Shown here: piece after piece, positions 1 to 38,246 of the stretch
How the letters are laid out: every line of letters starts with the position of its first letter
Position numbering within the stretch: position 1 is the first letter of the stretch
Virus record (IMG/VR): IMGVR_UViG_3300038315_000884
Coordinates: 1 to 38,246 of that record
DNA: 38,246 nt
Strand: one strand, 5' to 3'
Source of the DNA: a virus
Taxonomy: Duplodnaviria; Caudoviricetes
Notes under the pieces: generated by a model
The model's input: the letters and a program-made list of their open reading frames with translations, nothing else
Databases searched by the model: none
Told to the model about the DNA's origin: nothing
Program-made: the position numbers and the translations under genes

Positions 1-171
1 ATTAGTCTTGTTAAGCACCAGACCTTTCTGGTGACCTTGGAAATAAAGCACCATCTTCTGGTCATCGCCGACATCCTCAAGCTGCACATGGCTCATGGCA
101 ACTATCATTTCTTGACCGTTGATGTCGGACGCTTTCCACCATTTTGATGGGAAGTGGTTGTTGATATTCAT
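1..171 (-). CDS. Phage ssDNA-binding/recombination accessory protein, N-terminal part (runs off the window)
   Basis: Manual translation from ATG at 171 gives MNINNHFPSKWWKASDINGQEMIV...KMVLYFQGHQKGLVLNKTN. The FPSK..KA.D / LVLNKTN pattern is common in phage proteins next to YqaJ. The start overlaps the yqaJ stop (ATGA). Confidence 0.55.
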   Translation of the reverse strand, partial: MNINNHFPSKWWKASDINGQEMIVAMSHVQLEDVGDDQKMVLYFQGHQKGLVLNKTN

Positions 172-962
172 TTCACCTCACTTATCCTGATTGCACCATT
201 CTTGGCGCGTTTTGCCACAACCCCGTGGCCGGTTGCTAATTTCACATCAGCCTCAATTAGGCCCTTCAAACCTTTTTTGGCCCCCTCAAAATTATCTGCT
301 GCATTTTGGTGGTCTAACCACTGTCCTGCGCGGTACGCCCACTCATTATTCCCTTCCATGTCCACCTCACGCATATCATCGTGGTGCACCTGGAATTCAA
401 ACTGCGGCTGCGCGCCGGGGGCGGTATCGTCTTCAACGTGCTTCCAAAATGCCGCCTCACGCTTGACTAGCTCTTTGATATAGTCGTCATCCCGCTCGAT
501 CCGCCGCCATTCATATTTCAGCGTGCCCATGAAGACACTGAAATAGCACCCTTTAGTGTCTGTGACGGCCATATTATGCTGAAGTTGCGGCCAGTATTTT
601 CGCACGGCATCGTCAAAATCAGTAAATGCATTAAGGTGTTTTGCCTCGAATATATCTTCATCTGATACTCTGCCGTCTAGGTTGGCTCGCATATAATCGG
701 CATCAGGACAAACCCGCCCCGCACAATCCTCCGTATAAACATGCAGTCCTGTTTCCTGCTCAAACCACGCCCGGTTAAGCGGCTCCGTAAACACCCCCAT
801 CTGCACTGGCAGCACAGCCAACAGGCTTTCCGGCTGGCGGCGGCCTGTCTTTAGCTCCCACAACTCCAACCAATCGCCAGCCATAATTTTGGGCGCGTCC
901 GAGCCGCCTATGCCCTTGCGCCGTAAATTATGCCATGCTGGTGATTTTTCCTGTAATATCAT
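168..962 (-). CDS. yqaJ: YqaJ-like viral recombinase / lambda-exonuclease family
   Basis: Motifs WHNLRRKGIGGSDA, ELWELKTG, G..TEP, MRANLDG, FEAK and YWPQLQHNMAV. Confidence 0.9.
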   Translation of the reverse strand: MILQEKSPAWHNLRRKGIGGSDAPKIMAGDWLELWELKTGRRQPESLLAVLPVQMGVFTEPLNRAWFEQETGLHVYTEDCAGRVCPDADYMRANLDGRVSDEDIFEAKHLNAFTDFDDAVRKYWPQLQHNMAVTDTKGCYFSVFMGTLKYEWRRIERDDDYIKELVKREAAFWKHVEDDTAPGAQPQFEFQVHHDDMREVDMEGNNEWAYRAGQWLDHQNAADNFEGAKKGLKGLIEADVKLATGHGVVAKRAKNGAIRISEVK

Positions 963-1204
963 AGACCAGCCCCGCCCCGGTTTTCGATAACTCTAAACCG
1001 CTGTTGCTGCTCAATATAGTCTTGCAATAGCCAATTCAAAGACTTGCCGGTACGGGCCATTTCGCATTTAAGGAAAAAGTAAACATCTGGCCGAAACCGT
1101 GCTTGCACACGCACGCGCTGCGGTTTGCTGCCCTTTGGTGACTGATCTATCATCATTTCTGCTCCAGCACAATTACACGCTGCTCCAAGTCCCATTCGCG
1201 ACAT
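959..1204 (-). CDS. Arc/ribbon-helix-helix-like DNA-binding protein
   Basis: VRVQARFRPDVYFFLKCEMARTGKSLNWLLQDYI fits the RHH pattern. The true start may be the internal MMID. Confidence 0.55.
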   Translation of the reverse strand: MSRMGLGAACNCAGAEMMIDQSPKGSKPQRVRVQARFRPDVYFFLKCEMARTGKSLNWLLQDYIEQQQRFRVIENRGGAGL

Positions 1205-1298
1205 GGCTCGCAGATAAAGTTATAGTCCGGCTGCTCCATGCTATCCGGGTCGTCCTTGGCGTTAAATACGCGGTCACAATGCTCGCATATCGCCATGC

Positions 1299-1532
1299 TC
1301 ATTTATTATACTCCACATCAGGATACAATATCCGCGCCCGGCTTTGCGTTTCAATGGCATGGCACTGCGCTAGCAACATGGTAGCCCCGTCACGGCTGTA
1401 CTCCACCCGCTTGCGGGCTTTCCATGCGCTGCACTGCTCATATGTCTGCCAGCCGGATACCTGATATCGCTCGCAGTCGTTAAACTCATCACCGGGCCAG
1501 CATAGGGCGAATATGATAAAGATGCTTTTCAT
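1299..1532 (-). CDS. Small secreted/membrane protein with paired cysteines
   Basis: Hydrophobic N-terminus (MKSIFIIFALC) and four Cys residues; abuts the neighbouring gene. Confidence 0.5.
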   Translation of the reverse strand: MKSIFIIFALCWPGDEFNDCERYQVSGWQTYEQCSAWKARKRVEYSRDGATMLLAQCHAIETQSRARILYPDVEYNK

Positions 1533-1763
1533 CTATTCTACCCGCCATATTCGTATGTTGCCGTTTATTTCCCGCGTTGTATATTTTTCATTGTGCATTT
1601 TCCCCCGGTGGCTAGCTAACGCAGATATGGAGCAGCGAAAGCTACGTGCTGTTTGACCGTTTTTGGGCTTAACCAAAAAGCTATCGCCAACAACCATATC
1701 ATTCCAAGGGTATTTAGTTTTATGGGGAGACAGGGGCACATTCTTTTCAATTTCATACATCAT
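1533..1763 (-). CDS. Conserved small phage protein
   Basis: IEKNVPL...KYPWNDMVVGDSFLV...IRIWRV is a widespread phage motif pattern. RBS GGAGAGG. Confidence 0.7.
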   Translation of the reverse strand: MMYEIEKNVPLSPHKTKYPWNDMVVGDSFLVKPKNGQTARSFRCSISALASHRGKMHNEKYTTREINGNIRIWRVE

Positions 1764-1933
1764 CCTCTCCTATCCAAATGTTTCCGCTCTAGCTCACACT
1801 CGGCATCATAGCCAGCCCAGAAGTCAACCGCCTGGGCCGATCCGAAAACGTATGGGCAACTCAACTCCATACTAATGCCCTGCATCAGCCGTCGCCGCGC
1901 TTCGGTGCCTTCTTTCCATTCTTTATTTTCCAT
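1760..1933 (-). CDS. Small protein with Rmf-like (CPY...W..G) motif, 57 aa
   Basis: Manual translation MENKEWKEGTEARRRLMQGISMELSCPYVFGSAQAVDFWLGYDAECELERKHLDRRG. It is below the ORF-track cutoff and its stop overlaps the next start. Confidence 0.5.
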   Translation of the reverse strand: MENKEWKEGTEARRRLMQGISMELSCPYVFGSAQAVDFWAGYDAECELERKHLDRRG

Positions 1934-1944
1934 ATTTGCAACAT

Positions 1945-1980
1945 AAACCGCTTGACACGGCCCGTCAAGTGTTTATTGTG
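1945..1980. promoter_or_regulatory. Divergent promoter/operator region
   Basis: The palindrome CTTGAC-ACGGCCC-GTCAAG gives a TTGAC -35 element on both strands between divergent operons. Confidence 0.6.
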
Positions 1981-1985
1981 GGGGC

Positions 1986-2192
1986 ATGAAAACAAAACCC
2001 ATCAACCGAGTGATAGCTTATTTTGGCACGCAGCATGCGATGGCTAAAGCCTTGGGTGTGTCGAGGCAAGCCATTCATATTATGAGCCGCACCAAGACAG
2101 GCTACATCCCGCCGTACCGGGTGCCCAAGGTGGCGCGGCTGACCGGCATACCCCGGCATGAGCTTAACCCCATCAGTCATGAGATAGACTGA
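1986..2192 (+). CDS. cro: Cro/YdaS-like HTH transcriptional regulator
   Basis: VIAYFGTQHAMAKALGVSRQAI...IP...LTGIPRHELNP; first gene of the rightward operon. Confidence 0.8.
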   Translation: MKTKPINRVIAYFGTQHAMAKALGVSRQAIHIMSRTKTGYIPPYRVPKVARLTGIPRHELNPISHEID

Positions 2193-2455
2193 TGTATGAG
2201 GAATGGGAAGCAGCCATGCTAACGGAATGGTGCGAAACGCTGTCCAAGCTGGGGCCGACATGGCTGGAGGGCGTTGGCCCCCACGGGCCGGGCGAGCTTG
2301 ATCTAGCCAACCCGCCCGGCTGGTTTGAGGTGCATGATAAAGACTACGGTTGCGACGACTCTCCTCCCTGGGCGCGCTGTCACCGGCTTTCCCAAGCCGA
2401 GCGCGCCAACTTCACCGGGGGGCATCGCTCCCCTCCTGTCGATGTCCCCTGGTGA
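2192..2455 (+). CDS. Hypothetical protein
   Basis: Start and stop overlap both neighbours, suggesting translational coupling. Confidence 0.5.
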   Translation: MYEEWEAAMLTEWCETLSKLGPTWLEGVGPHGPGELDLANPPGWFEVHDKDYGCDDSPPWARCHRLSQAERANFTGGHRSPPVDVPW

Positions 2456-2793
2456 CTTTTTCCCTTCCCATACCGCCCAGCGTCAACGCCATGTACGTTA
2501 ACGTGGCTGGGGTGGGCCGGGTGAAAACCACCACCTGCAAGCAATGGTATGCCGAGGCTAAAACAGAAATAATGATGCAGCGGCGGGATATTCCCGAGGT
2601 AGCAGATAAAGCCACAGTGCATTATGTGGTGCCGTACAATGGTAGGCGTGATCTGGATAACTACCTCAAGGCATTGAATGATGTGCTGGTATCCAGCGGT
2701 GTATTGCCTAGCGATAGAATGTCCTGCCTGACCGGCGTGGCTATCAAGGTGGGCGATGTGGACAGGGTGGAAGTAACGGTAACGCCTGCATGA
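2452..2793 (+). CDS. rusA: RusA-like Holliday junction resolvase
   Basis: LPIPPSVNAMY...RRDLDNYLKALNDVL..SGVLPSD. GTG start at 2452 overlaps the upstream TGA. Confidence 0.85.
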   Translation: MTFSLPIPPSVNAMYVNVAGVGRVKTTTCKQWYAEAKTEIMMQRRDIPEVADKATVHYVVPYNGRRDLDNYLKALNDVLVSSGVLPSDRMSCLTGVAIKVGDVDRVEVTVTPA

Positions 2794-3320
2794 TATGGAC
2801 CGAGAAGGAAATAGCCATTCTGGTCGAGGGCTGGGAAGCGGGTGTAACGTGCGGGCAGATCGCCATAGCCCTGGGCACGCGCACCCGTAATGCAGTTATA
2901 GGCCGCGCCCACCGGATGGGGTTGTCGGAGCGCGCCAGCCCGATCAAGGATGTAGATATCGAGGTAATTATGGAAGTGCAGCGATTAGCTATCAAGGGGT
3001 TGAAAATAAAGGAAATAATGGCCCAGACAGGAGCGGGCCGCACCACGGTTATCAAATACCGCAGGCGGCTGCGCGAGCAAGGGCTGGTCGAGGGCCGCAA
3101 GGGCTACGATCCAAAATTCTGTCAGTGGATACCGGGCGAGCCGGACGGCGCAGGCACGATATACTGCGTGCGGAAAGCCATAGACGAGTCGAGCTACTGT
3201 AACGAGCATGAGGAGTTGACCCACCGCCGCCCGTCAACACCGGAGGAAAAGGCCCGGTGGGCTGCAATGCAGCAGAAGCGCAAATATAAGCCCGGCGCAC
3301 TAACGCTGTTGCACAAATGA
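2790..3320 (+). CDS. gcrA: GcrA family cell-cycle regulator
   Basis: N-terminal WT...W..G....IA..LG..TRNAVIGRAHRMGL and C-terminal CQWIPGEP...YC...SYCNEH. Confidence 0.85.
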   Translation: MIWTEKEIAILVEGWEAGVTCGQIAIALGTRTRNAVIGRAHRMGLSERASPIKDVDIEVIMEVQRLAIKGLKIKEIMAQTGAGRTTVIKYRRRLREQGLVEGRKGYDPKFCQWIPGEPDGAGTIYCVRKAIDESSYCNEHEELTHRRPSTPEEKARWAAMQQKRKYKPGALTLLHK

Positions 3321-3700
3321 CCCCCGTCCAGAAAACCCTGCTGGGAATACTGAAATTGCACGCCCGCAAACAAAAGACGTGCCCTACAAACGAATGGCTG
3401 GGGGAGGAAATGACCACCTCCACCGGGGTTATCAGCACCAACATGAAGCTGCTGAATAAGGGGGGATGGATCAAGATAGAGCACAAGGGGGGCCGCCGCC
3501 GGATATACATCACCGGCACAGACCACCACACCGACTGGACGGCCTACAAGAGCGACTGGGACAACTCGGGCGAGAGAAAGGAGCGGGCGTGCCTTAAATG
3601 CCAGCGGCTATTCGACAGCGAGGGCTTTGGCAACAGGATATGCCCGCGATGCCACGCCAGCAGCGAATACCGCAGTTTGGGATCGGCGTTTGAGGTGTAA
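3317..3700 (+). CDS. Winged-helix protein with C-terminal zinc finger
   Basis: CPTNEWLGEEM...L..GGWIKIE (LexA-like wHTH) plus RACLKCQRLFDSEGFGNRICPRC. Confidence 0.65.
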   Translation: MTPVQKTLLGILKLHARKQKTCPTNEWLGEEMTTSTGVISTNMKLLNKGGWIKIEHKGGRRRIYITGTDHHTDWTAYKSDWDNSGERKERACLKCQRLFDSEGFGNRICPRCHASSEYRSLGSAFEV

Positions 3701-3722
3701 TTACTATATAGTGCATTATCGC

Positions 3723-3751
3723 TTGACTAATTAACAACGCCGGATTACAAG
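3723..3751 (+). promoter_or_regulatory. Putative sigma70 promoter upstream of the structured leader
   Basis: TTGACT-17 nt-TACAAG. Confidence 0.4.
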
Positions 3752-3757
3752 GAAATT

Positions 3758-4015
3758 ACAGCACAAGATGGATGCGAATTGTACTGCGTTGCGTGGTGCT
3801 GTTAAGCAAACGGTGGTAGCGCGGGGGGCCGGTCAACCACCACCCCTAGGCTAAGGTACTACAGGGGAAAACCGGCGGGCTCTTGGCAAGCCTGAATGAG
3901 AGTACAAGTCAATGTCGCCAAGTGGCATTGTGGCCGTAGCCTCTAGTAGCTCTATGGGTTGCGAGCAAAAGTCAGCCTTCTAGCACTGCTAGGGGTTGGC
4001 TTGGCCGTAACATAG
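3758..4015 (+). ncRNA. Putative highly structured non-coding RNA upstream of the HNH gene
   Basis: No convincing ORF. At least six stems are visible by eye (ACAGCAC/GTGCTGT, GCCGGT/ACCGGC, CCCCT/AGGGG, CAATGTCGC/GTGGCATTG, AGTCAGCCTTCTAGCA/TGCTAGGGGTTGGCT, CTATG..TTGCG/CGTAACATAG), plus long-range TTGTACT/AGTACAA. Confidence 0.5.
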
Positions 4016-4030
4016 CAGGTATAGGTTGCG

Positions 4031-4894
4031 ATGCCTTCCAAGACTGAGATAGAAGCACAGATAACTAACAACGGCGGATATACCCGTGAAACCTTAGCCA
4101 AATGGGGAATAAGTTGGCCACCACCAAAGGGCTGGAAAGAAAAGTTAATTAAAGATAATGTCAACACCAATCAAAAGCTGCCTTTGGTCAGTAAATATCT
4201 GTTGCAGGCTCGTGCAGCAACCCACACCAATCACGAATATATAAGTCAAAACCAAAAGTTTGCGTCTGTTTGGCTCAACTGGTCGCCTGATATGGCACAA
4301 GAGGATGTAAGGGAGTTTTTTACATTCCAGCCAGGGGTTAAAAATAAACTGCGGCAGGAGGTAATTGCCCGACTAAAGGATCAGGGTCTGTTGGACTTTA
4401 AGTCCAGCCCGACAAATGAGGAGCTTTTGCATTTAATCGGCACCAAATGGGATATTGAGTTGTGCCAAGGGACATATACAACATTTGCTAGGTTTTACGA
4501 CACTGTGCCCCTAAAGGTTAACGGCCCGCTGGCAAAGCACCGCCAGGAAATGGACGAAAAGTTTAACGGGATTGAAGCTCCAAAGCAACGGACCCCTAGC
4601 GAGACATTTTACAATTCCGACAGATGGAAACAACTTCGATATCAGACTTTATTAAAAAATGATGGGCAGTGTGAATTGTGTGGACGTGGAAAGCATGATG
4701 GGGTAGTTTTGCATGTTGACCATATCAAGCCGCGCAGTAAACATCCTGATCTTGAATGGGCGGCGTCCAATTTACAGGTACTTTGTGGTCAGTGCAATAT
4801 CGGCAAAAGCAACCTAGATGATCGAGACTGGCGCAAACCAGAAGATGAGCCGCGCTTATCTGTTGTAATGGGGGAGCGGGTTGATGAGTCTTAA
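4031..4894 (+). CDS. HNH endonuclease with extended N-terminal region
   Basis: C-terminal FYNSDRWKQLRY...CELCG...LHVDHIKPRSKHP...NLQVLCGQCNIGKS. N-terminal GGYTRETLAKWGISWPPPKGWK module. Confidence 0.9.
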   Translation: MPSKTEIEAQITNNGGYTRETLAKWGISWPPPKGWKEKLIKDNVNTNQKLPLVSKYLLQARAATHTNHEYISQNQKFASVWLNWSPDMAQEDVREFFTFQPGVKNKLRQEVIARLKDQGLLDFKSSPTNEELLHLIGTKWDIELCQGTYTTFARFYDTVPLKVNGPLAKHRQEMDEKFNGIEAPKQRTPSETFYNSDRWKQLRYQTLLKNDGQCELCGRGKHDGVVLHVDHIKPRSKHPDLEWAASNLQVLCGQCNIGKSNLDDRDWRKPEDEPRLSVVMGERVDES

Positions 4895-4992
4895 CTGGTT
4901 CAAGAAAAAGCGGCCCAAGAAACGCAAGTGCAAGCTGCCCTGGCCTGACATGGACAGGGGCGGCTCGCCAACATTCCAGCAAATGAAGTTAG

Positions 4993-5385
4993 ATGAAAGG
5001 CCAATCAGTGGACAAAAAGACTCCCAACGTGATAGCCTTCGACAAATCGGGGACATCCTCGACGGGATTAAAGCCCTCCAGCGACCAAACGCCAGATACA
5101 GCGCCATCGAATGAAGAGGCTACATTTGAATTATTCTGGAGCCTGTATCCACGCAAAGTCGGTCGTTTGCACGCGCACGTAGCCTGGAAAAAGATAACAT
5201 CCGGGGGCAAGGTGGTTTTCATAGACGGGGATAAGGTTGACATCGTAGCCACCCCAGACCAGATCATGGAAGGCTTGCATAATTACCTGTTTTGCAACAG
5301 CAACGCCCACGGGGATTTCCTCATTGAAAAGCAGTATACTCCATTGCCAGCCACATGGCTAAACCAAGGCAGATTTCTTGATTAA
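4993..5385 (+). CDS. Phage replication-initiation protein, C-terminal-type domain
   Basis: FELFWSLYPRKVG...AWKK...YTPLPATWLNQGRFLD. The start is uncertain because it overlaps ORF 4881..5114. Confidence 0.7.
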   Translation: MKGQSVDKKTPNVIAFDKSGTSSTGLKPSSDQTPDTAPSNEEATFELFWSLYPRKVGRLHAHVAWKKITSGGKVVFIDGDKVDIVATPDQIMEGLHNYLFCNSNAHGDFLIEKQYTPLPATWLNQGRFLD

Positions 5386-5547
5386 GGTATGGGTGCTGAT
5401 CGTGTGGCTAACGGGCGGGCCTATGGTGCTGGCCGAGTACGATACGAAAGAGCATTGTAGCTGGGCCGGGCAGGAGATCGAGGCGGGCAGGCACGGCATG
5501 ACATGGTACTGCTTCCCTGTACTAGCCAAGGGGCGGGTGCGGTGAAT

Positions 5548-5814
5548 ATGATCGAGCGTGTGGCGCGTGTGTTATGCAAGGCCAAGTGCCGTACATTGAA
5601 TTGCCGCTGTGGTGCTTGGGAATTACACGAGGCGACGGCGCGCGATAGTATAGCCGCCATGCGCGAGCCTAGCGATTGGATGGTTGTAGCAGCAATAGGC
5701 GATCACGAGATGGAGTTGAGCGAGGACGGCAGGTCAATAGGAGTACTGACAATACATCACAAAAAGCCGCTGGTTAGCGTATGGCAAGCAATGATCGACG
5801 CAAGCCTTGACTAA
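5548..5814 (+). CDS. Conserved phage hypothetical protein
   Basis: MIERVARVLC...AR..IAAMREPS..M...WQAMIDA is typical of alphaproteobacterial phage ORFs. Confidence 0.6.
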   Translation: MIERVARVLCKAKCRTLNCRCGAWELHEATARDSIAAMREPSDWMVVAAIGDHEMELSEDGRSIGVLTIHHKKPLVSVWQAMIDASLD

Positions 5815-6337
5815 ACCCAACGTCATCCACATAGGCCAGGGCTGCACCCGCGAGCGTAAGCGCCACGGCGGCATAGTCATGGACATACGGGGCAAGAATG
5901 AGAATGACACTATAATGGTAGCAGGGGAGAGAAACGTTACCCCAAACGGTATTTTGGATATACTTTTACAGGATGGCACGCTAGGCAAGGGCAATGCAGC
6001 CATAAGGCGCTTCGACATTTCATGCTGGTTTAGGCAGTTATATCAAAAAACGCATAACGCATCAGTAACAAGTAGCTGGTCTGATTCGCCCGGCGGTGGC
6101 CGTCAAATGTCAGAGGCAAAATTGTGGAATTTGGAGGTGATGAAGGCCACCATGACATTTCTCCGCAATTCATCCTCGTTTGTCGTGGCGGTATGCGTCG
6201 AGGATGCGCGGCCCCAGGACGGCGGCATAAGGCGGTTGAGGGACGCGCTGGATAGGTTAGCCAAGCATCGTGAGCTAGCCGGGGGGCGGGATAAGGAGAT
6301 AACGGAAAGGGTGGCGGCTGAATATGGCGCGTCATAA
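5807..6337 (+). CDS. Hypothetical protein, possible late transcriptional regulator
   Basis: Lies at the end of the replication operon. C-terminal VVAVCVED...LRDALDRLAKH. Function inferred from position only. Confidence 0.4.
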   Translation: MTKPNVIHIGQGCTRERKRHGGIVMDIRGKNENDTIMVAGERNVTPNGILDILLQDGTLGKGNAAIRRFDISCWFRQLYQKTHNASVTSSWSDSPGGGRQMSEAKLWNLEVMKATMTFLRNSSSFVVAVCVEDARPQDGGIRRLRDALDRLAKHRELAGGRDKEITERVAAEYGAS

Positions 6338-6539
6338 ACAGGAAGAAGTGTTGCACCCTGACGGCTGGTGCCGGTGGATATATCCAATTATGGACGGCTA
6401 TAAAATGACTTGCTGTGACTGCGGGTTAGTCCATGATATGCAGTTTAGGGTAACGGATAAATATGATCGGGTTGAATTCAGGGCGCGCCGGAATAACCGC
6501 AGCACGGCCCAAACTAGACGGCATAAAGAATTCGCTTGA
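6324..6539 (+). CDS. Conserved small phage protein with CCDCGLVH metal-binding motif
   Basis: YKMTCCDCGLVHDMQFRV...RNNRSTAQTRR. Confidence 0.7.
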   Translation: MARHKQEEVLHPDGWCRWIYPIMDGYKMTCCDCGLVHDMQFRVTDKYDRVEFRARRNNRSTAQTRRHKEFA

Positions 6540-6566
6540 CAAGGGTCAGCCAGCATGTCATATAAT
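6536..6566 (+). promoter_or_regulatory. Consensus -35/-10 promoter with 19-bp spacer
   Basis: TTGACA (6536-6541), 19 nt, TATAAT (6561-6566). Confidence 0.45.
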
Positions 6567-6659
6567 GGGCCGTTGACGTGCATACGCATGCCTAAACCAC
6601 TTCGGAGTGTGTTTGTAAAAGAGGGGTAACACCATGTAATTTGCGGTTAAACCCGCGCA

Positions 6660-6700
6660 CAAAAAAATAGGCCGCCCCAGCGATGAGGCGGCTTTAGTTT
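6660..6700 (-). terminator. Intrinsic terminator for the leftward small-gene operon, possibly bidirectional
   Basis: GCCGCC-loop-GGCGGC hairpin. An A-run on its left gives a U-tract on the minus strand, and TTTAGTTT lies on its right. Confidence 0.75.
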
Positions 6701-6935
6701 ATCCAAATATCTGACGTTGCTCGGCAGTTGTGGTGAAGTGCGAGATAGTTGCCTCAAGTGTTGTCAGCAGTTTTTTGTCAGCTATATAGTCTGCGAGCGT
6801 TGCTTTTGTGAGGCCGTGTGTATCAAGCTCCACATCGGCGCACCGCTCGACAGCACCTTGGTAAGCGTCGATCAGGACAGCAACACAGATACCGTCTGCG
6901 GTTTCACTGTCCAGGGTTATACCGTCAATTGCCAT
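6699..6935 (-). CDS. Hypothetical protein
   Basis: Strong AGGAGG RBS; last gene before the terminator. Confidence 0.7.
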   Translation of the reverse strand: MAIDGITLDSETADGICVAVLIDAYQGAVERCADVELDTHGLTKATLADYIADKKLLTTLEATISHFTTTAEQRQIFG

Positions 6936-6944
6936 TTTATCCTC

Positions 6945-7082
6945 CTACGGCAAAAACATAAGCACTTCAGCCCCTATATACAGCGCCCCGCCAACGAAGT
7001 CCACGAGGGGCTGTATCGTGGGGTTGTCCTGGTGGGCGCAGGCCGATAGCAGTGCAGCGTGCGCCCATATGATCCAGCGCAC
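6945..7082 (-). CDS. Small predicted lipoprotein, 45 aa
   Basis: Manual translation MRWIIWAHAALLSACAHQDNPTIQPLVDFVGGALYIGAEVLMFLP. It has a lipobox LSAC and a hydrophobic C-terminus, and fills the gap between neighbours. Confidence 0.5.
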   Translation of the reverse strand: MRWIIWAHAALLSACAHQDNPTIQPLVDFVGGALYIGAEVLMFLP

Positions 7083-7085
7083 ACC

Positions 7086-7421
7086 CTAGCCCTCCGCTGC
7101 TTTGATGGCGGCGGTAGCGTTGTCTATAGCATCGCCGAATGTTGGTGTGCCGCAGACCTGTGCGGCCATATCGGCTTCATCGGTAAGCGCCCGCAACGCC
7201 TCTAGCAGTTGTGGTGCGCTGGCGATAAGGCGGGCGTTTGCCTTCATTTGCTGCTGGTTTGAATATGGGCCGAGGGTCCAGTATTCGTCGCATCCTATGA
7301 TATCGGCGTTATCCGGCCCCATTAGTTGTGGGTTGTCATAGTATCCAGGCGAAACATAGGTTGCGATATCTATTGGTTTATTGCCGTCTGTCCATACCCA
7401 CGGCCCTGGTGTATGTGTCAT
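7086..7421 (-). CDS. Conserved phage protein (HTPGPW...ANARLIA.AP.LLEAL family)
   Basis: MTHTPGPW start with AGGAGG RBS; ANARLIASAPQLLEALRAL motif. Confidence 0.8.
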   Translation of the reverse strand: MTHTPGPWVWTDGNKPIDIATYVSPGYYDNPQLMGPDNADIIGCDEYWTLGPYSNQQQMKANARLIASAPQLLEALRALTDEADMAAQVCGTPTFGDAIDNATAAIKAAEG

Positions 7422-7467
7422 AATTAAGCCTCCTAGGGGCGGCGATGGTCTGCCGCCCCGGTTGGGG

Positions 7468-7851
7468 TTACTCGCCAAAGTAAAACATGCTGGCGAAGGT
7501 AAGCAGGGCGTCTTGGTCTTGTCCCGGGGTACGTTCCCACGGTGTAAACCAGTCCTGGCCCTGCAATTCGGCATCGTGTGGATGCCCGTGTGCGTCTAGA
7601 TCACCGATGATACGCACGGCAGGCCCGCCGGTGCCAAGCAGAATTTCGTACTCGACCGCTTCGCTTTCGCCGCCAGGGCTGTACCAACCAGACCGGACTT
7701 GTACCGTTAGTGGCATTTCATGGCACCGCTCAAGGATGTTGTCGGTTAATGTGTAGCGGCTGGTTTCAACTGCCTTTCGATAGATACGGACAAGGCGTGC
7801 AATTTCCTGCATATGCCCTGCGCCGGGTATTTCCTTTGCCTCTGCGCTCAT
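7468..7851 (-). CDS. Conserved phage hypothetical protein
   Basis: EILLGTGGPAVRI.GDLD...QDWFTPW motif; GGGAG RBS. Confidence 0.75.
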   Translation of the reverse strand: MSAEAKEIPGAGHMQEIARLVRIYRKAVETSRYTLTDNILERCHEMPLTVQVRSGWYSPGGESEAVEYEILLGTGGPAVRIIGDLDAHGHPHDAELQGQDWFTPWERTPGQDQDALLTFASMFYFGE

Positions 7852-7911
7852 ATCACTCTCCCATAGTTGGTTAAAGGTATCATTGGCTAGCTAGCCGTGC
7901 CGGGGTTGGGG

Positions 7912-8109
7912 TTAAGAGCGGTCAAAGCGCGGAGTAAACTTATATGTCCCGGTGCCGTGTGCCGCCGTGTGATACTCTTTGACGGCTCGCGCGGTTTCGA
8001 TATCGGGGCAAGCGGATGCGTCTTTGATAACTTCCCATGAGGAATGCGGCCAAGGCTTGTCGCCTTTAACGCTCACCTCATAGCCTTTAAGCACGGCTTT
8101 CTTTCGCAT
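7912..8109 (-). CDS. Small hypothetical protein in an IR-flanked unit
   Basis: 65 aa ORF with GAGG RBS, bracketed by an IR pair. Confidence 0.7.
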   Translation of the reverse strand: MRKKAVLKGYEVSVKGDKPWPHSSWEVIKDASACPDIETARAVKEYHTAAHGTGTYKFTPRFDRS

Positions 8110-8184
8110 ATCGCCTCACAATCTGGCACGGCTAGGTAGCCAATGATGTTATACAGTACCGCGATAGCCGCCCTGGGTTAGGGG

Positions 8185-8379
8185 CTAAAAGTGCGGCGCA
8201 AGTTTATCCTGTACGCGCCGCCAAAAGTCTTTTTCTTCTCCGGTGCGGCAATCGTCGTACCTATCGGATGCATATTTGTCGGCATGCATTTCACCATGCC
8301 GTCGCATTAGCTGTGCGGCTATATCTGTGATTGTTTCGCCCTCACAATAGCGGGTGTAAAAGCCTTTGCCTCTTGCCAT
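8185..8379 (-). CDS. Small hypothetical protein in an IR-flanked unit
   Basis: 64 aa ORF with AGGTAGG RBS, bracketed by an IR pair. Confidence 0.7.
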   Translation of the reverse strand: MARGKGFYTRYCEGETITDIAAQLMRRHGEMHADKYASDRYDDCRTGEEKDFWRRVQDKLAPHF

Positions 8380-8504
8380 AACAACCTACCTTTCTAGGGC
8401 GGCTGTCGCGATACTGTATATGCTGCACACTCTAAAGGCTGGCCGTGTTAGGGGTTACAATGCATGAATTGTAAATTAGCCAACAATTCACAAGGTATAT
8501 GTTG

Positions 8505-8666
8505 TTAGGCGTTGTTAAGTCGCCCCCGCATAAGCTCAATTGCTTCTGCCGCCATGCGCAACTGTGTTTCGGCGGCGTTGGCTCCCTCATATTTGAAGTC
8601 GTCGCGGGCGAATTTAATGTGTCGGGATATCCGGCGCAGGCCGTCGTTGAAGTCTGTTTTAGTCAT
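8505..8666 (-). CDS. Small hypothetical protein in an IR-flanked unit, 53 aa
   Basis: Manual translation MTKTDFNDGLRRISRHIKFARDDFKYEGANAAETQLRMAAEAIELMRGRLNNA. Confidence 0.65.
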   Translation of the reverse strand: MTKTDFNDGLRRISRHIKFARDDFKYEGANAAETQLRMAAEAIELMRGRLNNA

Positions 8667-8738
8667 AACATCCAACCTTTCCGCCAGCCTTAAGGGTGTG
8701 CAGCGTGCTATGCAGTTAGACGGCGGCCCGGTTAGGGG

Positions 8739-8876
8739 TTAACTGTTGTTGTCGATCCAGTTTTGTGCGTCGGCTTGCGTGGGGAAACATGCGACGGCTA
8801 AAGATAAGCCAATGCGGGTCACCCACCGGATATCGTAGACTATGAAATAGTGCCGATATGGTTTTATTTCGTACAT
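8739..8876 (-). CDS. Small hypothetical protein in an IR-flanked unit, 45 aa
   Basis: Start MYEIKPY follows the GGAAGGTTGTT leader. Confidence 0.65.
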   Translation of the reverse strand: MYEIKPYRHYFIVYDIRWVTRIGLSLAVACFPTQADAQNWIDNNS

Positions 8877-8952
8877 AACAACCTTCCAATCTGGCCGCCA
8901 TCTAACTGCATAGCTACAATGCACTAAAAAGCCCGCTAAGTTTAGGGGAGGG

Positions 8953-9153
8953 TTATTCTATTTCGGCAAACTCTGGATTATAATGTAGTGCTTCAAGTGC
9001 AATGTCGAATAGTTCCTCATGGCGTACAAAATCACTATGATGTTTTGAATGGGTTGTAGTTCCGGGCTGGACTTTGCCGCGCCGGCCGAGAGCATTAACT
9101 GCTAAATCATGCTCTCGCCTGACGCGGCGTAAAAGTTTCTCGCGTTTAGTCAT
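8953..9153 (-). CDS. Small hypothetical protein in an IR-flanked unit, 66 aa
   Basis: Start MTKREKLL follows a leader nearly identical to that of 8739..8876. Confidence 0.65.
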   Translation of the reverse strand: MTKREKLLRRVRREHDLAVNALGRRGKVQPGTTTHSKHHSDFVRHEELFDIALEALHYNPEFAEIE

Positions 9154-9234
9154 AACAACCTTCCAATCTAGGCCGCCATTTAACTGCATAGCGTGCAAGG
9201 CTACTTAGTTGCGCCCGCCGTAGCGGGCTAGGGG

Positions 9235-9555
9235 TTATTGGGCTAGGCTTTCGTCAATTTCGTTGCCTAGGCCCCCATTGACGGCGCAGTAAACGAAACC
9301 GACGTCGTTTTCCCAGATATAGACCGTTTCGGCCCTATCTTCGACAAGCTCTGGGAAAAGCTCGCGGTCGGTCTTATCGACGGTAAACTTTTCAACCGCA
9401 GTATCGTTGTCGTAAATGGTTTCGCCACCACCGTCTAACACGAATCCCCAATAATAGGGCGTATAAACACGCTCGCCCTCGAATTTACCAGGCGACCGAA
9501 TTATTCCGGCCCTAATATCGTAGCCGTCTAAGATGTTATCTCTTGTCGTGCGCAT
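9235..9555 (-). CDS. Hypothetical protein in an IR-flanked unit, 106 aa
   Basis: MRTTRDN start with GGGAG RBS; SPGKFEGE..Y.PYYW...ENDVGFV motif. Confidence 0.75.
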   Translation of the reverse strand: MRTTRDNILDGYDIRAGIIRSPGKFEGERVYTPYYWGFVLDGGGETIYDNDTAVEKFTVDKTDRELFPELVEDRAETVYIWENDVGFVYCAVNGGLGNEIDESLAQ

Positions 9556-9633
9556 GTCATATCTCCCAGTTAAGGTGGACACAACAAAGCAGCCTTGCAT
9601 TTACTGTGCAGTTAAGTAGCGGCCGATTAGGGG

Positions 9634-9813
9634 CTAGTCGTTGTCAAAGCCCATTGAGATAAACCCGATACGCTTGCCGTCGTGTAGATTGGCGACTTGA
9701 ATGTATCCGCGCTCCGTTGTTTCCGGGTGAAAATAGTCGCGCCCGCCTTGGTGTACGAAACCCTCGTCCAGTAGGTCGGCATGGTATTGTCGCAAAAAAG
9801 GCTCTACGGTCAT
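9634..9813 (-). CDS. Small hypothetical protein in an IR-flanked unit, 59 aa
   Basis: Manual translation MTVEPFLRQYHADLLDEGFVHQGGRDYFHPETTERGYIQVANLHDGKRIGFISMGFDND; GAGGA RBS. Confidence 0.65.
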   Translation of the reverse strand: MTVEPFLRQYHADLLDEGFVHQGGRDYFHPETTERGYIQVANLHDGKRIGFISMGFDND

Positions 9814-9993
9814 TTCATCCTCACAATCCGGCCGCTGCTAAACTGCACAGCACCGTGACTATTGCCACGGCTGCGCCCGCCACCTCCGGGCGGGACTTGC
9901 GCTAGAAACCACGGGCCTAGACTTATTTTTCAGATCAGTACAATCCAGGCAATGCCATCGGCTGATCCGGGTAGGCGCGTACTAGTCAACAGC

Positions 9994-10021
9994 ACCATAC
10001 CACAACCACATACAGTGTCAA
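9994..10021 (-). promoter_or_regulatory. Putative sigma70 promoter of the leftward small-gene operon
   Basis: Minus strand reads TTGACA-16 nt-TATGGT with TG upstream of the -10 element. Confidence 0.5.
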
Positions 10022-10035
10022 GGACTAACTGACAT

Positions 10036-10051
10036 TTAATTGGCAATTAAC
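10036..10051. promoter_or_regulatory. CtrA-binding box
   Basis: TTAA-TTGGCAA-TTAAC matches the TTAA-N7-TTAAC consensus and lies between two divergent TTGACA elements. Confidence 0.65.
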
Positions 10052-10076
10052 GCTTGACATCGCCGCTGCCCCCATG

Positions 10077-10096
10077 TTAACGTGCAGGCACGTTAA
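10077..10096. promoter_or_regulatory. Perfect palindrome, possible operator
   Basis: TTAACGTGC-AG-GCACGTTAA overlaps the likely -10/+1 region of the rightward promoter. Confidence 0.5.
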
Positions 10097-10110
10097 ACGG
10101 AGGGAATGAC

Positions 10111-10449
10111 ATGCAGATTAAATGTGATAGGTGCCAAGGCAAGGGGACTGTAGGGTTTACAACGTACCAAGCCGGCATATGCTTTAAGTGTGGCGGCGTC
10201 GGCAAAATTGAAATTACAGCAGCCGCCTTCAAGGCAAGGGAGCGGCGAAAGGTCAAAGCAGCGGAAACAAAAGCAGCGCGCGATGTTACCGCCGCTACTC
10301 GCGCCGCCGCAAACGAGTTGGTGGTCCAGCAATACATTGATAACCCCGCAAATGTACCAGCGGGCATGATCGACAGTTATCAGCGCGGCCAATGGCAGCC
10401 GCTGTATTACTGGCTGGCTGATAATGCGCCGGAATGGCAGCACCCCTAA
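10111..10449 (+). CDS. Hypothetical protein with DnaJ-type CxxCxGxG zinc finger
   Basis: CDRCQGKG...CFKCGGVG; GGAGG RBS. Confidence 0.75.
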   Translation: MQIKCDRCQGKGTVGFTTYQAGICFKCGGVGKIEITAAAFKARERRKVKAAETKAARDVTAATRAAANELVVQQYIDNPANVPAGMIDSYQRGQWQPLYYWLADNAPEWQHP

Positions 10450-10471
10450 CAACGGTGCCATAGGCTTTAAC

Positions 10472-10500
10472 CGGGCTGCTTTCGAGCGGCCCTTCTCTTT
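10472..10500 (+). terminator. Possible intrinsic terminator
   Basis: GGGCTGCT-TTCG-AGCGGCCC followed by TTCTCTTT. Confidence 0.55.
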
Positions 10501-10521
10501 GCCCGAAAGGATACCAATGCA

Positions 10522-11031
10522 GTGAGCAGCTACAGGCTAACCGGCAAACAGCTAGCATTCGCGCAAGCTGTCATCGATGGCATGAATAACATCGATGCAT
10601 ATGAGGCTGCCGGTTATTCCATGCGCCAGGGCCGGGCAACAGCTATCGCCAATGCATGTAGGCTGCGAGCACATAGCAATGTTGCAGCATGGATAGACGC
10701 CAAACGGGCAGCAATCGAGGCAAAAGCGGTAACAATAGCGGGTTACACAAAGGATGTTGCGTTAACAAATGCGCTTGATGATCGCAAGCTGGCGCGCGAG
10801 CTAGGGCAGTCCGGCTCTGCGGTATCGGCAGGCAAGCTGGCGGCTGATCTATGCGGGCATCTGGTTGAACGGCATGAAACCAAGCTCGTGGGCGGCTGGG
10901 ACAGCGTGCTGGATAGCGTTGGGCAGTCAGCTAGGGGGTTGCCTACCCCGGATGCCAACGCGCCTGTAGCACCCCACCAGGCGGATGATGATGGTGTGCA
11001 CCGCAGCAATAAGGCAAGCAAGCTGCACTAA
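10522..11031 (+). CDS. terS: Terminase small subunit
   Basis: LTGKQLAFAQAVIDGMNNIDAYEAAGYS...A.RL....V; upstream of terL. Confidence 0.85.
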   Translation: MSSYRLTGKQLAFAQAVIDGMNNIDAYEAAGYSMRQGRATAIANACRLRAHSNVAAWIDAKRAAIEAKAVTIAGYTKDVALTNALDDRKLARELGQSGSAVSAGKLAADLCGHLVERHETKLVGGWDSVLDSVGQSARGLPTPDANAPVAPHQADDDGVHRSNKASKLH

Positions 11032-11065
11032 TATCAGCTAAGCCATTGATACTAGGGCACAAGAT

Positions 11066-11093
11066 AGTTTCCATAATGTAGTTTATGCGCATA
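11066..11093 (-). other. dif-like XerC/XerD recombination site (28 bp)
   Basis: Minus strand reads TATGCGCATAA-ACTACA-TTATGGAAACT, an 11-6-11 layout. The XerC arm resembles GGTGCGCATAA and the XerD arm TTATGGAA is alphaproteobacterial style. Confidence 0.75.
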
Positions 11094-11236
11094 GGGGCCT
11101 GGGATCGGCACAAAACCGGCCCTCCACCATCGCCGCAGGGATCGGGGGGCGGGGTACGTACGGCTATGGGGGGTTACCCACATATCTGGCTAAATTTTTT
11201 CTGGTATTTTTTTTGTGCTTACTTTAGAGTGCTAAT

Positions 11237-11713
11237 ATGCAACACACATTATGGCCTAGGGTAGTCGAGGATGCTCCGGAGGAGTCTGGGGAGTATTTCC
11301 GCAAGCGTGCGTTAGCGCGTGCTGGCGAATATTTTGTTGGATATTTGCTGTCCCGGGAGGGTTATGACTGTTGCTTTGCTGCTGAGGGGCTGAAGTATGA
11401 CTTAGTGGCAGATATTGGCGATAAACTGGTGCGTATTCAGGTTAAGTCTACTTCAGCGCCGTGTAAAAACAGGACAAAGCGGCGACGTAAGGTCTTATAT
11501 GAATTTCATTATCGTGCTGGGGCCAATAGAAGCTCATCTTTGCGTGGATATATAGGGCATATAGACCTGTTTGCATTTGTGGCTTTGGACCGGAATTCCG
11601 CATTATTTGTGTTGCCGGATAAGGTGGCGTGGTCATTTATGGCGGCCCCGGAGGAATTTACGCCGGAAAAGACATTATTATCGCTGGAATCTGCATTATC
11701 GGCCCTAAAATAA
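11237..11713 (+). CDS. PD-(D/E)XK endonuclease, homing-endonuclease-like
   Basis: GEYFV...YDLVAD...RIQVKST...Y..HIDLFAFV. Confidence 0.8.
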   Translation: MQHTLWPRVVEDAPEESGEYFRKRALARAGEYFVGYLLSREGYDCCFAAEGLKYDLVADIGDKLVRIQVKSTSAPCKNRTKRRRKVLYEFHYRAGANRSSSLRGYIGHIDLFAFVALDRNSALFVLPDKVAWSFMAAPEEFTPEKTLLSLESALSALK

Positions 11714-11764
11714 TTTTGTTATATTTCAGGTACTTAGTTAGAATCCGTATATACGGGAGTAACC

Positions 11765-13549
11765 ATGTCCACCCCTGCCTCTGAGCAGCCGATGTTGACA
11801 GCTATCTCTAGTGATGTTAATGATACTGGCGAGCCGTGTGTTGTGCTGGAGATAACGGGGTTTGACAGTATTACTGATGCGACTGCGTATGCGGAGATGT
11901 TTTTGCATGGAGATGGTGCGGTGTTTGAGCCGTTTGGGGGTAATGTGCATTAGGGGTTGATATGACAGAATCTGATATACTACAGGTTAAATTGGAATGT
12001 TTGCGGCAAGCGTTAAACAAGTCCAGTGATACTGTGCGGGAGTCCAAGGTGGCTGTGAGCACCAAGGCCGTTGTTGAGGATGCGGAGCAGTTTTGGGCGT
12101 TTGTTAGGCCGGTTGATGATTAAAGACGAATGACGGCATTTGAGTGCCTTGTGCTGGGGTATCTGGCATATTTGTGTGCAGTAGGCGGCAGTTTTGGCAA
12201 AACCAGTTGGGCGGTGGCCTTTTTTGCTGTCGGCTCGATCATGTGGTTTATGGCGGGGGCGGTTAAGACATGGACAGGCTAGCAGAGATACGTGCGGGAT
12301 GGACGGTGCAGGAGCCGCCTGAGGGCGAGACTGCCCTTGACCCTGACGTAGCCTACCTCCTCCGCATAGCCGAGGCGGCGCGGGGCTATATGAATACTGA
12401 TATGGGGGCAGGATATGACCGAGAGACTTCCGTTGAAAGGTGGGAAGCCCTCCGCGCAGCCCTTGAGGCCGAGGATGACTGACAACTTACGAGCCATTAT
12501 TGCACTGCGTGATATCCGGGATATCCTGGCCTCGAAGGCGTATGTGAAATGGCTGACCTGGTAGAGCGGCTGCGGAATATGCACGACTTTCCAAATTATG
12601 GTTTGCAGTCTGAGACCGCCGATGAGATAGAGCGGCTGCGGGCTGAGTTGAGAGGCACGCGAGCCGAATATCAGCATTCGGTAGGACAGCCTTTGTTTTG
12701 GCACAGCGGGCTTGCGCGAATGGTGACGGCAGAAGACTGGGCCGCAGCCGAAGAAGAGTGGAGGGGTCAATGACTGGCCTAAACATCCCCGCGCTGGTGC
12801 GGATGCAGGAGCGGAATAACTGGCTGAATGAGGCTATGGCTGTAAAGGGCAACACATTCGGCCCTGCCGGGCTTTTGGCCGACCCCAACCGCGATATGGG
12901 CCATTGGGGCAAGCGCAGCCCACCGCCGCTGGTGCGCGAGCCCAGTAGGGGTGGTAGTAAAGGTAAAACAGGGCATGAGGTTGCGCTGGACGGGTGTGAT
13001 CTTGGTTTCCACCCGAATTATCGCAAGAAGGTCTGGGGCTACTGATGGGGTGGTTATGGGTTATAGCGATAAGTCTATCGTTGCTGTATTGGGGTATCCC
13101 GGCGGCGGCTGACTTTGTGGCTTGGGCTGTGTTATGACCGCCTACCATGAGCCGGTTAAGCCTGTCGTTGTGGAGCCGCTAGTGGATAGGCTGCTTGAAA
13201 TTGCCAATAGCGGGGTTATCACGCTGGCAGGCCGGAATTCCTGCACTGAAGCTGTCTTTGCTTTGGAAGCCAAGGACGCCACGATAAACTACCTGCGGGG
13301 CCAGTTGTTGAAGGAAAAGACTTAGTGGAAGATGCCGACTACAAGGAAATTATTCGGGTGCTGGCTGATATCAGGTATGACATGGCTGACATGGCCGATG
13401 AGGTGCGGCGGCTTGCTACCAAAATGGGGTATGGGTATGGAGAAGATATTCCCAATGCCACCAAGGAGGATATCCGCAAACGCGAGATTGAGGTAGCCGT
13501 GCATCTGAAGCAGGACGACAACATAATTAAGTTGCCTGAAGTACCGTAA
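11765..13549 (+). other. Cluster of short hypothetical ORFs between terS and terL
   Basis: Consecutive, often coupled + strand ORFs, e.g. 11765-11953, 11962-12123, 12270-12482, 12549-12773 (MADLVERLR...ADEIERLR), 12770-13045 and 13325-13549. Confidence 0.6.
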
Positions 13550-16206
13550 TGGACGCCGCCCAGCAAGCCGCAGTAGACAAATTCAAGGACAAGGGGTGGC
13601 GGCTGAATAATTTATACACGATAACGGACAAGCACGGCAAGTCTGTCCCCTTCAGGATGAATTGGGGTCAGCAGCAACTCTTTGATAATATGACGCATTT
13701 GAGCATAATCTTGAAATGCCGTCAAGTCGGATTTTCTACATTCATTCAACTGTACATGCTGGATGAGTGCATATTCCACCCCGATGTGCGGGCCGGGGTT
13801 ATCGCCCACAGCCTGGAAGATGCTCAAGCGATATTCAGGGACAAGGTGAAGTATCCATATGACAATTTACCCGAGGGGTTGCGGGCGGCTAACCCCGCTA
13901 CAACTGATAGTGCCCGCCAGCTTTCTTTCAATAATAACAGTAGCTTACGGGTAGGCACTTCGTTGAGGTCGGGCACTTTTCAGTACCTTCACGTTTGTTT
14001 GGCCGGTGAAACGGGCGTTTACACCAAGAACGGCAAAGTCAAACCAATTCAAGATATAGTGCCGGGCGACCGGGTGCTGACCAGCAAAGGCTCGTATCGG
14101 CCTGTCAAGGCGCTGGTAAAAAACGACTTGGCCGAGCTTGGCTTCCGGATGCTTGAGTTTGATGTTTTTGGTTGGTACGAGCCGCTAAGGCTGACCGAAA
14201 ACCACCCGGTTATGACGCGGCAGCACAAGACAGGCAAGCCGGTGTGGAAGCCTGCGGGAGATGTGGTGCCGGGCGACTATTTGGCGTTTCCGGTCACGGA
14301 GCCCTGCAATAAGCTGCGTGGGCGCACACTGACCATCGGCAATAGACAGGTCGCGCCCGTATTCGATCTGGGCTGGCTGGCTGGGTTTTATCTGGCCGAG
14401 GGTACGACAAGACGACGGGCCGGTTACGACCCGACCGAGGTAACATTCTCGGTGGACAAGGACGAGGTTGAAAATCTTCGGGGCATACTTGAAAGCCTTT
14501 TGGATAACTTCGATCCGCCGATCCATAGAGATGCCCCGGCGATACGGGAATACGCTCACAAGGACAGCCGCACACGGGCGGTTAACGTCAATTCCCGCTC
14601 GATGGCGACTTGGCTGTACGACGAGTTTGGCGCAGTAGACGAAAAGCGTATCCCTGATAAGGTTTGGGGCTGGGGCGCGCCGTTTATACGGGGCCTGATA
14701 AAGGGGTATTTCGACGGGGATGGTAATTATACCGACCCTCATTCGGTTTCGGTTGTTTCCACACGGCGGCAGATGATAGACCAATTGCGGCGGCTGCTGG
14801 TTTCAATGCGGTACGGTGTGCCGTCTGTTACCCATGCGGATGCGGGCCTTAAATACGGCCGCAATTGCAAGGAGCAGTGGACGCTTAAACTATACGGGCC
14901 GGGCAACTGGAAATATCGTGAAGAGCACGGGCTTCCCTTCCCCGAGGTTAACACATGGGCGGGGAAATGGCGTATAAAGCACGGGCATCGTCCAGACGGA
15001 CGCAAGCGGTGGAGGCGCGGAAAAGACGTTTACTGGGCCAGGGTGAAAAGATGCGAGGAAATTAAACCCACTGAATATGTTTATGATATTGCGCTTGACG
15101 TAGCACCACATGACTTTGTAACAGTTAACGGCGTAGTCCATAATAGTGAATTCGGCAAAATTGCAGCGGCGTATCCTGAAAAAGCTAGAGAAATTAAGAC
15201 TGGTGCGTTTAATACAGTCCAGGCCGGGGAGTTAATCTGGGTTGAAAGCACGGCGGAAGGACAAGAGGGTGCATTCTATGACATGTGCGAGGTCGCTCAG
15301 GAGAAGGACCGGCAAGGGGTTAAGATCACGCCGCTTGACTTCAAATTTCATTTTTTTCCTTGGTGGAAGCACCCCGAGTATCGACTTGACGCTGGCGATC
15401 TTGTCATACCCAGCCCGATTGAGCGATATGTTGAGGGGCTGGGCGACGAGCATAACATCCACCTTGAAGACGACCAGGTAGCATGGTACGTCAAGAAGTC
15501 GGAGGTGCTGGGCAGTGATATCAAGCGGGAATTCCCCTCTACAGCGGCAGAGGCTTTCGAGGCGAGTATCGAGGGGGCATACTACGCAGATCAGATGGCA
15601 AGAGCGGATGGGGACGGGCGAATTACTAACGTGCCTCACGATTCGGCGGCCAAGGTCGAGGTCTGGCACGATCTTGGCATTGGCGACAGTACCGTGCAGT
15701 GGTATATCCAACGGGTTGGAAAAGAAATCCACGTCATAGACTATTATGAAAATTCTGGCGAGTCACTGGCCCACTACGTTAACAAGATATCAGACCTTGG
15801 CAAGCCTATCGAGGCCGGTGGAAGGGCTTTCGACTACGAAGCCTACGTCTTCCCCCATGATGTCAAGGCGAGAGAGCTTATCGCGGGGAAAACACGGGAA
15901 GAGACATTGCGGTCGCTTGGTATCAGTGCTAGTGTGATACCGCAGCACAAGGTGGAGGATGGAATTGAGGCGGTTAGAAACCTGTTGCCGAGATGCTGGC
16001 TCGATGCGTCTAAGTGCAGCGAGGGTATCAAGCATCTTAGGGCTTACCGGAAGGACTGGGACGAGGCCCACGGCACCTGGAAAAACAAGCCGAGGCATGA
16101 TGCATCTAGCCATGCTGCTGACGCCTTCCGCTACGGTGCAATGTTTAGAGGGCGGCGACCGCGTGATCCGAGTGTCAAGGTCTACCCGGAGCTCGGTAAA
16201 TACTAA
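13549..16206 (+). CDS. terL: Terminase large subunit containing an intein (about 502 aa after splicing)
   Basis: IILKCRQVGFST (Walker A), split Walker B LHV|SE, VESTAEG, nuclease WHDLGIGDS and C-terminal HDASSHAADAFRY. Confidence 0.95.
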   Translation: MDAAQQAAVDKFKDKGWRLNNLYTITDKHGKSVPFRMNWGQQQLFDNMTHLSIILKCRQVGFSTFIQLYMLDECIFHPDVRAGVIAHSLEDAQAIFRDKVKYPYDNLPEGLRAANPATTDSARQLSFNNNSSLRVGTSLRSGTFQYLHVCLAGETGVYTKNGKVKPIQDIVPGDRVLTSKGSYRPVKALVKNDLAELGFRMLEFDVFGWYEPLRLTENHPVMTRQHKTGKPVWKPAGDVVPGDYLAFPVTEPCNKLRGRTLTIGNRQVAPVFDLGWLAGFYLAEGTTRRRAGYDPTEVTFSVDKDEVENLRGILESLLDNFDPPIHRDAPAIREYAHKDSRTRAVNVNSRSMATWLYDEFGAVDEKRIPDKVWGWGAPFIRGLIKGYFDGDGNYTDPHSVSVVSTRRQMIDQLRRLLVSMRYGVPSVTHADAGLKYGRNCKEQWTLKLYGPGNWKYREEHGLPFPEVNTWAGKWRIKHGHRPDGRKRWRRGKDVYWARVKRCEEIKPTEYVYDIALDVAPHDFVTVNGVVHNSEFGKIAAAYPEKAREIKTGAFNTVQAGELIWVESTAEGQEGAFYDMCEVAQEKDRQGVKITPLDFKFHFFPWWKHPEYRLDAGDLVIPSPIERYVEGLGDEHNIHLEDDQVAWYVKKSEVLGSDIKREFPSTAAEAFEASIEGAYYADQMARADGDGRITNVPHDSAAKVEVWHDLGIGDSTVQWYIQRVGKEIHVIDYYENSGESLAHYVNKISDLGKPIEAGGRAFDYEAYVFPHDVKARELIAGKTREETLRSLGISASVIPQHKVEDGIEAVRNLLPRCWLDASKCSEGIKHLRAYRKDWDEAHGTWKNKPRHDASSHAADAFRYGAMFRGRRPRDPSVKVYPELGKY
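13996..15144 (+). mobile_element. Intein with LAGLIDADG homing endonuclease, 383 aa
   Basis: Starts CLAGET, block B LTENHP, LAGLIDADG motifs LAGFYLAEG and LIKGYFDGDG, ends VYDI...VVHN followed by Ser. Confidence 0.95.
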
Positions 16207-16943
16207 CGTAATGTGGGGCAAGTACAAATGAGGCTAGTGCTGCTCATAGTCGGCCTGATCATCCTGCCCGCGCTTATCCTGATCGGCCTAAGCCACGTCA
16301 GGTTTATGCGGCGCAAGATAACGCCACAGGTGCGGCACGACTGGAAGGACGACCTGCTGATTTATGAGGAGTGGCCCAAGACAGACCGTCCAAGGGGGTT
16401 GATGTGAATGACCAAAACTGGGACGACCTGCTGAAGCGGTGCGCCCTGTTGGGGGTGGGTATCCTGTTTCTTCTGGCCCCGTTTTTTTGGTGGGGCGTCA
16501 CTGTGATTCTCGGATGAAAGACACCAAACTGGACTTCCTGAAGGAGCCGCAGCTTGAAAAGGCCGAGATGCTCGATCTGCCGAAGGAAATATACAGTGCC
16601 ATTGAAGGCCGACTTAGTAGGTACGCTTTCGGGTTGGACGAAACGAAAGGGCTGTCCCGACTGCTACAGGATGCCCGTGAGAAGCCGTTTGTACGAAGTC
16701 GGCCCACCGATACCGCACTTAGTAAGGAATATCGGCGGTGGGGTCGGTGTGGTTAACAAGATAACCTTGAGGTGAGATATGGACACAGAAATAATGGGCA
16801 CAAGTTTTGGTATGAGTACATTTCCAATTGTCGGCGGCGAGGGGCCATGACCGACTACACCATTCCAATTCCGCTTCCGCCCTGTCCTGGTTGGCCGGGC
16901 AGGCCGCCGGGTAAAGGCACAGTAATGTAATCGCCCGAGGGCG

Positions 16944-17094
16944 GGGTTAGCGGCGAATGCTGACAGCCTGATAATGCCGGTCTAAGTCGGCTGCGTACCG
17001 GCCCGTTAACCCATTTAATGCTGCGGTGATATATCCAACGGCAATGTCTTGAGTCGGGTGATGTCGTAAAATGGTGAATGCCCGGCCCGCAGCA
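16944..17094 (+). ncRNA. Two tandem structured RNA-like elements
   Basis: Element 1: GGGTTAGCGG/CCGTTAACCC enclosing GCCGGT/ACCGGC. Element 2: TGCTGCGG/CCGCAGCA enclosing GTCGGGT/GCCCGGC. Each has a potential pseudoknot. Confidence 0.45.
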
Positions 17095-17122
17095 CTTTAA
17101 CTAAGATCAACACGTTGACCTT

Positions 17123-17144
17123 AGCCCCTTCGGGGGCTTTTTTC
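17123..17144 (+). terminator. Intrinsic terminator immediately upstream of the portal gene
   Basis: AGCCCC-TTCG-GGGGCT followed by a T-run. Confidence 0.8.
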
Positions 17145-17155
17145 TTGGAGTATGC

Positions 17156-19438
17156 ATGAGCGAGCAACCCGTTTACGAGAGCGGCTCCTATCGTGCCAGC
17201 GCAGGCCCGTCATTAAGCACCAAAGTTGCGCGCGGCGAGAAGATGACGGAGCAGGAATTAAAGGCCATTGTAGACAGGGAGATACGCCAGAGCATCGACT
17301 ATATCGACGGGGAAATCGGCAACGACCGTAGACTGGCGATAGACCTGTACTACCAGGAGCCGTTTGGCAACGAGCAGGAGGGCCGCAGCGAATATGTAAG
17401 CAGTGATGTGCAGGATACCGTGGAAGGCATGATGCCGTCGCTGATGGAGATATTCGGGTCCGGCGACGAGGTGACCAGTTTTTCCGCAGTCGGGCCGGAG
17501 GACATGGAGGCTGCCGAGCAGGCCACCGATATGTGCAACCATGTCTATCAGAATGACAACGACGGCTACACCAACACCTCCGACTTCATCAAAACCGGGT
17601 TGCTGCAAAAGCAGGGGGTGATGAAGATATGGTGGGACGACACCCCCATTACTAAACGGGAGACAATTGAGAATCTGAATTCGTTGCAACTCCAGGGCAT
17701 GATGGAGGATGACGGGATAGAGTTGGTCGAGCATACCGAGAAACCCGCCCCGCAGGAGTTGATGGAATTCTTCCCTGATGGTGTTGCCCATGACGTGACG
17801 ATCATCAGGACCGCTGAAAACGGCAGGGTAAAACTAGCGGCAATTCCACCCGAGGAGTTTCTTATCTCCCGGCGCAGTGTAAGTCTGGATGAGTCTCGCT
17901 TCCTCTGTCACAAGGTCCAGCGCACTAGAAGTGAATTGTTGGAGATGGGCTTCGATCCTGATATAATCGCAGGACTGCCAACCCATGACGAGCAGGACTA
18001 CAACGAGGAGCGACAAGCAAGATTCCAGGACGAAGAGTGGCTGGATGGGGAAGATACGCTGGACCCTGCGTCTCAGATCATTTGGACCTATGAATGCCAT
18101 ATGAATATCGACTGGGACGGGGACGGCATCCTGGAGCGGCGGCAGGTTACTGTGGCTGGAAGTGGATACACCCTGCTCGAAAATATCGAGGAGGACGACC
18201 ACCCGTTTGTAGACTGGACGCCCATCAAGATGCCGCACAAGTTTTTCGGGCGGTCTATGGCGGACTTGACCAGCGATATCCAGGCAATTAAAAGCACGCT
18301 AGTTAGGATAGGAAATGACAATGCCTACCTCATTAACAATGCGCGCTCTGCCATATCCAATGCCGTGGACCTCGATGACTGGTTGGTTAACCGGCCTGGC
18401 GCTGCCGTACGAGTTGACACTGAAGGCCCCGATGTTGCCGGGCACATTACGCCTATCATTACGCAGCCCCTTGGCGATGTCGTCCTACCCATGTTGGAGT
18501 ACTTCGATAACGTGCGGGAAGTCCGCACCGGGGTTGCGCGGTACAACCAAGGGCTAAACCAGGACGCGCTCCATTCCACCGCTACCGGGGCCAATATCAT
18601 AATGAATCAGGCGCAGAAGCGCATGCTTCTGATTGCCCGCAACGTGGCCGAGATGGGCTTCAAGCGCATTATGAAGAAGATATTACGCTTGTTGATAAAC
18701 CATCAGGACCGCGCACGCACTATCCGGCTCAGGGGCAAGTGGGTGGACATCGACCCCCGCAGTTGGAATGCCGACATGGATGTTACTGTAAATGTCGGGC
18801 TGGGGCACGGGACAAAGGAAAGCCAGGCCCAGTCGGACATGCTCATCCTACAGTTGCAGCAGCAGATCATCCAGATGCAAGGAGGCATCCAGGGACCATT
18901 CGTCATGCCGGACGATGTGTTTACCGTGCTGAAGCGGGTGGCGAAGAATAACGAATATCATCCGGATACCATCTTTACCGATCCCAAGGGGCAACCGCCA
19001 CCGCAGCCGCAGCAAGACCCGAAGGCGATGGAAGCGCAAGCGAAGCTGCAACTGGAGCAGCAGAAATTCCAGATGGACGCCGAGGCCAAGAAGCAGGAAA
19101 TGCAGATGAAGCAGGTCGAGATGCAAACCGAGCTTCAGCAGGACAGGGAAAAGGCCAGTGCGGATATTGCATTGGAGCGGGAGAAATTCCTTGCGGATAT
19201 CGCACTCCAGCGGGAGAAATTCCAGGCCGAGATGGCGCTGGAAAGCCAGAAGGTGGCGGGGGACTTGGCGGTCAAGCAGGCGAGCGCAGAGCACACTGCG
19301 GGGCTCAAGGAAGCGGAGCAGGAAAGCAAGCGGGCGGCAGAAGCATTAGCGGCAGAGAAGTCAAACGGCGAAGATAAGAAGCCCACCGTTAATATCAAGG
19401 TAGAGGCCCCCGAGGGGACGGTGGCAAAACAGACTTAG
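17156..19438 (+). CDS. Portal protein (P22-like podovirus type) with C-terminal coiled-coil barrel
   Basis: 760 aa, follows terL. GNEQEGRS..VS.DV.DTVE..MPSL..IF, PHKFFGRS, RTGV..Y.QG, TATG and a long Q/E/K-rich tail. Confidence 0.93.
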   Translation: MSEQPVYESGSYRASAGPSLSTKVARGEKMTEQELKAIVDREIRQSIDYIDGEIGNDRRLAIDLYYQEPFGNEQEGRSEYVSSDVQDTVEGMMPSLMEIFGSGDEVTSFSAVGPEDMEAAEQATDMCNHVYQNDNDGYTNTSDFIKTGLLQKQGVMKIWWDDTPITKRETIENLNSLQLQGMMEDDGIELVEHTEKPAPQELMEFFPDGVAHDVTIIRTAENGRVKLAAIPPEEFLISRRSVSLDESRFLCHKVQRTRSELLEMGFDPDIIAGLPTHDEQDYNEERQARFQDEEWLDGEDTLDPASQIIWTYECHMNIDWDGDGILERRQVTVAGSGYTLLENIEEDDHPFVDWTPIKMPHKFFGRSMADLTSDIQAIKSTLVRIGNDNAYLINNARSAISNAVDLDDWLVNRPGAAVRVDTEGPDVAGHITPIITQPLGDVVLPMLEYFDNVREVRTGVARYNQGLNQDALHSTATGANIIMNQAQKRMLLIARNVAEMGFKRIMKKILRLLINHQDRARTIRLRGKWVDIDPRSWNADMDVTVNVGLGHGTKESQAQSDMLILQLQQQIIQMQGGIQGPFVMPDDVFTVLKRVAKNNEYHPDTIFTDPKGQPPPQPQQDPKAMEAQAKLQLEQQKFQMDAEAKKQEMQMKQVEMQTELQQDREKASADIALEREKFLADIALQREKFQAEMALESQKVAGDLAVKQASAEHTAGLKEAEQESKRAAEALAAEKSNGEDKKPTVNIKVEAPEGTVAKQT

Positions 19439-19715
19439 AATTCCTCGCCCAGCAATGGGCCGAGGATGCGCGAGGGTAATGCGGAAACCCCGTCCGATGT
19501 TGCCTGCGGCTGCAAAGCCCCCCGGGTCGGCACTGCCCGGGGACGCGCCTCAATTGGCTCACTTAAAGGGCCCTATTGTCTCACTTAACGCGGATATTGT
19601 CACGGATAAGGTTAACAAGGAGTGGCTTGGCGAAGCGCTGGCCCAAGCTGAAAAACGAGCAAAGCAGCGCGATGAGGAGGCTCTTATGATCCTCCTACTA
19701 GCAATGGAGTAATGC

Positions 19716-20174
19716 ATGCCAAGTATGTTTGACCGGCCCAGTATGTTTGGAGGAGGGGCGGTTAGACAGCCACATGCGCAAGAGATTGAGTATTTTAAGG
19801 TAAATCCCGGAGTTGCTGGCATGGCAACAGAAGATGGGCGTGTTGTTTTAAATCCGTTTATTGATCTAAAGCCGCAAGAGCGGGAGTCTGTCGTTTTAAA
19901 CGAAATGGCTCGCCTTAAAATGCGCGAAGAGATGCAATCACAGCGCCCTGACTTTAAATTAACTCCGCAACAAATACGGGGGCTGATGGGGACGCCCTAT
20001 CAGGATAATCCTCAAGCTTCTCGGGAAACAATAGCGGCACGCCTTTTGTCGGGCGACCCATCGTCAGGGTTACAGACATTCGATCAAATGGATTTTGTGC
20101 GCGGCTTGGCGGCGCGTATGGGTATCAATCAACAAAGGGGCCTCGCGGGCGCTGGCCGTGGCCTGAATAATTAA
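19716..20174 (+). CDS. Hypothetical protein
   Basis: 152 aa ORF between portal and scaffold with GGAG RBS. Confidence 0.6.
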   Translation: MPSMFDRPSMFGGGAVRQPHAQEIEYFKVNPGVAGMATEDGRVVLNPFIDLKPQERESVVLNEMARLKMREEMQSQRPDFKLTPQQIRGLMGTPYQDNPQASRETIAARLLSGDPSSGLQTFDQMDFVRGLAARMGINQQRGLAGAGRGLNN

Positions 20175-20362
20175 AGCAGCGCAAACAAACTGGAGTAGAA
20201 TATGACACACGGCAAAACTTACGAAAAAGGCGTTTCCGTCAGCACCAAGAAGCAGTCTGAGGGCAACGACAAGCTGAAGACTTCCCGCCTCAACAGTGGT
20301 GGCGACCACTACTGGAAAGGCAAGCGGTCCAAGGCGAAGATGCTGAAAGGCATGAAGTACTA

Positions 20363-20572
20363 ATGAAAGGCCGTAAGCACCGCGCAGTAGGGGCTTACAA
20401 AGGCGAGCCGCTGCAAAAGGGCTCGACCAAGGGCGGCGACAGTTATGCCGTCACCGGCAGCGACACCTACGACAAGGGGACTACATTGTCCTCCATGTCA
20501 TTCAAGGGTGAAAACCACCGCAGCGCAGATCGTTGGGTTGCGGCCAAGAAGGTTGGACACCACACCTCGTGA
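20363..20572 (+). CDS. Small basic hypothetical protein
   Basis: Coupled to an upstream Lys-rich ORF (about 20202-20363) and to the downstream ORF. Confidence 0.55.
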   Translation: MKGRKHRAVGAYKGEPLQKGSTKGGDSYAVTGSDTYDKGTTLSSMSFKGENHRSADRWVAAKKVGHHTS

Positions 20573-20877
20573 ATCTTGACGAGGAAGGTGCGGAGGTAAG
20601 GAAGGAAACCAGAGGTCGTCTTGCAGACCAGATGCAGGACAACGAGGTCTTCCGTGACGCAATTCAGAAGTTGCGCGACCGCGCCTTGCACGACTTTAAA
20701 ACAGCGGAGCCGAATGACGCAGAGGCCCTGATGACCGCCCGCTTGCGGTTTGCGGTGGTCGAGCAATTCATCCGCGACATTGTTTATGTAAGCAAGACGG
20801 GCAAACTCGCCCGCACCGCTCTCCAGCACTGGCGAGAAAAGGTCCAGCAAGCGAAGGAGCGAAAACGCAGCCAGTAA
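20569..20877 (+). CDS. Conserved head-region hypothetical protein
   Basis: GTG start overlaps the upstream stop. Small helical protein in the usual position before the scaffold. Confidence 0.65.
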   Translation: MNLDEEGAEVRKETRGRLADQMQDNEVFRDAIQKLRDRALHDFKTAEPNDAEALMTARLRFAVVEQFIRDIVYVSKTGKLARTALQHWREKVQQAKERKRSQ

Positions 20878-20935
20878 CCTTCGGGACTGGCGAAGGCCGC
20901 AGCGATGCGTCCGATTCCCTTAGATGGAGTTACCA

Positions 20936-22081
20936 ATGTCAGAAGATACAGCATCCCCGGAAGGGACTGTAACGAGCGTCGATATCCCGGCCAAGAGTTT
21001 AGACGGCTCGGATGCGGCGGCCCTAGACCTAATCGAAAGTCGGCTCTCTCCATTCCATGGAGGACCAGAGCGGACTGACGAAGACCCCGATGAGATTACC
21101 CCTGTAGAGGAATCTCAAGCGGAGGATGCAACCGAGGAAGTCCCTGCGGAAACAGAGGCCGAGGAAGCACCCGAAACGGAAGAAACTGAGGTAGAAGAGC
21201 CTACCGAAGAGCCCGAGTGGGTATTGCCCGAGGAATGGACCGTTGACGAGATGGCTGAGGCCATTGGGGTTGAGCCCGATGCGCTGAAGAAAAGTCTCAG
21301 ACACGGCGACCAGTCCTTGGACGATGCGCTCAAGGGTACTCTAAGGGAGGCCGACTACACTCAGAAAACCCAAGCGTTGTCTGCCGACCGCAAGGCCTTC
21401 GAGGCCGAGCGCGAGGAAACAACGCAACAGTGGCAGCAACGGTTTCAGCAGATCGACAATATCGGAGCCCTGCTTGCCCAGCAATTGGACACCGGGCCGA
21501 CTGAGGAAGACCTACTCAGGCTACTCGACCCCAACATGGCCGAGTATGATCCGGACAGCTACCACAGGCTCAAGGCCGAGCGTGACCTGAAGATGAGCGG
21601 CATGCAGGAATTCGCCGCGCAGCGACAGCAACTCATGCAGCAGGCCGCCGACGAGCAGCAGCAGAAGATACAAGCATATCGTACCGAGCAGCAGGAAATT
21701 GCTCGCACGAAACTGCCTGAATTAGCCACCCAAGAGGGCACGGCGAAATTCCAGGCCAGGCTTGAGGATCAACTGCCGCAGCATTTCGGCTTCTCGGTAG
21801 AGGAAGTAGGCCAGTGGATGAATGGCGCATGGGATGTGCGTCAGCTTCAACTGATCGACGCCGCGTTGAAATACATGGCGTTAGAGACCAAAAAGCCTGA
21901 ATTGGCTAAGAAGCTGAAGCCGCTCCCGAAAGTCCAAAAGCCGGGTGTGCAGCAAGGCAAGGCCGATACGACTGCCAAGGACCAAGCCGCCCTCCGTAAA
22001 CGCTTGAAAACCGGTACACGCCAGCAACGCGATGAGGCTGCGCTGGGGATGATGGACCGGATGTCCCTCTTCAAGGAGTAA
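20936..22081 (+). CDS. Capsid scaffolding protein
   Basis: Acidic N-terminus, LKGTLREADYTQKTQAL motif, coiled coil and PKVQKPG; directly before the MCP. Confidence 0.88.
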   Translation: MSEDTASPEGTVTSVDIPAKSLDGSDAAALDLIESRLSPFHGGPERTDEDPDEITPVEESQAEDATEEVPAETEAEEAPETEETEVEEPTEEPEWVLPEEWTVDEMAEAIGVEPDALKKSLRHGDQSLDDALKGTLREADYTQKTQALSADRKAFEAEREETTQQWQQRFQQIDNIGALLAQQLDTGPTEEDLLRLLDPNMAEYDPDSYHRLKAERDLKMSGMQEFAAQRQQLMQQAADEQQQKIQAYRTEQQEIARTKLPELATQEGTAKFQARLEDQLPQHFGFSVEEVGQWMNGAWDVRQLQLIDAALKYMALETKKPELAKKLKPLPKVQKPGVQQGKADTTAKDQAALRKRLKTGTRQQRDEAALGMMDRMSLFKE

Positions 22082-22084
22082 CAC

Positions 22085-23292
22085 ATGACGCTAACTACAA
22101 ATGTGTTTACCCAATTTGATGCGGCGGGCAACAGAGAAGATTTGAGCGATTTCATTTGGGACGTAAGCCCAACGGATACGCCCTTTGTCTCCTCGATTGC
22201 CAAGACCACATCAACTGCGGTTAAGCACGAATGGATGACCGACGCATTAGCAGATGCGGCGTCTAACCAACAGTTGGAAGGCGACAGCATTAGTGCTGCG
22301 GCTTCCACGGCAACCACGCGCTTGGATAACGTAAACCAGATCAGCTACAAGGCTCTGGGCGTTTCCGGCACGCAGGAAGCCATCATCAAGGCCGGGCGCA
22401 AATCAGAATTAAAATACCAAATTCTGAAGTGCTCAAAAGAGCTAAAGCGTGGAATTTTTTATCGCGCCCTTGCTGCGTAAGCAGTAAGTTAACATCCCGT
22501 GAATTGCTGGGAGCCCTTCGGGGTAATCAGCAGCCAAGCCGCCACCGAAAGGGGCGGACGGTCCAGAGACTAGGCCATGGAGCCCTTCGGGGCAGTAAAG
22601 GTCCACGAGCGCGGGACACCCTTCGGGGTGATGATATAGTCCGATACTCCGGTGAAAACCGGAGACTGAGGATAAAGAGCCTCAGATAACATCTGGATAT
22701 CGAATTAGCTCTTCTGGCTAGCAACGCCAAGGTTACTGGTAACACCACGACGGCCCGTGAGACTGCGGGTTACCCGACCTGGATGCTGACCAACACCAAC
22801 CGTGGCACTGGGGGTGCGAATCCCACCGGCGACGGCTCCGATACGCCCACCAACGGCACCAAGCGTGCGTTTTCCGAGACTATCGTGAAGGACGTGCTGC
22901 GGCAGTGTTTCGAGGAAGGCGGCGATCCGGACTGCATCCTTGCCGGGCCTGCTCACAAGCAGGACTTCAGTGGCTTTACCGGCAACGCCACACGCTTTAA
23001 GGGTGCTGAAGACAACACCCTTGTCGCTTCAATTGAAATTTACAGGAGCGATTTTGGCGATTTGCAAGTAAAACCAGCAAGATATCTAAACGGCGTCAGT
23101 GGTACTGACACCACGGGTATCCGTGAAGCGTTGGTGATCCAGACCGATATGTGGGCATTAGCTACGTTGCGTGCGCCGCATATGTTTGATCTCGCCCGAG
23201 ATGGCGATAGCGAAAGGCGCGTTGTCTTAGCTGAGTACGCACTCGAATCCCGCAATGAGAAGGCCAGCGGCATAGCAGCTGACCTGAGTTAG
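22085..23292 (+). CDS. Major capsid protein (DUF5309/SU10-like), spliced from exon 1 (22085-22450) and exon 2 (22696-23292), 320 aa
   Basis: GNREDLSDFI.DVSPTDTPF...HEW.TD.L. Joining the exons restores KELKR|DIELALL in frame with the 22783 ORF ending RNEKASGIAADL. Confidence 0.93.
22451..22695 (+). ncRNA. Group I self-splicing intron without ORF, 245 nt
   Basis: The 5' exon ends in U and the intron ends in G. Conserved P GAATTGCTGG, Q AATCAGCAG, R CAGAGACTA and S GATATAGTCC. The internal guide TATCGCGC pairs with both exon ends. UUCG/GAAA-capped hairpins. Confidence 0.93.
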
Positions 23293-23313
23293 AGCGAGGG
23301 AAAGGAGAAACCT

Positions 23314-23853
23314 ATGAAGAAAATCCTTTCAATTGCTCTGGCACTCACTCTTGGACTGTTTGGCCTGGCTTATGCCGGGTACAACGTGCAGGAGCCCGAC
23401 TGGGGTGGATCAAGCATGGTCCACACCGATGGTAGCTCTATCGGCCACGGTGACGCCGGAATGGCGTTTTCCGTTACCGGCATTGATAGTGCAGCCACCT
23501 ACTATGTCACGAGCGCCAAGAATGGGCGGATTACCAAAATCTTCGCCGCTCTTGGTACTGTGTTGGCATCTGGGCCTAGCCCGGTCTTTACAATCTTCAT
23601 CGACAAAGAGTCCGACGCAGTAGGGCAGTTTAGCCGGGTCAGCGACCTGTCTAACGAGTCCTTGGCGGACCTTTCGCAGATTGTCTGGGCCGACGATGGC
23701 ATCGCGACGGGCACGGCAGGGTCGCAGACCTTTGTCGTATTCGCTGCGAAGGTCACTAGCTCGTATATCAGCGCGGGCGATGTGATTGCCATTGTAGGCG
23801 ACGGCGGTGGAGTCGGCGGACTGGACGCCACATTCACTATCGTTATCGAGTAG
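23314..23853 (+). CDS. Putative capsid decoration/fibre-like protein with N-terminal signal peptide
   Basis: Immediately follows the MCP. Beta-rich, G/S/T/A-rich body. MKKILSIALALTLGLFGLAYA is a classic Sec/SPI signal. Confidence 0.6.
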   Translation: MKKILSIALALTLGLFGLAYAGYNVQEPDWGGSSMVHTDGSSIGHGDAGMAFSVTGIDSAATYYVTSAKNGRITKIFAALGTVLASGPSPVFTIFIDKESDAVGQFSRVSDLSNESLADLSQIVWADDGIATGTAGSQTFVVFAAKVTSSYISAGDVIAIVGDGGGVGGLDATFTIVIE

Positions 23854-23854
23854 A

Positions 23855-25075
23855 ATGGGCTGGCTCGCGGCAATACTGATTGTCGCGGGCCTTTCCCTTC
23901 ACGGGGTTGGGACGTTTAACCCCGACCCGCCTAAATGGCTGGCGATCTACGGCTTTTTCCTGGTCTTTAGTATCTGGCTGTTTTTTGCCAAGCCCAAGAT
24001 GACCCCCGCTGTATGGGGTTTGCTGGCATTTCTATGCTGGTGCGCTTTAAGTCTCCTGTGGTCGCCTGATTGGCGCGCAGGGGTGTTGCGCCTTCAGCAT
24101 CTAGCCGCACTCTCGGGAGTGTTTTGCTGGGTGTTGTGGGCGAAGCATCCGTTGAAGGCAATATTGCCTGCAGTTACCATATCGGGAATTCTCGCGGGCG
24201 GTTTTTATCTCTACCACGACCAGAAATTCTGGGCCGGATACGGGAATGAGGTGTTTCTGGCGGAATATCTGATACTGAGCCTGCCGTTTTGCCTGTGCGC
24301 CATACTTTCCAGCCGCCGCTGGGTGCAAGTGTGTGGCATTTTTGCAACAATGGCCGGATTAGTACTGCTAACGCTAAACCTCTCAGACACCCGCTGGGCG
24401 GCGCTGGGTGGCTTTTGCGTGCTTTGGCTACTTTGGCACCGGAAATGGTACTATGCCGCCCTATCCGTCCTTATACCGCTCAACGGGGCACTTCTGGCCG
24501 GGTGGTTTAGCGGCGAGACGCTCAGCAGCATCAGGGACAGGGCGGAAATCTGGTACAACACATCTGTTATGTGGCTGGATTACCCCTTGTTTGGAGTTGG
24601 AATAGGTAATTTCAACTATGTCTACTACAGATATCAGGAAATGCATACGGAGGTATTCACTTGGGGGACGCTGTTAAAAAGAGCGAATGTGTATGCGGGA
24701 GCGGCTCACAACGAAGGCTTACAAATGTTGGCCGAGTTAGGGGCCGTTGGGCTGTTGTTGCTCCTTATTTTCATGACCCTATGTTTATACCGCAGTCGGA
24801 GTGGTCTTGGCCTGTCGATACTCGCATGTGCCCTCGCTGTGGGGAGCCTAGGTTTCCCGACGCAAAACCCGGCGACGGCCCTGCTGATCGCGATGGGGAT
24901 GGGTCTTGCGGCTAGGGAGGTACGTTATCCTGCTTACCGCACTGTCGGTGCTCGTATCGGGGGTGTTTTGGTTTCAATCCCTGCGGCACTTTGGGGCGGC
25001 ACGGGCCTTGATAAGGACCAACGCTTTCGCCGCATTCAAGGCCGAGATGGCCGCGCTGGAAATATACCAGCTTGA
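23855..25075 (+). CDS. O-antigen ligase / O-oligosaccharyltransferase (Wzy_C) family membrane protein, main part
   Basis: About 10-12 hydrophobic segments; SIRDRAEIW...PLFGVGIGNF...AHNEGLQMLAELGAVG signature. Confidence 0.85.
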   Translation: MGWLAAILIVAGLSLHGVGTFNPDPPKWLAIYGFFLVFSIWLFFAKPKMTPAVWGLLAFLCWCALSLLWSPDWRAGVLRLQHLAALSGVFCWVLWAKHPLKAILPAVTISGILAGGFYLYHDQKFWAGYGNEVFLAEYLILSLPFCLCAILSSRRWVQVCGIFATMAGLVLLTLNLSDTRWAALGGFCVLWLLWHRKWYYAALSVLIPLNGALLAGWFSGETLSSIRDRAEIWYNTSVMWLDYPLFGVGIGNFNYVYYRYQEMHTEVFTWGTLLKRANVYAGAAHNEGLQMLAELGAVGLLLLLIFMTLCLYRSRSGLGLSILACALAVGSLGFPTQNPATALLIAMGMGLAAREVRYPAYRTVGARIGGVLVSIPAALWGGTGLDKDQRFRRIQGRDGRAGNIPA

Positions 25076-25484
25076 TCCCACGATACGAAAGAATTTAGCC
25101 CTGATCCTGGTTACCCTGGTTGCCGAAAGACCGCCCGGGAAAGTGCAGATCGGCCCGAAGGCGGCGGACAGGGCACATGCGATATCCTCTACAGCGGCCA
25201 AGCACAGTCCTGCGGTGCTGATGATCAGGGCAAACTACCTGCTGAAGTCGGGTAGGTGGGAGGAGAGCAACGAAATTAACGAGGTGCTGAAAGAGCTACG
25301 TCATCACGGCACTTTGCACTCGGGCACATGGCTGGTGGAAGCGATGCACGCGGCCAAGGTAGGTGACCCGGCTAGGGCGGCCAGGGCTGCCGAGAAGGGG
25401 CTGCGACTGCCCAACGCCCATCCAGACCACCGGATTAGATTCAACAGGCTCTTGGAGGCTTTCAGGAAAATGCGACATGAATAA
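24906..25484 (+). CDS. TM plus helical/TPR-like domain, probably the frameshifted C-terminus of the O-antigen ligase-like protein
   Basis: Overlaps the previous ORF by 170 nt in the +1 frame and begins with a TM helix where the upstream frame loses its hydrophobic pattern. Confidence 0.55.
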   Translation: MRLGRYVILLTALSVLVSGVFWFQSLRHFGAARALIRTNAFAAFKAEMAALEIYQLDPTIRKNLALILVTLVAERPPGKVQIGPKAADRAHAISSTAAKHSPAVLMIRANYLLKSGRWEESNEINEVLKELRHHGTLHSGTWLVEAMHAAKVGDPARAARAAEKGLRLPNAHPDHRIRFNRLLEAFRKMRHE

Positions 25485-25848
25485 ACTGCGAATGGCGATC
25501 TTCTGCATTGCTCTGGCGTTTACGGCCGAGGCAATGGCGGATCATCTTCTCTACCCGGCGACCGGTACGGACGATAGTCTTACCACCGGGGCTACTTTTA
25601 TCCACGACGAGGAGCCTCTTGGCCCCCATACGGAAGCCTTGCGTATCGTGGCTGATGAGGCGTCCTTTATCATGCTGGGGGTAAGCAGTGGTATTGGCGA
25701 CAATCAAGAGGGTATCGCCAGCAATACTACCGGCTTCTTCATCCCGGCGGATACCGAGATTATCATTGGCGTACACGGTGGAGAATACATCTCGGCCCGC
25801 GCCAGCGATACGGGTGGGATGATTTATCTGCACGAATTGACTCGGTAG
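25477..25848 (+). CDS. Small virion-type protein with N-terminal signal peptide
   Basis: MNKLRMAIFCIALAFTAEAMA (A-x-A). The body LRIVAD...FFIPADTE...GEYISA resembles small post-capsid proteins of podoviruses. Confidence 0.6.
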   Translation: MNKLRMAIFCIALAFTAEAMADHLLYPATGTDDSLTTGATFIHDEEPLGPHTEALRIVADEASFIMLGVSSGIGDNQEGIASNTTGFFIPADTEIIIGVHGGEYISARASDTGGMIYLHELTR

Positions 25849-26186
25849 TGAGGCGACTACTTAGCCGCGACCTCTTCTCGGGGGTTTCGGAAATAGCCCA
25901 CATTGACGAGTCGAGCGGGCGAGTGGTGGTGGAAAGCGTCCAAGACGTACAGGCTGTTATAGACCGTAATAAGTCTCTTGCCTCCGAGAGCGACGGCTAT
26001 ACAGCCGACCGGACGATGCGCCACGAGGCGTCCATTCCCCCTAATATCTATGTGTTGTGGCTAACCGAGGGGATGCCTCACGGCGGTCGTGAGCAGTTGG
26101 AATTCATCGACAAGAAACTAGCCGACCCCAACTGGGCGCATCTGTCGGTACACAAGAAGTCAACCAGAGTGGGGTGGATTAAGTAA
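25848..26186 (+). CDS. Conserved head-tail region protein
   Basis: QDVQAVIDRNK...MRHEASIP...W...KLADPNW. Confidence 0.75.
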   Translation: MRRLLSRDLFSGVSEIAHIDESSGRVVVESVQDVQAVIDRNKSLASESDGYTADRTMRHEASIPPNIYVLWLTEGMPHGGREQLEFIDKKLADPNWAHLSVHKKSTRVGWIK

Positions 26187-27142
26187 TGGCTGAAATCACA
26201 ACCTACGGGACTCTCCAGGACGCCATTGGTGATACGCTTAATAGAAGCGAATACAAAAATGCCGGGGCTGATGTGGCTGACACCAAGGGGTGGATTGCTT
26301 TGGCCGAGGACACGATAGCCCGTGACGAGCGTATCCGGGTCAGGGAGATGGAGCATACGCTGGACCTGTATGTCACGGCTACAATTAACATCAGCGACGA
26401 TGATGTGGCCGGTACTGCCAATGCCATTACGTTAACCCCCGATACGGCTGCAACGGCTTATACGGCAGGGGACAGCTATTCGTTTAAAGCCACAAACACA
26501 AATACTGCCGCTACCACGGTGGATATATCCGGTTTGGGCACGAAAAGCATTGTGGACGAGGACGGCAGCACGGCCCTGGAAGCTGGGGCCATTGTCGATA
26601 ACGCCAACTATCATATCTACTACGACGGCACTTCCTTCCTGCTTATTCCTCGCGGCTCAGTCCCGCTTCCCTCCCGTTTTTTAGCTGCCAGAAACCTGTA
26701 TCTGGACACCAACCCTGTGCGTGTACTTGAGTATATGGCCCCCCATCAGTTTTGGCAGATCAAGGCGAGCAACACCACTGGTCGTCCGGTGGCTTATACC
26801 ATTACGGGGGAGAGGCTTATTCTCGGCCCGGCGAGTGACGCTACTCGGCAGATCAAGATGAATTACTACCGCCGTAATGCTGCGTTGTCGGCAGACAGCG
26901 ACACCAACTGGATCATTGACGATGCGTCCATGCTGCTACTGTCGGCAAGCATGATAGAGGCGGTGATGTTTTTGCGGAATGACAGCGCAGTGCTGAAGTG
27001 GGCGGCACGGTATGACGATATGGCCGATAGAATTAAACAGGCGAATAAGAAGGACAGGTTTAGCGGTGCACCGCTGGTGAGCAGGTCGGATAGTATTATC
27101 GAAGGGAGCCGAGCAGCAGGGTCGAGAAGGCTGCGGACGTAA
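26186..27142 (+). CDS. Head-tail adaptor protein with an inserted fibre-like domain
   Basis: ITTYGTLQ.AI...LNR...IALAE..I.R..RVREME N-terminus and LP..FL...GRP..YTI.G...LL.ASM.EA..FL.ND C-terminus, with an insertion of about 85 aa. Confidence 0.75.
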   Translation: MAEITTYGTLQDAIGDTLNRSEYKNAGADVADTKGWIALAEDTIARDERIRVREMEHTLDLYVTATINISDDDVAGTANAITLTPDTAATAYTAGDSYSFKATNTNTAATTVDISGLGTKSIVDEDGSTALEAGAIVDNANYHIYYDGTSFLLIPRGSVPLPSRFLAARNLYLDTNPVRVLEYMAPHQFWQIKASNTTGRPVAYTITGERLILGPASDATRQIKMNYYRRNAALSADSDTNWIIDDASMLLLSASMIEAVMFLRNDSAVLKWAARYDDMADRIKQANKKDRFSGAPLVSRSDSIIEGSRAAGSRRLRT

Positions 27143-27723
27143 TGGCCGACCTGTTTGACAGGGCAATGAAGGTAGGGCAGGGTATTGCTGGGCCTGCGTG
27201 GAAGCCGCTTATGAGTGCTGCGAGCATGTTTGACCCTCAACCGATCCATGATGCTGTGGAGCAAGCACGACGGCAGTTTATGAGTGGGCAGGGGGCTTTA
27301 GGGGCATTAACTGCTGCTGGTGTTGGCTTGGGTATGACCCCGATTGGGCGGGGTTTGAAGTTTCGGCTAAATCATTCCCGCTCTATTAGCGCCCTTCGTG
27401 GCGATAAGGAGGTGGGGCGGGTTTCTTTGGCTGACGACGGTCCTTATATTGGCAGCATTTCTGTCGTGCCAAAGTTTAGGGGGCAAGGGGTGGCAAAGGA
27501 GCTTTATGAGCAAATTGAAAAACTGGCAGGCGAGCAATTAATACCCTCGCCAATGGGGCTAACGGATAGAGCTAAACAGATATGGAAAAAGAGGTTGGCT
27601 GCAATGAAACCGTCAGAGGCAAAACGACTAGTCAGTCGATCATTTGAGATAGGACGACAGAAGGGGGTTAAGGAGGAGTGGCTTGAAGATTGGTTGGGTG
27701 GATTACTTGGTGATGTAAAATAG
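27142..27723 (+). CDS. GNAT-like acetyltransferase domain protein
   Basis: IGSISVVPKFRGQGVAKELY acetyl-CoA-binding motif A. Confidence 0.7.
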   Translation: MADLFDRAMKVGQGIAGPAWKPLMSAASMFDPQPIHDAVEQARRQFMSGQGALGALTAAGVGLGMTPIGRGLKFRLNHSRSISALRGDKEVGRVSLADDGPYIGSISVVPKFRGQGVAKELYEQIEKLAGEQLIPSPMGLTDRAKQIWKKRLAAMKPSEAKRLVSRSFEIGRQKGVKEEWLEDWLGGLLGDVK

Positions 27724-27744
27724 CGCGTGTGCTTGAATCCTTGT

Positions 27745-28026
27745 TTATGCCTTATGGTCATCTGGGTTTGTAAACGGACATTCTGACTTGATTTCTTCGC
27801 CCAAGATTAATTCTCGGTGTGCTAAATCAACAGACCGGTTGATTGCCTCTTCAATTGTGTCAGCATCGACTCGATATCTGACAGCGTTGCTTCCTTCAGC
27901 GCAAACAACTGCTGTCGGGCATGTTGGCTCTGTCAGAGTGTGGTGGACCGTTAGCGTCCAGTCATCTCCAGTCTTGTCGTAAAGCTCGCCAAGCGCCTCG
28001 ATCTTTTCGTGGTTTATTTCTGTCAT
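27745..28026 (-). CDS. Hypothetical protein, opposite-strand moron
   Basis: 93 aa ORF with GAGGG RBS, inserted antisense in the tail operon. Confidence 0.65.
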   Translation of the reverse strand: MTEINHEKIEALGELYDKTGDDWTLTVHHTLTEPTCPTAVVCAEGSNAVRYRVDADTIEEAINRSVDLAHRELILGEEIKSECPFTNPDDHKA

Positions 28027-28099
28027 TGTCTAGCCCTCGTTTATGCACCTCATTTCGTACTAAGTCTCGCATACAAAGTTTAGGCTGTAAAGGAAAATA

Positions 28100-29653
28100 A
28101 TGGCACTTGTCGCCACGCTAACACAGCGGTTTCAGGCTATACAGGATAGTATGCAGCCGGAAAGTCGTCAGCCGGGCATGGTGCCGTTTGGCGAGTATCT
28201 GCCGGATCAGGCCGACTTTAACAACCCCGGCTGTACTGACGCTCTAGGGGTGCTGCCGGACATCAACGGTTTCAGGCCATTCAAGGACTTGACTGTAACT
28301 AGTGACGCTTTGAGCGCCCGTGCAAGGGGGCTTGGTGCAGCGTCCGACACCGGGGGTGCTGTCAGTATCTACGCAGGCGACCAGGATAAACTATACCATC
28401 TTATCAGAAATGGCTGGGTGGATATCAGCAAGTCGGGTGGGTATTCGGGTACAAGTACAAGCGACAGCGAGTGGCAGATGGAAGCCTTCGGGCAGACCTT
28501 CATAGCCACCAACTTCGACGATCCAGTGCAAAGCATAGCTATCGGCGGGACGGTATTTGCGGACCTGATCGACAGCGCGGACACGCCCAAGGCCAGACAT
28601 CTCGGCGTGGTCAGGGAGTTTGTTGTCTTGGGCAATACCAGCGATGGTACGGACGGCATTAAGCCGGAAAGGGTGTGGTGGTCGGGCATTAATGATGCGA
28701 CGGACTTTACACCTGCTGCGAGTACGCAGTGCGACTTTCAGGATATTCCCGAGGGCGGTTGGGTCATGCGTATCGTGGGGGGTGTCGAGTATGGGTTGAT
28801 ATTCCAGGAGCGGCGTATCAGCCGGATGACCTATGTCGGCAGCCCACTAGTATTCAGAATAGACGCTATCGACAGAAAGCGCGGCACGCCCATTTCGGGG
28901 TCAGTGATAGGCCACGGCAGAAATGTCTTCTTTATCTCCGAAGAAGGGTTTATGGTAACGAATGGACAAAATACCACTCCCATTGGTGACAACCGAGTCG
29001 ACCGCTTCTTTTGGGACCAATTCGACACCCAGTATATCTCCAGAGTATCAGCGGCTATTGACCCACTCAACAAGTTGGTTATGTGGGCGTTTCCCGGCAC
29101 GGGCAATAGTGCAGGCACCCCGAATAAGATACTCATCTACTCCTGGGGCACCAACAGATGGAGCCGGGTAGACAAGGACTTGGAGATACTGGGGCGCAGT
29201 GTTGACCCCGGCTACACGTTGGATGGACTGGATGATGTCAGCACGGACCTGGATGCTCTTGCCTTTTCGCTTGATAGCCGCGCTTGGACTGGAGGCGATT
29301 TTCAGTTGGCAGCTTTCGATACATCGCATAAATACGGCACGTTTGTTGGCTCAAACCTCGCCGCTGTCATCGAAACAAGTGAGTTTGAGCAGGAAGGGCA
29401 AAACAGCCAGATCGACAGAGTACGACCACTCGTAGACGGCACCTCTGCTACGATAACTGCTGCTTTAGCCACACGGGATACGCAGAATGAGCAAAGCTCC
29501 TTTGGCACGGCTATTGATGACGAGGCCAACGGTGATGTGTCGGTATCCAGTGAGGGCAGGTACCACAAGGTACAGGTTAACATAGCCGCAGGAGGTACGT
29601 GGACACGCGCCCAAGGGGTACAGGTATTTAGCACCGTCACCGGCTTTGTCTGA
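28100..29653 (+). CDS. Tail nozzle/stabilisation protein (P22 gp10-like position)
   Basis: PFGEYLPDQ...VWWSGIND...Q.DFQDIP.GG...IG..RVDRFF; beta-propeller-like repeats; follows the adaptor. Confidence 0.8.
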   Translation: MALVATLTQRFQAIQDSMQPESRQPGMVPFGEYLPDQADFNNPGCTDALGVLPDINGFRPFKDLTVTSDALSARARGLGAASDTGGAVSIYAGDQDKLYHLIRNGWVDISKSGGYSGTSTSDSEWQMEAFGQTFIATNFDDPVQSIAIGGTVFADLIDSADTPKARHLGVVREFVVLGNTSDGTDGIKPERVWWSGINDATDFTPAASTQCDFQDIPEGGWVMRIVGGVEYGLIFQERRISRMTYVGSPLVFRIDAIDRKRGTPISGSVIGHGRNVFFISEEGFMVTNGQNTTPIGDNRVDRFFWDQFDTQYISRVSAAIDPLNKLVMWAFPGTGNSAGTPNKILIYSWGTNRWSRVDKDLEILGRSVDPGYTLDGLDDVSTDLDALAFSLDSRAWTGGDFQLAAFDTSHKYGTFVGSNLAAVIETSEFEQEGQNSQIDRVRPLVDGTSATITAALATRDTQNEQSSFGTAIDDEANGDVSVSSEGRYHKVQVNIAAGGTWTRAQGVQVFSTVTGFV

Positions 29654-30036
29654 TGGCTATATCATCTCCTCGTAAGGACAAAGAGCAATTCACCACCCCG
29701 CCGCTATACTATGAGCGTGGCGAAGACCCGGACGACCCCGGGGCCGAGCATCGCCGCCTGCTTGCGGAAGCGGTCATGGAGGTGATGAATGGCAAGATCA
29801 ACTCCACCGGCAGCTTTACCCTGACGGCTGATGTCACCACAACCACCTTAACCGATGCGCGGATAGGGAGGAATACGGTAGTCCAGTATTTCCCAATTAC
29901 GGCCAATGCTTCTGCTGAGATAGGAGCGGGTACAATTTACCAAACCCATCCGAATGCAGCGCAGGAGAAGGCTGTTATTAACCACGCGGACAATAGTCAG
30001 TCAGATCGCGATTATGTTTTTGTGCTCTTAGGCTGA
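29653..30036 (+). CDS. Small tail-associated structural protein
   Basis: GKINSTGSFTL...TTTLTDARIG..T...PITANA motif seen in this podovirus tail block. Confidence 0.7.
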   Translation: MAISSPRKDKEQFTTPPLYYERGEDPDDPGAEHRRLLAEAVMEVMNGKINSTGSFTLTADVTTTTLTDARIGRNTVVQYFPITANASAEIGAGTIYQTHPNAAQEKAVINHADNSQSDRDYVFVLLG

Positions 30037-30662
30037 GACTTTAAATATGGGCGGAGGTTGGGGGTAGAAAGGGCCTTATCGTAGGGCCACTTTTCTAGCC
30101 TTTCGCGTAGAGTGCCAATGTTAATACCAAGGTGGTCAGCCCATTCTGTAAGGTTTCTGGTTTTGTTGTCAAATGTTAAATATATGGGATTGCTAGAGTT
30201 TTGCGATTGCTCCTTTGGAGTCGCCCAGCGGCAGTTGTCCTTACGATAGCCTTCATCGTTTTTGATTCGATCTATGGTGTGCTTAGAAGTGGTTGGATGT
30301 CCCATATCTTCAAAAAAGTTTTGGAATGTTTGCCATTCTTCACAAACAAAAATACCCCTGCCGCCATATTGGGGAAAAGCTGGACTGAGGGGGTTTAAGC
30401 AGCGAGCCTTCATTCCACTCCAGATATTGTAAACACGAGTTTCTGTCATTCCGTGTGTGGTACGGAGTTTCTTGCCAACAATTTTGCGAAGACAACCGCA
30501 CGATTTAGTTACGCCCATCTTTAATCTGGTGGCTCTAACTTTCGTGAGGTTGCCGCAATCGCAAAGACACCTCCACATGGCTTGTCCATCTTTAGTATTG
30601 GGCAGCCGAATTTGGGCCGTTAGCATCCCAAATTTCTGGCTTCTCAAATTTGATGTTTCCAT
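30012..30662 (-). CDS. Free-standing HNH homing endonuclease
   Basis: WRCLCDCGN...SCGC...YNIWSGMKARC...YGGRGI.VCEEW...TIDRIKNDEGY...NCRWAT; AT-rich and antisense to the operon. Confidence 0.9.
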   Translation of the reverse strand: METSNLRSQKFGMLTAQIRLPNTKDGQAMWRCLCDCGNLTKVRATRLKMGVTKSCGCLRKIVGKKLRTTHGMTETRVYNIWSGMKARCLNPLSPAFPQYGGRGIFVCEEWQTFQNFFEDMGHPTTSKHTIDRIKNDEGYRKDNCRWATPKEQSQNSSNPIYLTFDNKTRNLTEWADHLGINIGTLRERLEKWPYDKALSTPNLRPYLKSQPKSTKT

Positions 30663-30687
30663 TCTAATGGTATAGCAAATAGTAAAG

Positions 30688-31095
30688 GTGTGGTCAATGG
30701 TGCTCGCAGCTACTCCTATTATCCGGTCATCGTCTGAATTTTGGGATCGTATGACGCCAATCGTTGCCCGTGCTTTAGAGAAAAACGCAACTCACAGCTT
30801 TGAAGATGTGGCACACGGTATTCGGCGCGGGTGGTATCAGTTTTTTGCCGAAGGAGACTCTTTTATGCTGGGTGAATCTATCCAACACCCCCTTTCAAAT
30901 TCTTACCAGATATGGCTGGCAGCAGGTGATCTTCAGAAATTGATGGAAATGGAGCCGCACGTTGTCGCTTGGGGGAAAGAGACAGGGCATACAAGGGCAG
31001 AAGTTGCCGGGCGCAAAGGATGGGAGCCAGCATTGAAAGACTTAGGCTACAAGCATCACACGACTGTACTGGTGAAGGACATAACGGATGGGTAA
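30688..31095 (+). CDS. GNAT-like internal virion-associated protein
   Basis: IWLAAGDL...WGKETG....AGRKGW..ALK.LGY; usual position before ejection proteins. Confidence 0.65.
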   Translation: MWSMVLAATPIIRSSSEFWDRMTPIVARALEKNATHSFEDVAHGIRRGWYQFFAEGDSFMLGESIQHPLSNSYQIWLAAGDLQKLMEMEPHVVAWGKETGHTRAEVAGRKGWEPALKDLGYKHHTTVLVKDITDG

Positions 31096-31975
31096 TGTTT
31101 TCGGCGGCGGCAGTAGCAGCCAGCCGCAACAGGTACAAACATCACGGGTGGATCAACAGCCGTGGGCACCGCAGCAGCCGCACCTGAAGAATGTATTTGG
31201 CGAGGCGGAAAACCTGTTTCGCAGCGAGATACCGCAATTCTTCCCCGGCGATACCGTAGTCCCGCAGTCGCCCGAGACACTGGGTGCATTGCAGGCCACC
31301 ACCAATAGGGCGGCACAGGGCAATGTACTCAACCCGCAGGCCCAGCAGTACACATCCGATGTGTTGGGCGGGCAATTCTTGGGCGGCAACCCCTTCTTTG
31401 GCGATGCCTTCGAGGCACAAGTCAAACCAGCAGTAAGACAATTCCAGAATGTAGTGCAGCCGGGTATCGACAGCAAGTTTGCCCAAGGTGGTAGGTTAGG
31501 TAGTGCCCTACACGGGCAGGCTAGGGGCGATGCAGACGCTACCTTTGCTGAGGCGCTGAGTGATACTGCCGGTAAGTTGGCCTTCAGCAATTACGGGCAG
31601 GAGCGGGGGATGCAGCAGCAAGCGGCAGCAGCAGCCCCGGGCATGGCCGAGTTGGACTACAACGATATCAACCGCCTAGCAGGAGTTGGTGGGGCAAGAG
31701 AGTCGTTTGCACAGGCGCAGCTTCAGTCAGAGATGGACAGATTTAATTTCGGGCAGCAGACACCATTCAATAAACTCGCGCAGTACAGTGGCTTGGTGGG
31801 CGGGCCTATTGCCGGGACCACCACCACTCAGCAGCCCATCTTCAGACAACCGGCGGCTAGTTTCCTTGGTGGTGCTGCATTGGGCGGAAGTATTGGCAAT
31901 AAGATAAACCCCGATAGCGGGTGGGGTGCTGGACTGGGCGCATTAGGCGGTGGCCTCTTAGGGCTGGGCTTCTAG
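31088..31975 (+). CDS. DNA ejection/pilot protein (P22 gp7-like role)
   Basis: MGNVFGGG start, Q/A/G-rich, PWAPQQP.L motif, glycine-zipper C-terminus. Confidence 0.7.
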   Translation: MGNVFGGGSSSQPQQVQTSRVDQQPWAPQQPHLKNVFGEAENLFRSEIPQFFPGDTVVPQSPETLGALQATTNRAAQGNVLNPQAQQYTSDVLGGQFLGGNPFFGDAFEAQVKPAVRQFQNVVQPGIDSKFAQGGRLGSALHGQARGDADATFAEALSDTAGKLAFSNYGQERGMQQQAAAAAPGMAELDYNDINRLAGVGGARESFAQAQLQSEMDRFNFGQQTPFNKLAQYSGLVGGPIAGTTTTQQPIFRQPAASFLGGAALGGSIGNKINPDSGWGAGLGALGGGLLGLGF

Positions 31976-32616
31976 TGCCCAACCTGTTTAACCAACCGTG
32001 GCGCGGTAGTTTGATGGGGCAGCAAGCCCCCGTGCCGTCGTTTGGCGGTGGTGATTGGCGGCAGGCACTACAGGTGCCTTCGGGCGAAAACTACTTTACC
32101 CCTCAACGCCCCCCGCCGCAGGCAAGCCCGTTTACACAGCCGGGGGCAGCCCCTCCGCCCACGCCACAGCAGGGGCAAGACCCGTATGCGGGCTATCATC
32201 TGCTTTATGACCGACCCTATGGCAATGTAAAGGGCACTGGCATTAAGCCGCCGATGGTGCAGCTTAACGAAGCTGATCTACCCTCGCTTCAGTACGGTAG
32301 TGTGGGACAGGTCAGGCGTGATCCGGCTTCTGGCGACGGGGTTAACTATGTCCTCCCGCCGAGCGCAGGGCACATGCCGCCGCCCAATACGGCCCAAGGC
32401 TGGGGTAATTATTTTGACCCCTTCTATGATGCTATGAGGGGCAGTCCAATGCCATTCGGCACGCCCCCGGAAGATGCCCCGTATTATCAGTGGGATGTCC
32501 ACGGGCAACTCCAACCAACCACTCAGGAATACTGGAGACACCTTTGGGAAACAGCAGGAAAGCAATTGCCTAAATTAGCCCGGCAACACCTTGAGCAAGA
32601 GCAGGTAGGCGAATAA
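31975..32616 (+). CDS. Pro/Gln-rich hypothetical protein, putative internal virion protein
   Basis: GTG start coupled to the upstream stop; lies in the ejection block. Confidence 0.5.
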   Translation: MPNLFNQPWRGSLMGQQAPVPSFGGGDWRQALQVPSGENYFTPQRPPPQASPFTQPGAAPPPTPQQGQDPYAGYHLLYDRPYGNVKGTGIKPPMVQLNEADLPSLQYGSVGQVRRDPASGDGVNYVLPPSAGHMPPPNTAQGWGNYFDPFYDAMRGSPMPFGTPPEDAPYYQWDVHGQLQPTTQEYWRHLWETAGKQLPKLARQHLEQEQVGE

Positions 32617-33464
32617 TGAGTTTATCTGAAGTTTTCCTGTTTGATCAAGACGAGGACCAGACTCCCGCGCCTGTGATGTTTGGACAGCCGTCTTCTGGCG
32701 GTCCTATGTTTAATGTGTCTCCAAGCAGTACATTATCCAAGGTCGGCTCTTTGGTGCCGGGGGGAAGTTATGCTGGCCGGTTTGCAGGTAACTTAATTGA
32801 AGGAAGAGAGCCGGGGGATGCTCTCGCCAACGTACTAGGGCTTCCAAGCCAGACTCCATTTGATGGCGGATACGTTGACACGCCGGGATATGGGTCAGGA
32901 CGATTTAACGCAAGCCGAGCAGTAGCACCACTTTCGCTGATCCACCCCGCGCTTTCGCTTCTTCAGATGGGCGGGGAGGAAATTGATATTGAAAATAGTC
33001 CCATTAACTTTCCCTGGCAGGGTGATGAAGACATTCCGGGCCTTAGTGAAGAGGGCAAGCAAGCCCAACGAGACTTAACCGGCTATAATCTTCTCGGCAA
33101 GGGATCAGCTAGAGCATCGAGCATCCCGGTATTGGGCGGGTTACTTTCCTTGCTAGGCTTAGTCCAAGGGTCGCAAGGACAGGAAAACACCCTCCTGCAA
33201 ACCTTGCATGAGGCGGGCGGACAATTCGAAGACACGGGTACCCCGAGCGGCGAATGGATACCGCCTGAAGGCGTGCCTTGGACGGGCGGTAGTGTGGATT
33301 ACGATGTCTGGGGTAACGTTGCGGGTACTCCGTGGGCTAACCCCGATACCGCTTTAGACGTTTGGGGCAATGCACTGGGTACACCTTGGGCCAACCCCGA
33401 TATCTCTGATGCTGGTGGGTTTGTTGCTCCTGATGCAGACCCAGATGTATGGGGCGATGGTTAA
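32616..33464 (+). CDS. Acidic Gly/Pro-rich protein with C-terminal DVWGN..GTPWANPD repeats
   Basis: 282 aa ORF with a tandem 18-aa repeat near 33300-33400. Confidence 0.6.
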   Translation: MSLSEVFLFDQDEDQTPAPVMFGQPSSGGPMFNVSPSSTLSKVGSLVPGGSYAGRFAGNLIEGREPGDALANVLGLPSQTPFDGGYVDTPGYGSGRFNASRAVAPLSLIHPALSLLQMGGEEIDIENSPINFPWQGDEDIPGLSEEGKQAQRDLTGYNLLGKGSARASSIPVLGGLLSLLGLVQGSQGQENTLLQTLHEAGGQFEDTGTPSGEWIPPEGVPWTGGSVDYDVWGNVAGTPWANPDTALDVWGNALGTPWANPDISDAGGFVAPDADPDVWGDG

Positions 33465-33482
33465 TGGATAAAGGACATATGA

Positions 33483-35222
33483 ATGGCTTGGCGTAATCAG
33501 TGGGTTAACCCCGATACTGGCCGCATTGCTCCCGGCAGCGGCCAACAGGGCGGCGGCTATGATGCTCTTATGCGTCTACTACCATACCTTGGCGCAGGAC
33601 TAATGCAGGCGGGCGGGCCGCACAGGTTTCAAGACTTAGGCGCACGCTCGCAGGCCATCCCACGGGCGTTGATGGGATATCAGGCCAGCGAGCGGCAACG
33701 CACGCAGGATGCCGAGCTAAAGCGGCTGCGGGATGCGCAGATGGAGTTATTGCAAGGGAAAACCGCTGCCTTGCGGGCGGCCAATGCTCCTGCCCCGTAT
33801 CCGTCCCTGCCCGGTGCTGCGGGCCAACAAAGCAGTGCTCCAGTAACTCCCCCCGATCAGTTTATGAACGCTGCTACGGCACAGGCCGCATGGAATCGAG
33901 GTGCAACAGGTGCCAATCCATCTTTAATGGCTTCAGCGCCCGCCACGGCAGGCATGCAGGGACCGGCGGTAACACCGCAAAGGTCTTATGCCACCGCAGC
34001 AGCGGCAGGGAATTTGGCGGCAGCAGGCGGGGCTATGCGTCCCCCATCTGCACAGACTCAGCCCAGTCTATCTCCTGCTGCCCAGCAATACTATAAGCAA
34101 TGGCAGATGCAATATCCTAAGAGCAGGTTTGGTTATCCGAGTTTGCCGGGAAAATTGTCGGGCGCACAACAGCAAGCCGCAGTGGCTCAATTGCGGAAGG
34201 GGCTTGATACACTTGCCTTGCGTGCCCCCAAGACCCCCAAAGCCCCAACACTGCATACTTTTCCCATGCCCGATAATAAACAACAGACACGGCAATGGAC
34301 CCCCGAAGCCGGATGGCAGCCGGTCCCAGGCACGACACAGCCTCGTTGGAAGCCGTCTGAAACTGGCGGCAAAAAGCCCACTCGCGAGCTTTCTCTTCCC
34401 AAGGGCATGGTGCAGGACCAAAGGCTAGTAAAGGGCAAGTGGGAGAATGTCGGAGAAAAATATCCCCGCTTTAAGCCGGGGGCTGAAGAAAAGGACGACT
34501 GGACGTATCTCGGGCACGTTAGGGACGAAAAGGGCAAGCATGTGGGGACCGGCTGGGCCAATAAAAAGAATAAGAAAATGGTGGTTACTACTGGGGACGG
34601 TAAGGAGATTCCGTGGGAAAAGGGCTTTAGGACTCGCTCCAAAGCCATTACCGATAGAGGTTATTTGACCGGGCAAGAATTTAAGAAGCATCTGGGCGAA
34701 ATGTCCACGGAAGCCGGGCAATTAAGGGCTATGGAGCGTTATATGGGAAGCGTTAAGAATAGCCGTGTTGGCTGGCGGAAGGTTGCTGACCAAGTTGTGG
34801 GCAAATTCAAAACTATCTTTGCTCGGCCCAAGGGGAAGGAAGAGCTTGAGGCGGCTGTTGCTAAGGGAGAGTTGCAGGGAATGATTGGTGCCCTGCGCGT
34901 CCAGACCCTAGGGGGCGGCGTTGTAACTGAATTCGACGCCCAAAGATTGTTGCTTCGCGCAGGCGGCGATGTCGGTCTTTTCCAAGACCCGGTAGTCGTT
35001 GCACGACTGCTGAGGGAGCTTTACGCTGAAAAAGCCAACTACTACAATGAAGACCTTTTGCCCATTTACAATATGCAACTTACACTCCCAGCCTATAGTC
35101 GGATGAAGGAGAGAAAAGCCTTTAAAATGGACACTAGTATATTTGAGTCTGGCGAGTCCAGCAGGGAAGAGGCGGCAAAAGCACAAAAGTTGACTATCCT
35201 TCCAGGGGGGACCGATGGCTGA
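33483..35222 (+). CDS. Putative DNA ejection (internal virion) protein
   Basis: 579 aa with low-complexity A/P/Q N-half and helical C-half (LGGGVVTEFDA); position in the ejection block. Confidence 0.65.
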   Translation: MAWRNQWVNPDTGRIAPGSGQQGGGYDALMRLLPYLGAGLMQAGGPHRFQDLGARSQAIPRALMGYQASERQRTQDAELKRLRDAQMELLQGKTAALRAANAPAPYPSLPGAAGQQSSAPVTPPDQFMNAATAQAAWNRGATGANPSLMASAPATAGMQGPAVTPQRSYATAAAAGNLAAAGGAMRPPSAQTQPSLSPAAQQYYKQWQMQYPKSRFGYPSLPGKLSGAQQQAAVAQLRKGLDTLALRAPKTPKAPTLHTFPMPDNKQQTRQWTPEAGWQPVPGTTQPRWKPSETGGKKPTRELSLPKGMVQDQRLVKGKWENVGEKYPRFKPGAEEKDDWTYLGHVRDEKGKHVGTGWANKKNKKMVVTTGDGKEIPWEKGFRTRSKAITDRGYLTGQEFKKHLGEMSTEAGQLRAMERYMGSVKNSRVGWRKVADQVVGKFKTIFARPKGKEELEAAVAKGELQGMIGALRVQTLGGGVVTEFDAQRLLLRAGGDVGLFQDPVVVARLLRELYAEKANYYNEDLLPIYNMQLTLPAYSRMKERKAFKMDTSIFESGESSREEAAKAQKLTILPGGTDG

Positions 35223-37248
35223 TCCGGATGTTTTTGATGTTAAACCCCAGACCCCTAGCACGCCGACCCTTGCTGTGGACGACCAGGGCAACAAATACGA
35301 GTGGAGTGAGGGCGAAAGAAAGTGGGTGCCCCATCTTACGGGCCTAGAAAAGTCAGGTAAGTTTATCTATGACATGGCCAAGACCATAGGACAGGGTGCG
35401 TCCGGTGATTATATGGACGAGGCTATGGCGTCCGTTAAGGCCGCGCTTGGCCCGCGCTCGTATGAGGACTATTGGCGAGAGGAGCAGAAAGGACTTGAGG
35501 AAATTCCTTGGGGGCGCTCCGCGACAGGGAAGTTGATAGGCGGTGCTGCTGCTACCGTTGGTGCCGGTAAACTTGTGAAAGGGACCAATATAGCAAAGCG
35601 TGCTGCAAACCTTCCAGAATGGCTCAAAAGTATAGGCTTGGGAGGCCTATGGGGCACCCTTTACGGCTCTGGACAAGCCGCGCCTGGGGAGCGGATACAG
35701 GGCGGGGCGGCTGGAGGTCTTACCGGCAGCGCCACGGGTGGGATTCTCCACGGCGCGCAGGCTGGGGGCCAAAAAGCATTTGACGCCGCCAAGAATTACT
35801 TTGGCTCTCGCCTTTTCCCGCAACACCAGGCTCCCAAGAATGTTGGGCAGGCACTATTCCAGCATGACAGAATGACGCCCAACACCGCATACTCTGCTGT
35901 TAGGACGCTTGGGCCTCACGGAATGTTTTTGGATGTGGGGCGGGGCAGGACAATGGGACTGGCTCAAAACATTATCGCGCAGGGCGGTCCCAATGCTGAC
36001 CTTATTACCGATAAACTGCGTGAGCGCCAAGAGGGGCATGTGCCGAGACTTGCCACGGCGGCTCAAAACCTTCTCGGTATGGGGGATATCGAAGAGGCCG
36101 ACCTTAATTATATGCAGCAACTTCGTGACAGCGCCTCTTCTCATTACACTCCGGCTTACAAGGCACACCCAAGCCTTATGTCGCCAGTCCTAGAGGGCAT
36201 CCTAGATGCCCCGGATGCTAAAAGGTTTATCGCTCGCTCCAAGTATCTAGCTGATACTCTTCGTGCGGCAGGAAAAACAAAATGGCTTGGCCCCGTTGAC
36301 GATGAATTAACCGAGTTAATGCGTTGGCGGCGGGACGCCGGGATTGGTCCTAAATTTGAGCGTCCTGGTGTTGCAAGCGGGTTTTCACTGGAAACATGGG
36401 ACCACATTAAGAGGGGGATGGACGGGCTATTAAATTCCAAGGCATATCAAAATAAATGGGGGAGGCTCAATGATAAGGGGCACGCCCTTAACGAGCTTAG
36501 AAAGTCTCTTGTAACCGAGTTGGATAAACTTACCGGCGGTGAGGAGGGACTTTATGCACAGGCCCGAAAACAGTATGGGGGGGATGCCGAGGTTATCAAT
36601 GCTCTTCGCGAGGGGCAAAAGGCCCTCCGTAAACATCCTAATGCGATAAAGCACGAAACTAAGAATATGGACAAGGCTTCGCTTGAGGCTTACCGGAATG
36701 GTGCATCAAGGGCCTTGCTTACCATTATTGAGGCGAAGGGGGATGATACCAACGCCGCTAAACGTGTTTTCGGCGATACCCTTATGCGGAAACGCTTAGA
36801 AGCGATATCGGGCGGCAAGTCAGACTTCCGGCGCTTCGCTCGCGCCGCTACGGGTGAGATGACAATGTGGGATACGTGGAAGGACGCCGGAAGGCCCGGC
36901 AGCGGTGATCCCGCCGAGGCAGCACTAAAGTTACAGGCAGGTCATGCGGGGGCCATTACGATGTCGGCCACGGATATACTGCCTGGGTCTGGTCTGGTCC
37001 GTGCCAGTGCTGGGCGGCAAGCTGCCAGAGCCTTGGTAGGCGATCCCGATGAAATGAATGACCTTGTTGCTCGCATTATCACAACTAGAAGCCCATCGGC
37101 TCAACAACATGCGCTGGATAAAATGACACCTCAGATGAAGAAAACCATTGCTAGACACCCTTATTTGCGCCTTCTGATATTAGGAGCAATACAAAACAAC
37201 GTCCCTGGCGCTGCCGCTGTTGCAGGATACGAGTGGTTAGCACAATGA
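35215..37248 (+). CDS. Large DNA ejection/transfer protein
   Basis: 677 aa with GQGASG.Y.DE, glycine-rich TM-like segments, LETWDHIKRGMD and YAQARKQY, typical of podovirus DNA-transfer proteins. Confidence 0.7.
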   Translation: MADPDVFDVKPQTPSTPTLAVDDQGNKYEWSEGERKWVPHLTGLEKSGKFIYDMAKTIGQGASGDYMDEAMASVKAALGPRSYEDYWREEQKGLEEIPWGRSATGKLIGGAAATVGAGKLVKGTNIAKRAANLPEWLKSIGLGGLWGTLYGSGQAAPGERIQGGAAGGLTGSATGGILHGAQAGGQKAFDAAKNYFGSRLFPQHQAPKNVGQALFQHDRMTPNTAYSAVRTLGPHGMFLDVGRGRTMGLAQNIIAQGGPNADLITDKLRERQEGHVPRLATAAQNLLGMGDIEEADLNYMQQLRDSASSHYTPAYKAHPSLMSPVLEGILDAPDAKRFIARSKYLADTLRAAGKTKWLGPVDDELTELMRWRRDAGIGPKFERPGVASGFSLETWDHIKRGMDGLLNSKAYQNKWGRLNDKGHALNELRKSLVTELDKLTGGEEGLYAQARKQYGGDAEVINALREGQKALRKHPNAIKHETKNMDKASLEAYRNGASRALLTIIEAKGDDTNAAKRVFGDTLMRKRLEAISGGKSDFRRFARAATGEMTMWDTWKDAGRPGSGDPAEAALKLQAGHAGAITMSATDILPGSGLVRASAGRQAARALVGDPDEMNDLVARIITTRSPSAQQHALDKMTPQMKKTIARHPYLRLLILGAIQNNVPGAAAVAGYEWLAQ

Positions 37249-38246
37249 AACGACTTCTAGTCATCGCGGGCCTGCTTACCTTTGCCGCCTACGCATGGGC
37301 AGCGGAGTTGCAAGACACCAGCACGACGGACGCCAGCAACACCGACTCCAGCTTTGGCTTTCCAGAAAATATGAGCCCGTCGAGTCTCAATGATAATTTA
37401 AGAGCATATCAGGGCCAAATCCGCAGGTGGCTAGGCGACAACGACGGCTCCATTATCGCCACGGGCAGCACATCCAACACCATCCTTATTCCGGCCACCA
37501 CCAGCCACAGTGCCTATTTCGACGGCTTTGTCATAGCCTTTGAAAGCGACATCGCCACCACGGGCGCGGTTAACATCAACGTGGATAGTCTGGGCGAGGT
37601 TAGCCTGCTGAAGAATGGCGATGCGGAATTAGCAACCGGCGATATCGGGGTGGGGCAGAAGGTCTGGGCTGTCTACGACGGCACCAATTTCCAGATGATG
37701 ACGCCGGTCAGCACCACGGCGGGCGATATGCTGGGCAGCAACAACCTCTCGGATGTAAGCGATGCCGAGGCGTCTCGGACCAGTTTGGGCTTCGACGGCG
37801 GCAGTGGCGTGGTTACCTCCGGTGATCTGGCTGCCGAGTTGAGGCCCAATGACCGGCAGACCATTTATATTCCCGCCGCAGGATGTATCCCGACCAATAC
37901 CGGCGGCAGCGGTGATTTGACGAAGGTGGAAACCAGCGTTGACCAGCCCGACTTCAACCATCTTCCATTTGATCCGCTGGCCCCGGAGCACTGTCAGGCC
38001 AGCTTCACCCTGCCAAGGGGGTTTGACGAGGCTGTCAGCTTTTTCTTCCAGGTCATGTGGACCCAAAGTACCTCCGCATCAGGTGGCGTGGCGTGGTTTC
38101 TACAGGGCGCAGCGGTCACGGATAACCTGGCCCTTGCGGTATCGTATAATGCAGCCACGGTCCTGACGGACACCTCCCATGCTACCAGTGAGGACTTCCA
38201 CACATCCGGCATTAGTCTGGACGGCTTTACTCCATCCGGCAGCCCG
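37245..38246 (+). CDS. Tail fibre/spike protein with N-terminal signal peptide (partial, runs off the window)
   Basis: Not in the ORF track because there is no stop. Manual translation: MKRLLVIAGLLTFAAYAWA-AELQDTSTTDASN...GFPENMSPSSLNDNLRAYQG...YDGTNFQM...NNLSDVSDAEASRTSLG. Confidence 0.8.
   Translation, partial: MKRLLVIAGLLTFAAYAWAAELQDTSTTDASNTDSSFGFPENMSPSSLNDNLRAYQGQIRRWLGDNDGSIIATGSTSNTILIPATTSHSAYFDGFVIAFESDIATTGAVNINVDSLGEVSLLKNGDAELATGDIGVGQKVWAVYDGTNFQMMTPVSTTAGDMLGSNNLSDVSDAEASRTSLGFDGGSGVVTSGDLAAELRPNDRQTIYIPAAGCIPTNTGGSGDLTKVETSVDQPDFNHLPFDPLAPEHCQASFTLPRGFDEAVSFFFQVMWTQSTSASGGVAWFLQGAAVTDNLALAVSYNAATVLTDTSHATSEDFHTSGISLDGFTPSGSP

What the first reader, a model, noticed from the sequence alone, without database searches (positions are those of the whole stretch)
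7879..9850. Daisy-chain of small early genes, each enclosed by its own inverted-repeat pair
Seen in sequence: seven consecutive minus-strand genes of 45-106 aa each have an upstream arm just before the RBS and a complementary arm just after the gene. The pairs are 7879-7901/8125-8147 (22 of 23 match), 8150-8174/8396-8420 (23 of 25), 8421-8443/8683-8705 (20 of 23), 8707-8728/8893-8914 (21 of 22), 8916-8937/9171-9192 (degenerate, about 14 of 22), 9193-9216/9577-9600 and 9604-9625/9829-9850 (20 of 22). Arms differ between genes but match within a pair, so pairing is conserved rather than sequence. The downstream arm of one gene abuts the upstream arm of the next within 0-3 nt. Established: about 22 bp of dsRNA is a typical RNase III substrate; rRNA precursors are excised by such long-range stems, whereas T7 early RNase III sites are local hairpins. 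Inference: the polycistronic RNA folds into stems that each loop out one whole gene and is cut into end-protected or circularised monocistronic mRNAs. Alternatively the arms act on ssDNA as boundaries of exchangeable gene cassettes. I do not recognise this as a named system.
Basis: partly seen in the sequence, partly recalled or inferred. Interest (0 to 1): 0.9.

Follow-up and report, generated by a model that had tools for sequence, protein, structure and literature searches.

The report
Swappable phage genes inside RNA stems
In one operon of a marine phage, six of seven small genes each sit between two complementary 22-25-base flanks that related phages keep while the gene between them differs; the flanks likely fold the message into rRNA-precursor-like stems that a host enzyme would cut into single, end-clamped messages.

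Summary
Six genes have their own inverted-repeat pair (19/24 to 22/23 matches), the arms abut within 0-3 nt, and shuffles give nothing like it (8 hits vs mean 0.025). Pair 5 is not decayed but probably recombinant: a co-occurring relative carries an arm that fits its orphan arm.

DNA runs holding this phage show relatives that keep the arms, RBS and post-stop motif while the gene between is replaced or unalignable. One variant lacks unit 2 arm to arm.

All six stems pass the published E. coli RNase III score threshold but do no better than shuffled stems. They resemble alphaproteobacterial 16S processing stalks (central mismatch, GC clamp on the loop side; post hoc). No RNA data exist and nothing favours one strand.

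Best reading (0.55): RNase III stalks release end-paired single-gene mRNAs, and the conserved flanks double as recombination joints. I found no paper on this layout. This scan noted it before in at least seven other phage genomes.

The parts
9994..10021 (-). Sigma-70-like promoter (TTGACA, 16 nt, TG-TATGGT) heading the operon
   Evidence: 10 of 12 with extended -10 (consensus match only); 9987-10045 is kept with 8 differences in a relative
9853..9894 (-). Two short leader hairpins before the first arm
   Evidence: centroid fold
9829..9850 (-). Unit 7 5' arm
   Evidence: 20/22 with 9604-9625
9634..9813 (-). Unit 7 gene, 59 aa, no family
   Evidence: a relative has 77 other letters in place of 9603-9986
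9604..9625 (-). Unit 7 3' arm; can also pair with the unit 5 5' arm
9577..9600 (-). Unit 6 5' arm
9235..9555 (-). Unit 6 gene, 106 aa, unnamed phage protein family
   Evidence: no fold match with E<=0.001
9193..9216 (-). Unit 6 3' arm
   Evidence: 19/24 plus 3 G-U
9171..9192 (-). Unit 5 5' arm, a near copy of the unit 4 5' arm and RBS
   Evidence: 95% over 42 nt
8953..9153 (-). Unit 5 gene, 66 aa
8916..8937 (-). Unit 5 3' arm, orphan here; a fitting partner is seen in a relative
8893..8914 (-). Unit 4 5' arm
   Evidence: 21/22
8739..8876 (-). Unit 4 gene, 45 aa
8707..8728 (-). Unit 4 3' arm
8683..8705 (-). Unit 3 5' arm
   Evidence: 20/23
8505..8666 (-). Unit 3 gene, 53 aa, followed by 48 spare nt before the slot's own stop motif
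8421..8443 (-). Unit 3 3' arm
8396..8420 (-). Unit 2 5' arm
   Evidence: 23/25
8185..8379 (-). Unit 2 gene, 64 aa; the whole unit 8150-8421 is absent in a variant
8150..8174 (-). Unit 2 3' arm
8125..8147 (-). Unit 1 5' arm
   Evidence: 22/23
7912..8109 (-). Unit 1 gene, 65 aa
7879..7901 (-). Unit 1 3' arm
7468..7851 (-). Next gene (127 aa): no enclosing stem, but the same stop + CCCC motif
   Evidence: (z 0.2)
7436..7459 (-). Local 8-bp GC hairpin after the 127-aa gene, possibly a fused remnant of two arms (inference)
   Evidence: -20 kcal/mol for 7430-7470
6671..6692 (-). Terminator-like hairpin with U run closing the operon after three more unbracketed genes
   Evidence: consensus match only

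Best explanation
Six small phage genes each sit in a slot between two complementary flanks that related phages keep while the gene inside differs; the flanks likely pair in the message, and host RNase III would likely cut each stem to release single-gene messages whose two ends are predicted to stay paired. Steps: (1) One promoter at 10021-9994 and a terminator at 6692 suggest one transcript (consensus matches; inferred). (2) Each 5' arm pairs with its 3' arm as it is made, closing the gene in a 22-25-bp helix (predicted). (3) The homodimeric host RNase III cuts near the middle of each helix, as at 16S/23S precursor stalks (inferred from size, central mismatches and likeness to host-class stalks). 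(4) The GC-rich inner half keeps the new 5' and 3' ends clamped, which would slow end-dependent decay (pairing predicted; protection inferred from recalled RNase E/J and PNPase behaviour). (5) Selection on pairing keeps arms, RBS and stop motif conserved, so they also serve as short homologies for recombination that replaces the gene from start codon to stop, or adds or drops a whole unit. The variation is shown; homologous recombination as its cause is inferred (the phage carries a YqaJ/RecE-like exonuclease).
For: IRs far above chance and confined to this operon. Cognate duplexes -36.6 to -44.3 kcal/mol for six units, with stem probabilities 0.61-1.0. All six score -20.7 to -23.4 on the E. 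coli RNase III pair table, above the paper's -25.5 threshold; the unit 5 pair scores -29.7. The best register is central in 4 of 6. All 7 internal mismatches lie at stem positions 11-16. The inner 8 bp hold 6-7 G-C pairs in 5 of 6 stems against 2-5 in the outer 8. 16S stalks from the host's likely class show the same polarity (26 stems aligned; p 0.0036 against shuffled pair order). Fragments left by a central cut keep their ends paired (p 0.81-1.0) in 5 of 6 units. Joints in DNA runs fall at or next to start codons (8107, 8664, 9553, 9151), at or just past stops (7904, 8456, 9237, 9234) and at arm junctions (8149/8422, 8704/9196, 9602). Relatives of the unit 6 protein elsewhere have no such stem (0 of 22 genes called among 29 loci), so the arms belong to the slot, not the gene.
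Against: No sequence signature beyond being a long helix: the RNase III scores do not beat pair-shuffled controls (p 0.08-0.98), and the opposite strand scores about as well. The 16S likeness was seen first and tested afterwards, falls to p 0.17 with mismatch positions fixed, and fits the opposite strand at least as well. G-U pairs show no strand bias (6 on the coding strand, 5 on the other). At equilibrium the unit 7 stem is displaced by a cross pair with the unit 5 arm (0.89 vs 0.0). Unit 6 ends are not predicted to stay in register after a cut. Unit 5 persists without a stem. In E. coli, long loops between paired cuts are infrequent (PMC6212723, passage). In S. aureus icaR, 5'-3' pairing with RNase III cutting lowers expression rather than raising it (PMC3868564, abstract).
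Confidence: 0.55

Rival explanations
1. The stems work uncut, or are nicked by another enzyme. They insulate the folding of each gene, shield the long message, or damp translation of toxic early genes, as 5'-3' UTR pairing does in S. aureus icaR.
For: No RNase III-specific sequence signal. The 5' arm ends 1-13 nt before the RBS, and local folds leave parts of several RBSs paired. The post-stop CCCCU resembles icaR's UCCCCUG (PMC3868564, abstract).
Against: The post-stop motif does not pair with its own RBS better than shuffles (sum -41.0 vs -47.0, p 0.86). The SD lies outside the main helix. A 22-25-bp helix is a default RNase III substrate (PMC6212723, passage).
Confidence: 0.2
2. The arms are primarily DNA cassette ends: on single-stranded DNA each unit folds with the gene in the loop, and a recombinase or template switching excises, inserts or replaces it (integron-like). 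RNA pairing is a by-product.
For: Unit 2 is missing arm to arm, with one A between 8149 and 8422 (depth 44 vs 48.7 in X3, 5 vs 8.8 in X1). No strand bias. The unit 4 arms contain GTTRRRY/RYYYAAC-like heptamers (sequence; motif recalled).
Against: That heptamer is in only 2 of 7 5' arms. Junction sequence and spacing vary (TGCA to TGCA 5-9 nt). No tyrosine or serine recombinase among the 57 ORFs scanned, though the contig is incomplete. No inversion or go-back joints were listed. Most exchange breakpoints lie inside the arms, at start and stop codons, which plain homologous recombination explains.
Confidence: 0.15
3. Cut messages are ligated into circular mRNAs.
For: A central cut leaves 5'-P and 3'-OH ends held together (PMC6212723, passage).
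Against: No RNA ligase among the ORFs scanned (contig incomplete), and no precedent in the literature search.
Confidence: 0.05
4. The arms are neutral scars of an insertion process and have no current function.
For: Unit 5 lives without a partner, and arms 4, 5 and 7 are recent copies.
Against: Arms of different units differ in sequence yet match within pairs. Arms stay near-identical between genotypes whose cargo no longer aligns at 80%. Mismatches cluster mid-stem.
Confidence: 0.05

Closest known systems
RNase III processing stalks flanking 16S and 23S rRNA in bacterial rrn operons (PMC8708148, passages; PMC6212723, passages)
   Same: Complementary flanks close a whole product in a long-range helix within one transcript. 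In 26 aligned 16S stalks of the host's likely class: central mismatch, 2 bp, weak pair, GC clamp on the loop side.
   Different: The cargo is protein-coding; six stalks abut in series; loops are about 160-360 nt; slots vary between genotypes; cutting is not shown.
Phage T7 early transcript RNase III sites such as R1.1 (PMC3867540, PMC8708148, passages)
   Same: An early polycistronic phage message proposed to be cut into units by the host enzyme.
   Different: T7 sites are local hairpins between genes (R1.1 is 49 nt). Here local junction folds are weak (-5 to -15 kcal/mol) and the strong helices enclose genes.
dicF-dicB intergenic RNase III stem of an E. coli prophage (PMC6212723 Table S5a: paired cuts 130 nt apart, score -23.9)
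   Same: A phage-derived long-range stem cut in vivo, scoring in the same range as these stems.
   Different: It is a single stem around an intergenic RNA, not an array around genes.
PeSL cassettes of T4-type phages RB49/phi1 (PMC2839356, abstract and section 16)
   Same: Conserved regulatory flanks mark where orphan genes are inserted, deleted or replaced.
   Different: PeSLs are direct repeats of a promoter plus terminator and recombine with each other. Here one promoter serves all, and each slot has its own inverted pair. The 127-aa gene's homologues in phages XM05 and Gurke sit in such promoter-terminator units without enclosing stems.
S. aureus icaR 5'-3' UTR pairing (PMC3868564, abstract)
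   Same: The two ends of one mRNA pair and form an RNase III substrate.
   Different: icaR pairing covers the SD and represses. Here the helix ends before the SD, and the CCCCU motif shows no excess pairing with the RBS.

Membership tests
RNase III long-range processing stalk | About 22 bp of helix closing the product | tested here: met
   Six units, 22-25 bp; not met for unit 5
RNase III long-range processing stalk | Pair pattern scoring as an in vivo substrate | tested here: inconclusive
   6 of 6 pass -25.5, but none beats shuffled pair order; the table is from E. coli
RNase III long-range processing stalk | Acts on the transcribed strand | tested here: inconclusive
   No G-U or score bias between strands
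RNase III long-range processing stalk | rnc-dependent cuts with 2-nt 3' overhang inside the stem | not testable with these tools
   Needs RNA end mapping or in vitro cleavage
T7-type early RNase III sites | Local hairpin between genes | tested here: not met
   Junction folds -5.0 to -14.7 vs cognate duplexes -37 to -44 kcal/mol; only the site after the 127-aa gene is local
PeSL cassettes | Promoter plus terminator repeated at each boundary | tested here: not met
   One strong promoter match and one strong terminator for the operon; none repeated at the junctions
PeSL cassettes | Gene gain, loss or replacement at the conserved flanks | tested here: met
   Six joints at arm, start or stop boundaries
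Integron cassette array (attC) | Local attC hairpin with conserved RYYYAAC/GTTRRRY cores at each junction (motif recalled) | tested here: not met
   Core in 2 of 7 5' arms (sequence); weak, variable junction folds
Integron cassette array (attC) | Integron integrase nearby | tested here: inconclusive
   None among 57 ORFs; contig open at both ends
Known structured RNA family (Rfam) | Match to a covariance model | tested here: not met
   The only match in the window at E<=1 is a group I intron at 22434-22664
icaR-type SD/3'UTR repression | 3' UTR motif pairs with its own SD | tested here: not met
   p 0.86 against shuffles over 7 units

The most novel reading that the evidence does not exclude
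A phage gene-slot system modelled on the host's ribosomal RNA stalks. Each slot is a ready-made frame (arm, RBS, start codon, stops in more than one frame, arm) into which unrelated genes are loaded. Each slot yields an end-clamped, possibly circularised, long-lived mRNA, and whole slots are gained and lost precisely by a hairpin-guided DNA reaction.
Probability: 0.2. Interest if true: 0.9.

Novelty: new variant of a known kind. Interest (0 to 1): 0.7.

Why it matters
If true, phages use the rRNA-maturation trick on messenger RNA: one early promoter gives many separate, end-protected messages, and the same flanks give safe break points for swapping accessory genes. That would be a third solution beside T7-type hairpins and repeated promoter-terminator cassettes. 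It is cheap to test: the 2-kb array can be synthesised and the predicted cuts are given to the base. It also suggests a portable way to stabilise bacterial mRNAs. The new element here is population evidence that the slots are modular.

Tried and rejected
No RNA holder was listed for this stretch; this says nothing on expression.

No close relative could be fetched as sequence. The terminase small subunit and unit 6 single-protein scans gave nothing. An arm pattern gave 0. The junction pattern gave one chance locus. The arm-family pattern gave 14 metagenome and 1 viral stretch, of which only L090 matched the window, at 100% identity. So no covariation alignment could be built.

No stem chain was found in 8 loci of the 127-aa gene, in 56 of 80 viral portal loci scanned (24 under 5 kb left out; only about 12 reach far enough upstream; one abutting pair in L032), in 67 of 80 genome portal loci (13 under 8 kb left out; one abutting pair in L138), or in 6 cultured-phage records or regions. 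These relatives are distant (27-51% portal identity), so the negatives are weak.

blastn of the array against cultured phages gave three short chance matches. The seven cargo proteins matched nothing in PHROGs, Pfam, PADLOC or NCBIfam. Unit 6 had no named match in the Atlas, PDB or BFVD (model pLDDT 88.7).

Rejected: RBS pairing with the post-stop motif; local junction hairpins as the main fold; integron attC. A first 16S comparison used faulty anchors and was redone. One fold timed out and was rerun in pieces.

Full report
Setting. The window is a whole 38,246-nt contig, open at both ends, of a tailed phage. It has portal, scaffolding, capsid and DNA ejection genes, terminase subunits at 10522 and 13549, and a YqaJ/RecE-like exonuclease at 168-962. 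A GcrA-family gene and alphaproteobacterial records among the portal relatives point to an alphaproteobacterial host (inference). The nearest portal among deposited phage records is 40% identical. The stretch is held at high word share by 6 DNA runs of 5 studies, mostly marine metagenomes; 3 of these runs may be its source. The array lies in a leftward operon between a promoter-like site at 10021-9994 and a terminator-like site at 6692-6671. 'Early' is inferred from that position and the host-type promoter.

The observation. The seven pairs are at the stated coordinates with 22/23, 23/25, 20/23, 21/22, 14/22, 19/24 and 20/22 matches, and they abut with gaps of 0-3 nt. All 8 long-range repeat hits of the window fall in this array, against a mean of 0.025 in 200 shuffles. 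Six hits are cognate pairs and two are cross pairs among the related arms of units 4, 5 and 7. Each slot reads, on the coding strand: 5' arm, a shared RBS block, ATG, gene, stop, CCCC(T/A)A, 3' arm. In most slots a second stop follows in another frame (sequence). In unit 3 the gene stops 48 nt early and the slot's own TAA-CCCC is still there, so that motif belongs to the slot. Cognate duplexes are -36.6 to -44.3 kcal/mol, unit 5 only -13.9. Stem probabilities are 0.89-1.0 for units 1-4, 0.61 for unit 6 and 0.88 for unit 7 until the unit 5 arm has been made; after that an alternative helix (unit 7 3' arm with unit 5 5' arm, 0.89) wins at equilibrium.

Variation in nature (contigs of runs X1, X2, X3 and X6; 24 rows of the piece table were not shown; X1 and X3 are one sample; X1-X3 may be the source). 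Six joints were listed. 7904 to 8107, 8456 to 8664 and 9237 to 9553 keep both arms of units 1, 3 and 6 but not the gene between. For unit 6 the replaced part is 255 nt instead of 315, from record coordinates. 8704 to 9196 replaces units 4 and 5 with 643 nt. 9602 to 9987 puts 77 other letters where unit 7 and its leader lie. 8149 to 8422 drops unit 2 arm to arm with one A between (depth 44 vs 48.7 in X3; 5 vs 8.8 in X1), while X2 shows no break there. The branch at 8704 also appears in X6, a run of another study. A low-depth contig (2.6) holds 9151-9234 with other letters on both sides. Read by hand from the 30-nt loose ends, the gene behind the unit 5 start codon begins MAWEWSHT instead of MTKREKLL (unrelated), while the gene ending in slot 6 ends EIGERDLS against EIDESLAQ and may be a diverged orthologue. 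So 'replaced' is shown for one slot, is likely where lengths differ, and is open for the others. Unitigs cannot be phased; depths suggest at least two other genotypes.

Unit 5. The loose end before 9196 is the relative's 5' arm at that position. An 18-nt part of it matches the window once, at 8917-8934, with 3 mismatches (0.02 expected), which is the orphan 3' arm of unit 5. The window's own unit 5 5' arm and RBS are a 95% copy of unit 4's. The simplest reading is that slot 5 is a recombinant that lost its proper partner (inference).

Arms belong to slots, not genes. The unit 6 protein has a small unnamed family. In 29 viral loci of that family there is no abutting chain. None of the 22 loci in which the gene could be called has flank pairing (z -1.7 to +1.8, against -10.4 in the window). 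Homologues of the 127-aa gene in cultured phages XM05 and Gurke sit in repeated promoter-terminator units instead.

RNase III tests. I scored every register with the in vivo pair counts of Altuvia et al. (PMC6212723; seen: passages, sections 16 and 27, Table S4 and part of Table S5a). Units 1, 2, 3, 4, 6 and 7 score -20.7, -20.8, -21.4, -22.8, -22.7 and -23.4, above the -25.5 threshold; unit 5 scores -29.7. But shuffling pair order gives the same scores (p 0.08-0.98), and the opposite strand scores -20.7 to -24.1. The stems are therefore adequate substrates, not diagnostic ones. All 7 internal mismatches lie at positions 11-16, and units 3 and 7 have two mismatches two pairs apart. I then extracted 16S stalks from 32 loci of the host's likely class: 31 gave a stem, 5 without an internal mismatch were dropped, 26 were aligned, and one atypical stem (L230) was kept. 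Their consensus is a central mismatch, two pairs, a G-U and a CGGCGG-type clamp on the loop side. The phage stems fit this class profile in the same polarity (p 0.0036) and not flipped (p 0.50). The fit drops to p 0.17 with mismatches fixed, the opposite strand fits as well (p <0.0002 and 0.019), and the profile was built after I saw the likeness. By eye, 4 of 19 23S stalks found show the mismatch, 2 bp, mismatch pattern. After a central cut the released fragment keeps its ends paired in 5 of 6 units.

Mechanism. I commit to RNase III stalks that release end-clamped single-gene mRNAs, with the conserved flanks doubling as recombination joints (0.55). Shown: the repeats, their placement, and modular variation at their borders. 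Predicted: the folds. Inferred: transcription as one message, cutting, stabilisation, and homologous recombination as the exchange route. That paired ends resist RNase E, RNase J and 3' exonucleases is recalled; PMC10939160 (passages) supports only the 5'-monophosphate preference of these enzymes. Rivals: uncut or repressive stems (0.2), a DNA-level cassette machine (0.15), circles (0.05), neutral scars (0.05).

Comparison and novelty. It works like an rRNA precursor stalk (PMC8708148, passages), serves the purpose of T7's local sites (PMC3867540, passages; PMC1540722, abstract only) and varies like PeSL regions (PMC2839356, abstract and section 16; PMC4122927, search listing only). It fails the defining layout of T7 sites, PeSLs, integrons and icaR (PMC3868564, abstract and outline). 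Nine full-text searches found no description of phage genes each enclosed by its own stalk. The library lacks most subscription papers and older phage literature, and bioRxiv supplements were not seen. Unchecked notes of this scan report the same layout in at least seven other phage genomes. I did not test those and do not count them as support, but they suggest the layout recurs. I class it as a new variant of a known kind, interest 0.7.

Noticed in passing
window 22434-22664 (+), between capsid ORFs 22085-22480 and 22783-23292: Group I intron in the major capsid gene (Rfam RF00028, 81.3 bits); the capsid gene of phage C72C1 is also annotated in two pieces.
   Followed up: partly
window 13549-16206 (+): Terminase large subunit with an intein carrying a LAGLIDADG-like domain.
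   Followed up: no
window 2790-3320 (+): GcrA-family cell-cycle regulator gene, pointing to an alphaproteobacterial host.
   Followed up: no
window 23807-25075 (+): O-antigen-ligase-like gene inside the virion gene block (Pfam Wzy_C, E 1e-11).
   Followed up: no
window 7464, 7908, 8181, 8451, 8735, 9231, 9630 (and a variant near 8945): Stop codon followed by CCCC(T/A)A at every slot end; it does not pair with its own RBS above chance. Unexplained; it may supply stops in more than one frame or a recombination microhomology.
   Followed up: partly
window 7436-7459 and the loose end before 7877 in runs X2 and X3: A relative has another arm-like sequence with a GC clamp just downstream of unit 1, where the window has no arm; the window's local hairpin after the 127-aa gene may be a collapsed slot.
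   Followed up: no
L107 (Erythrobacter phage XM05) and L109 (Brevundimonas phage Gurke): Long runs of small genes, each with a repeated promoter (25 and 13 copies), a terminator-like hairpin and TTAA-N7-TTAA boxes (CtrA-like; name recalled).
   Followed up: no
L230-L258: 16S leader-trailer stalks across the class of G004 share a conserved sequence layout (purine-rich outer helix, one mismatch, CGGCGG clamp).
   Followed up: partly
L205:1464-1749 and L200:3423-3653: Single strong gene-scale inverted repeats in two loci of the unit 6 family (26/28; z -9.9), not in chains.
   Followed up: no
L001:5168-5388: 41/48 inverted repeat around a 125-nt segment upstream of a homologue of the 127-aa gene.
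   Followed up: no
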